A stretch of 44,316 nucleotides of DNA from positions 1 to 44,316 of IMG/VR virus record IMGVR_UViG_3300027908_000011. One strand, 5' to 3'. The position numbers and the translations under genes were made by a program. The stretch comes from a virus. The notes beneath the pieces were generated by a model that did no database searches, was not told the origin of the DNA, and saw only the letters and a list, made by a program, of their open reading frames with translations. The number at the start of each line of letters is the position of its first letter. Positions within the stretch are counted from its first letter, which is position 1. Below, piece after piece: positions 1 through 44,316 of this stretch.

Positions 1-86
1 TTCCTTCTTCTTCGCGGCCTTGCGGACGCGGCGGCGGTATTCGCGCCAGTACTTGGCACGCGGGTGGGTGCTGCTCAGTTGGTTGC
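1..86. repeat. Left copy of an exact 86-bp terminal direct repeat (assembly overlap of a circular or permuted genome, or short terminal redundancy)
   Basis: nt 1-86 read identically at 44231-44316. The alignment was done by hand and cross-checked against ORF-track start and stop positions at both ends. Confidence 0.85.
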
Positions 87-96
87 GGGCGGCCAT
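1..96 (-). CDS. N-terminal 32 codons of a 35-aa very basic ORF that crosses the window junction (MAARNQLSSTHPRAKYWREYRRRVRKAAKKKEGKP)
   Basis: The ATG at 96-94 overlaps the TGA of the 96..317 ORF (TGATG). The frame runs through nt 1 and continues at 44230..44219, where its TGA overlaps the ATG of the 43875..44222 ORF (ATGA). Confidence 0.35.
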   Translation of the reverse strand, partial: MAARNQLSSTHPRAKYWREYRRRVRKAAKKKE

Positions 97-317
97 CAGG
101 GTGCCTTTTGGACTTCGATGTCGGCCTGCGGGTCGATGGACAGTCCGATCGCCAGCAGGTTCCTGCCGCCGGGTCCGCCGCCGAACTTGAGCGGATGCAC
201 GCCGACCACGGGATACGTCAGCAGCTTCTCGGTCTGATCGTCAAAGAACACCACGTTCACGTCGCCCTGCAGCGAGAGCGCGGCCCGCAGGTTGTCGATG
301 AGCTGGGACGCTTTCAT
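96..317 (-). CDS. hypothetical protein, 73 aa
   Basis: ORF-track entry with non-repetitive, protein-like sequence. It sits in the minus-strand gene chain and is start/stop coupled to its neighbour. Confidence 0.55.
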   Translation of the reverse strand: MKASQLIDNLRAALSLQGDVNVVFFDDQTEKLLTYPVVGVHPLKFGGGPGGRNLLAIGLSIDPQADIEVQKAP

Positions 318-335
318 GCCCGCACTGTGAACATG

Positions 336-641
336 TCAGGCCGGCGCGCAAGGACTATTCAGAGGGCGACGGGTGGGCTTGACGGGCGCATCGTCCTTCT
401 GGATGGCCACGCTGATGCCGCGGTACACCCGCCGGCCCTGTGCGTCTTGCAGGCGCAGGTTGCGCGGTCGACCGTCGGTCTCCAGGCACGCCCACGCCTG
501 TCTGGGCATCGTGAACACTGAATCGGCCGGCGTCGCTCGGTTCTGCATGATCATCGCGTTCAGGATCTGGATGATCGGGAACTGCGACTGGTAATCACAG
601 CACGCCATGGTGCGGCCAGCGGTCATCAGGGTGATCATCAT
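336..641 (-). CDS. hypothetical protein, 101 aa (several alternative Met starts)
   Basis: ORF-track entry that starts 5 nt downstream of the 3' end of the last tRNA and ends 18 nt before the next ORF. Confidence 0.45.
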   Translation of the reverse strand: MMITLMTAGRTMACCDYQSQFPIIQILNAMIMQNRATPADSVFTMPRQAWACLETDGRPRNLRLQDAQGRRVYRGISVAIQKDDAPVKPTRRPLNSPCAPA

Positions 642-645
642 GATG

Positions 646-725
646 TGGTGCTGTCAGATGGAGTCGAACCACCAACCCGCGGTTGGTTTACGATACCGCC
701 GCTCTGCCGGTTGAGCTATGACAGC
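646..725 (-). tRNA. tRNA-Thr(CGU)-like, 80 nt, with a 4-nt tandem duplication (AACC AACC) in the 3' side of the anticodon arm; possibly a pseudo-tRNA
   Basis: Reverse complement is GCTGTCA TA GCTC AACCGGCA GAGC G GCGGT ATCGTAAACCA ACCGC GGGTT GGTGG TTCGACT CCATC TGACAGC ACCA. Acceptor, D and T arms are canonical and CCA is encoded. The anticodon stem GCGGT/ACCGC encloses an 11-nt loop. Removing one AACC restores a canonical 7-nt loop ATCGTAA with anticodon CGT. Confidence 0.7.
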
Positions 726-770
726 GTGGTCTGTCGACGACGATCCCCGCCTACCCTTGGGAAAGAACAA

Positions 771-798
771 CCCCCACGGCCTGACAGCACCGTGGGGG
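771..798 (-). terminator. GC-rich hairpin (9-bp stem, 10-nt loop) followed on the minus strand by TTGTTCTTT; intrinsic-terminator-like or RNA-processing element inside the tRNA array
   Basis: The sequence cccccacgg-cctgacagca-ccgtggggg lies between tRNA-Met and the Thr-like tRNA. The loop contains an 11-nt inverted copy (781-791) of the Thr-like tRNA 3' end (647-657). Confidence 0.4.
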
Positions 799-812
799 CG
801 TTCGCGCGCGTT

Positions 813-887
813 TGGTTGCAGCGGTGGGAGTCGCACCCACTTTCTCCTGGTTATGAGCCAGGCGTCTTACTGGTTGACTTCGCTGCG
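813..887 (-). tRNA. tRNA-Met(CAU), initiator-like (C1xA72 mismatch), 75 nt
   Basis: Reverse complement is CGCAGCG AA GTC AACCAGTAA GAC G CCTGG CTCATAA CCAGG AGAAA GTGGG TGCGACT CCCAC CGCTGCA ACCA. The 3' end ...GCAACCA and the unpaired 1:72 position resemble bacterial tRNA-fMet. Only 2 of the 3 hallmark G:C pairs are present in the anticodon stem, and the T-loop TGCGACT is atypical. Confidence 0.7.
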
Positions 888-983
888 GTGACCGGGAAAG
901 AACGTGCCTGGAGTAGCGGTGGCGCGCAGGCTGGCCACAGGAGACTGGAGTGTGGGGCGTGAACACCCGGTGTCAAGTGGGAT

Positions 984-1074
984 TGGACAGGGCTGGAATC
1001 GAACCAGCGGTGTTACTCGTAAGAGAGCGGATTTACAGTCCGCCGCGGCACAACCAGCAGCGCGCCTCCTGTCC
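984..1074 (-). tRNA. tRNA-Tyr(GUA), class II (long variable arm), about 91 nt, CCA not encoded
   Basis: Acceptor is GGACAGG/CCTGTCC. Anticodon arm is GCGGA CTGTAAA TCCGC. The long variable region contains CTC-TTAC-GAG. T arm is GCTGG TTCGATT CCAGC. The D arm is less clear. Confidence 0.75.
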
Positions 1075-1077
1075 GTG

Positions 1078-1154
1078 TGGTACCCAGCCTGGGAGTCGAA
1101 CCCAGAAGCTCTCCGTTCTGAGCGGAGCGAGTTTGCCAGTTCCTCTAGCCGGGC
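1078..1154 (-). tRNA. tRNA with anticodon CAG (nominally Leu) but a short 5-nt variable loop, 77 nt
   Basis: Reverse complement is GCCCGGC TA GAGGAACTGGCAAACTC G CTCCG CTCAGAA CGGAG AGCTT CTGGG TTCGACT CCCAG GCTGGGT ACCA. The acceptor has two G.U pairs, the discriminator is A73 and CCA is encoded. Confidence 0.7.
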
Positions 1155-1162
1155 ACGATCGA

Positions 1163-1250
1163 TGGCGGAAGCCGGACGAGTTCAACGCCAGTCCCCGAGA
1201 GGACCGCACCCGCTAGCAACGGGGCTCGACGGCTTGTCGATTCAGCTTCC
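1163..1250 (-). tRNA. tRNA-Ser(GCU)-like, class II, 88 nt, degenerate T arm
   Basis: Acceptor is GGAAGCT/GGCTTCC, then G and CCA. Anticodon arm is CCCCG TTGCTAG CGGGT. The variable arm is GTCC-TCTCG-GGAC. The T-loop reads TTGAACT, so the usual C56 is replaced by G. Confidence 0.6.
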
Positions 1251-1340
1251 TGGCGGAATGCGGAGGATTCGAACCCCTGTCCCGAAGGACTCACCGGTTT
1301 TCGAGACCGGGGCCACCACCAGCGGTGACTACGCCATTCC
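1251..1340 (-). tRNA. tRNA-Ser(CGA), class II, about 90 nt
   Basis: Anticodon arm is CCGGT CTCGAAA ACCGG. The variable arm is GTCC-TTCG-GGAC. T arm is GGGG TTCGAAT CCTC, and the 3' end is GCATTCC G CCA. The 7th acceptor pair is mismatched and the D arm is atypical. It abuts the previous tRNA with no spacer. Confidence 0.65.
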
Positions 1341-1678
1341 TAGAAGTCGGCTCAATCGGTATCGACCCGAGAGCGGACTAGATGAGGAGGTGAGCGTGTG
1401 GCGCATGACAGGACTCTGGCGAGATTCAGAAAAAATCAAGGGCGGGACGAGGGTGGGGAGATTTTGAAAAATGGGGGAGGGGCCCGGCGGCGGCTGGCGT
1501 TTCGATTCCCCGGGGTCGATCCTGGCGAGAGGGGGCGGGTGCGGGATCTCCCACCGCGTGCCCCCTGCAGGGCCTGGGCGCGCCGGCGCCACCGCCACTG
1601 TGCGCACCACAGCAGCGCGTGCGCCAGCCTGTCAGCACTGACGCGACGATGAACCATAAGATATATTATCAGACATTG

Positions 1679-2221
1679 CTACTGACCGTCCTGGCGGACA
1701 GTCTCGGACTGACCGTCAGTGGGTACACTGTCCGCTTTCGGTTGCAGTCCATCAGTGGGTAGCCCAGTGCTGACGATGATCGGTCCGCCCGCGGCTCCAG
1801 TGTGCTCGATGCGTGCATGATCGCCGTAGATTCGCGGTGCAATCTTGCTTGCGCGCCAGCGATAGTGGTGCGCCAGTTCGCGCGCCTTCGATAGCTCGAA
1901 CGCATCGCGTGATCCCGCAAGCAGCAGCTCACACCGTTCATCCCACACGATTGCAGCCTCTGAGCGACACTCGCGCATGCGTGCGGATCTGCCAGGGTCA
2001 GCAAGTATCCAGTGCAATAGCTGACTGAGGTCAATCTTTAGCAGTTCAGCGTACTGGATCAGCGTCGAGCCATTCAGCAGCACGTCGCACACGCCCTCAA
2101 TGCCCACAGCGTCGAGCTTGCTGTTTGCATCGTCCTGCGACGTTCTGAAGCGCCTGGCGGGCTGCACCGTGAGCTTGCGCCGACCGTTCGGCTTGGCACT
2201 GACAGTCATGTGTCCAGTCAT
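1679..2221 (-). CDS. terS: terminase small subunit (HTH-type, Terminase_5-like)
   Basis: Pattern by eye: VCDVLLNGSTLIQYAELLKIDLSQLLHWILADP...RMRE...A (an HTH plus acidic helix), followed by RWRASKIAPRIYGD, which matches the K(L/I)aPkkYGD signature of this TerS family. It is the first gene of the leftward arm. The start is uncertain (TTG 2230, ATG 2221 or ATG 2209). Confidence 0.6.
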   Translation of the reverse strand: MTGHMTVSAKPNGRRKLTVQPARRFRTSQDDANSKLDAVGIEGVCDVLLNGSTLIQYAELLKIDLSQLLHWILADPGRSARMRECRSEAAIVWDERCELLLAGSRDAFELSKARELAHHYRWRASKIAPRIYGDHARIEHTGAAGGPIIVSTGLPTDGLQPKADSVPTDGQSETVRQDGQ

Positions 2222-2273
2222 GCGGACCAAGCCTAACCCATTGCCCCCAGCGCGTCAACGCATGCCAGCACAT

Positions 2274-2292
2274 GGTGACAATTTTTGTCACC
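2274..2292. promoter_or_regulatory. Perfect 19-bp palindrome GGTGACAA-TTT-TTGTCACC (operator-like)
   Basis: Read directly. It lies about 45-60 bp upstream of the terS start candidates. Confidence 0.6.
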
Positions 2293-2322
2293 GATCACAC
2301 AGCGCTCCGTAAGTATAGTCTA

Positions 2323-2337
2323 TGACAATACTTGTCA
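2323..2337. promoter_or_regulatory. Second palindrome TGACAA-TAC-TTGTCA sharing the same half-site
   Basis: Read directly. It overlaps the first 22-bp repeat unit. On the minus strand a TATACT -10-like hexamer lies at 2312-2317, with GTGACA 15 nt upstream. Confidence 0.5.
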
Positions 2338-2374
2338 CTTGAGACTGCGGAACTTGTCACTTGAGACTGCGGAA
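2331..2374. repeat. Two perfect tandem 22-bp repeats CTTGTCACTTGAGACTGCGGAA
   Basis: 2331-2352 equals 2353-2374. Each unit carries the TTGTCAC half-site and a GAGACTG motif. GAGACTG recurs as an inverted pair in the hairpin at 2507-2528. Confidence 0.85.
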
Positions 2375-2613
2375 TATCGCGATAGCATCAGCGACGACAG
2401 TGCGCGCGAGGTTGGGGATCAATAAGTGTACTCGCACGTACTTATTTACTATACACCGTCATACTTCCACTGTGCGCGCTGCCTGCGCAGCTTGCTTGCG
2501 GCTGTCCAGTCTCGCGGGGCCGAGACTGACCAGCTCGCTGTATTGGACAGTCAACGTTGAACAACGATAATCACTGTTTTTACCGTGGTTTCTACTGATT
2601 TGACTGATTGTGT

Positions 2614-2642
2614 TTGACAGACACCGCTCTGTGTTGTACTCG
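2614..2642 (+). promoter_or_regulatory. Candidate rightward promoter (consensus -35 TTGACA, weak -10)
   Basis: TTGACA is at 2614-2619. After a 17-nt spacer comes TACTCG, and TGTACT is an alternative with a 15-nt spacer. A related TTGACT lies at 2600-2605. All of this is about 50-90 nt upstream of the ATG at 2692. Confidence 0.3.
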
Positions 2643-2691
2643 TGCCGCAGGCATTCGTCATTCACCCACACCGATCCCGAAAGGATCTACC

Positions 2692-2931
2692 ATGATTCAC
2701 CTCTCCCCCCTCGGCGCCAACCTGACTCAAGTATAGCTCAACGGCGCCAACCTGATATTCAGCTACAAGACTCTGGTTGCGCTGGAGACTCGCAACGGTG
2801 ACCGCTTTCAGACGTCGCAGAAGTACAGCAACACGACGACTAAGCATATCACTGTCGCTGGCTACAAGAGCGCGCAGAAGGTCGACCAGAGCACCCTGGA
2901 AGCCATGGCGGCCGGCATCACGGAGAGCGCA
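2692..2931 (+). pseudogene. Small conserved-looking ORF interrupted by one in-frame TAG (codon 15)
   Basis: AAGGA lies 6 nt before the ATG at 2692. The reading is MIHLSPLGANLTQV-TAG(2734)-LNGANLIFSYKTLVALETRNGDRFQTSQKYSNTTTKHITVAGYKSAQKVDQSTLEAMAAGITESA-TGA(2929). There is no ATG/GTG/TTG between the TAG and the conserved part. GGCGCCAACCTGA occurs on both sides of the TAG, 30 nt apart. Confidence 0.5.
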
Positions 2932-3026
2932 TGACCCTCCGCGCCACCCTCCTGCTGATCGAAGTGATCAGCGCTAACGGTTTCGAGATAGCCCCTCCCC
3001 CCTCTCTCTCCCTGGAAGGATAGACC

Positions 3027-4319
3027 GTGAACCTCCCCGTCACACTCCCCGAACCTGAGACAGCGCCGGCCGCGCCGGTTGTCTCTGAGCGCAAGCTTGC
3101 TGGACTGGCCAAGGCGCGCGCCGCGCTGGAAGCCCGTAGAGCGGCCGACAAGGCCGCCGGCATCGTCAGACCCCGCGCAGTGTCAAAGCCCGTCAGCGAG
3201 GCTCCTGCGGCCCCTGCTGTCGTCCCTGATGCTGCGCCTGTCGTCGCGGCTCCCGCCCTCGCTGTGCTGGACCCTCAGCTTGCGACGTTCGCTGGCCAGC
3301 TTCAAGCCATGCTCGGCCTGGCCGCCCGTCAGACGCGCGTGGACGACGTCAAGAGCATCCTCGCCGAACTGTGCCCCGCCCTAATTAATACCGTACACGC
3401 TGCTGTCTGCGCCAAGCCCGAACTGGTGAACGTGCGCAACGTCGCTGAGACTGCCGCGCGCCGTGCCACCGCTGACGAAGTCTCCAAGCACGTCCAGCCC
3501 CGCACCCTGGACGTCCGCATCCACGACAAGGTCCGGTCAGTGGACAGTCCGCATCCCAGTCTGCCCGAACTGTTGAAGCTGTCCCAGGCGATCCCCAACG
3601 TCTGGCTGTGCGGCCCCGCCGGCTCGGGCAAAACCACGCTCGCCCACCAGCTCGCCACTGCGCTCGGCCGTGACTTCGGTTTCCTGTCCTGCACTGCCGG
3701 CATGTCTGAATCTAAGCTACTCGGCCGTATGTCCGTCCACGGTGACTACCTCCGGTCAGACTTTGTCCGCATCTATGAGGAGGGCGGAGTGTTCCTGCTG
3801 GACGAGTTTGACGCTGCCGACGGCAACGTTGTGCTCGCCATCAATAGCGCACTCGCCAACGGCACCATGTCAGTCCCTGACAGAGTCTCGAATCAGAAAG
3901 CCAAGCGCCACGCGGATACGCTGATCATCGTCGCCACGAACACCTGGGGTCGCGGCTCAGACTCACAGTACACCGGCCGCGAAACGATCGACGCCGCCAC
4001 GCGCGACCGCTTCACCCTGTCCAAGCTCTGGATCGACTACGCACACGGCATCGAAGCGCAGTGCCTGGGACACTTCGTCAAGCCGGAATCCGCCGTGAAA
4101 CCGTTCAATGCGCCGTCAGTCTCGAACCTCGGCGCCGCGTTCGCTGTCATCCGCTCCAACATCTCCAAGCACAACTTGCGGCGCATCCTGTCCACGCGCG
4201 CCTACGCGCAGGCTGCTGCACTGCGCGCCATCGGACTGTCGGACCGTGACATCCTGTCGCGCTACTTCATCGATTGGTCAGAGACTGAGCGCACGAAAGC
4301 CTTGGAAGGGGTTGCGTGA
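3027..4319 (+). CDS. AAA_5-type (MoxR/CobS/dynein-related) ATPase with an Ala/Pro-rich N-terminal extension of about 190 aa
   Basis: Walker A is GPAGSGKT (codons from 3612). Walker B is VFLLDEFD. Sensor-1-like IIVATNT and R-finger-like ATRDRF are also present. The core is monomeric in size, about 240 aa. Confidence 0.8.
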   Translation: MNLPVTLPEPETAPAAPVVSERKLAGLAKARAALEARRAADKAAGIVRPRAVSKPVSEAPAAPAVVPDAAPVVAAPALAVLDPQLATFAGQLQAMLGLAARQTRVDDVKSILAELCPALINTVHAAVCAKPELVNVRNVAETAARRATADEVSKHVQPRTLDVRIHDKVRSVDSPHPSLPELLKLSQAIPNVWLCGPAGSGKTTLAHQLATALGRDFGFLSCTAGMSESKLLGRMSVHGDYLRSDFVRIYEEGGVFLLDEFDAADGNVVLAINSALANGTMSVPDRVSNQKAKRHADTLIIVATNTWGRGSDSQYTGRETIDAATRDRFTLSKLWIDYAHGIEAQCLGHFVKPESAVKPFNAPSVSNLGAAFAVIRSNISKHNLRRILSTRAYAQAAALRAIGLSDRDILSRYFIDWSETERTKALEGVA

Positions 4320-4323
4320 CGCC

Positions 4324-5268
4324 ATGGCAAAGACTCACACCCCCGGCCCTATCGACGCTGACGTCCACGAGTCAGTCCGCGGACTGCGCGACCTGTCCGA
4401 ACGTCACGAAATCCGCAAGCCGGACGGCAGCCTGGACAAACTCCTGTACACCGTGAGCCGCGACAATTTCCTGTCGCTGTCTCCCGCGTGCGAGGGGCGC
4501 GGTTCCGCGCGCTCAAACAAAGCCTGGGTCTTCGGCTCACCGGGCAGCGCGTCCGCTCTGATCCAATCACTGACCGGCGGACAGCCAACCGCGTCAGTGT
4601 GGGCAGCGTACCAGCGCATCAAAGCGTCCGCGCGGTTTGACGAGGTAGCGGACGCGACCATCCAGCGGCGCCGCCGCCGTGTCTTCTCTGACAACGGTTG
4701 CGAAGCGGATGGCGCACGCTGGCTCGCTGGCGATCCTGAGCACTGGGCATCCATGCGGCGCGTCGGCCGCGTCCAGTCTATCACCCTTGGCATGCAACTC
4801 GGCCTGTCGTGCGGCAATGGCGAGGATGACTTCGCCGAAAACACTGCAACGTGCGTCGTCCTGGCGGAATCTCTGATCAGTGCTGGATACGCTGTCAGAC
4901 TGGTAGTCATGAACACGTCGTACAACCTGATCAGCGGCGCGTCTGAGACAGGCTGGATCGTCAACGCTGTAGACTTTGGCCAGCCCATCGACGAGGCGGC
5001 CATCCTGTCATGGGGAACCCCGGGCGTGTGCCGCTGGCACGCTTTCGAATACGCACACGCCTTGTTTAGCGGGGACGGTCGTGTGTCGTCCACGTACGGA
5101 TACTGCTACGAAACGTCCGCCGCCATGCTCAAGCTTGCCGGCATCGACCTACTGGTTGCCAAGCAATGGGACAAAGAGAAGGGCGAGCAGAAAGACTACC
5201 TCTCCCGCCTGCGCGACAAAGCTGCCGCCATCATCGCCAGCGGGGAGAGCAACGGGGGTGCGCCATGA
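4324..5268 (+). CDS. hypothetical protein, 314 aa; possible MIDAS-less vWA/Rossmann-like partner of the ATPase
   Basis: The ATG is 4 nt after the ATPase stop. The segment VQSITLGMQLGLSCGNGEDDF...TATCVVLAESLISAGYAVRLVVMN resembles the beta1-loop-alpha1-beta2 of vWA domains, but the DxSxS motif is replaced. This is a weak assignment made by eye. Confidence 0.7.
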   Translation: MAKTHTPGPIDADVHESVRGLRDLSERHEIRKPDGSLDKLLYTVSRDNFLSLSPACEGRGSARSNKAWVFGSPGSASALIQSLTGGQPTASVWAAYQRIKASARFDEVADATIQRRRRRVFSDNGCEADGARWLAGDPEHWASMRRVGRVQSITLGMQLGLSCGNGEDDFAENTATCVVLAESLISAGYAVRLVVMNTSYNLISGASETGWIVNAVDFGQPIDEAAILSWGTPGVCRWHAFEYAHALFSGDGRVSSTYGYCYETSAAMLKLAGIDLLVAKQWDKEKGEQKDYLSRLRDKAAAIIASGESNGGAP

Positions 5269-6197
5269 CGGGCACCCCCCTGCGCGTCGGCGCCTATTAC
5301 CTGCCGCGCGGGGGGCAAGAGACCCTGCGCGAATACGCCAGCGGCAGCGCTGTGGGTCCGATCAGAAAAATGGAGTGCCCATCGGCCGGCTATGAGTACA
5401 GCGATGGACTAACGACGCGGCTGCCGTCCGGCGCATACATCTCCGGCGAGACCTCGGCGCGCGACCTTGTACTGGAATGCACGGCCGATGGCGTCCCTCT
5501 GATCGGCACTGAGACCCCCGCCGCGTACGAGGGCGGATGCTCATGGCTCCGCGGCCTGGCCAAGCCTGCGCCTTTCGCTTTCGTCGCTGGCCAGTTCTAC
5601 AGACTGCGCAACGGCGGCTGTACCGGCCCCATGATGCGCTCCCCTGACGACACCTACTGGTGTGACCCTGAGCACAAAAACGCGCACGGTGCGCCATGGG
5701 AATACCGGGACGATGGCACGACAGAGCCTGCGGAGTTCAACGTCGTCGGCCTGGCCGATGCTGACCAGAAATCGGCAAACCCCGCCCTAAAAGCGGAAAT
5801 GATTCCGGAAATCCGTGGCGCCTGGATCCCCAAAGGGGAGGCGCTCACAGTCGCGTCAGTCACCAGCGCGTTCCAGTCTATGCTCCTGCGCCGCCAGCGG
5901 CTGTCTGATTCTGGCGAGCTGCGGTACTCTGATCAGTCCGCGCCTGCCGCTGTCGCGGTACTCGATCCGCCCATCGGTGATCCATTCACCTGTGAATTGC
6001 GCGTCGGGGACATTGTCGAACACAAGTGGAACGGAGCGCCATCGGGCTATCCGGGCCAGTATCCGATCACCGAGATATCATCAAATCCGTTCGTCGTCTG
6101 GTTCGATACGTCGTCTGACAGACGCGGGCGCGGCATCATGTGCAATACCAAACGGGCATTTTTCAAGTACATCCGTCGTCCAAACCCTGCCGGCTGA
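5265..6197 (+). CDS. hypothetical protein, 310 aa (third gene of the plus-strand cassette)
   Basis: Its start shows an ATGA overlap with the upstream stop. The sequence is Cys/Gly/Trp-containing and non-repetitive, and I recognise no motif in it. Confidence 0.65.
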   Translation: MTGTPLRVGAYYLPRGGQETLREYASGSAVGPIRKMECPSAGYEYSDGLTTRLPSGAYISGETSARDLVLECTADGVPLIGTETPAAYEGGCSWLRGLAKPAPFAFVAGQFYRLRNGGCTGPMMRSPDDTYWCDPEHKNAHGAPWEYRDDGTTEPAEFNVVGLADADQKSANPALKAEMIPEIRGAWIPKGEALTVASVTSAFQSMLLRRQRLSDSGELRYSDQSAPAAVAVLDPPIGDPFTCELRVGDIVEHKWNGAPSGYPGQYPITEISSNPFVVWFDTSSDRRGRGIMCNTKRAFFKYIRRPNPAG

Positions 6198-6320
6198 TTC
6201 ACGGTACACGCGGCACGCGACACGTCCGCAGGCTATTCCGGCTAGCCGATCCTTTCCCGCTCACTGCAAAGCGGTACACGTGTCGAGCAGATGGCAGGGC
6301 GGAACAGACGCCCACGAAGA

Positions 6321-6342
6321 ACCCCCGACGCAAGCCGGGGGT
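6321..6342. terminator. Hairpin in the convergent intergenic region (possible bidirectional terminator)
   Basis: a-cccccg-acgcaagc-cggggg-t is flanked by gattcgttt on plus and by tcttcg on minus. The T-tracts are weak. Confidence 0.3.
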
Positions 6343-6451
6343 GATTCGTTTGAGGGTGCGCCCCGGTTCTATCCGCGGCGGCTAACCGGCGGTGGCGAAC
6401 GCGCGCGGCTGACAGGTATCTACCGTGTTCACAGCGACTGTCAACAGTCCG

Positions 6452-6793
6452 TCAGTCCGGCACCCATATCAGTCTGCTGATGACTTTGACGGACGGCGCA
6501 CCGTTCTCCAGCCAGCGCACCTGGATCGTCGCGTCGCGCTTGGTCCGGTCGACCTGCTGACAGATATTGTGCAGAGTGATCCAGAGTTCCTGACCGAATC
6601 TGTTCATCGCGTCGGGGTCCGCGAACTTGCGCCGTTCCTTTTGTCCTGCGCCGGCACCGAACCGGGCCGGGTAACCGCGCATGATGATGCCGACAGTCCA
6701 ATGGGCTGCCATCTTCTCGGGCCGGTCGCCCTTTCTGATCACCATCTGGAACGGCTGATCTTTCTTCAGCGGAACGAATGCAGTCAGCGACAT
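6452..6793 (-). CDS. hypothetical protein, 113 aa (last gene of the leftward arm)
   Basis: ORF-track entry with protein-like composition. Confidence 0.55.
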   Translation of the reverse strand: MSLTAFVPLKKDQPFQMVIRKGDRPEKMAAHWTVGIIMRGYPARFGAGAGQKERRKFADPDAMNRFGQELWITLHNICQQVDRTKRDATIQVRWLENGAPSVKVISRLIWVPD

Positions 6794-6804
6794 AGTTTCA
6801 GTCC

Positions 6805-6996
6805 TCAGTGTGAAAGATGATAGCCGTACAGGAATCCATGCAACTCACCCAGGCTTTCGCAGGCGTAGACCGCTTTGCCCCGGCGCGCGACCGTGTACCT
6901 GTCTCCGTCGACAGTGACCGTCAGCCGCTGTCTGATCGCCAGCGCCAGGCACGAATGCCAGACGATCGTGTCCGTGTCTTCGGCCTCGACAGTCAC
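6805..6996 (-). CDS. hypothetical protein, 63 aa
   Basis: ORF-track entry. Its start overlaps the upstream stop. Confidence 0.45.
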   Translation of the reverse strand: MTVEAEDTDTIVWHSCLALAIRQRLTVTVDGDRYTVARRGKAVYACESLGELHGFLYGYHLSH

Positions 6997-7217
6997 AGCT
7001 TCATCGCCAGGTCGTTGCAGAACCGCTCTTGATCACGGTGCGCTTTCGCGCGCTGCTGCAACAGTTCCCGTTCCTCGGGCAGTCCGGTCGCTGACCGCGG
7101 AATCTGACCATGTCCTGGCGGTCCAATCTCGCGCAGCCGCGCCTCGATCAGTCCGATCTCATGTCGGTGAATCGACGCGAAGTGCCGGAGCTCTTGCTTG
7201 TTGTGCGGCAGGCTCAT
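6993..7217 (-). CDS. hypothetical protein, 74 aa (start moved to the internal Met, MSLPHNKQEL...)
   Basis: The ATG at 7217 forms an ATGA overlap with the stop of the 7214..7546 ORF. Confidence 0.5.
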   Translation of the reverse strand: MSLPHNKQELRHFASIHRHEIGLIEARLREIGPPGHGQIPRSATGLPEERELLQQRAKAHRDQERFCNDLAMKL

Positions 7218-7546
7218 GCGCCACCCCCACGGGCAGCCAGGGCAGCGACAAGGGCGGCGCGGGCCACTGGCATCCAGAAATTGACATCGCTGTCGGTGGC
7301 ATCGTCCCACTCATAGTCCGCGCCCATGGCATTGAACATGGAAGCGGCAGCAGCGCTCACCATCTCATCACTGACCACCCCATGCCCATTCACGGCCTCA
7401 ATGATGAGGGCGGCGTTGGCCTCATCATCAACAAACGGCCCGCTGAATTCCCGGCTATGACAATTGGCAACATATTTGCCATTGGCATCAACGACGAGAT
7501 ATGAATCGCTTTTCCACGGCCTCGGGCTCGGCTGGGAGGGAGTCAT
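7214..7546 (-). CDS. hypothetical protein, 110 aa, Ea22/ead-like pattern
   Basis: The sequence PRPWKSDSYLVVDANGKYVA...EANAALIIEAVNGH resembles the small repetitive early-region proteins common in phages. Confidence 0.55.
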   Translation of the reverse strand: MTPSQPSPRPWKSDSYLVVDANGKYVANCHSREFSGPFVDDEANAALIIEAVNGHGVVSDEMVSAAAASMFNAMGADYEWDDATDSDVNFWMPVARAALVAALAARGGGA

Positions 7547-8136
7547 GGCTTGGCTCCTCGCGCTAGGGCTATCAGGGCCTCAGCGAATGCCAGCGGGGTA
7601 GCGCTTGCTGCCTTGCCGCTGATGGTGGGCTTGTTGCGCTCCTTACCGCGCTGGTCGTGGAAGCCTATTTGATGGGTGCCCACAGCTCTGCTCCAGTTCA
7701 TGTCAGCCGGGGGATGGTTTCCGCAGTAGTACAGCCACGTGCGCTTATTCGCCCTGTGTCCATAGGCGCTCTGCCATACTTCGCACACCCATTCGCCGGG
7801 ATATGCAGCACGCCAGCCGATTCCTTCCGGCTTCGGCAATAGATGCGGCATCCATGCCCTACTGTTTGCTGGATGCTCCAGCACGCCACCCCATTTCTTT
7901 ATTGCGGTCAGCGCGCCCGTAAAGCATCCGCCATCATTCCCCGGACTGTTGTGCTCTCCCCCCCAGCGCTTGTAATTGATGGCAGCAAACGGCCCCCAGA
8001 GCTGGCACGGCGGATGCGCAACCACCGGCCACGGTCCAGCATAGGTCCGCGCATCCCGCTTCTCGTCCCACAGATCACAGCCGGGAATGGTGGAGTATAT
8101 GCCCTTGGGATCGCAGAAGAGGATGGCAACACTCAT
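7543..8136 (-). CDS. C5-cytosine-methyltransferase-like core protein (198 aa) lacking a recognisable target-recognition domain
   Basis: Motifs appear in MTase order and spacing: ILFCDPKG (a degenerate motif I), HPPCQLWG (motif IV, PCQ), LEHPANS (motif VI ENV-like) and GHRANKRTWLYYCG (motif VIII RxR-like). The ATG at 8136 overlaps the upstream TGA. Confidence 0.5.
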   Translation of the reverse strand: MSVAILFCDPKGIYSTIPGCDLWDEKRDARTYAGPWPVVAHPPCQLWGPFAAINYKRWGGEHNSPGNDGGCFTGALTAIKKWGGVLEHPANSRAWMPHLLPKPEGIGWRAAYPGEWVCEVWQSAYGHRANKRTWLYYCGNHPPADMNWSRAVGTHQIGFHDQRGKERNKPTISGKAASATPLAFAEALIALARGAKP

Positions 8137-8453
8137 TGCGGCCCCCGCAGACGGGCGAGGGCTTCCATCAGCGGTTTGCGATAATAGCCGGCCTGCGTGC
8201 CATTGTTCCAATCGGTGCCTCGGCTCAGTCCGTCTGCCGCCTCGCACACATCGAGCATGGCGAGGATGCGATCGGGGGAACAGGCAGCGATGAACTCTCG
8301 GTCGCCACTGGCGTATGTGTCGGCAATCAACTCCTGGCTACCATCGGGTAACGTCGCATAGATACGTCCGCCGCCATGGTCATAGCGGATTACCTGGCGC
8401 GGTAATTGCGTTGCCTTCTGCGCCAATTCGCGGAGCTGCTGGAGGTCGGTCAT
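8133..8453 (-). CDS. hypothetical protein, 106 aa, Ea22/ead-like pattern
   Basis: MTDLQQLRELAQKAT...REFIAACSPDRILAMLD. The start at 8453 forms an ATGA overlap. Confidence 0.55.
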   Translation of the reverse strand: MTDLQQLRELAQKATQLPRQVIRYDHGGGRIYATLPDGSQELIADTYASGDREFIAACSPDRILAMLDVCEAADGLSRGTDWNNGTQAGYYRKPLMEALARLRGPQ

Positions 8454-8695
8454 GGTTTCCCCGCCAGCAATGGGTGTACGTGGTAGCAGTCGAATCCGCA
8501 TTCCATCTCTGTTGGCGACAGACAGTCGGCACAGTTGCAGCTACCGTCGTCTGAGCACGCCGTCGTCCTGCGCTCCTTGGTCAGCAGACCATGCTTGTCC
8601 GCGAGATCCTGAAGCTCGCCGCCGTCGATGATCCGGCAGTCCGGGAAATGCTTGAGGATCGCCTTGGCGAATCCGATGGGATCAGGTTCGTTCAT
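8450..8695 (-). CDS. hypothetical Cys-rich protein, 81 aa
   Basis: The internal Met at 8695 overlaps the upstream stop (ATGA). The sequence contains CSDDGSCNCADC...CGFDC. Confidence 0.5.
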   Translation of the reverse strand: MNEPDPIGFAKAILKHFPDCRIIDGGELQDLADKHGLLTKERRTTACSDDGSCNCADCLSPTEMECGFDCYHVHPLLAGKP

Positions 8696-9069
8696 GGCGC
8701 CCTCACGCCGTCCAGCGCCACCTTGGTGCGCAGCGGGATGCGCGTGCAGCGGAAGACCCATGGCCCGATGCTCGCGCCGCTGCTGAAGAATCCGATGGTC
8801 CCGGCGGCGCGGTGCTTCTCGGCTTCTGCGATGAACTTGTAGCGGTCGAAGCCATGCATGCCCAGCGTCACGTGCGCGCCGAACAGTTCGGTGTTGAACC
8901 CGTTGATGTCCATGAACGCGCGCTTCAGATCGTCGCTGGTCGGCACGTAGTCGAACGCGAGAACGACGGGCGAGAGCTGCCCCTGGCGCTCCATGGGGTC
9001 GGGGGACATGCCCGAATGGGGGAGCATGTGCATGGTGAACACGAAGATAGCCTGGTCGATGTCGCTCAC
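8692..9069 (-). CDS. hypothetical protein, 125 aa
   Basis: ORF-track entry, start/stop coupled on both sides. Confidence 0.55.
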   Translation of the reverse strand: MSDIDQAIFVFTMHMLPHSGMSPDPMERQGQLSPVVLAFDYVPTSDDLKRAFMDINGFNTELFGAHVTLGMHGFDRYKFIAEAEKHRAAGTIGFFSSGASIGPWVFRCTRIPLRTKVALDGVRAP

Positions 9070-9410
9070 GGTTGTTCCTCCTGCGAATAATCGGTGGTGT
9101 CGATAGGCTCCGGGTCCTGGCCTGCGGCGGCGTCTTTGCCGACCGGGTGCGTGATCTCGATGTCGGCGAACCGCGGCCTGGTGACCGGCGCTGGCGCGGG
9201 CTCGGGCGCTGGTTCAGCGACAGGCTGGACAGTCTCAGTCGGCGGCGTCAGTCGACTGTCGGGCGCCGGATAGTCCGACGGCGCGACGTGCGCTCGGACT
9301 TCCGCCCGCAGGCGCTCCAGGTGCGCGCGTCCGGCAGCCGACCGGCTGTACACCCAGCCCGCCGGGGTTCCACCTGCTGCGGCCGGGGTCCATCCGCTAT
9401 CCATAGACAC
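9066..9410 (-). CDS. hypothetical Pro/Ala-rich protein, 114 aa
   Basis: ORF-track entry. It overlaps the upstream ORF by 14 nt. Confidence 0.45.
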   Translation of the reverse strand: MSMDSGWTPAAAGGTPAGWVYSRSAAGRAHLERLRAEVRAHVAPSDYPAPDSRLTPPTETVQPVAEPAPEPAPAPVTRPRFADIEITHPVGKDAAAGQDPEPIDTTDYSQEEQP

Positions 9411-10005
9411 TCTCCACCGGCCGCAGGCGCCGGAACTCAGACGGCCACTGGATACCCGGGGCGGCGCCGGCGAACACCGCGGCGATGTCGGGTTGCTTCA
9501 TGCCCTTGGTGCAGGCCATCCACTCGGCCAGTAGATCCTCGCCGTCCCAGGTGCGCATCTTGGCCCCCAGGCTGACGAGGTAGTCCCGGCGGCGGTCATC
9601 GATTGAGAGGGCGGGAGTAGCCTCGCTGCTCGCTGCTCGCTGCTCGTTATTAGATACTAGATGCTCGATGCTAGATGGTTGAACTTTCGTAGCTCTATTC
9701 GTTGATCCGTTCGTTGATCCGTTCGTTGATTGTTTCGTTGAACTTTCGCTGCCCATCCTCTTGTCGGCACTAGCCTTACCACTTCTGGATTTTGCCGTGT
9801 GGAATAGGGTCGCCTCATCCAGCAGCTCCTTGCCCATCTGGTAGCCGAGCTGGCCTTCAGTGTCGTGCTTGTAGGGGCATCGCTGAGAGCCGCGGAGACC
9901 CAGGCGGAAGCCCGCCAGCCACTGGGTATAGCCGTCCTCGCCGACCTGGTCGAGCACGGCACACATCTCATCGATGTTCAGACGGACTGTGAAGATGCGC
10001 TTCAC
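9397..10005 (-). CDS. hypothetical protein, 202 aa, two domains joined by a low-complexity linker (STNGSTNGSTN); candidate replication/origin-associated protein
   Basis: GTG start at 10005, preceded by GGTGGG. The linker coincides with a lower-GC cluster of short direct repeats. Confidence 0.55.
   Translation of the reverse strand: MKRIFTVRLNIDEMCAVLDQVGEDGYTQWLAGFRLGLRGSQRCPYKHDTEGQLGYQMGKELLDEATLFHTAKSRSGKASADKRMGSESSTKQSTNGSTNGSTNRATKVQPSSIEHLVSNNEQRAASSEATPALSIDDRRRDYLVSLGAKMRTWDGEDLLAEWMACTKGMKQPDIAAVFAGAAPGIQWPSEFRRLRPVESVYG
9623..9748. repeat. Cluster of short direct repeats in a lower-GC patch (iteron-like)
   Basis: TCGCTGC occurs 3 times in tandem (9623-9643). TTCGTTGA occurs 4 times at an exact 12-bp period (9698, 9710, 9722, 9734). 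GTTGAACTTTCG occurs twice (9678-9689, 9737-9748). Confidence 0.75.
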
Positions 10006-10024
10006 GCGCCCACCGTCGATGCAA

Positions 10025-10079
10025 GATCAGCCTTCGCCAAAGCGGGAAGCCCCCCGGAGCACGGGTGCGAAGGCTGATC
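10025..10079. repeat. 13-bp perfect inverted repeat GATCAGCCTTCGC / GCGAAGGCTGATC separated by 29 nt, intergenic
   Basis: Arms are at 10025-10037 and 10067-10079. The repeat lies in the 150-nt gap between the 10156..10500 and 9397..10005 ORFs. Confidence 0.8.
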
Positions 10080-10155
10080 ATGTATGGACATTGGGTCTCC
10101 GGTTCAGGCCGCTTCCCGACGGCTGCGTGGTTTCTACATTCGATTCCGCACGACG

Positions 10156-10500
10156 TCAATCGGTTCTTGCTCGCCCGCGCTTGGCGTTCTCCAGCTCAGC
10201 CCGCCGCCAGGCGATTTGAGCCGCCGTCTGTCCCGACCCTGCCTTGGGCACGGTCTCGTCATCAGATTCGATCTGAGCGGTCGGTGGCAGCCTGTAGACC
10301 CCCTCCGTCTCATGCATCCCCGGCGCCACGCGCTCAAGCTGCCCGTCCCTCAGCATCTCGTAGATCGTCCCGTGGACAGGCGCGATCTCAAAGTCCTTGA
10401 GCGACAGGTGGTCCCTGACGTAATTGACCAGCATCGGGCCGGTCGCCGGTCCATTGCCCACGCGGGCCAGGACGAGTTTCTGGACGGTTGGGTCGATCAT
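10156..10500 (-). CDS. hypothetical protein, 114 aa (possible winged-helix DNA-binding)
   Basis: ORF-track entry. The ATG overlaps the nuclease stop (ATGA). Confidence 0.55.
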   Translation of the reverse strand: MIDPTVQKLVLARVGNGPATGPMLVNYVRDHLSLKDFEIAPVHGTIYEMLRDGQLERVAPGMHETEGVYRLPPTAQIESDDETVPKAGSGQTAAQIAWRRAELENAKRGRARTD

Positions 10501-11573
10501 ATATCCACCTTCACCAGCTTATGCTCGCCCGGGTCGCGCTTGACCAGGCAGGCGAGTTCGTTCGTGGTCAGCTTGGACTTGCCGAACAGCTTGTCGGCCT
10601 GCGCCGGGCTGATCAGCTCGCGCGGCTCGACGTCGTCCTGGCTGATGCCTTTGGCGTTCGCCAGCCGGAACATCGCCATGCGGGCAGTCGTCTCGTCGGT
10701 CCAGGCGCGGTTCTTCTTGCCCTGCTCGACGTGATAGCCCGGGATCTGAAGCTGGCCCATGACGCACTCGTTCTCGATCAGGTCGCGGGCGCCTGCCAGC
10801 GTCGTGATCGCTTCCGCCAGGCGCTCCCACAGACGCGCTCTGTCGGCGGGGTCAGTCGCCTGCATGACGGCGATCGGGTCTCTGAGCACCGCCAGGTTCG
10901 CCGCGGACTCGTCGTGCGCCCGGCACGTCGTCCTGGCCTTGCAGTAGCGGCAGTGCGGGCCGGGGTTGAGCTGCGCGTCGTCCTTGAACGTCAGCGCGAC
11001 GGCGGTCTTCAGCCGCAGTTCGATCGCCGCGAGCTCGTCAGCGTCCCACGTGACAGGCTCCGACTGTTCGGCCAGCGCGGGCTGACAGATGCCGGCTTCG
11101 ACTGACTGCACGCCGAACATGCGCCACAGTCCGACAGCGTACGCCATGAGCTGGGGATTGTTCTTGGGCCAGCGCGTCGGGTGCGCGCCGAACTTCCAGT
11201 CGCGCAGCCAGGCTTTATGGCCTGGGATCACCAGGGCGTAGTCGACTGTGCCGGGGATGATGATGCCCATGGACGACAGGTCGACCTTGTGTTCTATCAG
11301 TTCGAGGAGCACGCCATTGCCGGCTCCGTGGCGCACTTCATCGATGGCTCCCATCGCTCGCGTTTCCTCGAAGCACATGAAGACCGGGTCGTTGGCGATG
11401 TCGATGCACGTTGCCTCTGTGCGTAATACCTTGGCGATCATGTCGTGCAGATCATGTCCGCGCTGACTGTCCGGGTTCGGCACGTCCGGTATGCCGGCCT
11501 CGGCGGCGCGCGACCCCGGGCAGGCGATGCGCATTTCGAGGCGGGAGGGGGAGTTTTGATCGTGGTCAGTCAT
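10497..11573 (-). CDS. PD-(D/E)XK nuclease, DUF2800/Cas4-like, with a C-terminal Cys cluster
   Basis: SPSRLEMRIACPGS at the N-terminus, GTVDYALV...RDWKFG...NPQLMAYAVGLW, and CRYCKARTTCRAH. These match the DUF2800 pattern as I remember it. Confidence 0.75.
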   Translation of the reverse strand: MTDHDQNSPSRLEMRIACPGSRAAEAGIPDVPNPDSQRGHDLHDMIAKVLRTEATCIDIANDPVFMCFEETRAMGAIDEVRHGAGNGVLLELIEHKVDLSSMGIIIPGTVDYALVIPGHKAWLRDWKFGAHPTRWPKNNPQLMAYAVGLWRMFGVQSVEAGICQPALAEQSEPVTWDADELAAIELRLKTAVALTFKDDAQLNPGPHCRYCKARTTCRAHDESAANLAVLRDPIAVMQATDPADRARLWERLAEAITTLAGARDLIENECVMGQLQIPGYHVEQGKKNRAWTDETTARMAMFRLANAKGISQDDVEPRELISPAQADKLFGKSKLTTNELACLVKRDPGEHKLVKVDI

Positions 11574-11842
11574 GGTGTGCTCCCGCTCCCGCTCCAGCTC
11601 CCGCTCCCGCTCCCGCTCCAGCTCCCGCTCCCGCTCCCGCTCCAGCTCCCGCTCCCGCTCCTGCTCCCGCTCCCGCTCCTGCTCCCGCTCCCGCTCCCGC
11701 TCCAGCTCCCGCTCCAGCTCCCGCTCCCGCTCCCGCTCCCGCTCCTGCTCCCGCTCCTGCTCCTGCTCCTGCTCCAGCTCCTGCTCCTGCTCCCGCTCCC
11801 GCTCCAGCTCCAGCTCCGATATTTACCCTTGATGCCGCGCAT
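11570..11842 (-). CDS. Possible repeat-encoded ORF (MRGIKGKY + 40 x [G/W/R]-S + TP); coding status unresolved
   Basis: The ATG at 11842 lies 6 nt after, and in frame with, the TAG of the 87-aa gene. Its TGA overlaps the nuclease ATG (ATGA at 11570-11573). However, the repeat variation is synonymous only in the other (Gly-Ala) frame. Confidence 0.3.
   Translation of the reverse strand: MRGIKGKYRSWSWSGSGSRSRSWSRSRSRSGSRSGSGSGSGSWSGSWSGSGSGSRSGSGSRSGSGSWSGSGSGSWSGSGSGSWSGSGSTP
11579..11818. repeat. 40 perfect tandem hexamers GCTCCN (N = C x23, A x8, T x8, G x1)
   Basis: Counted unit by unit. Positions 1-5 are invariant in all 40 units. All six reading frames are open across the repeat. Confidence 0.95.
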
Positions 11843-11848
11843 GGCCGT

Positions 11849-12112
11849 CTACTTCGCCGCGCCGAAGGCTTCGATGCAGCGCGTCTGGACGTACAGCAGA
11901 CCCGGGAACGGCTGCGCGTCCTTCCACTTAGCGTCAGTCCACGCGCCGGTCTCGTAGACGAACCGAGCGTCGCTGAGCTGCACGCACGTCTGGTTGACGC
12001 CCTCAAGCTTGCCGGCGTAGATGTAGTTCAGGCAGACCAGGACGACGTTTTGGCCCAGCAGCGCCTCCAGGCCCTCGCCTTCGACTTCAGTGACAGTGAC
12101 GAGCTTCTTCAT
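11849..12112 (-). CDS. conserved-looking hypothetical protein, 87 aa (recombination module)
   Basis: Non-repetitive sequence (MKKLVTVTEVEGEGLEALLGQNVVLVCLNYIYAGKLEGVN...). Ends in TAG. Confidence 0.65.
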   Translation of the reverse strand: MKKLVTVTEVEGEGLEALLGQNVVLVCLNYIYAGKLEGVNQTCVQLSDARFVYETGAWTDAKWKDAQPFPGLLYVQTRCIEAFGAAK

Positions 12113-12164
12113 GGGTGGGTTCCTTGGTTGGTGGTGGTCGCGCCGGGTGGTTGTGGGACTGGGA

Positions 12165-13094
12165 CTACTTGGTGGCCTTGGCCTTGACGGCGGCGACCAG
12201 CTTCTCGACGGCGTCGAGCGTGGCGGTGGCCTCGGCGTCGGTCATGCTGCTGATCGCTTTCCCCAGCAGCGCGTCGAGCTGGCTGGCGTCGACGCCGGAC
12301 TGGCTGGCGGTGACGACGGCGGTCTGCAGGCGGACCTGGGGGGACAGACCGGGGGGCCTCGGCTCCGTCTGCGTGACAGTCGCGCCGGCGGTGACGTCCT
12401 TGAACGCGGCGGCCTGGTCGTGCTGTTCGCCCTCGTCGAGCGCGATGGCATCCCTGAGTTCAGGCGACATGGGCAGGAACTTCGACAGCGCGCGGACAGC
12501 GGTCTTCAGCCACATGCTTGCTGGGTGCGTCTGCCAGGGACTCTTGGGAGAATCACTGAACTGGTTCGAGCGCTTGGCGCGCATCACGTCGCCCTTGTTC
12601 AAGACGCGCCACACCTTCCCACCGCCCTGCAGCGTGGCGATGGCGTAGGCGTACTTCAGTTCGCCGCGGTCCTCGTCCTCGCACGGAATGTGCTCCAGGC
12701 GCTCGTTCAGTCCCATGGCGAAATTGAAGCTGTCCTTGGAATAGACCGCCTCGGCCGACAGTCCGATCATCATGCCGCTGCGGTAGGCCAGATCCACGAA
12801 GCCACGGTAGCCGATGATGAGCTGGCACTTGCCCTTGAAGGGGACGAGGTAGGCGCGGCCCAGGACGGGGTCGATCTCCAGACCGAGCTGCGCGGCCGTC
12901 ATGCACGACGCCAGGACGCTGTTCTGGTCACAGTCCATCAGCGCGGGGTTGTTGTTCAGCGTGGTCATCAGCACGCGCAGGAAGCGATCGACGGGCAGCA
13001 CCTTGGGCAGCGCGAGAGCAAACTGCTGCTTCATCGCGGCGCTGCTGATCAGCATGCGCAGTTCGGACTTGAGGGCGGCGGGAGGATTGGACAT
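12165..13094 (-). CDS. recT: RecT-family single-strand annealing protein
   Basis: Typical RecT N-terminal and core pattern: ...QFALALPKVLPVDRFLRVLMTTLNNNPALMDCDQNSVLASCMTAAQLGLEIDPVLGRAYLVPFKGKCQLIIGYRGFVDLAYRSG... AGGAG lies 6 nt before the ATG. Confidence 0.85.
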   Translation of the reverse strand: MSNPPAALKSELRMLISSAAMKQQFALALPKVLPVDRFLRVLMTTLNNNPALMDCDQNSVLASCMTAAQLGLEIDPVLGRAYLVPFKGKCQLIIGYRGFVDLAYRSGMMIGLSAEAVYSKDSFNFAMGLNERLEHIPCEDEDRGELKYAYAIATLQGGGKVWRVLNKGDVMRAKRSNQFSDSPKSPWQTHPASMWLKTAVRALSKFLPMSPELRDAIALDEGEQHDQAAAFKDVTAGATVTQTEPRPPGLSPQVRLQTAVVTASQSGVDASQLDALLGKAISSMTDAEATATLDAVEKLVAAVKAKATK

Positions 13095-13102
13095 GGGGAC
13101 TC

Positions 13103-13519
13103 CTAGAAGGTGGGGTGGTAGAGGGCAGCGAGGTTCAGGACATCATCAGCATACTGGCGAGCTGCCGGCGTGTCGGTTGCACGCAGGCCGCAGTGATATG
13201 CACGCAGGGCCAGCGGCCAGGACCGACAGATGGAAAACAGATGCGAGAGCCAGCGACGAGTGAGAGCTTCCGCATATGCCGGATCTGTACGCGCCCGCGA
13301 CGGCGACGCGCGTAGATCATATAGTACCGCACGGGAGAGCTGCCACGCAGATACGTCGGAACCGTTATCAGGTAGCACACGGCGAACCAGGTGCCCATCC
13401 CAGACAGATCCGGTTTCCTTGGCTGCAATGGCAGCGACAATGGCATCAGGTACACTGGGTGGTCCTATCAGTGCGAGGGTGAGGATGGTCGCGGCGATCA
13501 TGTCAGTGCAACGGCTCAA
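13103..13519 (-). CDS. SLT-like lytic transglycosylase with an N-terminal hydrophobic signal/anchor (candidate SAR-type endolysin)
   Basis: The N-terminus MIAATILTLALIGPP is hydrophobic. AIAAKETGSVWDG contains the E-[ST]-G catalytic-Glu motif. LALRAYHCGLRA is AYNAG-like, and YADDVLNL follows. Confidence 0.55.
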   Translation of the reverse strand: MSRCTDMIAATILTLALIGPPSVPDAIVAAIAAKETGSVWDGHLVRRVLPDNGSDVSAWQLSRAVLYDLRASPSRARTDPAYAEALTRRWLSHLFSICRSWPLALRAYHCGLRATDTPAARQYADDVLNLAALYHPTF

Positions 13520-13549
13520 ATAACCATTGCAGGAATCGGCGGATGTAGG

Positions 13550-13918
13550 TCATGGCTTCTTATCCAGCGCTTCGTAGATCCGACTGCATTCCGCCATTTC
13601 ATCGTGGAACGGCTTTGCTTCGGCATCAGTGGAGAAAGCGCAGACCATGTTGTGCGCCAACAGCAGCCGGTTGAGGTTCTGCGTGGTCGGGCACAGCTTG
13701 AAGTCGATGACGGCACGGCGTCGGTCGCGCAACATCTCGTCGCGCGTCGGTCCCTGACGTGCGATGATCTCGTCGGCCTTGGCGCTGACGACGGTCAGCT
13801 TCTCGGAGGCGATGTCCCTTTGACGGTTGCTCTCGGACACCGAGGCGACGACCGTTGCGAGGAGGCCAATGATGCACAGACCACCGGCAAGACCCAAGAG
13901 GACTTGGTATAGGTTCAT
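13550..13918 (-). CDS. N-terminally anchored membrane protein, 122 aa (start moved to MNLYQVLLGLAGG...)
   Basis: The ATG at 13918 overlaps the TGA of the upstream 44-aa ORF. There is one predicted TM segment followed by a charged region. The longer track version (to 14104) has an Arg/His-rich N-terminus that does not look like real protein. Confidence 0.55.
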   Translation of the reverse strand: MNLYQVLLGLAGGLCIIGLLATVVASVSESNRQRDIASEKLTVVSAKADEIIARQGPTRDEMLRDRRRAVIDFKLCPTTQNLNRLLLAHNMVCAFSTDAEAKPFHDEMAECSRIYEALDKKP

Positions 13919-14049
13919 GGTCCGAACTCCTGCGCGATGCGCGCGGCGACCACGGCAATGGTGAGCATAGCCATGATGGTGGCGCCGGCGACGACCACGC
14001 ACAGAGTGACTGGATCTACCGGCGTTTGGTTGTTCTTGTCGTCGTTCAT
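13915..14049 (-). CDS. 44-aa single-TM peptide (MNDDKNNQTPVDPVTLCVVVAGATIMAMLTIAVVAARIAQEFGP); holin/pinholin-like candidate
   Basis: Hand-translated because it is below the ORF-track size cut-off. There is no SD, but TATGCT lies 7 nt upstream of the ATG, so the mRNA may be leaderless. Confidence 0.4.
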   Translation of the reverse strand: MNDDKNNQTPVDPVTLCVVVAGATIMAMLTIAVVAARIAQEFGP

Positions 14050-14056
14050 GTTCACA

Positions 14057-14083
14057 AGCATAACGCACAGCGCTGCGTGTCAA
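14057..14083 (-). promoter_or_regulatory. Candidate internal leftward promoter (TTGACA-15 nt-TATGCT)
   Basis: On the minus strand the sequence reads ACTTGACACGCAGCGCTGTGCGTTATGCTTGTGAACATG. It sits in a 230-bp lower-GC gap between the lipase gene and the 44-aa ORF. The spacer is short. Confidence 0.3.
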
Positions 14084-14133
14084 GTGGTGGGATTGCCCTT
14101 GCACACCGCTTACTGTATTGCTACGTTCCGGTC

Positions 14134-14742
14134 ATGCGCAAGTCCAGGACGAAACCGAATCCCCACGCCGTCGCGCTCGGGCGCATGGGCGGTCACGCTA
14201 AGACCCCGGCGCAGATAGAAGCAGTCAGGCGGAACCTGGAGATCGCGCGGCAGACGCGGTGGACGCACAAGGCCCGGGAATCAGACGCGCAGGCTCGCCT
14301 CGAAGCGCCGGCAGATGGCGATATAGGTCTGCACGTGGTGATCCAACAGCGCCCGGCCGTCGATCACGGCGACGAACTCCCGGTCCTGGTCGATCAGCCA
14401 GCGCCAGAAGCGTCCGCCCATCCCGATCTTGGTGCCGTCGTCCCGCAGATGGAGCAGCCCGCCGACGTGCTCCCAGCCAAGTACAGCGGGCACCCGGGGA
14501 ACGACGTCGACGTCATGGACCACCCGCCGGCTGTCGACGCCCAGGCTGTCGAACCAGGCGGCGCCGGCCCGGCTGAAGATCCGGGGCGAACCGTAGGTCA
14601 GACAGAGGGTGCTGCGCCGGTCGCCCAGGACAGCCGACAGTCCGGTACTGATGGCGCCGCCCAGACTGTGGCCGACGAAGCGGAGAGCGCCGGGCTTGAT
14701 TCGCTCAATGACCGCCTGAAGCGGATCATGGACCGCCTCTAG
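14134..14742 (+). CDS. Possible small plus-strand gene; only the first ~45 codons look protein-like and the true 3' end is unknown
   Basis: MRKSRTKPNPHAVALGRMGGHAKTPAQIEAVRRNLEIARQTRW resembles the widespread small NPxAVALGRxGG...RW-type proteins. The rest of the frame is antisense to the lipase gene and simply lacks a stop. Confidence 0.25.
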   Translation: MRKSRTKPNPHAVALGRMGGHAKTPAQIEAVRRNLEIARQTRWTHKARESDAQARLEAPADGDIGLHVVIQQRPAVDHGDELPVLVDQPAPEASAHPDLGAVVPQMEQPADVLPAKYSGHPGNDVDVMDHPPAVDAQAVEPGGAGPAEDPGRTVGQTEGAAPVAQDSRQSGTDGAAQTVADEAESAGLDSLNDRLKRIMDRL

Positions 14743-15039
14743 ACTGGCCAGGAAGCCGGCGTGCAGCCTCACTGACGCAGGGAACAGGCTGGACCCCAGT
14801 GGCATGGCCTCGATGTCGATCAGTGCCGTCTGAAGGTCCCTGGTGCCCGCTGTGCCGATCCACAGGTTGCCCATGGGATCGAGCGTGCAGATGCAGTACG
14901 TCTCGGGGTCGCTGACCTGGATCACGTCGACCAGGTCGTGCCCCAGCGGCCGCAGCTTGGCCGCCAGGTCCGCCCGGGAGCTCGCGGCTGACGGGTATGA
15001 GAGCTCGGCGAACGCCGCCCCGAAGGTCAGCAGGCCCAT
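14281..15039 (-). CDS. class-3 lipase family alpha/beta hydrolase
   Basis: VRLHAGFLASL (HxGF), the nucleophile elbow FVGHSLGGAIS (GHSLG), TYGSPRI, and VHDVDVVPRVP. The order and spacing are typical of Lipase_3. Confidence 0.8.
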   Translation of the reverse strand: MGLLTFGAAFAELSYPSAASSRADLAAKLRPLGHDLVDVIQVSDPETYCICTLDPMGNLWIGTAGTRDLQTALIDIEAMPLGSSLFPASVRLHAGFLASLEAVHDPLQAVIERIKPGALRFVGHSLGGAISTGLSAVLGDRRSTLCLTYGSPRIFSRAGAAWFDSLGVDSRRVVHDVDVVPRVPAVLGWEHVGGLLHLRDDGTKIGMGGRFWRWLIDQDREFVAVIDGRALLDHHVQTYIAICRRFEASLRV

Positions 15040-15043
15040 GGGG

Positions 15044-15313
15044 TCAGCGCAGGGCGATCAGGCCGGTCGCGGTCGCCGCGGTCACGGCGGTCGGGGCGAC
15101 CCACAGGATGCCGACAGGGACGTTGGTGAACTGGACAGACACGCCGCCCAGCGTCATGGTGATGTTGCCAGCCACGCCGACCCAGATGGCGCGGATGGGC
15201 TTGAAGACTGTCGCGGCGGGGGTGATCGCGCCGGCGGTGCCCCAGTCCTGTGCCACCGCAGAGAGCGGCGCTAGGGCGGGGAGGACGGCGAAGGGATTGC
15301 TGGGACCAGCCAT
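15044..15313 (-). CDS. small beta-rich protein, 89 aa
   Basis: AIWVGVAGNITMTLGGVSVQFTNVPVGILWVAPTAVTAATATGLIAL is reminiscent of small spike-base-type virion proteins. This is a weak recollection. Confidence 0.5.
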   Translation of the reverse strand: MAGPSNPFAVLPALAPLSAVAQDWGTAGAITPAATVFKPIRAIWVGVAGNITMTLGGVSVQFTNVPVGILWVAPTAVTAATATGLIALR

Positions 15314-15322
15314 GGATGACTC

Positions 15323-15565
15323 CTACGGGACGAACCCGGACTGTGGGGTGAGTGGCGTCGGGATCTTGCCGTTACGGCCATTGTCCCGCCGCTGCGACTT
15401 CTGCCAGACCTGGTTCAGCAAGGCAATGAAATCGTCGTGCGACATGCCGGGGATCTCATGGGCGCCCAGCAGCGGCTCCTCTGCTTCTAGGATGGTGGCG
15501 CCGCGGGCTTCCTCCTGGCACGAATAACAACAGAGCAGCGCACAGATGAGGATGATCCAGCGCAT
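15323..15565 (-). CDS. small exported protein, 80 aa, Cys-rich signal region
   Basis: N-terminus MRWIILICALLCCYSCQEE. The ATG overlaps the stop of the fibre gene (ATGA). The lipobox is not canonical. Confidence 0.5.
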   Translation of the reverse strand: MRWIILICALLCCYSCQEEARGATILEAEEPLLGAHEIPGMSHDDFIALLNQVWQKSQRRDNGRNGKIPTPLTPQSGFVP

Positions 15566-17667
15566 CAGGGCAGTCGTACGGCGGTAATCGACCCGTCGAT
15601 GGTCGGCGAGCCACCAGCATAGGTCAGGTTACAGGTCAGGAACTCGCTGGTCGTGGCGCTGATGTTGACCACCTGGGCGTCTATGCTGAGCGAGAACAGA
15701 CCGTTGGCGATGATGGACACAGCCGGCGCGCTCTGCTGGGCCATGGTCGTCCCGCTGGTTCCGGTCGCTGCGGTGCCGACCGGGCACGACGCCTGGTAGG
15801 TGGTGCCGACCGTCAGCCCGGTTGCGCCGGCGTGGATGACCACCTTGCCGCTGACGAGCCACTTGCCGGCGGTGAGCGACACGGAGCCCACGTTGCCGGT
15901 GACGGTGGTTGCGGCGGCGGCGACACCGGAGAAAGCGCCGGAGATGGTTTCACCGACAGCGCCGGCAGTGTCAGCCGCAGCCGTATTGCGGCCCCAAATT
16001 ATATTTCCCGTGAAGGTGTTGGCGGAGGGGACGGTGGGGGCGCCGAGGGTCCAGACGCCGGTCGATGCAATTCCGCCAGAACTGGTTGCATTGCCATTGA
16101 CAAAGAAATTGATGGTGCCGCCCGTACCAGCGGCGTCGATATTGAGCCCGGCTCCATTGCTATAAAGAACGCCGGTGTTTTGCGCCAAAGCCCCGGCGGT
16201 GGTGAATGCCGTCCCGAGCATGAAGAGGTTGCACTTGGCGGTCCCGTTGTTGAGCACGAGATTCGTGAAGGCACCGGTCCCACCGTTGCTATTGGTATTC
16301 TGCCAGGTCTGTCCGCCGTTAGCCGACAGGGAAGTGTTGATATAGGTCCCGGAGCTGGGAGCGACGCCGACGCCGATGCCGGTGCCGGCAATGACGATCC
16401 CCCCGCCAGTCGCCACACTCGTCACCGCCGTCCCATTGCCGATGACGACGGCACCGAGGAGGGAGGTGGTGGCGCTGGTCGTGTTCGACACATTCGTCAC
16501 CGCGCTGAAGGTCTTCGCACCGCTAATCGTCTGTGCGAGCCCCAGGGTGTCGACGGTGTCAGTGGCGGTGATATTCGGGATGTTGAGCGTCTGGGTTGTA
16601 CTCTGGTTGTCAGCGATCGTGAGATTGGTCGCCGTGGTCGCCGGACTGATGGACCACAGGATCTGCTTGGTTGGATCGGTGACATCTTCAAGGGATATGG
16701 GGGTCTTGGCCGTCAGGCCAGCGCCGAAGACTGGAGTCCCGGTCCAGGTCTGCGACAGTCCTATGGTCGCCAGGGTATCGGCACCGCTGAGCACCGGCAC
16801 GCTCAGCGTGCGGCTGACCGTCTGCGCGCCGCTGTTCAGCGTGAGGATGGTGCCGGTCGTCTGGTTGGCCGGGTTGAACCTGATCTGCTTGGTCGGATCG
16901 GTGACATCGTTCACGCTCACGCCGTTGGCGTAGTCCACATTGAGCACGGCGGTCGGCGTGGCACCCACGTCGATGTTGACCGTGCCGGTCGCCCCCACCG
17001 CGCCGAGATCCAGCAGGTTGTCGATGGAATAGACATAGGCGCCGTGGGCCGCAGTGAATGGTGCCGCTCCACCAGTCGAACCATTGATCCCAAGATCCAC
17101 ATAGTGGGTGGTCGCCGTCCCATCGTTCGCGGTCGCCACGAAATCAGAGCTGGCCGAGCTACCTGCGTTCTTGTTCTGGACCTGCAATTCGAGGTAGTTG
17201 TTGACGTTTCCCTGGTAGAAGGCCGCCTCTTGGTTGCCAGCGGGAACGATTTGCGGACTGGCTCCCACAACGGTCGTTCCACTATCGTCCACCTGGAAGA
17301 CCGTCGCGCCCTGGTTATTCGTGATCTGCGCATAGATGAAGTACGGCGTGGTCACTGCAGCGGTCACAGTGCCGCTGGTGTAGACCGTGCAGTTCCAGCG
17401 GTAGAATCCGGGGTTGGCGAACACGACCGGGCCGATGTTCCCGGTGTAGGTCGCCAGGGTGTTCCAGTTCCCGCTGCCGCTGGTGCTGTACTGCCACACC
17501 ATGGTTCCGGCCCAGGTACCGGACAGCGTGTAGCTGGAGCTGGTGCTGTACTGGTTCGCCGGCAGACTGATGGGCGTGAGAGCCCCTGTGCCGGTGACAG
17601 ACGAGGTGACGGTCGCGCCCCACAGCGGAGCGGTCAGGCACAGGATCAGCAGTAGCAGGTGGCGCAT
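15565..17667 (-). CDS. tail-fibre-like protein, 700 aa, with a Sec-signal-like N-terminus and two ~65-aa DVTDPTKQI... repeat modules
   Basis: MRHLLLLILCLTAPLWGATV at the N-terminus. The body is S/T/G/A/N-rich and beta-type. The repeats are VTDPTKQIRFNPANQTTGTILTL... and VTDPTKQILWSISPATTATNLTI... . Confidence 0.65.
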   Translation of the reverse strand: MRHLLLLILCLTAPLWGATVTSSVTGTGALTPISLPANQYSTSSSYTLSGTWAGTMVWQYSTSGSGNWNTLATYTGNIGPVVFANPGFYRWNCTVYTSGTVTAAVTTPYFIYAQITNNQGATVFQVDDSGTTVVGASPQIVPAGNQEAAFYQGNVNNYLELQVQNKNAGSSASSDFVATANDGTATTHYVDLGINGSTGGAAPFTAAHGAYVYSIDNLLDLGAVGATGTVNIDVGATPTAVLNVDYANGVSVNDVTDPTKQIRFNPANQTTGTILTLNSGAQTVSRTLSVPVLSGADTLATIGLSQTWTGTPVFGAGLTAKTPISLEDVTDPTKQILWSISPATTATNLTIADNQSTTQTLNIPNITATDTVDTLGLAQTISGAKTFSAVTNVSNTTSATTSLLGAVVIGNGTAVTSVATGGGIVIAGTGIGVGVAPSSGTYINTSLSANGGQTWQNTNSNGGTGAFTNLVLNNGTAKCNLFMLGTAFTTAGALAQNTGVLYSNGAGLNIDAAGTGGTINFFVNGNATSSGGIASTGVWTLGAPTVPSANTFTGNIIWGRNTAAADTAGAVGETISGAFSGVAAAATTVTGNVGSVSLTAGKWLVSGKVVIHAGATGLTVGTTYQASCPVGTAATGTSGTTMAQQSAPAVSIIANGLFSLSIDAQVVNISATTSEFLTCNLTYAGGSPTIDGSITAVRLP

Positions 17668-17676
17668 GGTTGTCTC

Positions 17677-17886
17677 TCAGGTCTTGGGCGTGGACGGAGG
17701 CGCGGGCAGGTTAGCCTTGAGCGCTTCAAGGATTGGCTTGAGATGGTGCAGCGCCGCTATGGCAGTGGCGACGTAGATCGCGTGCTGATCATGGTTCGCG
17801 CCCATCTCGTTCTGGATGCTGCCGAGGATCGCCACCGCGCTCGCGCCGTAGCCAATGAGTTTGTCGATGAGGTTCTGGATGGTCAT
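17677..17886 (-). CDS. 69-aa protein with two hydrophobic helices (holin-like candidate)
   Basis: The hydrophobic stretches are IGYGASAVAILGSI and AIYVATAIAALHHL. The gene is start/stop coupled to the chain. Confidence 0.45.
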   Translation of the reverse strand: MTIQNLIDKLIGYGASAVAILGSIQNEMGANHDQHAIYVATAIAALHHLKPILEALKANLPAPPSTPKT

Positions 17887-18251
17887 GGCTTCCCCGGGTT
17901 CTTGGCGGCGATGGCGGTAGCGGCCGCCGTGACAGTGGAGGTGAGCAGCGCTGACTGATCAGGCGTCAGTGCGGCGAGCGCCTGGGCGTGCTGCTGGGCG
18001 AGCGCTGAACTGGCGACAGCCATGCCAGCGGCGACCAGCGCGCCGGACCCGGGGGCCTCAGCATTGGCCGCGGCAGACGCCAGGGCGACGACAGCGGCGT
18101 TGGAAAGGACGGCCGCGCCGATTCCCTCGCCGATGGCAGCCGGGCTGGCCGCAGCGTTGGCCTGGTCCAGCTCGCTGATCAGCGCATCGTGGGCCGCAGC
18201 GGCGCCATCGGGGTCGGTCAGCCAGTCCTGGGCGGTGGGGATCTTGTTCAT
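17883..18251 (-). CDS. Ala-rich hypothetical protein, 122 aa
   Basis: ORF-track entry with ATGA overlaps on both sides. Confidence 0.5.
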   Translation of the reverse strand: MNKIPTAQDWLTDPDGAAAAHDALISELDQANAAASPAAIGEGIGAAVLSNAAVVALASAAANAEAPGSGALVAAGMAVASSALAQQHAQALAALTPDQSALLTSTVTAAATAIAAKNPGKP

Positions 18252-18469
18252 GGTGTCACCACGGTGGTGGAAGTGATGGGCTGGCCGACCGCTTCAGCGA
18301 TCGACTTCTGACTGGCGATGATCTTCGCCGTCTGCTTGGACGGCGGCAGGCTGGCGGCGGCGTTGGCGGATGCCTGGGCGTTGTCGTGGATGCCCTGCGC
18401 CTGCGCGTCAGTGATGGTCTGACAGCCGGTCAGCGACAGGACGGCGATCAGTGCGATTGCGTATCTCAT
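18248..18469 (-). CDS. lipoprotein, 73 aa (o-spanin-like candidate)
   Basis: Canonical lipobox: MRYAIALIAVLSLTG|C. Confidence 0.7.
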   Translation of the reverse strand: MRYAIALIAVLSLTGCQTITDAQAQGIHDNAQASANAAASLPPSKQTAKIIASQKSIAEAVGQPITSTTVVTP

Positions 18470-18744
18470 TGTGATATGCTCCTGTGGCGGCCGGTCAGGG
18501 CCTGGGTGAGTTCGCGGGTGGCGTCAGAGACAGAGCGGTTGCTGGCCGTGTTCTCGATCAGGGCGGCGGTGACCACGCGGGTCTTCTCCTCCACGAACAT
18601 CGCGTGCTTCTCCTCCAGCCTCGCATATCGCTCGTCACAGCGACGCTCGCGCTGCATCATGTAGCGGATGACGACGTACGCTCCGGCGGCAGTGATCGCA
18701 GCCGGTGCCCCGAGTAGCTTGATCAGATCGACGAGTTGGTCCAT
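18466..18744 (-). CDS. N-terminal-TM, coiled-coil-type protein, 92 aa (i-spanin-like candidate)
   Basis: The start was moved to MDQLVDLIKLLGAPAAITAAGAYVVIRYMM... because the track start at 18792 would overlap the tailspike gene. A charged helical tail follows the TM segment, and the stop overlaps the lipoprotein ATG. Confidence 0.5.
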   Translation of the reverse strand: MDQLVDLIKLLGAPAAITAAGAYVVIRYMMQRERRCDERYARLEEKHAMFVEEKTRVVTAALIENTASNRSVSDATRELTQALTGRHRSISQ

Positions 18745-18757
18745 ATAATCCTTTCCG

Positions 18758-21169
18758 TCACGCGACCTTGAGCCAGCCGCCACCGCCGACATAGACGAGG
18801 GTCATCTTGTCGTATTGGGTGGTGAGGGTAGGGTTCGCCGATCCATTCACCGTTCCACCAATGGTCAGCGTGTTCGCCGCCACCAGCTTGATGATGGTCA
18901 TCTGCTGGCCAACCATGGGATTGGTGGGTAACGCAAACTGGAAACTTCCGGCAGTGGTATCACATCCTACAACGCCATCGCCAAGCGTCCCATTCGAGGC
19001 GGATGCTACCGTACGATATGTGCTGAAAATGCTGCCGCGCGCCTTATCCTGCTCGACGTTTCCGCTCACCATGCATCCGCTGCCGAACGAGCTGCCGGAA
19101 AACAGATTGTAGAGGATCGGAGCCAGATCGCTGTCGCTGGTATTACCAGAGATGACAAGATCAGTTATGGTGATGGCCGACGTAGTGACGACGGAGAGCC
19201 AGTGGCCGCCATTTTCGTTGCCGAACGATGTGTTGCCATTGATCGTTCCAGAACCACCGCCAGGGTTGGTGATGACGATGGAGGTCTGCCCAGTCGTGTA
19301 GAAGTTGTTGCCCAGGACGGCGAAGCGGAACACGCCATTGATCTGGATGCCCTGACCGGCGCTCGCATTGGAGTTGCCGATCTGGTTTCCGCTGATGATC
19401 ACATCCGCCAGGTTCCCGCCGCCGGCCACGGCCGAGATATGTGCGGTCCCGAATGCGGTGATATTGTTGCCGGTGATGGCCACCCGAATAGGCGCAACGG
19501 CACCTCCGTCGACCTCGAGGCTGACGCCGAAGTTCGATGGCCCTTCCTCGCCAGCGATCTCATTGCCGACGATTGCGATATCATTGCCACCCTGCACGCG
19601 GATGCCATCGTTGCCGACGCCCCATATCGTGTTGCCGGTGATCGTGGCGAAGGTGGTGTCATTGACCACAAGCCCATCGTATCCCAGTTGCAGGTCGTTG
19701 TCGGCAATCTGCGTGCGGATGACGTTCGCCGATACGCTGATGCCAACCATCGTGGAACTCGCCGGTTGCGTCGGCAGAATGCAGTAGTTCTCGGTGATGG
19801 TTACATCCGTCATGGAGGCCGACGTGGTGGTCACGCCGATGCCGCCGCTGGTGGCGCCGCTGGTGCGATCAACCCGGTTGCCGCGAATGACAAGTCCCGT
19901 GCTGCCAGCAGTTGCATTCACGTAGATGCCCCAGCCGGTGAGCAGGCTGAACACATTGTCGGCGATCAGCACTTCGCTGATGGTGCCGGTCACGTTCACG
20001 CCGTTGCCGCCGCATCCGCTGATGTTGTTGCCCCGGATGGTGATGTTCGCGGCGGCGGTGCCCACGTTGATCGCATGGCGATAGGCGTGAATGAAGGTGA
20101 GGTCGTAGACCAGCAGATTGTTGCCGGTACAGGCGATGATATCGCCAGCCGACTGGAATCCGGCATTGCCGTTGAGCGTTCCACGTCCGAAGATCGTCGC
20201 CCCGTTCCCGGTGACGCTGAGCATCGCGGCATTGATGCCGGTGTTGAGTTGCAGCGTGGCGCCGGATGCGATCTGGATCTGCTGCGCGCCTACGGTCAGC
20301 GTGCCAGTCAGGTATGTGCCACCGGCGATCAGCAGGTTGTAGCCGGTGGTGAGCGCGGCCTGGAGATTGGTCGTGCAGACGGGGCCAGCAGCCTGAGCGC
20401 CGAACTGACGCGCGTCCACCCAATTGTTGATCACGATGAGGTTGAAGCGGCCGGTCCCACCGCCGTTCAGTGCGATGATGGTGCCACCGTTGTCCGTGCG
20501 CGTGTCCGAGGCATTCCAGAAGTAGAGCCCGCCACCGCCATCGTTCGCCGAGGTGTAGCCGGTGGTCTGGTAGATCGTGCCGCCGACGGGTGCGCTCAGT
20601 GCCTTGAGCGCCACGACGTTGGCCACGCCGGCGGTGATGCTGGTCAGGGCGCCCTGTTCGGTGGCTATCACATTGCCGGCATTGTCGAATCCGGCCAATT
20701 TCCCCGCGCGCTGAGCCGCTGCCGGCAGAGTCGTGATCAGCCCCGCCAGGCTCTCCGTCAACGGTATCTGAATCCCGTTGTTGGCCACGCGGCGGGTGGC
20801 CTGGACGCAGCGGGTCAGGTAGTCCAGCGCCGCCATGTAGGCGGCCGGACTGACGGTGGCGCCCTGCTGGAGCAGGAGCGTCTGAACCTGGGCCGGGTCA
20901 GAGCAGATGAACAGGTTGGTCCCGGTGGGGAGGTTGCCGGCCAGGAGGGTGACCGTGCCGCCGGTCGTCGGGGCTGCGCCGACTGACGGACTGACGGTGT
21001 AGTCGGTGTTCAATATCAGCGGCGTAATTGCGCCAGTGGCAACGACTTGCTGGAACAGGACCAGGTCGGTTGGCGCGCTCGTCGACCAGGTGAACGGGAA
21101 CGTGGCGGTCGAGCCAGTACCCGGGATCGACACCGCAGACGTGGTGCTGGCTACCGTCATCAGGTCCAC
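18758..21169 (-). CDS. tailspike with a right-handed parallel beta-helix (pectate-lyase-like depolymerase fold)
   Basis: The N-terminal module is typical of podovirus fibres (FPFTW...LVLFQQV...NTDYTV). Behind it are many G-N-x-I/V repeats (IRGNNISGCGGNGVNVTG, IRGNRVDRTSG, ITGNTIWGVGNDGIRVQGGN ...). Confidence 0.8.
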   Translation of the reverse strand: MDLMTVASTTSAVSIPGTGSTATFPFTWSTSAPTDLVLFQQVVATGAITPLILNTDYTVSPSVGAAPTTGGTVTLLAGNLPTGTNLFICSDPAQVQTLLLQQGATVSPAAYMAALDYLTRCVQATRRVANNGIQIPLTESLAGLITTLPAAAQRAGKLAGFDNAGNVIATEQGALTSITAGVANVVALKALSAPVGGTIYQTTGYTSANDGGGGLYFWNASDTRTDNGGTIIALNGGGTGRFNLIVINNWVDARQFGAQAAGPVCTTNLQAALTTGYNLLIAGGTYLTGTLTVGAQQIQIASGATLQLNTGINAAMLSVTGNGATIFGRGTLNGNAGFQSAGDIIACTGNNLLVYDLTFIHAYRHAINVGTAAANITIRGNNISGCGGNGVNVTGTISEVLIADNVFSLLTGWGIYVNATAGSTGLVIRGNRVDRTSGATSGGIGVTTTSASMTDVTITENYCILPTQPASSTMVGISVSANVIRTQIADNDLQLGYDGLVVNDTTFATITGNTIWGVGNDGIRVQGGNDIAIVGNEIAGEEGPSNFGVSLEVDGGAVAPIRVAITGNNITAFGTAHISAVAGGGNLADVIISGNQIGNSNASAGQGIQINGVFRFAVLGNNFYTTGQTSIVITNPGGGSGTINGNTSFGNENGGHWLSVVTTSAITITDLVISGNTSDSDLAPILYNLFSGSSFGSGCMVSGNVEQDKARGSIFSTYRTVASASNGTLGDGVVGCDTTAGSFQFALPTNPMVGQQMTIIKLVAANTLTIGGTVNGSANPTLTTQYDKMTLVYVGGGGWLKVA

Positions 21170-21220
21170 CTATGCGCGCACGCTATTGACTTTCGCCAGA
21201 AAGTCCACCCGGCGCATGGA

Positions 21221-24200
21221 TCACTTCTTGGCCGGCGGCCCCATCGAGTCGAACCAGAGCTGATGCAGCAGGTCGGCGCGGTGACGGGCGCTGTACTCGA
21301 TGCCATCCCACGTCCTGAACACTTGGCTGGTCGGGGTCGGGAAGATGTCGCCGGCGGCCTTGCCGTACGCCTTCAGCGATCCCTTGGCGGTCTTGTGCTC
21401 CGGCTTCTCGTTGGCGTACTCGATCGCCTTCTGCAGGTTGGTCACCCAGGCAGCACCTGCGAAGCCCTCGACGTGGCCGCCTGTGACTGCCGGCGCCAGG
21501 TCGCGCGCGATCGGGATGCCGCGCATCATGGTCTCTGCGGCTGAGACCGGCACCTTCTTGGCCAGTGACATGCCCTTCCACTCGGCCATGTCCTTGCCTT
21601 CCAGAGTGTCGTAGATGTAGTCCCAGCCCATGGTGCTGAGCGCGGCGAGCACGAACGCACCGGCGGCGCCCGACAGGATGTGGCCGATGTCGCCACGCTG
21701 GGCGCCGTAGCGCACGCGGTTGACGTTGCCGACCACGCCGTTCAGCACCGCTATGTCGTAGGACATGCTGCTGGTCAGCATCTTGCCCCAGACGCCGCCC
21801 ATGCGCTCGATCTCGGTCATGTCCTTCTGCTTGCGGCTGCCGAACAGTGATTCAACGATCTGATCAGCGACGCGGACTGACGTGGCGTGATCGTTGCCCG
21901 ACTCGCTCATATGCTGGTCGTAGGCGCCGCTCCAGGCGACGTTGTCCAGGTGTTCCCAGATTTTGGTGACAGCCCACATGCCGATCTTGTCCATGAACGT
22001 ACGGACTGCACCGGACAGCGGACTGTGGTTGATCAGTCCATTGCGCGTCTGATTGCGGAAGCGCATCGTCGCCGACTGTTCGTGGATCCACGCGGCTTTC
22101 GAGCTCCACGGACCGCGCAGGCTCATCTGGGCCTGGGCGGCGCCAATGCGCAGCGCTGGCACCCGGGCGAAGATGTTGGCGAAGCCCGACAGGTGCGCGA
22201 CAGCGAACATCGGATTCAGTCCGCGATGACTGTAGTTGACCATGATGCGCATGGCTTCCATGCCGCGCTCGAAGCCGGTCACCGCGACCTTGTCGCCGCC
22301 GGCGAGACCCCGCGCCTGGTTGATCATCTGCTGGTAGACGCCCGCCCCCCAGTGCTGGATGATAGACGCCTTCAAGTCCTTGTTGGTCAACGTCTTGAGC
22401 TGATTCAGCACGGCGTCACGGTGCGTCAGGTCGTGGGTCATCTCGTTGATGTGACGGTTCCAGTTCCCGGATCCCAGGTCCAGCACCTTGCCGGTCACCG
22501 CCTGCGCGCGCTCCTTGGTGTAGCCCGGGATGTGGACGTTCTGGCGGTAGCCCTCGCCGTCGATCGTCTGCTGCGCCAGGTGTTCCAACGTGGTGGCGGT
22601 GTCGCCGACGTAGTAGATCCGCTGGTAGCCGCCCTTGTAGGTGCCGTTGGGCAGTTCGACCGGGATCGACTCGACCTTCCGCGGCGCGATGCCGTTGTAC
22701 TTCTCCTCCATCGCCTTGATGTCGGACCAGTGCGAGCCCAGGATGTCGACCATGTCGTTGGCGAGCTTGATGTCCTTCGCCGACAGTCCGTCGACGATCT
22801 TGTGGACAACGCCGTCGTCCCAGCGATTCAGGTCCAGCAGGCGCTGGCGGCCTTCCGGGTTGCCGTAGTGCATCAGCGTCACGATGCGGTCGCGCATGCT
22901 CATCGCGCGGTCGACGCCGGGGATCTCGCGCTTGACGACGTAGCCGATCGAATTGAACGACCCGTGCTCGTCCAGCGCGGTCTTCATGCGCGTCTCAAGA
23001 TCATTGCGCATGATCATCATCTTGTCGCTGGCCTCGGCGAACGGGAACAGCATGTGCTCCTGGACGGGGCCGGCGTTCTTGAAACCGTCCATCTCCCACA
23101 GGATGCGCGGGATCTGGATCAGGATGTCCCTGGTGCTGCCCAGCGCGTTGCGCGTGTCGGTCGTCAGTCCGTGCGTGCCGTCAGGATTCCTCGGCCGCTT
23201 GAAGGCGTTGGCGGTGATCGTGCCGACCAGCTCCTTGACCTTCTCCAGCAGGTCAGTCGCGCCGGTGCTGGTCATCAGCTTGTACTTCAGGTTGGCCTTC
23301 TCGGCGACCGCGTCGACCGCGGCACGCAGGTCGTGCAGCTTGGCGATCGACATGTCGCGCCAGTTCTGGCGACTGACGTCGTTCAGGATCGACTCCGGGA
23401 TGTGCGCGACAGACCCGTTGCTGATGAAGTCGCCGTTCTCATCGCGCACCGTCGAGCTCGACTGCAGCCAGTCGGCGAACGACTGACGCTTGCGCACGTC
23501 GCCGGGCGCCCGCTGCTTCAGGTCGTAGCGCTCCAGGAGCTGGTCGATCTGGTCGATGTAGGCGCTGAAACGCTCGTAGGTGCCGCGGGAATTGGTCGCG
23601 GCTTCCTGCGCGCGCTGCTGGCTGGACTTGCCGCCGACCGTCCCGGAGAAATCTTCCTGCCGGCCATCGGGGTGTGTGACACTCCAGCCGTAGCCTCCGG
23701 CCTTGCCGATCTTGGCCCGCAGGTCGGGATTGCGCACGAACTCGTACAGCCGCTTGCGGTCGCGCGCCGCGACGTCTTGGGCCTTCTGCGCAGAGCGCAT
23801 CAGTTCGGCGTTCATCATCTGTCGGCGCTTGGCGTCCAGGGCGGTGACGTAATCCTTCTTGGCCATCGCCTCGGCGTACTTGATCGCCCAGTGGCGCTCG
23901 CCGGCCTGGAAGCGATCGGGCTGGTAGTCCGCCAGGCTGAGCTTGGTGCGCGCCACCACATCGTTCGCCGCGACGCGAATCGCCTTGCGCTCTGGCCGTC
24001 CGGTGCGCGGATCGTTCAGTCGCTGGATGTCGGCGAGCTCGGCGTTGGCTTTGACCTTGGCCGCCAGGTCCGGCAGCCGCTGAATCTTCTCCAGCCGGGC
24101 CAGTCTGGACTGTTCGCTGTCAGCGCCGGCGCCGCGCTTCTCCATCAGCTTCTGTTCAGCTTCAGCGGCCTTGGCCTCGGCGAAGTCAGCTTCGTCGGCC

Positions 24201-27200
24201 GCCAGCTTCTGCTTCAGCAGCTTGTAGGTGTGCTCGCGCTCGATGTCCATGCGCTTGGTGCGCACGTCGTGATCGTGCAGCGCGCGCTGGCCTTCCTGCT
24301 TCATCAGCTCGGGATCCTTCATCGGATCCTGCAGCTTGTCCGCCATGATCGCGTCGGTCTTGCGATCGATGCGCGCCTCGCGGTCTTCCGCGTCGATCAT
24401 GTCGCGCAGCATCTCCTCGCCGTGCGCGTAGCCCAGTTCGGGGGCTACGTTGTCCGGCAGGCGCGCGCCGTTGTCGGCGTTGCTGGTGAAGATCGATCGG
24501 CCGCGGTTCTTCTTGTCCTTGCCGGGACCGGGCAGCTTCTCGGTGTCCTCCTTGCCCAGGATCTTCTCGACCTCGGCACGATCGATCTTCATCGACTGCG
24601 GGATCTCGCGCCCGTCCCAGGTGCGCCCGTCCTGCAGGGCGGTGATCGCCTGATAGACCTTCTCCTGGCCGACCTGTTCCTCGACGATCGCGCGCTGCTT
24701 GGCCCGCTCGTCCTTGAACTGCTGGGACGCCGCGCGCCGGCGAATGTCCATCAGATTGCGCCGCAGGGCTTCCGCCTCCTGCTCGCGCTCGTCGGACAGC
24801 AGCGCCTGATACGACGCCCATTCGGCATCAGTTGCGCCCATCTCGTCCTTGGTCTTGAAGGCCGCTTCGTCAGCGACGCTATGGCGCGCATTGGCCAGCT
24901 CGCGCTCGCTGGCCAGCAGGCGGTCGAACACGTCGCGCATCGCCGGGCTGATCTCGACGCCCAGAGCGCGCACATCCTTGTAGACGCCCTTCGACCACTG
25001 CATGAACTGACCGAAGACGCGGCGCAGGCCGATGCTCGGTGCGACGCCTTCCATGACGTAGCGCTCCCAGCCCTTGGCGAACGTCTCGTCCGGCTTCGAC
25101 AGTTCCTTCATGCGCTCGGACTGTTCGGCGGTCGGCTCTTTGTCGCCGATCGTCCGCTGCAGGTCCGCCAGCTCACGGTTCATCGCCAGCATGTTCTCAT
25201 GGGTGCCGTATCCCGACCACTCCAGCATGGTCTGGTACATGTCCTTGAGCTTCTGCGGCGCGTCCGGGCGCGTGGCGATCGTCGACAGGACGCCGCGGAA
25301 GAAATGCCCCAGCTCATGCAGCGCCGTGCTCTCGTTCGATCCCTGCATCAGTTCGATGACTGACGACAGGTCGTGTCCCATGCTGAAAGCACCGCGCTCC
25401 CCCTGGCGCATGACTGCCGGCGTGCCTTCGCCCAGCGGCTTGCCCTCGGTGGCCTCCATGCTCTTGCCGGCGGCTTCCACGTTCTTGGGTACACCGCGCT
25501 CGATCAGCTGCTCGGGCCGCACGCTGTGGCTGAACTCCGGCGACTTGTAGATTTCCTTCAGCGCGTTGTCGATCAGCCCTTCGACGTGTCCCGGGTCAAG
25601 TCCCTGTCGGCGGGATTCTTCGTGCTGAGCTTCGACGCCAGCTTTGTGGGCTTCAGCGTAGGGAACACCAGCGCGCAGCTGCTCCGCTTCCCGGTGCTCC
25701 AGTGCGACCAGGGAGAGACGCGCTTCTGCTGGGATGCGAGAATCGATGATTGCAGCATGGTCGGTCTCGCTGTAGTGGCTGCCCAGGCCGGACTTGCCGA
25801 TGATGTAGCGCTGGCCGGTGGGCGACACCTGCGCCTCGTCCTTGGGCTTGACGCCCTGGCCCATGATGTCCTTGTGCGCAGCCGTCACGCGCTCCTTGAT
25901 CCCACGCAGGATCTCGACGTTCGGCTGGGCAACCGGGTCCAGGCCCATCGACGTCAGTGCGCTGCGCACGGCGTGGTGCATCGGATCGTCGCCAGGACCG
26001 GCGGTGCGCAGGGTGTCCAGGATCTTGGGCAGACCGCCGCTCTCGATCGACTGACGCAGGATGTCCGGCAGCGCCTTCACGATGCGCAGGCGGAACTGAT
26101 CGTACAGGTCAGTGGGACTGATGGCGTTCTGCTGGGTCTTCGCGCGCTCGTCGTTGACCATGTCCGCCAGCCGGCCGAAGAACTTGCGCGTCAGGTCGCC
26201 CAGGTTGGTGGCGCGCTCCTCGGACTCGCCGGCCGCCAGGAACTGCCGGCGCACCTCGTCGTGGATCATCTGCCCGCGCGGATCATCAGCGCCTCGGCCG
26301 GGCTGAATCTCCATCGCAGCGAGCACCTTCGCGCGCTCCAGCATGCGCTGATCGTTGGTCTCGCGGTCCTGGAAGAACCGTGCGGCTTCAGCGGCGTTCG
26401 GCGCGTCAGCGCTCGGCCTGAACTGGGTCGCCAGGCGATTCGGATCCTTGGACTCAGCGATCAGCGACAGCGTCTGACGCAGCGTCAGTGCCATGCGGGC
26501 GTTCAGGTCAGTCGCTTCCCGGTAGGCGTCGCCCAGTCCGGCGCGCTCAGCCTCGATCAGCGGATCCTTGCCCTGGTCGCGCATGTGGTTGTCGAACTCC
26601 TCGGCCTGCAGGAACCGCGGCGACTGATTGCCGAACCGGCCGGCGATCTGGTCGATCAGCAGGGCAACCTCCTGGGGACTGCGCTCGGCGGACTTCGCGG
26701 AATTGATGGCGGCGGCCGCCTGGGCCAGCTTGGAGGCGTCCTGCAGCACCGCGGCGTTCGATAGCACCTCCATGTGGCGGGCGGTCACGAACGCTTCGTG
26801 CGCGCCGGTGAACGAGAACGCTGCGCCGCCCAGGCCGCCGGCGACCCCCGATTCCAGGGCCTCGCTGGCGGTCGGCGTGCGGCCTTGGGTCAGGATGTCC
26901 TGGGCCCCCGTCGACAGGACGTTCTGGGTCGCGCCCAGTGTGGTCTGCTTGGAGAAGTCCGTCAGCCAGTCCCGGATCGGGTCGGCTGACCAGGGTTCCG
27001 CCTCGAACTGACGCAGCGGCCCGACGTGCTGGAACGCCCGGCCGAACAGGTAGCCCAGCGCCCCCTGGACGGCGGCGTTGGCGGTATTGGCCAGGGCGCC
27101 GGCGCGCTCGCTGGCCGGGGTGTTCTGGATGTCCTGCAACGTCTGCAACGATGCTTGCTCGCCCATGACCAGGGCGGCACCCTTCGCCGCGGCCGCGCCT

Positions 27201-28051
27201 GATCCGGCTTGCTCCAGGATGCCCGTTGCGCCGTAGGAAAGGCCCTTCCCAGCCACGATCGCCGCGTCGAGGGCCTTGGTGGACTGAACGGCGAGCTGTG
27301 CCCCCTTGAGGGGCGGCAGGAGCATTGCCGGCAGGTCGCCGACCATCCCGGCCAGGTTGCCGACCGTCCGGCGCATGGCATCGGGGGGTGCGTAGGTCGC
27401 TTCCGCCCGCGCCTGGTCGGTCATCCGGTCGACGTTGTGGTAGAACATCCCCAGCGGGGTGTACAGCCAGGGTTCGCCGGTGATGCCGAAGATGTCACGG
27501 CCGACGACCTGCGCTGAGGCGATGCCAGTGCCGGCGGTCAGCATGTTGATCAGCGACAGTGCCTTGTTGCGCATCGCCGGCGCGATCACGCCCTTGAGCC
27601 ACGGCAGGGCCTCGCTGGGCTCCTCGGGCTGCGGCATCGGCTGGATGGCCTGGACTGACGTCGACAGCGCACGCAGGTTCGGCACGTCGTCCTTGCCGAT
27701 GGCAGCGTGCGTCGGATCAGACAGCCAGTCGGCCAGTTGCTTGTGGTACTCCTGGATCGCCGGCAGGTCGGCGGACTGCTGGTCGAACCGCGCCTGGACC
27801 TCGGCGAAGTCCTTGGTGGAGAACGCCGCCGGGTTGATCCCGGCGCGGCGGGCGACGGCGGCGGCCTTGGCGGCCATATCGGGAGAGACACCGGCGGCGG
27901 ACTGCTGCGCGGCGGCCATCGACGGAACCGCGTTCGGCGTCCCGTCCAGCTCGCGCAGCGTGTCATTCACGCCAGCCTGATCGGCCTGCGGTTTGGGCTG
28001 CGGATCAGTCGGCTTGTCGAGCTCGCTCAGGGTGTCGTCGAGACCGGCCAT
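21221..28051 (-). CDS. giant internal/ejected virion protein, 2276 aa, with an HExxH zincin-like motif
   Basis: Its position is gp16-like, after two smaller internal proteins. The motif ALHELGHFF lies at residues about 910-918 (nt 25304-25318). There are long helical charged regions and a hydrophobic C-terminal part. Confidence 0.75.
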   Translation of the reverse strand: MAGLDDTLSELDKPTDPQPKPQADQAGVNDTLRELDGTPNAVPSMAAAQQSAAGVSPDMAAKAAAVARRAGINPAAFSTKDFAEVQARFDQQSADLPAIQEYHKQLADWLSDPTHAAIGKDDVPNLRALSTSVQAIQPMPQPEEPSEALPWLKGVIAPAMRNKALSLINMLTAGTGIASAQVVGRDIFGITGEPWLYTPLGMFYHNVDRMTDQARAEATYAPPDAMRRTVGNLAGMVGDLPAMLLPPLKGAQLAVQSTKALDAAIVAGKGLSYGATGILEQAGSGAAAAKGAALVMGEQASLQTLQDIQNTPASERAGALANTANAAVQGALGYLFGRAFQHVGPLRQFEAEPWSADPIRDWLTDFSKQTTLGATQNVLSTGAQDILTQGRTPTASEALESGVAGGLGGAAFSFTGAHEAFVTARHMEVLSNAAVLQDASKLAQAAAAINSAKSAERSPQEVALLIDQIAGRFGNQSPRFLQAEEFDNHMRDQGKDPLIEAERAGLGDAYREATDLNARMALTLRQTLSLIAESKDPNRLATQFRPSADAPNAAEAARFFQDRETNDQRMLERAKVLAAMEIQPGRGADDPRGQMIHDEVRRQFLAAGESEERATNLGDLTRKFFGRLADMVNDERAKTQQNAISPTDLYDQFRLRIVKALPDILRQSIESGGLPKILDTLRTAGPGDDPMHHAVRSALTSMGLDPVAQPNVEILRGIKERVTAAHKDIMGQGVKPKDEAQVSPTGQRYIIGKSGLGSHYSETDHAAIIDSRIPAEARLSLVALEHREAEQLRAGVPYAEAHKAGVEAQHEESRRQGLDPGHVEGLIDNALKEIYKSPEFSHSVRPEQLIERGVPKNVEAAGKSMEATEGKPLGEGTPAVMRQGERGAFSMGHDLSSVIELMQGSNESTALHELGHFFRGVLSTIATRPDAPQKLKDMYQTMLEWSGYGTHENMLAMNRELADLQRTIGDKEPTAEQSERMKELSKPDETFAKGWERYVMEGVAPSIGLRRVFGQFMQWSKGVYKDVRALGVEISPAMRDVFDRLLASERELANARHSVADEAAFKTKDEMGATDAEWASYQALLSDEREQEAEALRRNLMDIRRRAASQQFKDERAKQRAIVEEQVGQEKVYQAITALQDGRTWDGREIPQSMKIDRAEVEKILGKEDTEKLPGPGKDKKNRGRSIFTSNADNGARLPDNVAPELGYAHGEEMLRDMIDAEDREARIDRKTDAIMADKLQDPMKDPELMKQEGQRALHDHDVRTKRMDIEREHTYKLLKQKLAADEADFAEAKAAEAEQKLMEKRGAGADSEQSRLARLEKIQRLPDLAAKVKANAELADIQRLNDPRTGRPERKAIRVAANDVVARTKLSLADYQPDRFQAGERHWAIKYAEAMAKKDYVTALDAKRRQMMNAELMRSAQKAQDVAARDRKRLYEFVRNPDLRAKIGKAGGYGWSVTHPDGRQEDFSGTVGGKSSQQRAQEAATNSRGTYERFSAYIDQIDQLLERYDLKQRAPGDVRKRQSFADWLQSSSTVRDENGDFISNGSVAHIPESILNDVSRQNWRDMSIAKLHDLRAAVDAVAEKANLKYKLMTSTGATDLLEKVKELVGTITANAFKRPRNPDGTHGLTTDTRNALGSTRDILIQIPRILWEMDGFKNAGPVQEHMLFPFAEASDKMMIMRNDLETRMKTALDEHGSFNSIGYVVKREIPGVDRAMSMRDRIVTLMHYGNPEGRQRLLDLNRWDDGVVHKIVDGLSAKDIKLANDMVDILGSHWSDIKAMEEKYNGIAPRKVESIPVELPNGTYKGGYQRIYYVGDTATTLEHLAQQTIDGEGYRQNVHIPGYTKERAQAVTGKVLDLGSGNWNRHINEMTHDLTHRDAVLNQLKTLTNKDLKASIIQHWGAGVYQQMINQARGLAGGDKVAVTGFERGMEAMRIMVNYSHRGLNPMFAVAHLSGFANIFARVPALRIGAAQAQMSLRGPWSSKAAWIHEQSATMRFRNQTRNGLINHSPLSGAVRTFMDKIGMWAVTKIWEHLDNVAWSGAYDQHMSESGNDHATSVRVADQIVESLFGSRKQKDMTEIERMGGVWGKMLTSSMSYDIAVLNGVVGNVNRVRYGAQRGDIGHILSGAAGAFVLAALSTMGWDYIYDTLEGKDMAEWKGMSLAKKVPVSAAETMMRGIPIARDLAPAVTGGHVEGFAGAAWVTNLQKAIEYANEKPEHKTAKGSLKAYGKAAGDIFPTPTSQVFRTWDGIEYSARHRADLLHQLWFDSMGPPAKK

Positions 28052-29956
28052 TCATTCAGCATCCAGCGGAAGCGGCGTGCGTCCACCGCCAACATCGGGA
28101 CGCTGCGGACCCAGGCTGGCGCGGATCTGACGGTAGCGCGCCTTCAGGATGGGATCGTCGCTGTCGCGCCATGCCTTGAGCTTGTCCATGTTCTGGCGGT
28201 AGGACGGGTCCGCCTGGTTGGTGATCACCCGGCGCCATGCGTTCATCTCGTCAGGCGATACCACGGGGCTCAGCGGGCGGTCGTGCGTGCTGACCTGGCC
28301 ACGGATGGTGTTCATGTCCTGCATGTAGAGCGGACCCTTGCTGGTCTTCTCCTCCACCGGCGGCGCGGAACCTCCCTGAACGTTGGCCATGAACGACTTG
28401 ATCCACCCGGCCGGCACTGTCTTGGTCTCGGCATAGTCGGCGACCAGCTTGGACGTCAGCGCGTCCTTCTGTTCGCTGGTCAGCGGCTTGCCCTGCTGGC
28501 CGGCCTCCTGCTCGGCCTTCATCTGATAGTAGGCCACCTGCAGGTGCTTGACCTGCTCGTCGGCGTCGGTCGGCTTGTCCTTGCCGGTCAGGCCAAGACT
28601 CCCGATCGTGTCGTGCAGGATGTCCCGATCGCTGATGGCGTCGATCGCCTTCGGGCTACGCTTGCCCGCGGCCTGGTCCGCCTGCATGCCGACCAGTTCC
28701 TTGCGTTCCTCGCCGGTCATGTCGGTGAAGTGGTCGAGCGGGTTCCAGCTCAGGAAGGCGTCAGTGCCGACCATGTGGCGCGCGTTGATCCACGCCGGAC
28801 CGCCCGGTTTCGGGCCTTCCTTGGTCGACAGTCGCTGGGCGAGATTTTGCAGGTCGATCTTCTGCTTGTTGTCCAGGCGCTCCCAGTCGGCCGCCGGCAT
28901 GGTGTTCTCGACCTGGACTGACGGATCCTTGTAGATCGCGCCCTCAGCTTTGTCCATGATCGTACCCTGGTCATCGCGCGTCGCCTGCTGGACAGCGGCG
29001 ATGTGGCGCTCGCCGCGATTGAACACGCGGTCGTAGAGCTCGGCATTCTTGGCCAGGTCCGGGTCGGCGTCCAGGCGCTGCATGAACTGTGCGCGCGTCG
29101 TCGGCCCGGTCTGATCCTTCTCGGGCGCCAGGAGCTGGTTCGCCTTGTCGAACGCGCGCTGATTCAGGTCAGTCGTCTTCAGCGCCTCGTTGATCGAATT
29201 GCGCTGCTGGAAGTCGATCTCGCTGCCGTGGTCGGACATGAGCTGGCGCACGTAGTCGGTGTTGCCCTTGGTCAGCGCATCGTTGGCGACCGCTGCGTAC
29301 GTACGGCTGGCGGCCGTCGCCACCTCGTTGTCGATGATCGGCTTGACCGTCTCGGGGTCGCCCTTCTTGCCCCAGTAGTTCTCGATCGCTGCCCGCTGGA
29401 GCTGTAGCTGGTACTGCAGGTGCGAGCCGGTGGCGGGGTCATCGGGCAGACTGTAGCTGTTGACCGCGGACTGAATCGAATTGGCGACCGTCGCCTTGGT
29501 CGTCTCGCCCTGGTACTGGTCGAGCTGCTTGCTGACGTAGCCGTTCATGTGGGCCTGAAGCTGGAACTTCGATTCCAGCGCCATGCGGTCGAATGACTGC
29601 TGCGCCTGTGGATCCTTGATGGTTCCGCGGATCTTGCCCGTCTGCAGGTCGAAGTCCTTCATGGTGTCAGCGGCGACGCCCGGCGACGCCTTGCCACTGT
29701 TCTGCGCCAGGACGCCCTTCTCTGGATCCATGACGGTGTCCTGCATCCAGTCGTGAAGCTGGTTGTGGCCCTCCATGGCCTGCGCCTGGCTGTAGCGAAG
29801 CTGCTGCTCGTAGTGTTCCTTGGCCGCGACTTCGCCGCCGAACTGGATGGCCTCGCCGATGCGGCCGCCCTCGGTGGCGCTGTTGACCATCGGCAGGCTG
29901 CCGCCGGCGGCGACATCGGGGCTGACGTGCTCCTGTCCGATCGGGAGATCGGCCAT
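28052..29956 (-). CDS. internal virion protein, 634 aa (gp15-like by position)
   Basis: Helical, Q/D/K-rich protein that abuts the giant gene with no intergenic spacer. Confidence 0.55.
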   Translation of the reverse strand: MADLPIGQEHVSPDVAAGGSLPMVNSATEGGRIGEAIQFGGEVAAKEHYEQQLRYSQAQAMEGHNQLHDWMQDTVMDPEKGVLAQNSGKASPGVAADTMKDFDLQTGKIRGTIKDPQAQQSFDRMALESKFQLQAHMNGYVSKQLDQYQGETTKATVANSIQSAVNSYSLPDDPATGSHLQYQLQLQRAAIENYWGKKGDPETVKPIIDNEVATAASRTYAAVANDALTKGNTDYVRQLMSDHGSEIDFQQRNSINEALKTTDLNQRAFDKANQLLAPEKDQTGPTTRAQFMQRLDADPDLAKNAELYDRVFNRGERHIAAVQQATRDDQGTIMDKAEGAIYKDPSVQVENTMPAADWERLDNKQKIDLQNLAQRLSTKEGPKPGGPAWINARHMVGTDAFLSWNPLDHFTDMTGEERKELVGMQADQAAGKRSPKAIDAISDRDILHDTIGSLGLTGKDKPTDADEQVKHLQVAYYQMKAEQEAGQQGKPLTSEQKDALTSKLVADYAETKTVPAGWIKSFMANVQGGSAPPVEEKTSKGPLYMQDMNTIRGQVSTHDRPLSPVVSPDEMNAWRRVITNQADPSYRQNMDKLKAWRDSDDPILKARYRQIRASLGPQRPDVGGGRTPLPLDAE

Positions 29957-29959
29957 GGC

Positions 29960-30625
29960 CTACCCCGCTCCCAGGCCGACGCCCGATCCGTGGTAGCCCC
30001 TGTAGGTGCCCTCGCTTTCCAGCCAGTCCTGCGCGCCGGTGGACAGTAGCGTGGACACTGCGCCCAGGTCTCCCTTGGTCTTGGCGGCCTCGCCCTGCAT
30101 CAGATCCGACTGTGCCTGGGTCTCGTAGCCGAGCGCGCGGCGGGCGGCGTTGCGCTCGATCAGCATGCGATCCATCGCAGTCATCTGTGCGGTCGACCCC
30201 AGGACGGCAGCCTCGCCGCCGGCGCCCGCCACAACGCCACTGCCGGCCATGCCTGCACGCTGCGTCTCCGCGAGCTGATGGCCACGCACGGCCGCCAGAT
30301 TGGCGTCGAACCTGCCCTTGTTCAGTTCCTCCTGTTCCTGAGCGAGCGCGGTTCTCGCATTGGCGTCGGCGATGCCGGCGTTCGCCCGGCCAGCGTCGCG
30401 TTGACTGATGGCCGAACCGGCGCCGCCGATGCTGGTCAGCAGCATGGCACCCCAGTTGCCTCCGGGGTTCGCTGCGCCCGACGGCGGCGAGGACTGGGTC
30501 TGATCGGGGAAGCCCTGCGACGGATCTGCGCCGGCGGCCTGACTGGCCGTGGTCATGTTGTTCTGCGCGCTCGCGCTCGCCCCGACATTGCCCGTGTCGC
30601 CCACGCTACCCCTCTCCGACTTCAA
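29960..30625 (-). CDS. internal virion protein, 221 aa (gp14-like by position), Gly/Ala-rich
   Basis: ORF-track entry. An alternative start at 30556 would avoid the 20-nt overlap with the upstream gene. Confidence 0.5.
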   Translation of the reverse strand: MKSERGSVGDTGNVGASASAQNNMTTASQAAGADPSQGFPDQTQSSPPSGAANPGGNWGAMLLTSIGGAGSAISQRDAGRANAGIADANARTALAQEQEELNKGRFDANLAAVRGHQLAETQRAGMAGSGVVAGAGGEAAVLGSTAQMTAMDRMLIERNAARRALGYETQAQSDLMQGEAAKTKGDLGAVSTLLSTGAQDWLESEGTYRGYHGSGVGLGAG

Positions 30626-33600
30626 AGGTGACTATCACGCCGGAGATGCTGAAGGGAAGGGGATCCTGCTGGCGGAACCACAGTCCGCCGCCCTCGACGG
30701 GATCGCCCGATACCGGCACGCGCTTGGGTCCGGTGTACGGGACGATCGGCTGACCCCAGGTGAGCGACGACGGCTTGTTCGGGGGCGGACCCCACGCCGG
30801 CTGATTCCAGGGCAGCAGATGGTTCTGGTCGTAGCCGAACTGACCGCCGTTGGTGTTGTAGAAGATTGGCGTGCATTCGCGCACCACGACGTGCTTGTTC
30901 AGGATGGTCTCGCCCTGGCTGTTCTCCAGCGGAACGAGCTGACCGTCGCACTGGTACGGCACGCCGGCGATGACGACCAGCGCGGCCTGCGGGATCGTGA
31001 ACTGACCGCTGCCGTTGACCACGATCGGCGGATAGGGATTTGACCCGCCGGGGCCGGTCGTGTTCAGCGGGCTGGCGATGACCTGGCCGTCGCCGACGAT
31101 CGCCAGCGACTGACCGATGAGCTGCGTCATGCCAGTCAGCACGGTCAGTCCCTTGCCCCAGACGCTGATTGCTGACTGCGCCCACGTTGGCACATCGCGC
31201 TCGCAGTAGGCCGTGACGACGGTCGTGCTGGTGTAGCCGAATATCTGGAACGTGACCTGGTCGGTGACCAGGCCGGTCGGACCCAGAAGCTGCATGACGA
31301 CGGTGTTCTGATTCGTCACGTCTGACGCCGCGAAGTGCGCGACTGACGCGGTCAGCGTGATGAGCTGGCCCTGCGCCCAGGTCGTTCCGGTGGTCGCGGT
31401 GACCGTCGATGCGTCAGTGACGTGGCCGTCGTAGACCAGCGAACAGTCAGATCCTACGAAGTCGCTGTAGAGCACGGTGTCGTTGTACTCGCGCTGGGTC
31501 AGCTTCTCCAGATACCGGACAGTCGCGCCGCCGATGATCCTGGTGGTCGTCAGGTAGAGCGTCTGATTCACGCCTTCCTGCACGACGGCGACGTTCTCCA
31601 CGCGGCCAGAAGCATGTGTGTGCCACGCCTTGATGTTCTGACTTTGGTCGTAGGTCAGACCGTAGAGCGCGCCGTTGGACATGGCGCACCAGACGATCGA
31701 GTCCTTGAGCTTCTGCCAGGCCATATCGTTGATCGTGGCGTTCTGGAACAGGTCGGCGTTGTAGACCGTCAGATCATCGCCGGTGTAGGTGTAGCTGCGA
31801 ATGTCGAAGCGGAAGTCCCGGATCTGATTCCCGCCGGACTGCACGTACAGCGCGGTGTTGCCGATGACCACCGGCAGCGGCAGCCGGCAGCCATTGGTGC
31901 CGTGGCGCTGCAAGGTGACCGCGGTTGGCGTCACCGTGTTGAACTGATTGCCGAAGCAGACGTACTCGTAGGCGCCAGTCATAATGACCAGCTTCTGCAG
32001 GTCGAGGATGGCGATGACGCCCTGCGCTTCGTCCTGGGCGATGACGAACTCCAGCGGCCCGCTGTCGACGATCGGCGTCGGCACGTTGAAATTGTTGTAG
32101 GTGCCGACGCGGCTGAACCACACCGTGGTCGGCAGATTCACCGTGCTGGCCAGGAACAGGCGCTGCTGGAAGTAGGCGACCACGCCGGGGAAGTTGCCGA
32201 ATGACTGGAACAGCAGCGATCCGTCGGCGTTGGTGTACGGGATCGGCGGCTGGACGCTGTAGTTCGGCTGGATGTTGGTGTCGCTGAACGTCGGCGAGAG
32301 CGAGATGCCGATCAGGCCAGGGATTCCATTGACGATGCTATAGATGTTGTAGCTGCTGGCGCCGGTGACGGGGGTCCAGGTGATGACGTTCGGGGTGGCG
32401 TCAGTCGGAGTCCCGCCGATGCAGATCGACGAGCTGGATGCCAGGCTCTCGCTGCCATCCGTGCTGCTGACGGCGGTCACGACGTACGTGAAGGTGATCG
32501 TGCCGGACGGCAGGGCCGGTGGCGGCATGGCCCCATTTGGCGTGATGCCGCTGTCGACGAATGGGCCATTCGGTCCAGTCGTGTTGCCGATGAAACCGTA
32601 GGCGGATCCGCTGATCAGCTTGTAGATCAGGTAATTCTCGATCGCCGTCGTGCCGCTGTTGGTCCATGACAGGGTCACCGGATTGGCGGCGTCAGCCTTG
32701 CCGACCGACGACACCGCGATGGCAGACGGGCCGCTGATGAACACCACGCCAGCGCTGCAAACGACGTAGGTGTCCTTGGCGAACGCGCCGTCGCCTCCCG
32801 TCGCCACGACGCTGGATGGGGGGCTCGCGCCGCCGGACGGGTTGGTTCCCGCCACAGCGCTGACGCCAGTTGGTGCGGCCAGGGCGGCGCCGGCGATGAA
32901 CGGCGTGATGCGCCATGCGATGTCCGACGTGCGCGTGAGCTGGAATGGCGCGAACTGCTGGCCGACGACGGTCATCACATCGTTGAGATTCGCCACCTGA
33001 AGCGACGCGAGCGATCCCTGTGGCAGCGCCAACATGTAATTGCCGGTGGTGCTCGCTGATCCGGCCGTGTAGTTGACGGGGATGTCGAGCAGGTAGTTGC
33101 CGGCGCCGTTGTCGACCATGGCCTTCCACGGTTGCTGGCCCGTGCTCGATCCCGGGGTCACGGCGTGCGTGTTCGGCGCCTGGCAAATATAACCGGCCCC
33201 GACGTAGGACACGATGTCGCCGACCTGGTAGGTGGTAGCGCCGCTGTACGCCGTCATTTGCGACAGCGCGACAGCGACCTGCACGCCGTTCTTGTAGACC
33301 CTGATGTTGTTGACGCTGAAGACCAGCAGATAGCTCGTGGTGTAGTTGAACACGAACTTGATCAGTCGCACCGGGGCGCTTGCAGGTATGGACGTCCAGC
33401 CGCTGGGGTTGGCCAGCGGGCTCGCGCTCCCTTGTGCCAGGCACACGTACTCAGAGCCAAGGAAGGAGATCGTGTTGCCCGGAAAATAGGTGAAGCTGCC
33501 GTTCCACGGAGACACGCACGACTGATAGTTCATCGTGTCGAGGTACAGCGTCCCGGGGCGCGACGTGGCGGCGCCGTAGCGCGGGATGTAGATGTTGTTC

Positions 33601-33707
33601 AGCGTCAGCGCGCCCTCGGCGACCTTCGCCGTGTCGTGACGGCTCAGGAGCTGCGCGCTCACGCGGCCGCCGACGAACGCCTGCTGCTTGATCGTGTGGG
33701 CGGTCAT
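30606..33707 (-). CDS. tail tubular protein B / nozzle (gp12-like), enlarged to 1033 aa by CBM5/12-like and FN3-like inserts
   Basis: It follows the gp11-like gene, and its N-terminus contains GG...R.D..K...G...L.N......G....RPGT. Two Y..GD.VSY.G..Y.C......P.....W motifs and two ..TW(T)......Y.IY FN3-like modules are present. Confidence 0.6.
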   Translation of the reverse strand: MTAHTIKQQAFVGGRVSAQLLSRHDTAKVAEGALTLNNIYIPRYGAATSRPGTLYLDTMNYQSCVSPWNGSFTYFPGNTISFLGSEYVCLAQGSASPLANPSGWTSIPASAPVRLIKFVFNYTTSYLLVFSVNNIRVYKNGVQVAVALSQMTAYSGATTYQVGDIVSYVGAGYICQAPNTHAVTPGSSTGQQPWKAMVDNGAGNYLLDIPVNYTAGSASTTGNYMLALPQGSLASLQVANLNDVMTVVGQQFAPFQLTRTSDIAWRITPFIAGAALAAPTGVSAVAGTNPSGGASPPSSVVATGGDGAFAKDTYVVCSAGVVFISGPSAIAVSSVGKADAANPVTLSWTNSGTTAIENYLIYKLISGSAYGFIGNTTGPNGPFVDSGITPNGAMPPPALPSGTITFTYVVTAVSSTDGSESLASSSSICIGGTPTDATPNVITWTPVTGASSYNIYSIVNGIPGLIGISLSPTFSDTNIQPNYSVQPPIPYTNADGSLLFQSFGNFPGVVAYFQQRLFLASTVNLPTTVWFSRVGTYNNFNVPTPIVDSGPLEFVIAQDEAQGVIAILDLQKLVIMTGAYEYVCFGNQFNTVTPTAVTLQRHGTNGCRLPLPVVIGNTALYVQSGGNQIRDFRFDIRSYTYTGDDLTVYNADLFQNATINDMAWQKLKDSIVWCAMSNGALYGLTYDQSQNIKAWHTHASGRVENVAVVQEGVNQTLYLTTTRIIGGATVRYLEKLTQREYNDTVLYSDFVGSDCSLVYDGHVTDASTVTATTGTTWAQGQLITLTASVAHFAASDVTNQNTVVMQLLGPTGLVTDQVTFQIFGYTSTTVVTAYCERDVPTWAQSAISVWGKGLTVLTGMTQLIGQSLAIVGDGQVIASPLNTTGPGGSNPYPPIVVNGSGQFTIPQAALVVIAGVPYQCDGQLVPLENSQGETILNKHVVVRECTPIFYNTNGGQFGYDQNHLLPWNQPAWGPPPNKPSSLTWGQPIVPYTGPKRVPVSGDPVEGGGLWFRQQDPLPFSISGVIVTFEVGEG

Positions 33708-34441
33708 CAGCCGCCCCAGCGCGCTCTGATGGTCTCAGCCTGGTGGCGCAGATACGGGATGTCCGACTGCATCTCGTTGAAGCTGGCCGCGCGCACCTTG
33801 CACTTGGTCTCCTCGGCCATCTTCATGCAGTATTCGCGCTTCTTGACGTCGTACGACAGCGCCATCGCCAGATCGCCGCCCAGGCGCCAAGCCAGGTGAT
33901 CGATGAAGTCGGCGTGGAACACCGCGGGGTTCGTCGAGTTCCCGGTGTAGATCGCGGTCATGCCGTACTGGGTGTTGTACATGTCCATGCAGATCAACAG
34001 TCCCTGGCTGTCCTGCGACAGTCCGTAGGGCACCGGATAGGCATCGCCGACCGCGCGGCGCCAGCTCTCGTTGTACCAGTAGTTGATGCCGAACACGCCG
34101 GTCGTCTGCGGGATCACGACGCCGACGAGCGGTGTGGGCGTGAAGACCACGCGGTGCAGCTTCAGGCAGTCGGACGGGTAGCGGAAGCTGCGCAGCCACT
34201 GTGCATTCGCGCGCGAGTTGGTGGTCTCGGGGCCGGCGACCTGCGTCAGCAGGAAGTAGACCTCGGACCACGGGAACGGGAAGTCATTGAGGATCGCGTC
34301 GCGGTCCTGCGGATAGAACAGCGCGCAGGTCGATGCTTCGTTGGTCTGATCAGTCAGCGCGCCGATCTGCTGATTGCTGCCCGCGCGCTTGAGCGCGAGA
34401 TTGCAGATCGACGCTTCCGACACCAGGTTGGGCGTGCCCAC
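33707..34441 (-). CDS. tail tubular protein A / adaptor (gp11-like)
   Basis: The N-terminal pattern SICNLALKRAGSNQQIGALTDQTNEASTCALFYPQDRDAILNDFPFPW is typical of this family. The gene shares one nucleotide (33707) with the start of the nozzle gene. Confidence 0.6.
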   Translation of the reverse strand: MGTPNLVSEASICNLALKRAGSNQQIGALTDQTNEASTCALFYPQDRDAILNDFPFPWSEVYFLLTQVAGPETTNSRANAQWLRSFRYPSDCLKLHRVVFTPTPLVGVVIPQTTGVFGINYWYNESWRRAVGDAYPVPYGLSQDSQGLLICMDMYNTQYGMTAIYTGNSTNPAVFHADFIDHLAWRLGGDLAMALSYDVKKREYCMKMAEETKCKVRAASFNEMQSDIPYLRHQAETIRARWGG

Positions 34442-34458
34442 GGGTCACCCCCATCAGG

Positions 34459-34935
34459 TCAGACCGGCAGCGGTGCGATGCGCTGGCCGCGTGCGGCGGT
34501 CTGGGGCTTGTCGACCGCGACCACCTGGGTGACCTGCACAGCCGAGGCGTCGGCCGCACTGATCTCCAGCAGGTGACGGTTCAGGTGGCGCCGGGTGGCG
34601 AGCTGGAACACGTCGCCGCGCTTGCCCTGGCTGGGGTCGGCCTTGTTGCGCCAGATGCCGTAGGCGCCGGTGGGCTCCTGCGGGCTCGGCGGATTGGGGT
34701 ACAGGCAGTTCTCGAGCGCCTCCACCCACAGCGCGGGCTCCTTGCCCCAAGGGTAGGCTTCCTCGGGCACCGGCGGCGGCACGGGCTCGGGCGGGGCCGC
34801 GGTCTTGGCCTCCATCGCGGTCAGTCGGGCGGCGAGCTCCGCGCTGGTCGACTGCATGGTGGACATGCCGCCGACGACGAGCTTGATCAGATCGCCGAGC
34901 TCCTTGACGGACTGGGCCAGTTCCTTGTCGCTCAT
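34459..34935 (-). CDS. hypothetical virion-module protein, 158 aa
   Basis: ORF-track entry lying between the decoration-like and adaptor genes. Confidence 0.5.
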   Translation of the reverse strand: MSDKELAQSVKELGDLIKLVVGGMSTMQSTSAELAARLTAMEAKTAAPPEPVPPPVPEEAYPWGKEPALWVEALENCLYPNPPSPQEPTGAYGIWRNKADPSQGKRGDVFQLATRRHLNRHLLEISAADASAVQVTQVVAVDKPQTAARGQRIAPLPV

Positions 34936-34966
34936 GGGGTCGCTTTCAGTGCGCGTGGTTGGCGGA

Positions 34967-35461
34967 TCAGACCGAGTAGCCGGCGGCGTACTGGTTGTTG
35001 CTCTGGATGCCCTGGTTGGTCATCCAGGCGTACCAGCTGCCGGTGGTCAGCGCCGCGGTGGCGATCACGACCGCGAAGGCGTAGTAGCGCAGCGGGGTGC
35101 CGATCGCCAGGTACTCGGCGAAGGGCTGGGTGTCGACCGGGATGGCCTGGTGGTACTGGGCCACGAACACCGACGCGGCGAGCACGCCGGTCTGGGCGAT
35201 GACCACGTTGCCGGACGCGAAGGTCGGGTCGCTGGGATTGCCCAGGAGCTGCAGGTTGATGGTCGGGCTGGAGCCCGTGCTGGCCGCGGTGACCGTGGTG
35301 AAGTAGAACCACAGCGGCGCGCCGAAGCCGTCATCCATCGGGATGTTCCGGTCGATGTACGACCCGGACGCGGTGTTGACGTGCGTGGCCGCGGTCGTCG
35401 GCGCGTAGGCGGTCAGCAGGCCGCCGGACTGGGTCAGGCAATCGGTGAGGTCGAGCAGCAT
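34967..35461 (-). CDS. putative capsid decoration/cement protein, 164 aa
   Basis: Beta-rich protein. It would be the first gene after the major capsid gene if the inserted HNH gene is ignored. The assignment rests on position only. Confidence 0.4.
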   Translation of the reverse strand: MLLDLTDCLTQSGGLLTAYAPTTAATHVNTASGSYIDRNIPMDDGFGAPLWFYFTTVTAASTGSSPTINLQLLGNPSDPTFASGNVVIAQTGVLAASVFVAQYHQAIPVDTQPFAEYLAIGTPLRYYAFAVVIATAALTTGSWYAWMTNQGIQSNNQYAAGYSV

Positions 35462-35517
35462 GGCTGGGTTCCTTGATCTATGTTGCTTGGTCTGTGTTGA
35501 GTGTTATTCTAAACCGC

Positions 35518-36027
35518 ATGACCAAAATACTGAAAGCCAACGTCACCGCGGAAGAATGGGCCGATCACCTGGCGAAACGACGCGCGTACACCGCCCAGGA
35601 CAAATCCAAGGCGGCGCGCAAGGCGCTGGACGCCAGCCCGGATGCCGTTGCCCGACGCGCGGCATATCACCTGAAGCCGGAGAACAAGGCACGCGCGAAG
35701 GAGCGCTACCGCAAGCGCGCAGAGCGCGATCCCGATTACGTGAGACGGCGCGTCGAGCGAAGCCGGGTGTGGCGCTCTGGTTTCGACGACAAGACCATTG
35801 CAGCGCTGATCGCCAAGCAGGAGAACAAGTGCGCCATTTGCGGAGCGGACTTCAGCAGACGGAGAATGGTCGGCGATCACTGCCACGCCACGGGTCGTCC
35901 GCGGGGGCTGCTCTGCCACCATTGCAACATCATCGAAGGCATGCTCGTTCATGTGGGCCTGGATCCTCTTGAGTACGTCTGCAGACTGGATGCTTATCTA
36001 AGAAACCCGCCAGCGTTTTCGCTGTAA
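35518..36027 (+). CDS. endonuclease VII-type HNH endonuclease (free-standing, homing-like)
   Basis: CAICGADFSRRRMVGDHCHATGRPRGLLCHHCNIIEG matches the Endonuclease_7 pattern. It is the only plus-strand gene in the virion module. The track start TTG 35473 is possible, but the ATG at 35518 is preferred. Confidence 0.8.
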   Translation: MTKILKANVTAEEWADHLAKRRAYTAQDKSKAARKALDASPDAVARRAAYHLKPENKARAKERYRKRAERDPDYVRRRVERSRVWRSGFDDKTIAALIAKQENKCAICGADFSRRRMVGDHCHATGRPRGLLCHHCNIIEGMLVHVGLDPLEYVCRLDAYLRNPPAFSL

Positions 36028-36031
36028 GTCC

Positions 36032-37084
36032 TTACGTCAACTGGGCCTCCGTGTTGGTTATTTGATCGATATTCCGCACCGGGATGCCGGCGAAGTGGAT
36101 CACCTTGTGGCCATACCAGTCTTCCATCGAGAGCTGGTTGTTGGTCTTGTTCAGCATCTGCTTGTGCAGCGCGGCGCGCACGCGGCGGTTGCAGTAGAAC
36201 ACCTGCTTGCCGGGGATGACCAGGCTGGACATCGGGTTGCCCGAGGTCGAAGGCGGGGTGCTGATGGACGGCATGCGGTACATCAGATCGATCATGCCCT
36301 CGGTCAGATCGGTCGCGCCGGTCTGATTGAGTAGGTTGGTCGAGTCGATGTTGCACAGACGGCCGGTCCAGCGCCAGTCCCAGAGCGCGAGGCCCTGGTC
36401 AAGCGTCCACTGCTCCTGGTGGCCGCGCAGGCGGGTGCCGCCGACGCCGGTCGAGCCCTGGATGACCACGTCCGGGTTGACGAAGTGGTTGATGCCCGAC
36501 GCCACGCCCTTGGGGAAGAACATGTGGGTGGCGTACGGCGCCCAGGTGACCAGCCAGATGCTGGTGTTGACGGTCGAGGTCCCGCCGCCGTCGATGACGT
36601 TCTGGGCGTTGTAGGCGTTCGCCGTCGACACGGTCGAGTAGCGCGGCGCCAGGCCGAGGAACTGGGTGGGGTCGACGGAGGTATCGCCGTAGATGAAGCA
36701 GTTCGCCCACTTCTCGACGATCGACTCCATGAAGCCCAGCGACTGCTGGTAGAGGAACCCTCCCTGGTCGGCCCAGAGCTTGAGCATGCGGGCGTCGTAC
36801 TCGGCCCAGGTCTCGAAGATCGCCATCGACTCCTGGATCTGGGCGGTCTGACCGCGGCTGACCTGCACCGGGCTGTTGAGCTGACGGGTGTAGGTGGTCG
36901 GCAGGCCGGTGCGCTGCGTGATGACGTGGCCGGTGGGCAGGTTGCCCTCCAGCACCACGGCGTCCTGCATCGCCTCGTTCGACTGATTCAGGAGCTCGGC
37001 GATGACCGCCGGTCCGAAGTCAGGAGCGCGGGTCTTGGCCCAGCTGATGAGATCGTAGACTGCGGTGGCGGTGGTACCGGCCAT
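36032..37084 (-). CDS. major capsid protein (HK97 fold; epsilon15/BPP-1-type by resemblance)
   Basis: 350 aa, immediately downstream of the scaffold-like gene. Motifs such as SIWLVTWAPYATHMFFPKG...LALWDWRWTGRLCNID...FYCNRRV recall this capsid family. Confidence 0.8.
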   Translation of the reverse strand: MAGTTATAVYDLISWAKTRAPDFGPAVIAELLNQSNEAMQDAVVLEGNLPTGHVITQRTGLPTTYTRQLNSPVQVSRGQTAQIQESMAIFETWAEYDARMLKLWADQGGFLYQQSLGFMESIVEKWANCFIYGDTSVDPTQFLGLAPRYSTVSTANAYNAQNVIDGGGTSTVNTSIWLVTWAPYATHMFFPKGVASGINHFVNPDVVIQGSTGVGGTRLRGHQEQWTLDQGLALWDWRWTGRLCNIDSTNLLNQTGATDLTEGMIDLMYRMPSISTPPSTSGNPMSSLVIPGKQVFYCNRRVRAALHKQMLNKTNNQLSMEDWYGHKVIHFAGIPVRNIDQITNTEAQLT

Positions 37085-37143
37085 GGTAGACTCCCAGCCC
37101 CGAATTACCGGGGAAATTGGAGGATGCGCGGATCAGGAAAGAG

Positions 37144-37920
37144 CTATCGCGGGCCGTATCCGAGCGCCGCGGCGGCCTCGGCCTGGTTGGTGGGCGCCGC
37201 TTTGGCCGGCGCGGCGGAACCGCGATGGATCACGTCTTCGCGCGGGATGAAGCGCGCGAGGTCGTTCAGGATCTGGAGGAAGGTGGGGTTGTTGGCGAAC
37301 GCGCTCTTGGCGACCGCCTGGCGCTGTTCGGGCGTCAGTGTGGTGGCGGACAGTACCGCCTTCACGTTGGCCATGGTCTGCGGCAGGTTCGCGCCGCCGA
37401 TGACCGGGTGCGCCTTGGTCTGCTGCGCCCACAGTGCGGCGGTGGCGTTGACCTCGGCGACGCGCAGGGCGTTCTGTTCGACAGCGAACGCCTGGGCCTT
37501 GTCCTGGGGCAGCGACAGTCCGCGGGCGATCTTGGTCAGTCCGTCGAGCTCGCTGGCGGTCAGGATGCCGTTCTCGATCGGGGCGATCTTGTAGTCCGGC
37601 AGCGGCGCGGGGGCGGCCGCAGGAGCCGGGGCGGCAGCGGGCGGCGCAGCCGGATCAGGCGCGGGGGCGGCTTCTTCGAGCAGGGTGGTGAACCCGGGCT
37701 TGGGCGCGGCGGCGGCGGGGGCCGGCGTTGGCGCCCCGGCAGCGGGTGCAGCCGGCGCCGGCGCAGGAGCGTTGACCGGAGCGGGCGCACTGACCACCGC
37801 TGCCGGGGCCGCGGGTGCCGCCGGCGGTGTCTGCGATACGAGGGGCGGAACGACTGCGCCTCCCGGACCAGCGGGGGGCATGAGTGGTACGCTCGTCGGA
37901 GCAGGAGCCGGGTCGGGCAT
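37144..37920 (-). CDS. scaffolding protein (Pro/Ala-rich N-terminal half, helical C-terminal half)
   Basis: Assigned from composition and from its position between the portal region and the capsid gene. Confidence 0.6.
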   Translation of the reverse strand: MPDPAPAPTSVPLMPPAGPGGAVVPPLVSQTPPAAPAAPAAVVSAPAPVNAPAPAPAAPAAGAPTPAPAAAAPKPGFTTLLEEAAPAPDPAAPPAAAPAPAAAPAPLPDYKIAPIENGILTASELDGLTKIARGLSLPQDKAQAFAVEQNALRVAEVNATAALWAQQTKAHPVIGGANLPQTMANVKAVLSATTLTPEQRQAVAKSAFANNPTFLQILNDLARFIPREDVIHRGSAAPAKAAPTNQAEAAAALGYGPR

Positions 37921-37971
37921 GGCCGGACTCTATGCGTGTTCCGTCTCCATGTCAAGACATCCATGCAAAGA

Positions 37972-38361
37972 TCACATGGGACGCGGTGCTGGCTGCCCCT
38001 GCATCGAGTTCAGCAGCCACTGCTCCTCCTCCTCCTCGATGCGCTTCTTGCGCTCGGCGTGCTTGATCAGTTCCTTCGCCCAGGCGTCGTCGCCGGACTT
38101 GGTGATCAGCTTGACGATCTTCAGTGCGAGCGAGCGCTGGCCCTGATCGAAGTCGCTGAGCTGGGCGTCCTGATGGATGCCGCCCCAGCTGATGATCGTC
38201 ATCAGCAGTGCTGATCCCGCTTCGGTGGCGAGCGTGGCGGACACCCATTCGGTCAGTCGCTGATCGCTGAGGTCGGCGACGCGCGCGGCGAGCGTTCCGC
38301 TGCGCGGGCCAGGGATCTGCGCGCCAGGCGGCAGGAACGGATTGGGCGGGAGTTCGGGCAT
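37972..38361 (-). CDS. hypothetical protein, 129 aa
   Basis: ORF-track entry with protein-like sequence. Confidence 0.5.
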   Translation of the reverse strand: MPELPPNPFLPPGAQIPGPRSGTLAARVADLSDQRLTEWVSATLATEAGSALLMTIISWGGIHQDAQLSDFDQGQRSLALKIVKLITKSGDDAWAKELIKHAERKKRIEEEEEQWLLNSMQGQPAPRPM

Positions 38362-38363
38362 GG

Positions 38364-38768
38364 TCAGATCCTCCCGACTTGTTCAGCGCGCAGGCGATCG
38401 GCTTCCTTGAGCTTCCCGGCCTCGAAGCACTGCGCGCGCATGGCGAAGGCTTCGACGGGATCGCCGGCGCCAGGCAGCTCGTAGACGAACTGATGCGGCA
38501 CCTGCTGGGGATCCAGGCATGCACCGGCGCGCGACTGACAGCGGCGGCAGCGGCCGCACGGCACTTCGCGGCCCATCACGCCCAGCGCGGCATACCACAC
38601 CTTGGCGCCGAGCATCCCGACGAGCTGACCGCCAGCGATGCACGCGGTGCGCTCCAGGATCGGACCGCCGATCGAGCCATGGATGATGCGTTCATAGAAC
38701 GCTGATTCCACCGATGAATCAGGCTGGTTTGTCGGCTTCGTGGGCTGCGCTGCGGGTGCGTCGGACAT
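38364..38768 (-). CDS. hypothetical protein, 134 aa, with a CxxCxxC cluster
   Basis: Contains CGRCRRCQSRAGAC. Confidence 0.5.
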   Translation of the reverse strand: MSDAPAAQPTKPTNQPDSSVESAFYERIIHGSIGGPILERTACIAGGQLVGMLGAKVWYAALGVMGREVPCGRCRRCQSRAGACLDPQQVPHQFVYELPGAGDPVEAFAMRAQCFEAGKLKEADRLRAEQVGRI

Positions 38769-38919
38769 GGGTCGGCTCCATCAGGTCCAGGATCTGGTCA
38801 GCATACGCTGACGCCGCTGTGAACATGTCGCATCGATGGGCGATGTCCAGTCGTTTCCGCAGACGGTCAATCAGGACCGCGCGTTCGTCGAGCGAGGGGA
38901 AGCACTGTGCCGGTTCCAC
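38719..38919 (-). CDS. possible small ORF, 66 aa (GTG start)
   Basis: It fills the 157-nt gap after the portal gene and overlaps the next ORF by 50 nt. Confidence 0.3.
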   Translation of the reverse strand: MEPAQCFPSLDERAVLIDRLRKRLDIAHRCDMFTAASAYADQILDLMEPTHVRRTRSAAHEADKPA

Positions 38920-38925
38920 TGGAAC

Positions 38926-40701
38926 CTACTGTCCGCCGGCGAGCTGCGGCGCGACCTTCTCCAGCAGGTTCGTGCCGCCCGAGGTCGGCGTCTGCGCCGC
39001 GGTCTGTGCGGCCTGCGCGAGCTTCTGGGCGTTGTCGGCCACCTCAGCCTGCTGCTGCTGCTGAGCGCGCGCCTGTCGAACCTGGCTGACCTGGGCCTTG
39101 GTGCGCATCATAGCGTTGGGCACGTTCGCCAGGCGGCCGACGATGCGGATGGTCTCGTCGACATCGATGTTGTCCATCGTGCCCTGCGCCAGCGCGGCCT
39201 CGCTGCCGGCGATCTGTAGCACGGTCTGGATGTTGTTGATGCCCACCATCTCGGCGGCGCTGCCCAGGATGCTCTTGAAGGTCGGGCGGAAGCCGTAGAG
39301 CATGCCGCCGTACTGATCCTGGAGCGCTTTGGGCATCGGCGGGATGCGACCTGGAATGCGGCTGATGATGCGGAAGATGCGCATCACAGCGGGCGCCAGC
39401 GACTCGTTGATGTTGCGCTCGACGACCGGGCCGAGCACTTGCAGCTTCTCCTGCATCTTGGCCCGGATCTCCTCGGCGGTGATCTCGCGGCGGTCGCTCT
39501 CCATGAAGGTCTGGAAGACGTTCACGAACAGCAGGTCTTTGATGCGCGCCTCGATGCGCTCGATCATCTTGATGCCGGCGTCGACCTTGAAATCGATCTG
39601 GTACGCCGGCGCGAACACGCCCTTGGTGTCGCGCGCGTCGACGAAGCTGATCTCGCCCGGCAGCGTGGTCAGTCGGCGCGGGTCGAGCACTGACGACGCC
39701 AGCATCGGCGGATTCAGCTCTTTCTCGGCGGCTTGCGCCAGGCGCTCCTCCCAGCACTGGAGCGACATGTTCGAGCCCAGGCAGTCCATCGCCGGCGATT
39801 CGCCATAGATGTTCTCGCCAATGACGTCCCAGCGGCCGACGATGATCGGCGACTCCATGAACTGACCGATGTGCAGCAGGCCGACCTTGGCGTTGTAGTC
39901 GCCGATCTCGTACCACAGCGACAGCCATTCCTTGGTCGGTTCGCCGGTGTTCGACTGATCGAAGTAGTTCCCGCGGCAGATCACATGGCAGACCGGGACG
40001 TAGGTTTCCTGCACGCCGCCTGACGTCGACTCCTTGTAGTTCTTGACCGCCGGGCTGACGGTGTCAGGGCCGAACTTCTCCATGAGCTCGCGTGCGGTCA
40101 TCGACATCTCGCGGATGATCAGATCGACGCGATCGACTGAATCGACGGCGAGCGTGTAGCTCATGTTCGGGAAGCTCTTGCAGACGATGTCAGTCTGCGC
40201 GTCCTGCTCGATCGAGAAGGCGTCAGTACCGTACAGTGCCTTGGCCTTGTAGTGCTTCAGCAGCGTGTCGTAGAAGTTCGACTTCAGCATCGTCTTGCGG
40301 ATCTCGTCGTCGACCCGCTCGAACCACTGGCGCACGTCCGGCTGCATGTCGCACTCGCGGTTCTCGCAGTGCATGCTGAACCAGAACCGCGTCTGATTGG
40401 ACATGCCGGTCAGCATGCCGCTGGCCAGGATGTGTAGGCTGTGGATGCCCACTTCGTTGATGATCTTGAAGTCCTGGCGCCCGCCGTAGTTGACCTGGCT
40501 GGGGTCGATGCGGCCGTCGCGCGGCGCGAAGAATGCGCGGAGCTGGTAATACTGCGAGTCCCAGGTCGCGCGGACGCCCTTCTGCTGGAAGCGCAGGGAT
40601 TCCAGGTAGGCGCGCACTTCCGGGCCGTTCATCAGATCGATGACGGAGCCCTTCTGATTCAGGGCGCGCTTGGGCAGCGGTTTGCTGTTGAGCTGGCGCA
40701 T
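38926..40701 (-). CDS. portal (head-tail connector) protein
   Basis: 591 aa, placed downstream of terL and upstream of scaffold and capsid. Ends in TAG. Confidence 0.8.
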   Translation of the reverse strand: MRQLNSKPLPKRALNQKGSVIDLMNGPEVRAYLESLRFQQKGVRATWDSQYYQLRAFFAPRDGRIDPSQVNYGGRQDFKIINEVGIHSLHILASGMLTGMSNQTRFWFSMHCENRECDMQPDVRQWFERVDDEIRKTMLKSNFYDTLLKHYKAKALYGTDAFSIEQDAQTDIVCKSFPNMSYTLAVDSVDRVDLIIREMSMTARELMEKFGPDTVSPAVKNYKESTSGGVQETYVPVCHVICRGNYFDQSNTGEPTKEWLSLWYEIGDYNAKVGLLHIGQFMESPIIVGRWDVIGENIYGESPAMDCLGSNMSLQCWEERLAQAAEKELNPPMLASSVLDPRRLTTLPGEISFVDARDTKGVFAPAYQIDFKVDAGIKMIERIEARIKDLLFVNVFQTFMESDRREITAEEIRAKMQEKLQVLGPVVERNINESLAPAVMRIFRIISRIPGRIPPMPKALQDQYGGMLYGFRPTFKSILGSAAEMVGINNIQTVLQIAGSEAALAQGTMDNIDVDETIRIVGRLANVPNAMMRTKAQVSQVRQARAQQQQQAEVADNAQKLAQAAQTAAQTPTSGGTNLLEKVAPQLAGGQ

Positions 40702-40704
40702 AAA

Positions 40705-40998
40705 TCAGGCGCCCAAAAGTTGCTTGAGTGAGCCCATCGAACTGTCGCCGAATCCCTTGGCCGGATCATTGGTGATCGTGCCGCCGGCGCTCGCCGCCTG
40801 CTGCTCGCCCTGCTGCACCTGGTTCGCGGTGGACTGGCTTTCCGGCAGGTCGATCTTCTGGCTCTCGGCGAGCTGTGCGGCCGCGACCTCGTTGGCGCGA
40901 TTGCCGGCGTCTTCCGCGGCGGCGCGCTGACGGTTCACTGAGTATCCGGTGGCACCGGCACCGATGAGCGCGGCGGCGATGGGGGCGCTGATGGCCAT
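40705..40998 (-). CDS. hypothetical small protein, 97 aa (start moved to MAISAPIAAAL...)
   Basis: GGGGG lies 6 nt upstream of the ATG at 40998. The hydrophobic N-terminus is followed by a Q/A-rich tail. Confidence 0.5.
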   Translation of the reverse strand: MAISAPIAAALIGAGATGYSVNRQRAAAEDAGNRANEVAAAQLAESQKIDLPESQSTANQVQQGEQQAASAGGTITNDPAKGFGDSSMGSLKQLLGA

Positions 40999-41000
40999 GA

Positions 41001-41480
41001 TCAACCCCCGTCCAGGCGCTTCGACCACACCTCATCGACGTGCGCAAGACCGATGCGCCGGTAGAGCGGTCCCAAGTTCAAGTCCGCCTTAGCCTTGCAA
41101 TGATGGTAGACCGCTGTGACGCCGGCGGCCTTCAGCGACTCATGCGCGAATTGCATGAGTCCGATGCCGATCCGTGCGCCGCGTGCATTCTTCTCGACGA
41201 ACAGCACGTCCTCCTGGGCGAACAGGGCTGACTTGTAGTGGAGGCTGCGCGACAGGAAGAACGCCTCGTAGCCGACCAGGACGCCGTCGATGCGCGCGGT
41301 GTAGACGCGCAGGTTCCCATTCTCGGCGATCTTCTGGTACTGCTCCCACCACACGTCGAGCGGGAAGTCGTAGTGCGCCACCTCGGCGTAGTGCGCCTGC
41401 AACAGCGGCATCAGCTCGGCGATCAGCGCCGGACTGATGCGATCCGCCATGAAGGCGACCGTGGTGCCCTGCGCCAGCAT
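41001..41480 (-). CDS. GNAT-family N-acetyltransferase
   Basis: The acetyl-CoA loop is KNARGARIGIGLMQFAHESLKAAG (R/Q-x-x-G-x-G/A type). Length is 159 aa. Confidence 0.65.
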   Translation of the reverse strand: MLAQGTTVAFMADRISPALIAELMPLLQAHYAEVAHYDFPLDVWWEQYQKIAENGNLRVYTARIDGVLVGYEAFFLSRSLHYKSALFAQEDVLFVEKNARGARIGIGLMQFAHESLKAAGVTAVYHHCKAKADLNLGPLYRRIGLAHVDEVWSKRLDGG

Positions 41481-41484
41481 CGCG

Positions 41485-41892
41485 TCAGATCCCGTACGTG
41501 CCGATGGTGCCGTAGGACAGGAGGGTCGTCGCGGTGCCGTTGGTGAAGGCGCTACAGTTCACCCGGATGCCATGCACGTTGGCCTTGGTCTTCCAGAGGA
41601 AGCCGTGGTGCTTGTTGTAGGGGGCCGAGGCCGGGATGGTCAGGCTGTAGGTGAAGATCGTCACCCACGAGCCCGATCCCCACGCCTGTTCCTGGAACTG
41701 CACAGTGGCCGATCCGCCGCTGGCGGTGTCGTACAGGCGCGTGCGCACCTTGAGGTACCACGGGAAGTGGTCCTGGTTGGGGTGCGCCACGTTGCCGCCG
41801 TAGCGGCGACCGAGCGCGAAGAAGAAGGCGTTCCCGGCGCCAGTGGCGGTGGTCTCGCCCTGGAACTCGAAGTCGACTGGGGTTTGCGGCAT
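41485..41892 (-). CDS. hypothetical beta-rich protein, 135 aa
   Basis: ORF-track entry. Confidence 0.5.
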   Translation of the reverse strand: MPQTPVDFEFQGETTATGAGNAFFFALGRRYGGNVAHPNQDHFPWYLKVRTRLYDTASGGSATVQFQEQAWGSGSWVTIFTYSLTIPASAPYNKHHGFLWKTKANVHGIRVNCSAFTNGTATTLLSYGTIGTYGI

Positions 41893-41964
41893 CGCTGCGT
41901 CTCCCTGGTTGGCGAGAGCCTAGCGAGGAGATCCATGCACGCAAGGCATGGATGGGAAGTCGAT

Positions 41965-42147
41965 CTATTCGCTCAGTGACGATGCTATGGTCGCCGCCTG
42001 GTAGATCAGCGATGTGTCGCATGTCGGCATGGGAGGCGACGGCGCACTCGGCGGTATCAGTGGTGCCGGTGCGGCATCAGACGGCCACTGCGGCGGCCCG
42101 TCGGTCTTGATCCAGTTCTCCAGATCGTAGATGTCGGCGTTGCTCAT
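41965..42147 (-). CDS. hypothetical Pro-rich protein, 60 aa
   Basis: The ATG overlaps the terL stop (ATGA). Confidence 0.4.
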   Translation of the reverse strand: MSNADIYDLENWIKTDGPPQWPSDAAPAPLIPPSAPSPPMPTCDTSLIYQAATIASSLSE

Positions 42148-43496
42148 CGGCGCAATCCATGCTGTGGGGTGGTGTTGATCGGGCGCACGCGCGCCAGGGG
42201 GTCGAAGCGCTGCGGCGGATACGCAAGGTCATCGAGCTGGCGCGACAGTCCTTCGGGGCGGACTTCGGCGGCGAAGGTGCAGGCGAGGGCGTCGCCGAAG
42301 TCCGGGGACGCCAGGCCGCGGGACTTCATGTCGTCCTTCGACTCCAGCACGATCTGACCCTTGTTGTTGTGCTCATAGGTCGGCGCGGTCAGATCGTCGA
42401 TCAGTCGACTGACGCGCGGGAGCTGCAGGTTGGACTTGATGGCCTGGGCCATCAGATACCACATTTCAGCGCGCTTGTTCAGGTACTGTGCCACGTCATT
42501 GGCCTGTCCGCCGAACTGCACTTCGATGACGCGGTGGCCGAGCTGCTTCAGCCGATCGATCACGCCGGCGCCGTAGCCGCCAGTGCCGTCGACCAGCACG
42601 GCGTCCGGCGACCATTCGTTGATGTGGCGGGCGACGCGGTCAGCGACGGTCATAGCGTTGGGGATCTGCATCTCCTCGAACTGCCACACCATCAGTCCTT
42701 GGCGGCGGACGATGACTGACGAGTCGTCGCCCTGGCGCGCGACGTCGACGCCCAGCACTTTCGCGGCGTGCTCGAAGTCGCCGCGCTGGTACGAGCGTTT
42801 CATCGCGGCTTCGACTTCGGACAGCGACAGCAGGATGTCGCCGGCGGCGGCGTCGAAGTCGCACAGGAACTCTCTACGAAACTTCTCGGGCGGCGTGTCA
42901 CGCAGCAGCGCGGCGACTTCGGAGTCCGGCAGCGCCTTGGTCTCGTAGATGGTGAAGCGGTGGCGCGCCCAGTCCTGCTTGGACTCGGAGCCGAACCACA
43001 GGCGCGAGAGCCAGTTCGTGCCCTTCGGCGTGCCCAGGAACAGCGCCCAGCCCTGGTGATCAGCGAGCTGCGGACGCAGGATCGAGTCCCAGACGTCTTC
43101 GCTGATCTGTCCGACCTCGTCCAGGACAGCGCCGTCGATGTAGCCGCCGCGCAGACTGTCGGGCTCCTGGGCACCGTAGAGCTTCACTTCAGCGCCGTTG
43201 GGCAGCGTGATCGACAGATCGGACTCGCTGATCTTGGTGCCCGGGATCAGTCCGGCGTAGTGCTTCAGGTAGTGCCAGGCGTTGCGGCGCGACTGCTTCA
43301 GCTCGTTGCTGATGAACATGTAGCGCGCGCTGCGCACCTTCGCGTTGAGAGCGCGGTGGATCAGCGCGATGATCGCCAGCAGCGTCTTGCCGGACCGGCG
43401 GTGGCAGACCAGCACGACCCAGCGGTGCGTCTGCATCGACTTCCACACTGGAAGCTGCCAGGCACGCGGGACGAAGCCGAGGTCGATGTTGGGCAC
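42144..43496 (-). CDS. terL: terminase large subunit
   Basis: Walker A is VLVCHRRSGKT and Walker B is GAVLDEVG. The nuclease half is C-terminal. Length is 450 aa. Confidence 0.9.
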   Translation of the reverse strand: MPNIDLGFVPRAWQLPVWKSMQTHRWVVLVCHRRSGKTLLAIIALIHRALNAKVRSARYMFISNELKQSRRNAWHYLKHYAGLIPGTKISESDLSITLPNGAEVKLYGAQEPDSLRGGYIDGAVLDEVGQISEDVWDSILRPQLADHQGWALFLGTPKGTNWLSRLWFGSESKQDWARHRFTIYETKALPDSEVAALLRDTPPEKFRREFLCDFDAAAGDILLSLSEVEAAMKRSYQRGDFEHAAKVLGVDVARQGDDSSVIVRRQGLMVWQFEEMQIPNAMTVADRVARHINEWSPDAVLVDGTGGYGAGVIDRLKQLGHRVIEVQFGGQANDVAQYLNKRAEMWYLMAQAIKSNLQLPRVSRLIDDLTAPTYEHNNKGQIVLESKDDMKSRGLASPDFGDALACTFAAEVRPEGLSRQLDDLAYPPQRFDPLARVRPINTTPQHGLRR

Positions 43497-43497
43497 G

Positions 43498-43899
43498 TCA
43501 GACCTTGTGCGTGCCTTCGACGCCGCGGGCCATGCGCTCTTTGGTGCGCGACTGGAGCGCGAGCTGCGCCACGCCGAGCGAGCTCAGGGCGGTGGCGTTG
43601 TAGTCGTTCGCGTACGGTCCGGCCTGGAACGCCATCAGTCGGTCCATCAGTATGGCGATCAGAGCTTCGTGCGTGATCCCGTTGACGCCGTTGCCATCGG
43701 CATTGATTGGGCCGTTCTGGAACATCAGGCGGCACAGGACGCGCGGCTGACCGGGGTGGCCGTCGCGCAGCGGATCGTCCACGTCGTCGAGCGAGATGGT
43801 GTATTCGTGGTTGGCGCCGCCCGGGCCAGGTTCGTCGTGGACGGTGATCTTCAGCCGGTCGTTCGCGGGATTGACTACGTGGGAAGTGATGGTGCGCAT
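43498..43899 (-). CDS. conserved phage hypothetical protein, 133 aa
   Basis: GGANHEYTI ... NGITHEALIAILMDRLMAFQAGPYAN...ALSSL..A...LQSRTKERMARGVEGT is a pattern I have seen repeatedly next to phage packaging genes, but I cannot name the family. Confidence 0.6.
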   Translation of the reverse strand: MRTITSHVVNPANDRLKITVHDEPGPGGANHEYTISLDDVDDPLRDGHPGQPRVLCRLMFQNGPINADGNGVNGITHEALIAILMDRLMAFQAGPYANDYNATALSSLGVAQLALQSRTKERMARGVEGTHKV

Positions 43900-44222
43900 G
43901 AGGTCTCCGTGGATGGTTTGCCGTAGTTCATCTCGAACAGCTTCTCAGCCGCCTCGCGGGACATGCCGTGCCGGACGTTCATGTCGATGATATATTCACG
44001 GGCCTCGGGCGACATCGTCGCGGGATCCGGCGTGGTCGGCGTCAACTCGCCGCGTTGCGGGCGCGCGTGCAGCCACTTGTCGACGGTGACCGTCTTGAAC
44101 GCCTCAAGCTTGTCGAGGCGCTTGCGTATGGCGTCGAACGCGCGGCCGCCCATCCACGCGATCAGCAGGTTGTTGATGGTCACGATGACGAGCGTGGTGG
44201 CGATCACGTCCGGCAGATTCAT
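43875..44222 (-). CDS. hypothetical protein with an N-terminal TM segment, 115 aa
   Basis: ORF-track entry. Its 3' end overlaps the next ORF by 25 nt. Confidence 0.45.
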   Translation of the reverse strand: MNLPDVIATTLVIVTINNLLIAWMGGRAFDAIRKRLDKLEAFKTVTVDKWLHARPQRGELTPTTPDPATMSPEAREYIIDMNVRHGMSREAAEKLFEMNYGKPSTETSCAPSLPT

Positions 44223-44316
44223 GGCTTGCCTTCCTTCTTCTTCGCGGCCTTGCGGACGCGGCGGCGGTATTCGCGCCAGTACTTGGCACGCGGGTGGGTG
44301 CTGCTCAGTTGGTTGC
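44219..44316 (-). CDS. C-terminal part of the junction-spanning 35-aa basic ORF (duplicate view of feature 1..96)
   Basis: Same sequence as nt 1-86, plus GGC AAG CCA TGA. Confidence 0.35.
   Translation of the reverse strand, partial: NQLSSTHPRAKYWREYRRRVRKAAKKKEGKP
44231..44316. repeat. Right copy of the 86-bp terminal direct repeat
   Basis: Identical to nt 1-86. Confidence 0.85.

Follow-up and report, generated by a model that had tools for sequence, protein, structure and literature searches.

The plus-strand cassette of a soil-metagenome podovirus is, judged by sequence, a diverged version of a gene pair whose members are neighbors in hundreds of unrelated phages, and to which a third, lineage-specific gene has been added. 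The pair would combine an ATPase motor of the MoxR/CobS class with a dedicated adaptor, a DUF7192 protein lacking the MIDAS metal site, and would act before virion assembly, likely in phage DNA replication or host takeover. We incline toward this reading, if only slightly.

Organization of the Cassette

The window, the whole stretch of 44,316 nucleotides that was analyzed, is a phage genome with genes otherwise on the minus strand, and a search of 185,579 species genomes turned up no close relative. The plus strand carries three tightly coupled genes: g1 (3027-4319), which has a GTG start preceded by a GGAAGGA ribosome-binding site and encodes 430 residues; g2 (4324-5268), encoding the DUF7192 protein of 314 residues; and g3 (5265-6197), encoding 310 residues with no assigned function. 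The spacing between g1 and g2 is 4 nt, and the start of g3 overlaps the stop of g2 through ATGA. This coupling had been proposed in the original prediction, made from the sequence before any database search, and public gene callers give identical calls for the three ORFs on near-identical contigs. The claim that the cassette is the sole multi-gene plus-strand unit is likewise borne out, both by ORF selection based on GC3 and by the public gene calls.

An operator-like control region and a convergent hairpin had been described on the two sides of the cassette, and both are present. The divergent control region (2231-3026) is lower in G+C and separates the minus-strand small terminase gene from the plus-strand cassette. 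It holds the palindromes GTGACAAnnnTTGTCAC (2275-2291 and 2322-2338), an exact 22-nt tandem duplication (2330-2373), and a sigma-70-like promoter on the plus strand (2544-2571). A 30-aa ORF called by public pipelines lies at about 2931-3023 (converted from L005 7667-7759). At the other end, a G+C-rich hairpin (6321-6342; 7 pairs, 6 of them G-C) occupies the gap between g3 and the convergent last minus-strand gene (6452-6793, minus strand). As its T tail is weak, the hairpin is regarded only as a candidate bidirectional terminator. The GC3 of the cassette is below that of the core genes, and the unit stands alone beside the control region, a combination that looks like a moron; within the window it is distant from the structural genes and on the opposite strand to them. 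In keeping with the earlier remark that the phage has no visible replication enzymes, no polymerase, primase, or helicase was detectable in the genome; RecT and an exonuclease are present.

The First Gene Encodes a Putative MoxR/CobS-Class ATPase

The match of g1 to Pfam AAA_5 covers the full length of the profile (1-139 of 139, E 5e-19). All of the motifs previously quoted for g1 are present, with GPAGSGKT at residue 196, VFLLDEFD at 255, IIVATNT at 300, and ATRDRF at 324, and the catalytic set is intact: Walker A (G196-T203), Walker B (D259/E260), sensor 1 (N305), the arginine finger (R328), and sensor 2 (R391). Across 13 phage homologues, g1 included, G196, G199, G201, K202, D259, E260, N305, R328, and R391 are invariant. 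The match to phrog_249 (E 2e-43) spans g1 residues 145-410 and starts at profile position 81. The N-terminal extension of about 190 residues that had been described as Ala/Pro-rich is therefore in part a region belonging to the family, which varies in length between about 120 and 250 residues in the relatives; the Ala/Pro-rich, low-complexity first ∼90 residues are peculiar to g1.

A search of solved proteins with the profile of the 13-sequence family found midasin (E 2.5e-79), CobS (2e-27), CbbQ (4e-25), and NorQ (6e-18) as the closest relatives, and helicases all ranked below CobS, CbbQ, and NorQ. With CbbQ, NorQ, and midasin in the score range of CobS, the similarity of the ATPase is at the level of the class only. 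A CobS equivalog was considered for g1 and rejected, as its NCBIfam matches include no CobS model and all fall far under their cut-offs, and the similarity to CobS is in the range of CbbQ and NorQ. These comparisons support assigning g1 to the AAA_5 ATPases, within the MoxR/CobS class.

The Second Gene Encodes a DUF7192 Protein with a Predicted vWA-Like Fold

The g2 protein matches Pfam DUF7192 (PF23822) with 37.0 bits, above the gathering threshold of 27, and phrog_1909 with E 8e-6; a tblastn search of 50,697 phage records gave no match. DUF7192/phrog_1909 is an existing but uncharacterised family, and a full-text literature search for the name DUF7192 found no paper. In the AlphaFold2 model (pLDDT 71.5, pTM 0.72), an N-terminal subdomain is followed by a loop (106-149), a vWA-like α/β core (about 152-260), and C-terminal helices. 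The loop is conserved and poorly modeled. It contains RRRRR at 115-119, a run kept in only part of the family in a 25-sequence alignment, and the family-wide G125/D129/G136 motif.

When the model was compared with the PDB by Foldseek, the VWA domain of NorD was the top match (probability 0.95), and the other best matches were the MIDAS domain of Rea1, the vWA domain of Ku80, and vWF A1. Global similarity to these vWA structures is weak (TM-scores 0.24-0.28, best PDB E 3.5e-3). In BFVD, the first 12 matches are DUF7192 proteins (E 5e-10 to 3e-6, TM 0.35-0.58), followed by phage CobT-like/vWA proteins with probabilities up to 0.99. At the sequence level, no link was found to the Pfam VWA family or to any solved vWA protein, and there was no match to the CobT family in Pfam or NCBIfam. 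The segment after the first core strand reads QLGLSCGNG (LGLSCGNG at residue 159) and has no MIDAS motif. Nor is a conserved DxSxS present in the DUF7192 family, where most sequences of the 25-member alignment start this segment with Asn and vary in the residues that follow. The model and the alignment together support g2 as a DUF7192 member with a predicted vWA-like fold and no MIDAS metal site. The original view of g2 as a degenerate vWA protein holds for the predicted fold and the missing motif; the protein is not an isolated case, since it belongs to a family.

The Third Gene Is Confined to One Lineage

No match to g3 was found in Pfam, PHROG, NCBIfam, PADLOC, or the PDB, and an exhaustive phmmer search recovered six proteins among 1.84 billion, in agreement with the initial failure to recognize a family. 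Homologues are encoded on L025 (63% identity) and on L026, a diverged relative in which the order is ATPase, DUF7192, a 97-aa ORF, and g3, and in which the g2 homologue is 57% identical. L026 is the sole case of g3 after the pair; it is absent from this position in L004 and in every other phage examined. The N terminus of g3 carries a conserved motif, GTPLRVGAYYLPRGG. Residues of about 100-165 form a "GxFYxxRxGxxxGPM" domain common to phage proteins of phrog_23578/phrog_4317, a helix spans about 196-215, and the C-terminal segment (about 235-300) is weakly Tudor/SH3-like. Phage proteins with such small domains show no linkage to the ATPase-DUF7192 pair. Profile searches and structure prediction, which had been suggested for all of the cassette proteins, placed g2 but not g3, whose predicted structure is unusable (pLDDT 31.6). 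The gene is a lineage-specific add-on and a near orphan. As neither L004 nor any of the distant phages has it behind the pair, it may be an unrelated passenger.

The ATPase and DUF7192 Genes Form a Conserved Pair

The ATPase and DUF7192 genes were next to each other at every one of the 15 independent loci examined, which include phages of Staphylococcus, Mycobacterium, Gordonia, Acinetobacter, Rhizobium, Alteromonas, and Clostridium and a crAss-like phage. Exceptions in the arrangement are two loci with other ORFs between the pair and the reversed order in Clostridium phage CS266P3. Each of the two genes is carried by 236 Staphylococcus phage records. The pair also occurs in Listeria phages and is fixed in strictly lytic phages, among them the Kayvirus group. 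A survey for the triplet had been proposed; the conserved unit is the pair and not the triplet, as g3 joins it only in L026, and there with the 97-aa ORF inserted.

The neighborhood of the pair differs between phages. In crAss-like phage cr118_1 the genes around it encode DNA polymerase and helicase, in Alteromonas phage PT11-V19 they encode helicase and primase, and genes of replication-initiation or primosomal type are found downstream in L004 and L010. Replication genes are near the pair in only these 4 of the 15 loci and are not near it in the window phage. In mycobacteriophages and in Gordonia and Acinetobacter phages, the pair is located amid small early genes of unassigned function.

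Published data are available for two homologous pairs. In phage K, gp219/gp220 (ATPase) and gp221 (DUF7192) belong to a common transcription unit, TU21, of the early/middle class (PMC9241854 Table S3). Mycobacteriophage LeBron has one ATPase, gp128, identified here as a homologue with E 8e-24, and two DUF7192 paralogues, gp127 and gp120. Overexpression of gp128 alone lowered the viability of M. smegmatis by >3 log, and neither DUF7192 gene was listed as cytotoxic (PMC13148394). Such toxicity is not a specific effect when an AAA+ ATPase is overexpressed. The presence of two adaptor paralogues per motor suggests several targets.

Proposed Mechanism and Alternatives

CobS, CbbQ, NorQ, and midasin all operate with vWA partners (PMC13036017; bioRxiv 10.64898/2026.07.21.739949). 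NorQD works by an established finger-in-pore mechanism that has been proposed as general (PMC13036017), and in CobS-CobT the shaft of CobT is inserted into the CobS ring (bioRxiv 10.64898/2026.07.21.739949). By analogy with NorQ-NorD, CobS-CobT, CbbQ-CbbO, and Rea1, g1 would form a hexameric ring on which g2 docks, probably with its flexible loop 106-149 in the central pore. ATP hydrolysis would then twist or pull the adaptor, and the target protein bound to it would be remodeled. Because the MIDAS is absent across the DUF7192 family, the target may be gripped by a protein-protein surface rather than through a metal-bridged acidic residue. The module would work before virion assembly, most likely in the service of phage DNA replication or host takeover, and tetrapyrrole metalation would not be its role. 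Most simply, g3, which would be co-translated with g2, may be an accessory subunit or a client that fits the module to its host. Host takeover or replication licensing, both raised in the original prediction, are candidate roles favored by genomic context and by the timing of the homologues.

A more far-reaching version, which we consider unlikely, would make the pair a near-universal phage takeover machine. Its adaptor would hold on to a conserved protein of host replication or of the nucleoid, and remodeling of this protein by the motor would pass the host replisome to phage DNA. In the window phage, the cassette would be the replication-licensing module, with g3 as the subunit that recognizes the target in its host. 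A helicase-loader, a clamp, or a nucleoid-associated complex are examples of targets for such a machine. The early/middle timing would also fit an anti-defense or general host-shut-off effector that dismantles a host immune or housekeeping complex early and has no direct part in replication. The toxicity of gp128, the small early genes around the pair, the two LeBron adaptors, and the moron-like isolation of the low-GC3 cassette near the control region are all in line with such an effector. However, anti-defense genes are usually patchy and fast evolving, whereas the pair is stable across phage groups that face very different host defense repertoires. No likeness to known anti-defense proteins was seen in searches made without a dedicated library, and the replication-gene neighbors in four lineages better match a role in replication. 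We regard an effector of this type as doubtful, though with a real chance of being correct. The suggestion that the cassette is itself a phage-borne defense system was not sustained. The best PADLOC match, IetA, covers about 70 P-loop residues of g1 (E 4e-5), g2 matches only DndH (E 0.0086), and g3 matches nothing; such weak, P-loop-level matches, together with the fixation of the pair in strictly lytic phages, led us to reject a recognized defense system.

Those replication-gene neighbors could also point to g1 as a replicative or loader-type AAA+ enzyme in its own right, perhaps MCM-like, with g2 as a DNA- or origin-binding partner. The window phage has no identifiable helicase or polymerase, and an HHpred probability of 99.9% was reported for LeBron gp128 against MCM6 (PMC13148394). 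Yet the best matches are of the AAA_5/MoxR class and not helicases (for g1, Pfam MCM has E 0.034 against 5e-19 for AAA_5), neither g1 nor g2 showed a DNA-binding domain, and the crAss-like and Alteromonas phages with the pair already encode their own helicases. A replicative enzyme is thus improbable, and so, to much the same degree, is a virion-assembly chaperone. The precedent for the latter is in the same ATPase class: Acidianus two-tailed virus needs a MoxR-vWA pair to develop its tails, and a MoxR-vWA-peptidase pair has been proposed for jumbo phages (PMC7824862). The position of the window cassette, away from the structural genes and on the other strand, argues against such a function, as do the expression class of the phage K homologues, which is not late, and the neighbors elsewhere, which are replication or early genes and not structural ones. 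The alternative to which we give the least credence treats the pair as auxiliary metabolic genes, a viral CobS/CobT motor that commandeers host CobN and boosts cobalamin synthesis. Raised cobalamin synthesis has been hypothesized for cobST clusters in tailed viruses (PMC8651126). Consistent with this are the porphyrin label of phrog_249, the rank of CobS as the best single-domain solved relative, and the weak likeness of the g2 model to phage CobT-like proteins; against it are the lack of a CobS model among the NCBIfam matches of g1, the comparable scores of CbbQ, NorQ, and midasin, and a g2 protein about half as long as those phage CobT-like proteins, with no CobT family match and with the MIDAS missing family-wide. 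To our knowledge, Staphylococcus, host of phages in which the pair is fixed, also has no CobN-dependent aerobic B12 pathway.

The motor-adaptor reading has consequences beyond this phage. The pair is currently labeled "porphyrin biosynthesis" (phrog_249), "transcriptional regulator," or "hypothetical," a widespread misannotation that is corrected once it is recognized as a MoxR/CobS-type motor whose vWA-like adaptor lacks the metal site. The phages that carry it include the therapeutic Staphylococcus phages of the phage K group, Listeria phages, crAss-like phages of the gut, and mycobacteriophages. The reading also offers a testable model, with a ring and adaptor, a pore loop, and a protein target, for a conserved early/middle phage function. 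The window copy alone gives no new principle; it is a very divergent member, to which extra subunits such as g3 may have been attached.

Comparison with Known Systems

Midasin (Rea1) provides the strongest sequence matches of g1, and the structure search with g2 ranks its MIDAS domain near the top. Unlike the phage pair, it is a single, giant protein of eukaryotes in which six AAA modules are fused into one chain, and its metal-binding MIDAS domain docks ribosome-assembly factors. As for CobS-CobT, no solved single-domain protein comes closer to the ATPase family than CobS, and phage CobT-like proteins are the next structural neighbors of g2 after the DUF7192 proteins. In contrast to CobT, g2 has neither a MIDAS motif nor the N-terminal M48C-like domain, and its 314 residues are about half of the 563-863 found in the phage CobT-like proteins matched in BFVD. 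[quoted passage not shown] Compared with NorD, g2 is much shorter, lacks the MIDAS motif, and is without the linker and N-terminal domain. The candidate loop of g2 comes before the vWA-like core in the chain, whereas in NorD it is the VWA domain from which the finger projects. The window pair differs from both systems in being viral, and its sequence has no pointer to a metalloenzyme client.

The pairs of phage K (gp219-220/gp221), LeBron (gp128/gp127), Acinetobacter phage AM24, and cr118_1 have the same families, gene order, and adjacency as g1 and g2. They also share the invariant ATPase residues and the DUF7192 signature of G125, D129, G136, R237, and G259. Peculiar to the window copy are the Ala/Pro-rich N terminus of g1, the coupled third gene, the position as a lone opposite-strand unit, and a low PF23822 score, with 37 bits for g2 against 197-299 in the three isolated-phage homologues scanned (Staphylococcus, Acinetobacter, and Rhizobium).

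Organization of the Cassette

The three-gene cassette is located on the plus strand at nucleotides 3027–6197, as the original prediction had placed it. Gene 1 (3027–4319, plus strand, 430 aa) has a GTG start preceded by the ribosome-binding site GGAAGGA. Gene 2 (4324–5268, plus strand, 314 aa) follows after a gap of 4 nt, and gene 3 (5265–6197, plus strand, 310 aa) starts inside an ATGA overlap with the stop codon of gene 2. The same three genes were predicted by public gene callers on near-identical contigs. Third-position G+C and the public calls both assign all other coding-like sequence of the window to the minus strand, which agrees with the claim that the cassette is the only multi-gene plus-strand unit. 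An antisense ORF of 229 aa (4404–5093, minus strand, third-position G+C 0.75), wholly within gene 2, was rejected as a gene; the conservation of gene 2 and the atypical G+C of the ORF at the first two codon positions make a by-product of high G+C the most likely explanation.

The third-position G+C of the cassette is 0.72–0.77, compared with 0.86–0.91 for the core genes (RecT, exonuclease, portal, large terminase, and the giant protein), which suggests that the cassette was acquired later or is expressed at a different level. Upstream lies a divergent control region of ∼800 bp (2231–3026) with low G+C (0.555) and without a convincing gene. It contains two GTGACAAnnnTTGTCAC palindromes (2275–2291 and 2322–2338), an exact 22-nt tandem duplication (2330–2373), and an inverted repeat (2501–2534) directly upstream of a sigma-70-like promoter (2544–2571). 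This region could be an operator region or could hold the physical genome end or packaging site. Downstream of the cassette, the anticipated G+C-rich hairpin was found in the convergent gap at 6321–6342.

The Phage Genome

The window covers nearly all of a phage genome about 44.7 kb long, and near-identical contigs are present in soil metagenomes (e.g., ENA ERZ27255970, 44,765 bp, and ERZ923594, 44,775 bp). Family scans identified the small and large terminase, a protease, the major head protein, and a portal of the T7/epsilon15 type, which shares only about 30% identity with its counterparts in phiSG1 and epsilon15-like podoviruses. They also identified a tail spike, tail tubular proteins, internal virion proteins (one of them of 2276 aa), an esterase, a lysis-type enzyme, an Ead/Ea22-like protein, RecT, and a PD-(D/E)XK exonuclease. 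Neither these scans nor those of the unassigned early proteins detected a polymerase, primase, helicase, or integrase, in line with the earlier remark that replication enzymes are not visible in this phage.

The 2276-aa protein (21221–28051, minus strand) matches phrog_9880 (E = 2e-162), a family of unknown function. Flanked on one side by the tail spike and on the other by a 634-aa protein with endolysin-like matches, it presumably belongs to the giant internal or ejection proteins. A 700-aa protein (15565–17667, minus strand) has no Pfam or PHROG match and shows atypical codon-position G+C (0.52/0.57/0.81). ARAGORN and Rfam together define a minus-strand cluster of four or five tRNA genes at 646–1339. 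Those for Thr(cgt) (646–725), Tyr(gta) (984–1074), Leu(cag) (1078–1154), and Ser(cga) (1251–1339), all on the minus strand, were detected by ARAGORN, and a further one (816–887, minus strand), missed by ARAGORN, was detected by Rfam.

An AAA_5 ATPase and Its Probable vWA-like Adaptor

The AAA_5 identity of gene 1 is borne out by a Pfam match over the full profile (E = 5e-19), and every motif originally quoted for genes 1 and 2 is present. In an alignment of 13 proteins of the ATPase family, the Walker A residues G196, G199, G201, and K202, the Walker B residues D259 and E260, sensor 1 (N305), the arginine finger (R328), and sensor 2 (R391) are invariant (gene 1 numbering); given these invariant catalytic positions, gene 1 should encode an active ATPase. 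phrog_249, labeled "porphyrin biosynthesis" in PHROGs, matches residues 145–410 (E = 2e-43). Family members differ from one another in how long their N-terminal regions are and in what they are composed of, and the Ala/Pro-rich extension, put at about 190 aa by the original prediction, is shorter than proposed: phrog_249 aligns from residue 145, and only the first 90 or so residues, rich in Ala and Pro, are peculiar to gene 1.

When a profile built from the same alignment was searched against solved proteins, the nearest was midasin (E = 2.5e-79, in five stretches, one for each fused AAA module), followed by CobS (E = 2e-27), CbbQ (E = 4e-25), and NorQ (E = 6e-18). These profile matches assign gene 1 to the AAA_5 clade whose members pair with vWA or MIDAS partners. 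Identification as a CobS orthologue was rejected because gene 1 qualified for no NCBIfam model; the NCBIfam matches of the cassette proteins were to generic P-loops only. A scan of viral contigs found no close relatives of gene 1.

Gene 2 belongs to an existing family, DUF7192 (PF23822; 37 bits, cut-off 27), and also matches phrog_1909, which has no known function. A full-text literature search for the name DUF7192 returned no paper. The AlphaFold2 model, built from 13 sequences, has a pLDDT of 71.5 and a pTM of 0.72. Its best match in the PDB is the VWA domain of NorD bound to NorQ (probability 0.95, E = 3.5e-3), with weaker matches to the Rea1 MIDAS domain, the Ku80 vWA domain, and vWF A1. 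In BFVD, 12 DUF7192 proteins (E = 5e-10 to 3e-6, TM 0.35–0.58) are followed by phage CobT-like or vWA proteins (E = 4e-4 and weaker). No competing fold emerged from these searches. The predicted fold is described here only as vWA-like, and vWA membership is not claimed, because vWA domains are matched with low TM-scores only (about 0.25) and neither single-sequence nor profile searches of the PDB gave a meaningful link to solved vWA proteins.

A conserved DxSxS motif, the hallmark of the MIDAS, is absent from a 25-sequence DUF7192 alignment. At this position gene 2 has QLGLSCGNG, and most members have an Asn there. The proposal of a vWA-like protein without a MIDAS stands as regards the predicted vWA-like fold and the missing motif, and what had been taken for a degenerate vWA protein is a member of DUF7192. 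The family signature consists of G125, D129, G136, R237, and G259 (gene 2 numbering). Residues 106–149 are the best-conserved stretch in the family, yet the worst-modeled part of the structure; an RRRR run opens this stretch in the clade of the window and several others.

The Conserved Unit Is a Gene Pair

In every independent locus examined, the ATPase and DUF7192 genes are adjacent. Besides the window, these loci comprise the metagenomic relatives L004 and L026, the IMG/VR contigs L009 and L010, an uncultured podovirus, and Acinetobacter, Rhizobium, Staphylococcus, Gordonia, Mycobacterium (Aegeus and LeBron), Alteromonas, Clostridium, and crAss-like phages. A tblastn search with the ATPase returned 430 phage records, of which 236 are from Staphylococcus, 80 from Mycobacterium, and 70 from Listeria phages; the remainder belong to Acinetobacter, Gordonia, Rhizobium, Clostridium, Alteromonas, and crAss-like phages. 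For Staphylococcus phages, the number of records is exactly 236 for the ATPase and exactly 236 for DUF7192.

The arrangement varies in detail. Two small ORFs lie between the genes in the Rhizobium phage, the order is reversed in the Clostridium phage, and a homing-endonuclease-like gene separates the two in the Acinetobacter phage Mithridates (L001). The latter gene (L001, 4800–5675), on the opposite strand and encoding a treble-clef zinc finger (DUF4379) with a weak MUG113 match, looks like a homing-endonuclease insertion. In the Mycobacterium phage LeBron (L024; 1521–2363, 5325–6197, and 6420–7664), a single ATPase, gp128, is accompanied by two paralogues of DUF7192, of which gp127 adjoins it and gp120 is about 4 kb away; this hints at two adaptors for one motor.

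Distant blastn of the cassette DNA and tblastn of genes 2 and 3 against 50,697 phage records gave no match, and no close relatives of the gene 2 clade were found in genomes of 185,579 species. A word-indexed search returned three homologues of gene 2, and a profile search at least 13.

Gene 3 Is a Lineage-Specific Addition

Conservation of all three genes as a triplet was not seen: the pair is adjacent in all loci examined, and linkage of gene 3 to it is confined to close relatives. Gene 3 is therefore a lineage-specific addition to the operon. In L026 (gene 2 57% identical), the order is ATPase C terminus, DUF7192, a 97-aa ORF, and the N terminus of gene 3, with 16/16 residues identical; the ORF (1029–1322) has an N-terminal CxxC motif and no family match. 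In L025, the gene 3 homologue comes after an unrelated ORF, and downstream of the pair in L004 (gene 2 41% identical) come first an 86-aa ORF and next a gene for a DUF1376 replication-type protein.

As anticipated, gene 3 falls in no recognizable family: Pfam, PHROGs, NCBIfam, PADLOC, and the PDB gave no match, nor did Pfam scans of its separate segments with E values up to 10 or a profile search of the PDB, and its structure model is unusable (pLDDT 31.6). Two proteins were returned by a word-indexed search and six, gene 3 itself among them, by exhaustive phmmer against 1.84 billion representatives. The others are P0002 (63% identical), P0016 (375 aa, of like layout), P0019, and two repeat proteins; a scan of viral contigs found no close relatives of P0016. 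One repeat-inflated match of the C terminus to Tudor repeats (P0018, E = 2e-4) is only a hint that this part may be Tudor-like.

The middle motif of gene 3, AGQFYRLRNGGxTGPMMR, marks a small domain also present, together with SH3/Tudor-like KVGDxV modules, in proteins of phrog_4317 and phrog_23578 that are encoded on IMG/VR contigs and in a Brucella pseudogrignonensis genome, where the locus is most likely a prophage. Such modular phage or prophage proteins, combining KVGDxV units with a GKFYRTRDGxxxGPM domain, are encoded at loci L011–L017 and L027; one member (L015, 6445–7422) ends in a ribosomal L7/L12 C-terminal-like domain. Five distinct loci with the gene 3-like domain (L013/L017, L015, L016, and L027) contain no ATPase or DUF7192 gene within flanks of at least ±6 kb, and a general linkage of gene 3-family proteins to the pair was therefore rejected. 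Gene 3 may be an accessory subunit or a client of the pair.

Timing, Role, and Possible Mechanism

In phage K, the ATPase, annotated as gp219 of the early class and gp220 of the middle class, shares transcription unit TU21 with the DUF7192 gene gp221, which is also middle (PMC9241854, Table S3); therefore, as observed for this homologue, the module acts ahead of late gene expression. Temporal class is given only in this supplementary table, and the texts of the Kayvirus and Listeria phage transcriptome papers do not mention the genes. The two CDSs annotated for the phage K ATPase, gp220 and gp219 (NC_005880.2, 20303–21422), are separated by about 270 nt and differ in temporal class; the split could reflect an intron, a frameshift, or an artifact of annotation. 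In LeBron, gp128 ranks with the most cytotoxic phage genes (viability falls by >3 logs), and gp127 and gp120 are absent from the toxic list (PMC13148394).

In the crAss-like cr118_1 the pair is flanked by genes for DNA polymerase and helicase, and in Alteromonas phage PT11-V19 by genes for helicase and primase; replication-initiation or primosomal-type genes are downstream of it in L004 and L010, and elsewhere it is found amid small early genes. The early and middle timing and the recurrent replication-gene neighbors make it most likely that the module contributes to host takeover or to replication of the phage DNA. Tetrapyrrole metalation, the kind of function that the phrog_249 label evokes, is unlikely, as is virion assembly. 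No PADLOC defense model was matched, only generic P-loops. A licensing role in this phage, which is without its own replisome, is an attractive possibility.

In the structures solved for this class of ATPase, the hexamer carries the vWA partner, whose finger (NorD) or shaft (CobT) enters the pore, and ATP-driven subunit movements twist the client-holding partner (PMC13036017; bioRxiv 10.64898/2026.07.21.739949). The design was proposed by the NorQD authors for all AAA+/vWA pairs (PMC13036017). Analogous to NorQ-NorD and CobS-CobT, gene 1 would form a hexamer on which gene 2 docks, with the flexible conserved loop 106–149 as the candidate pore element. Since the MIDAS is absent family-wide, the client would have to be gripped by a protein surface and not by a metal-bridged acidic residue.

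Comparison with Known AAA+/vWA Systems

From its sequence, the cassette is a very divergent member of an existing, uncharacterized module (phrog_249 plus PF23822). It points to a widespread phage function that is misannotated and experimentally tractable, and not to a new principle. Compared with systems of the MoxR/vWA kind, the adaptor is compact and has no MIDAS, the setting is viral, and a third gene is coupled here. The cassette falls outside CobST, and gene 2 falls outside the MIDAS-bearing vWA partners, yet by analogy the cassette probably works in a similar way to both.
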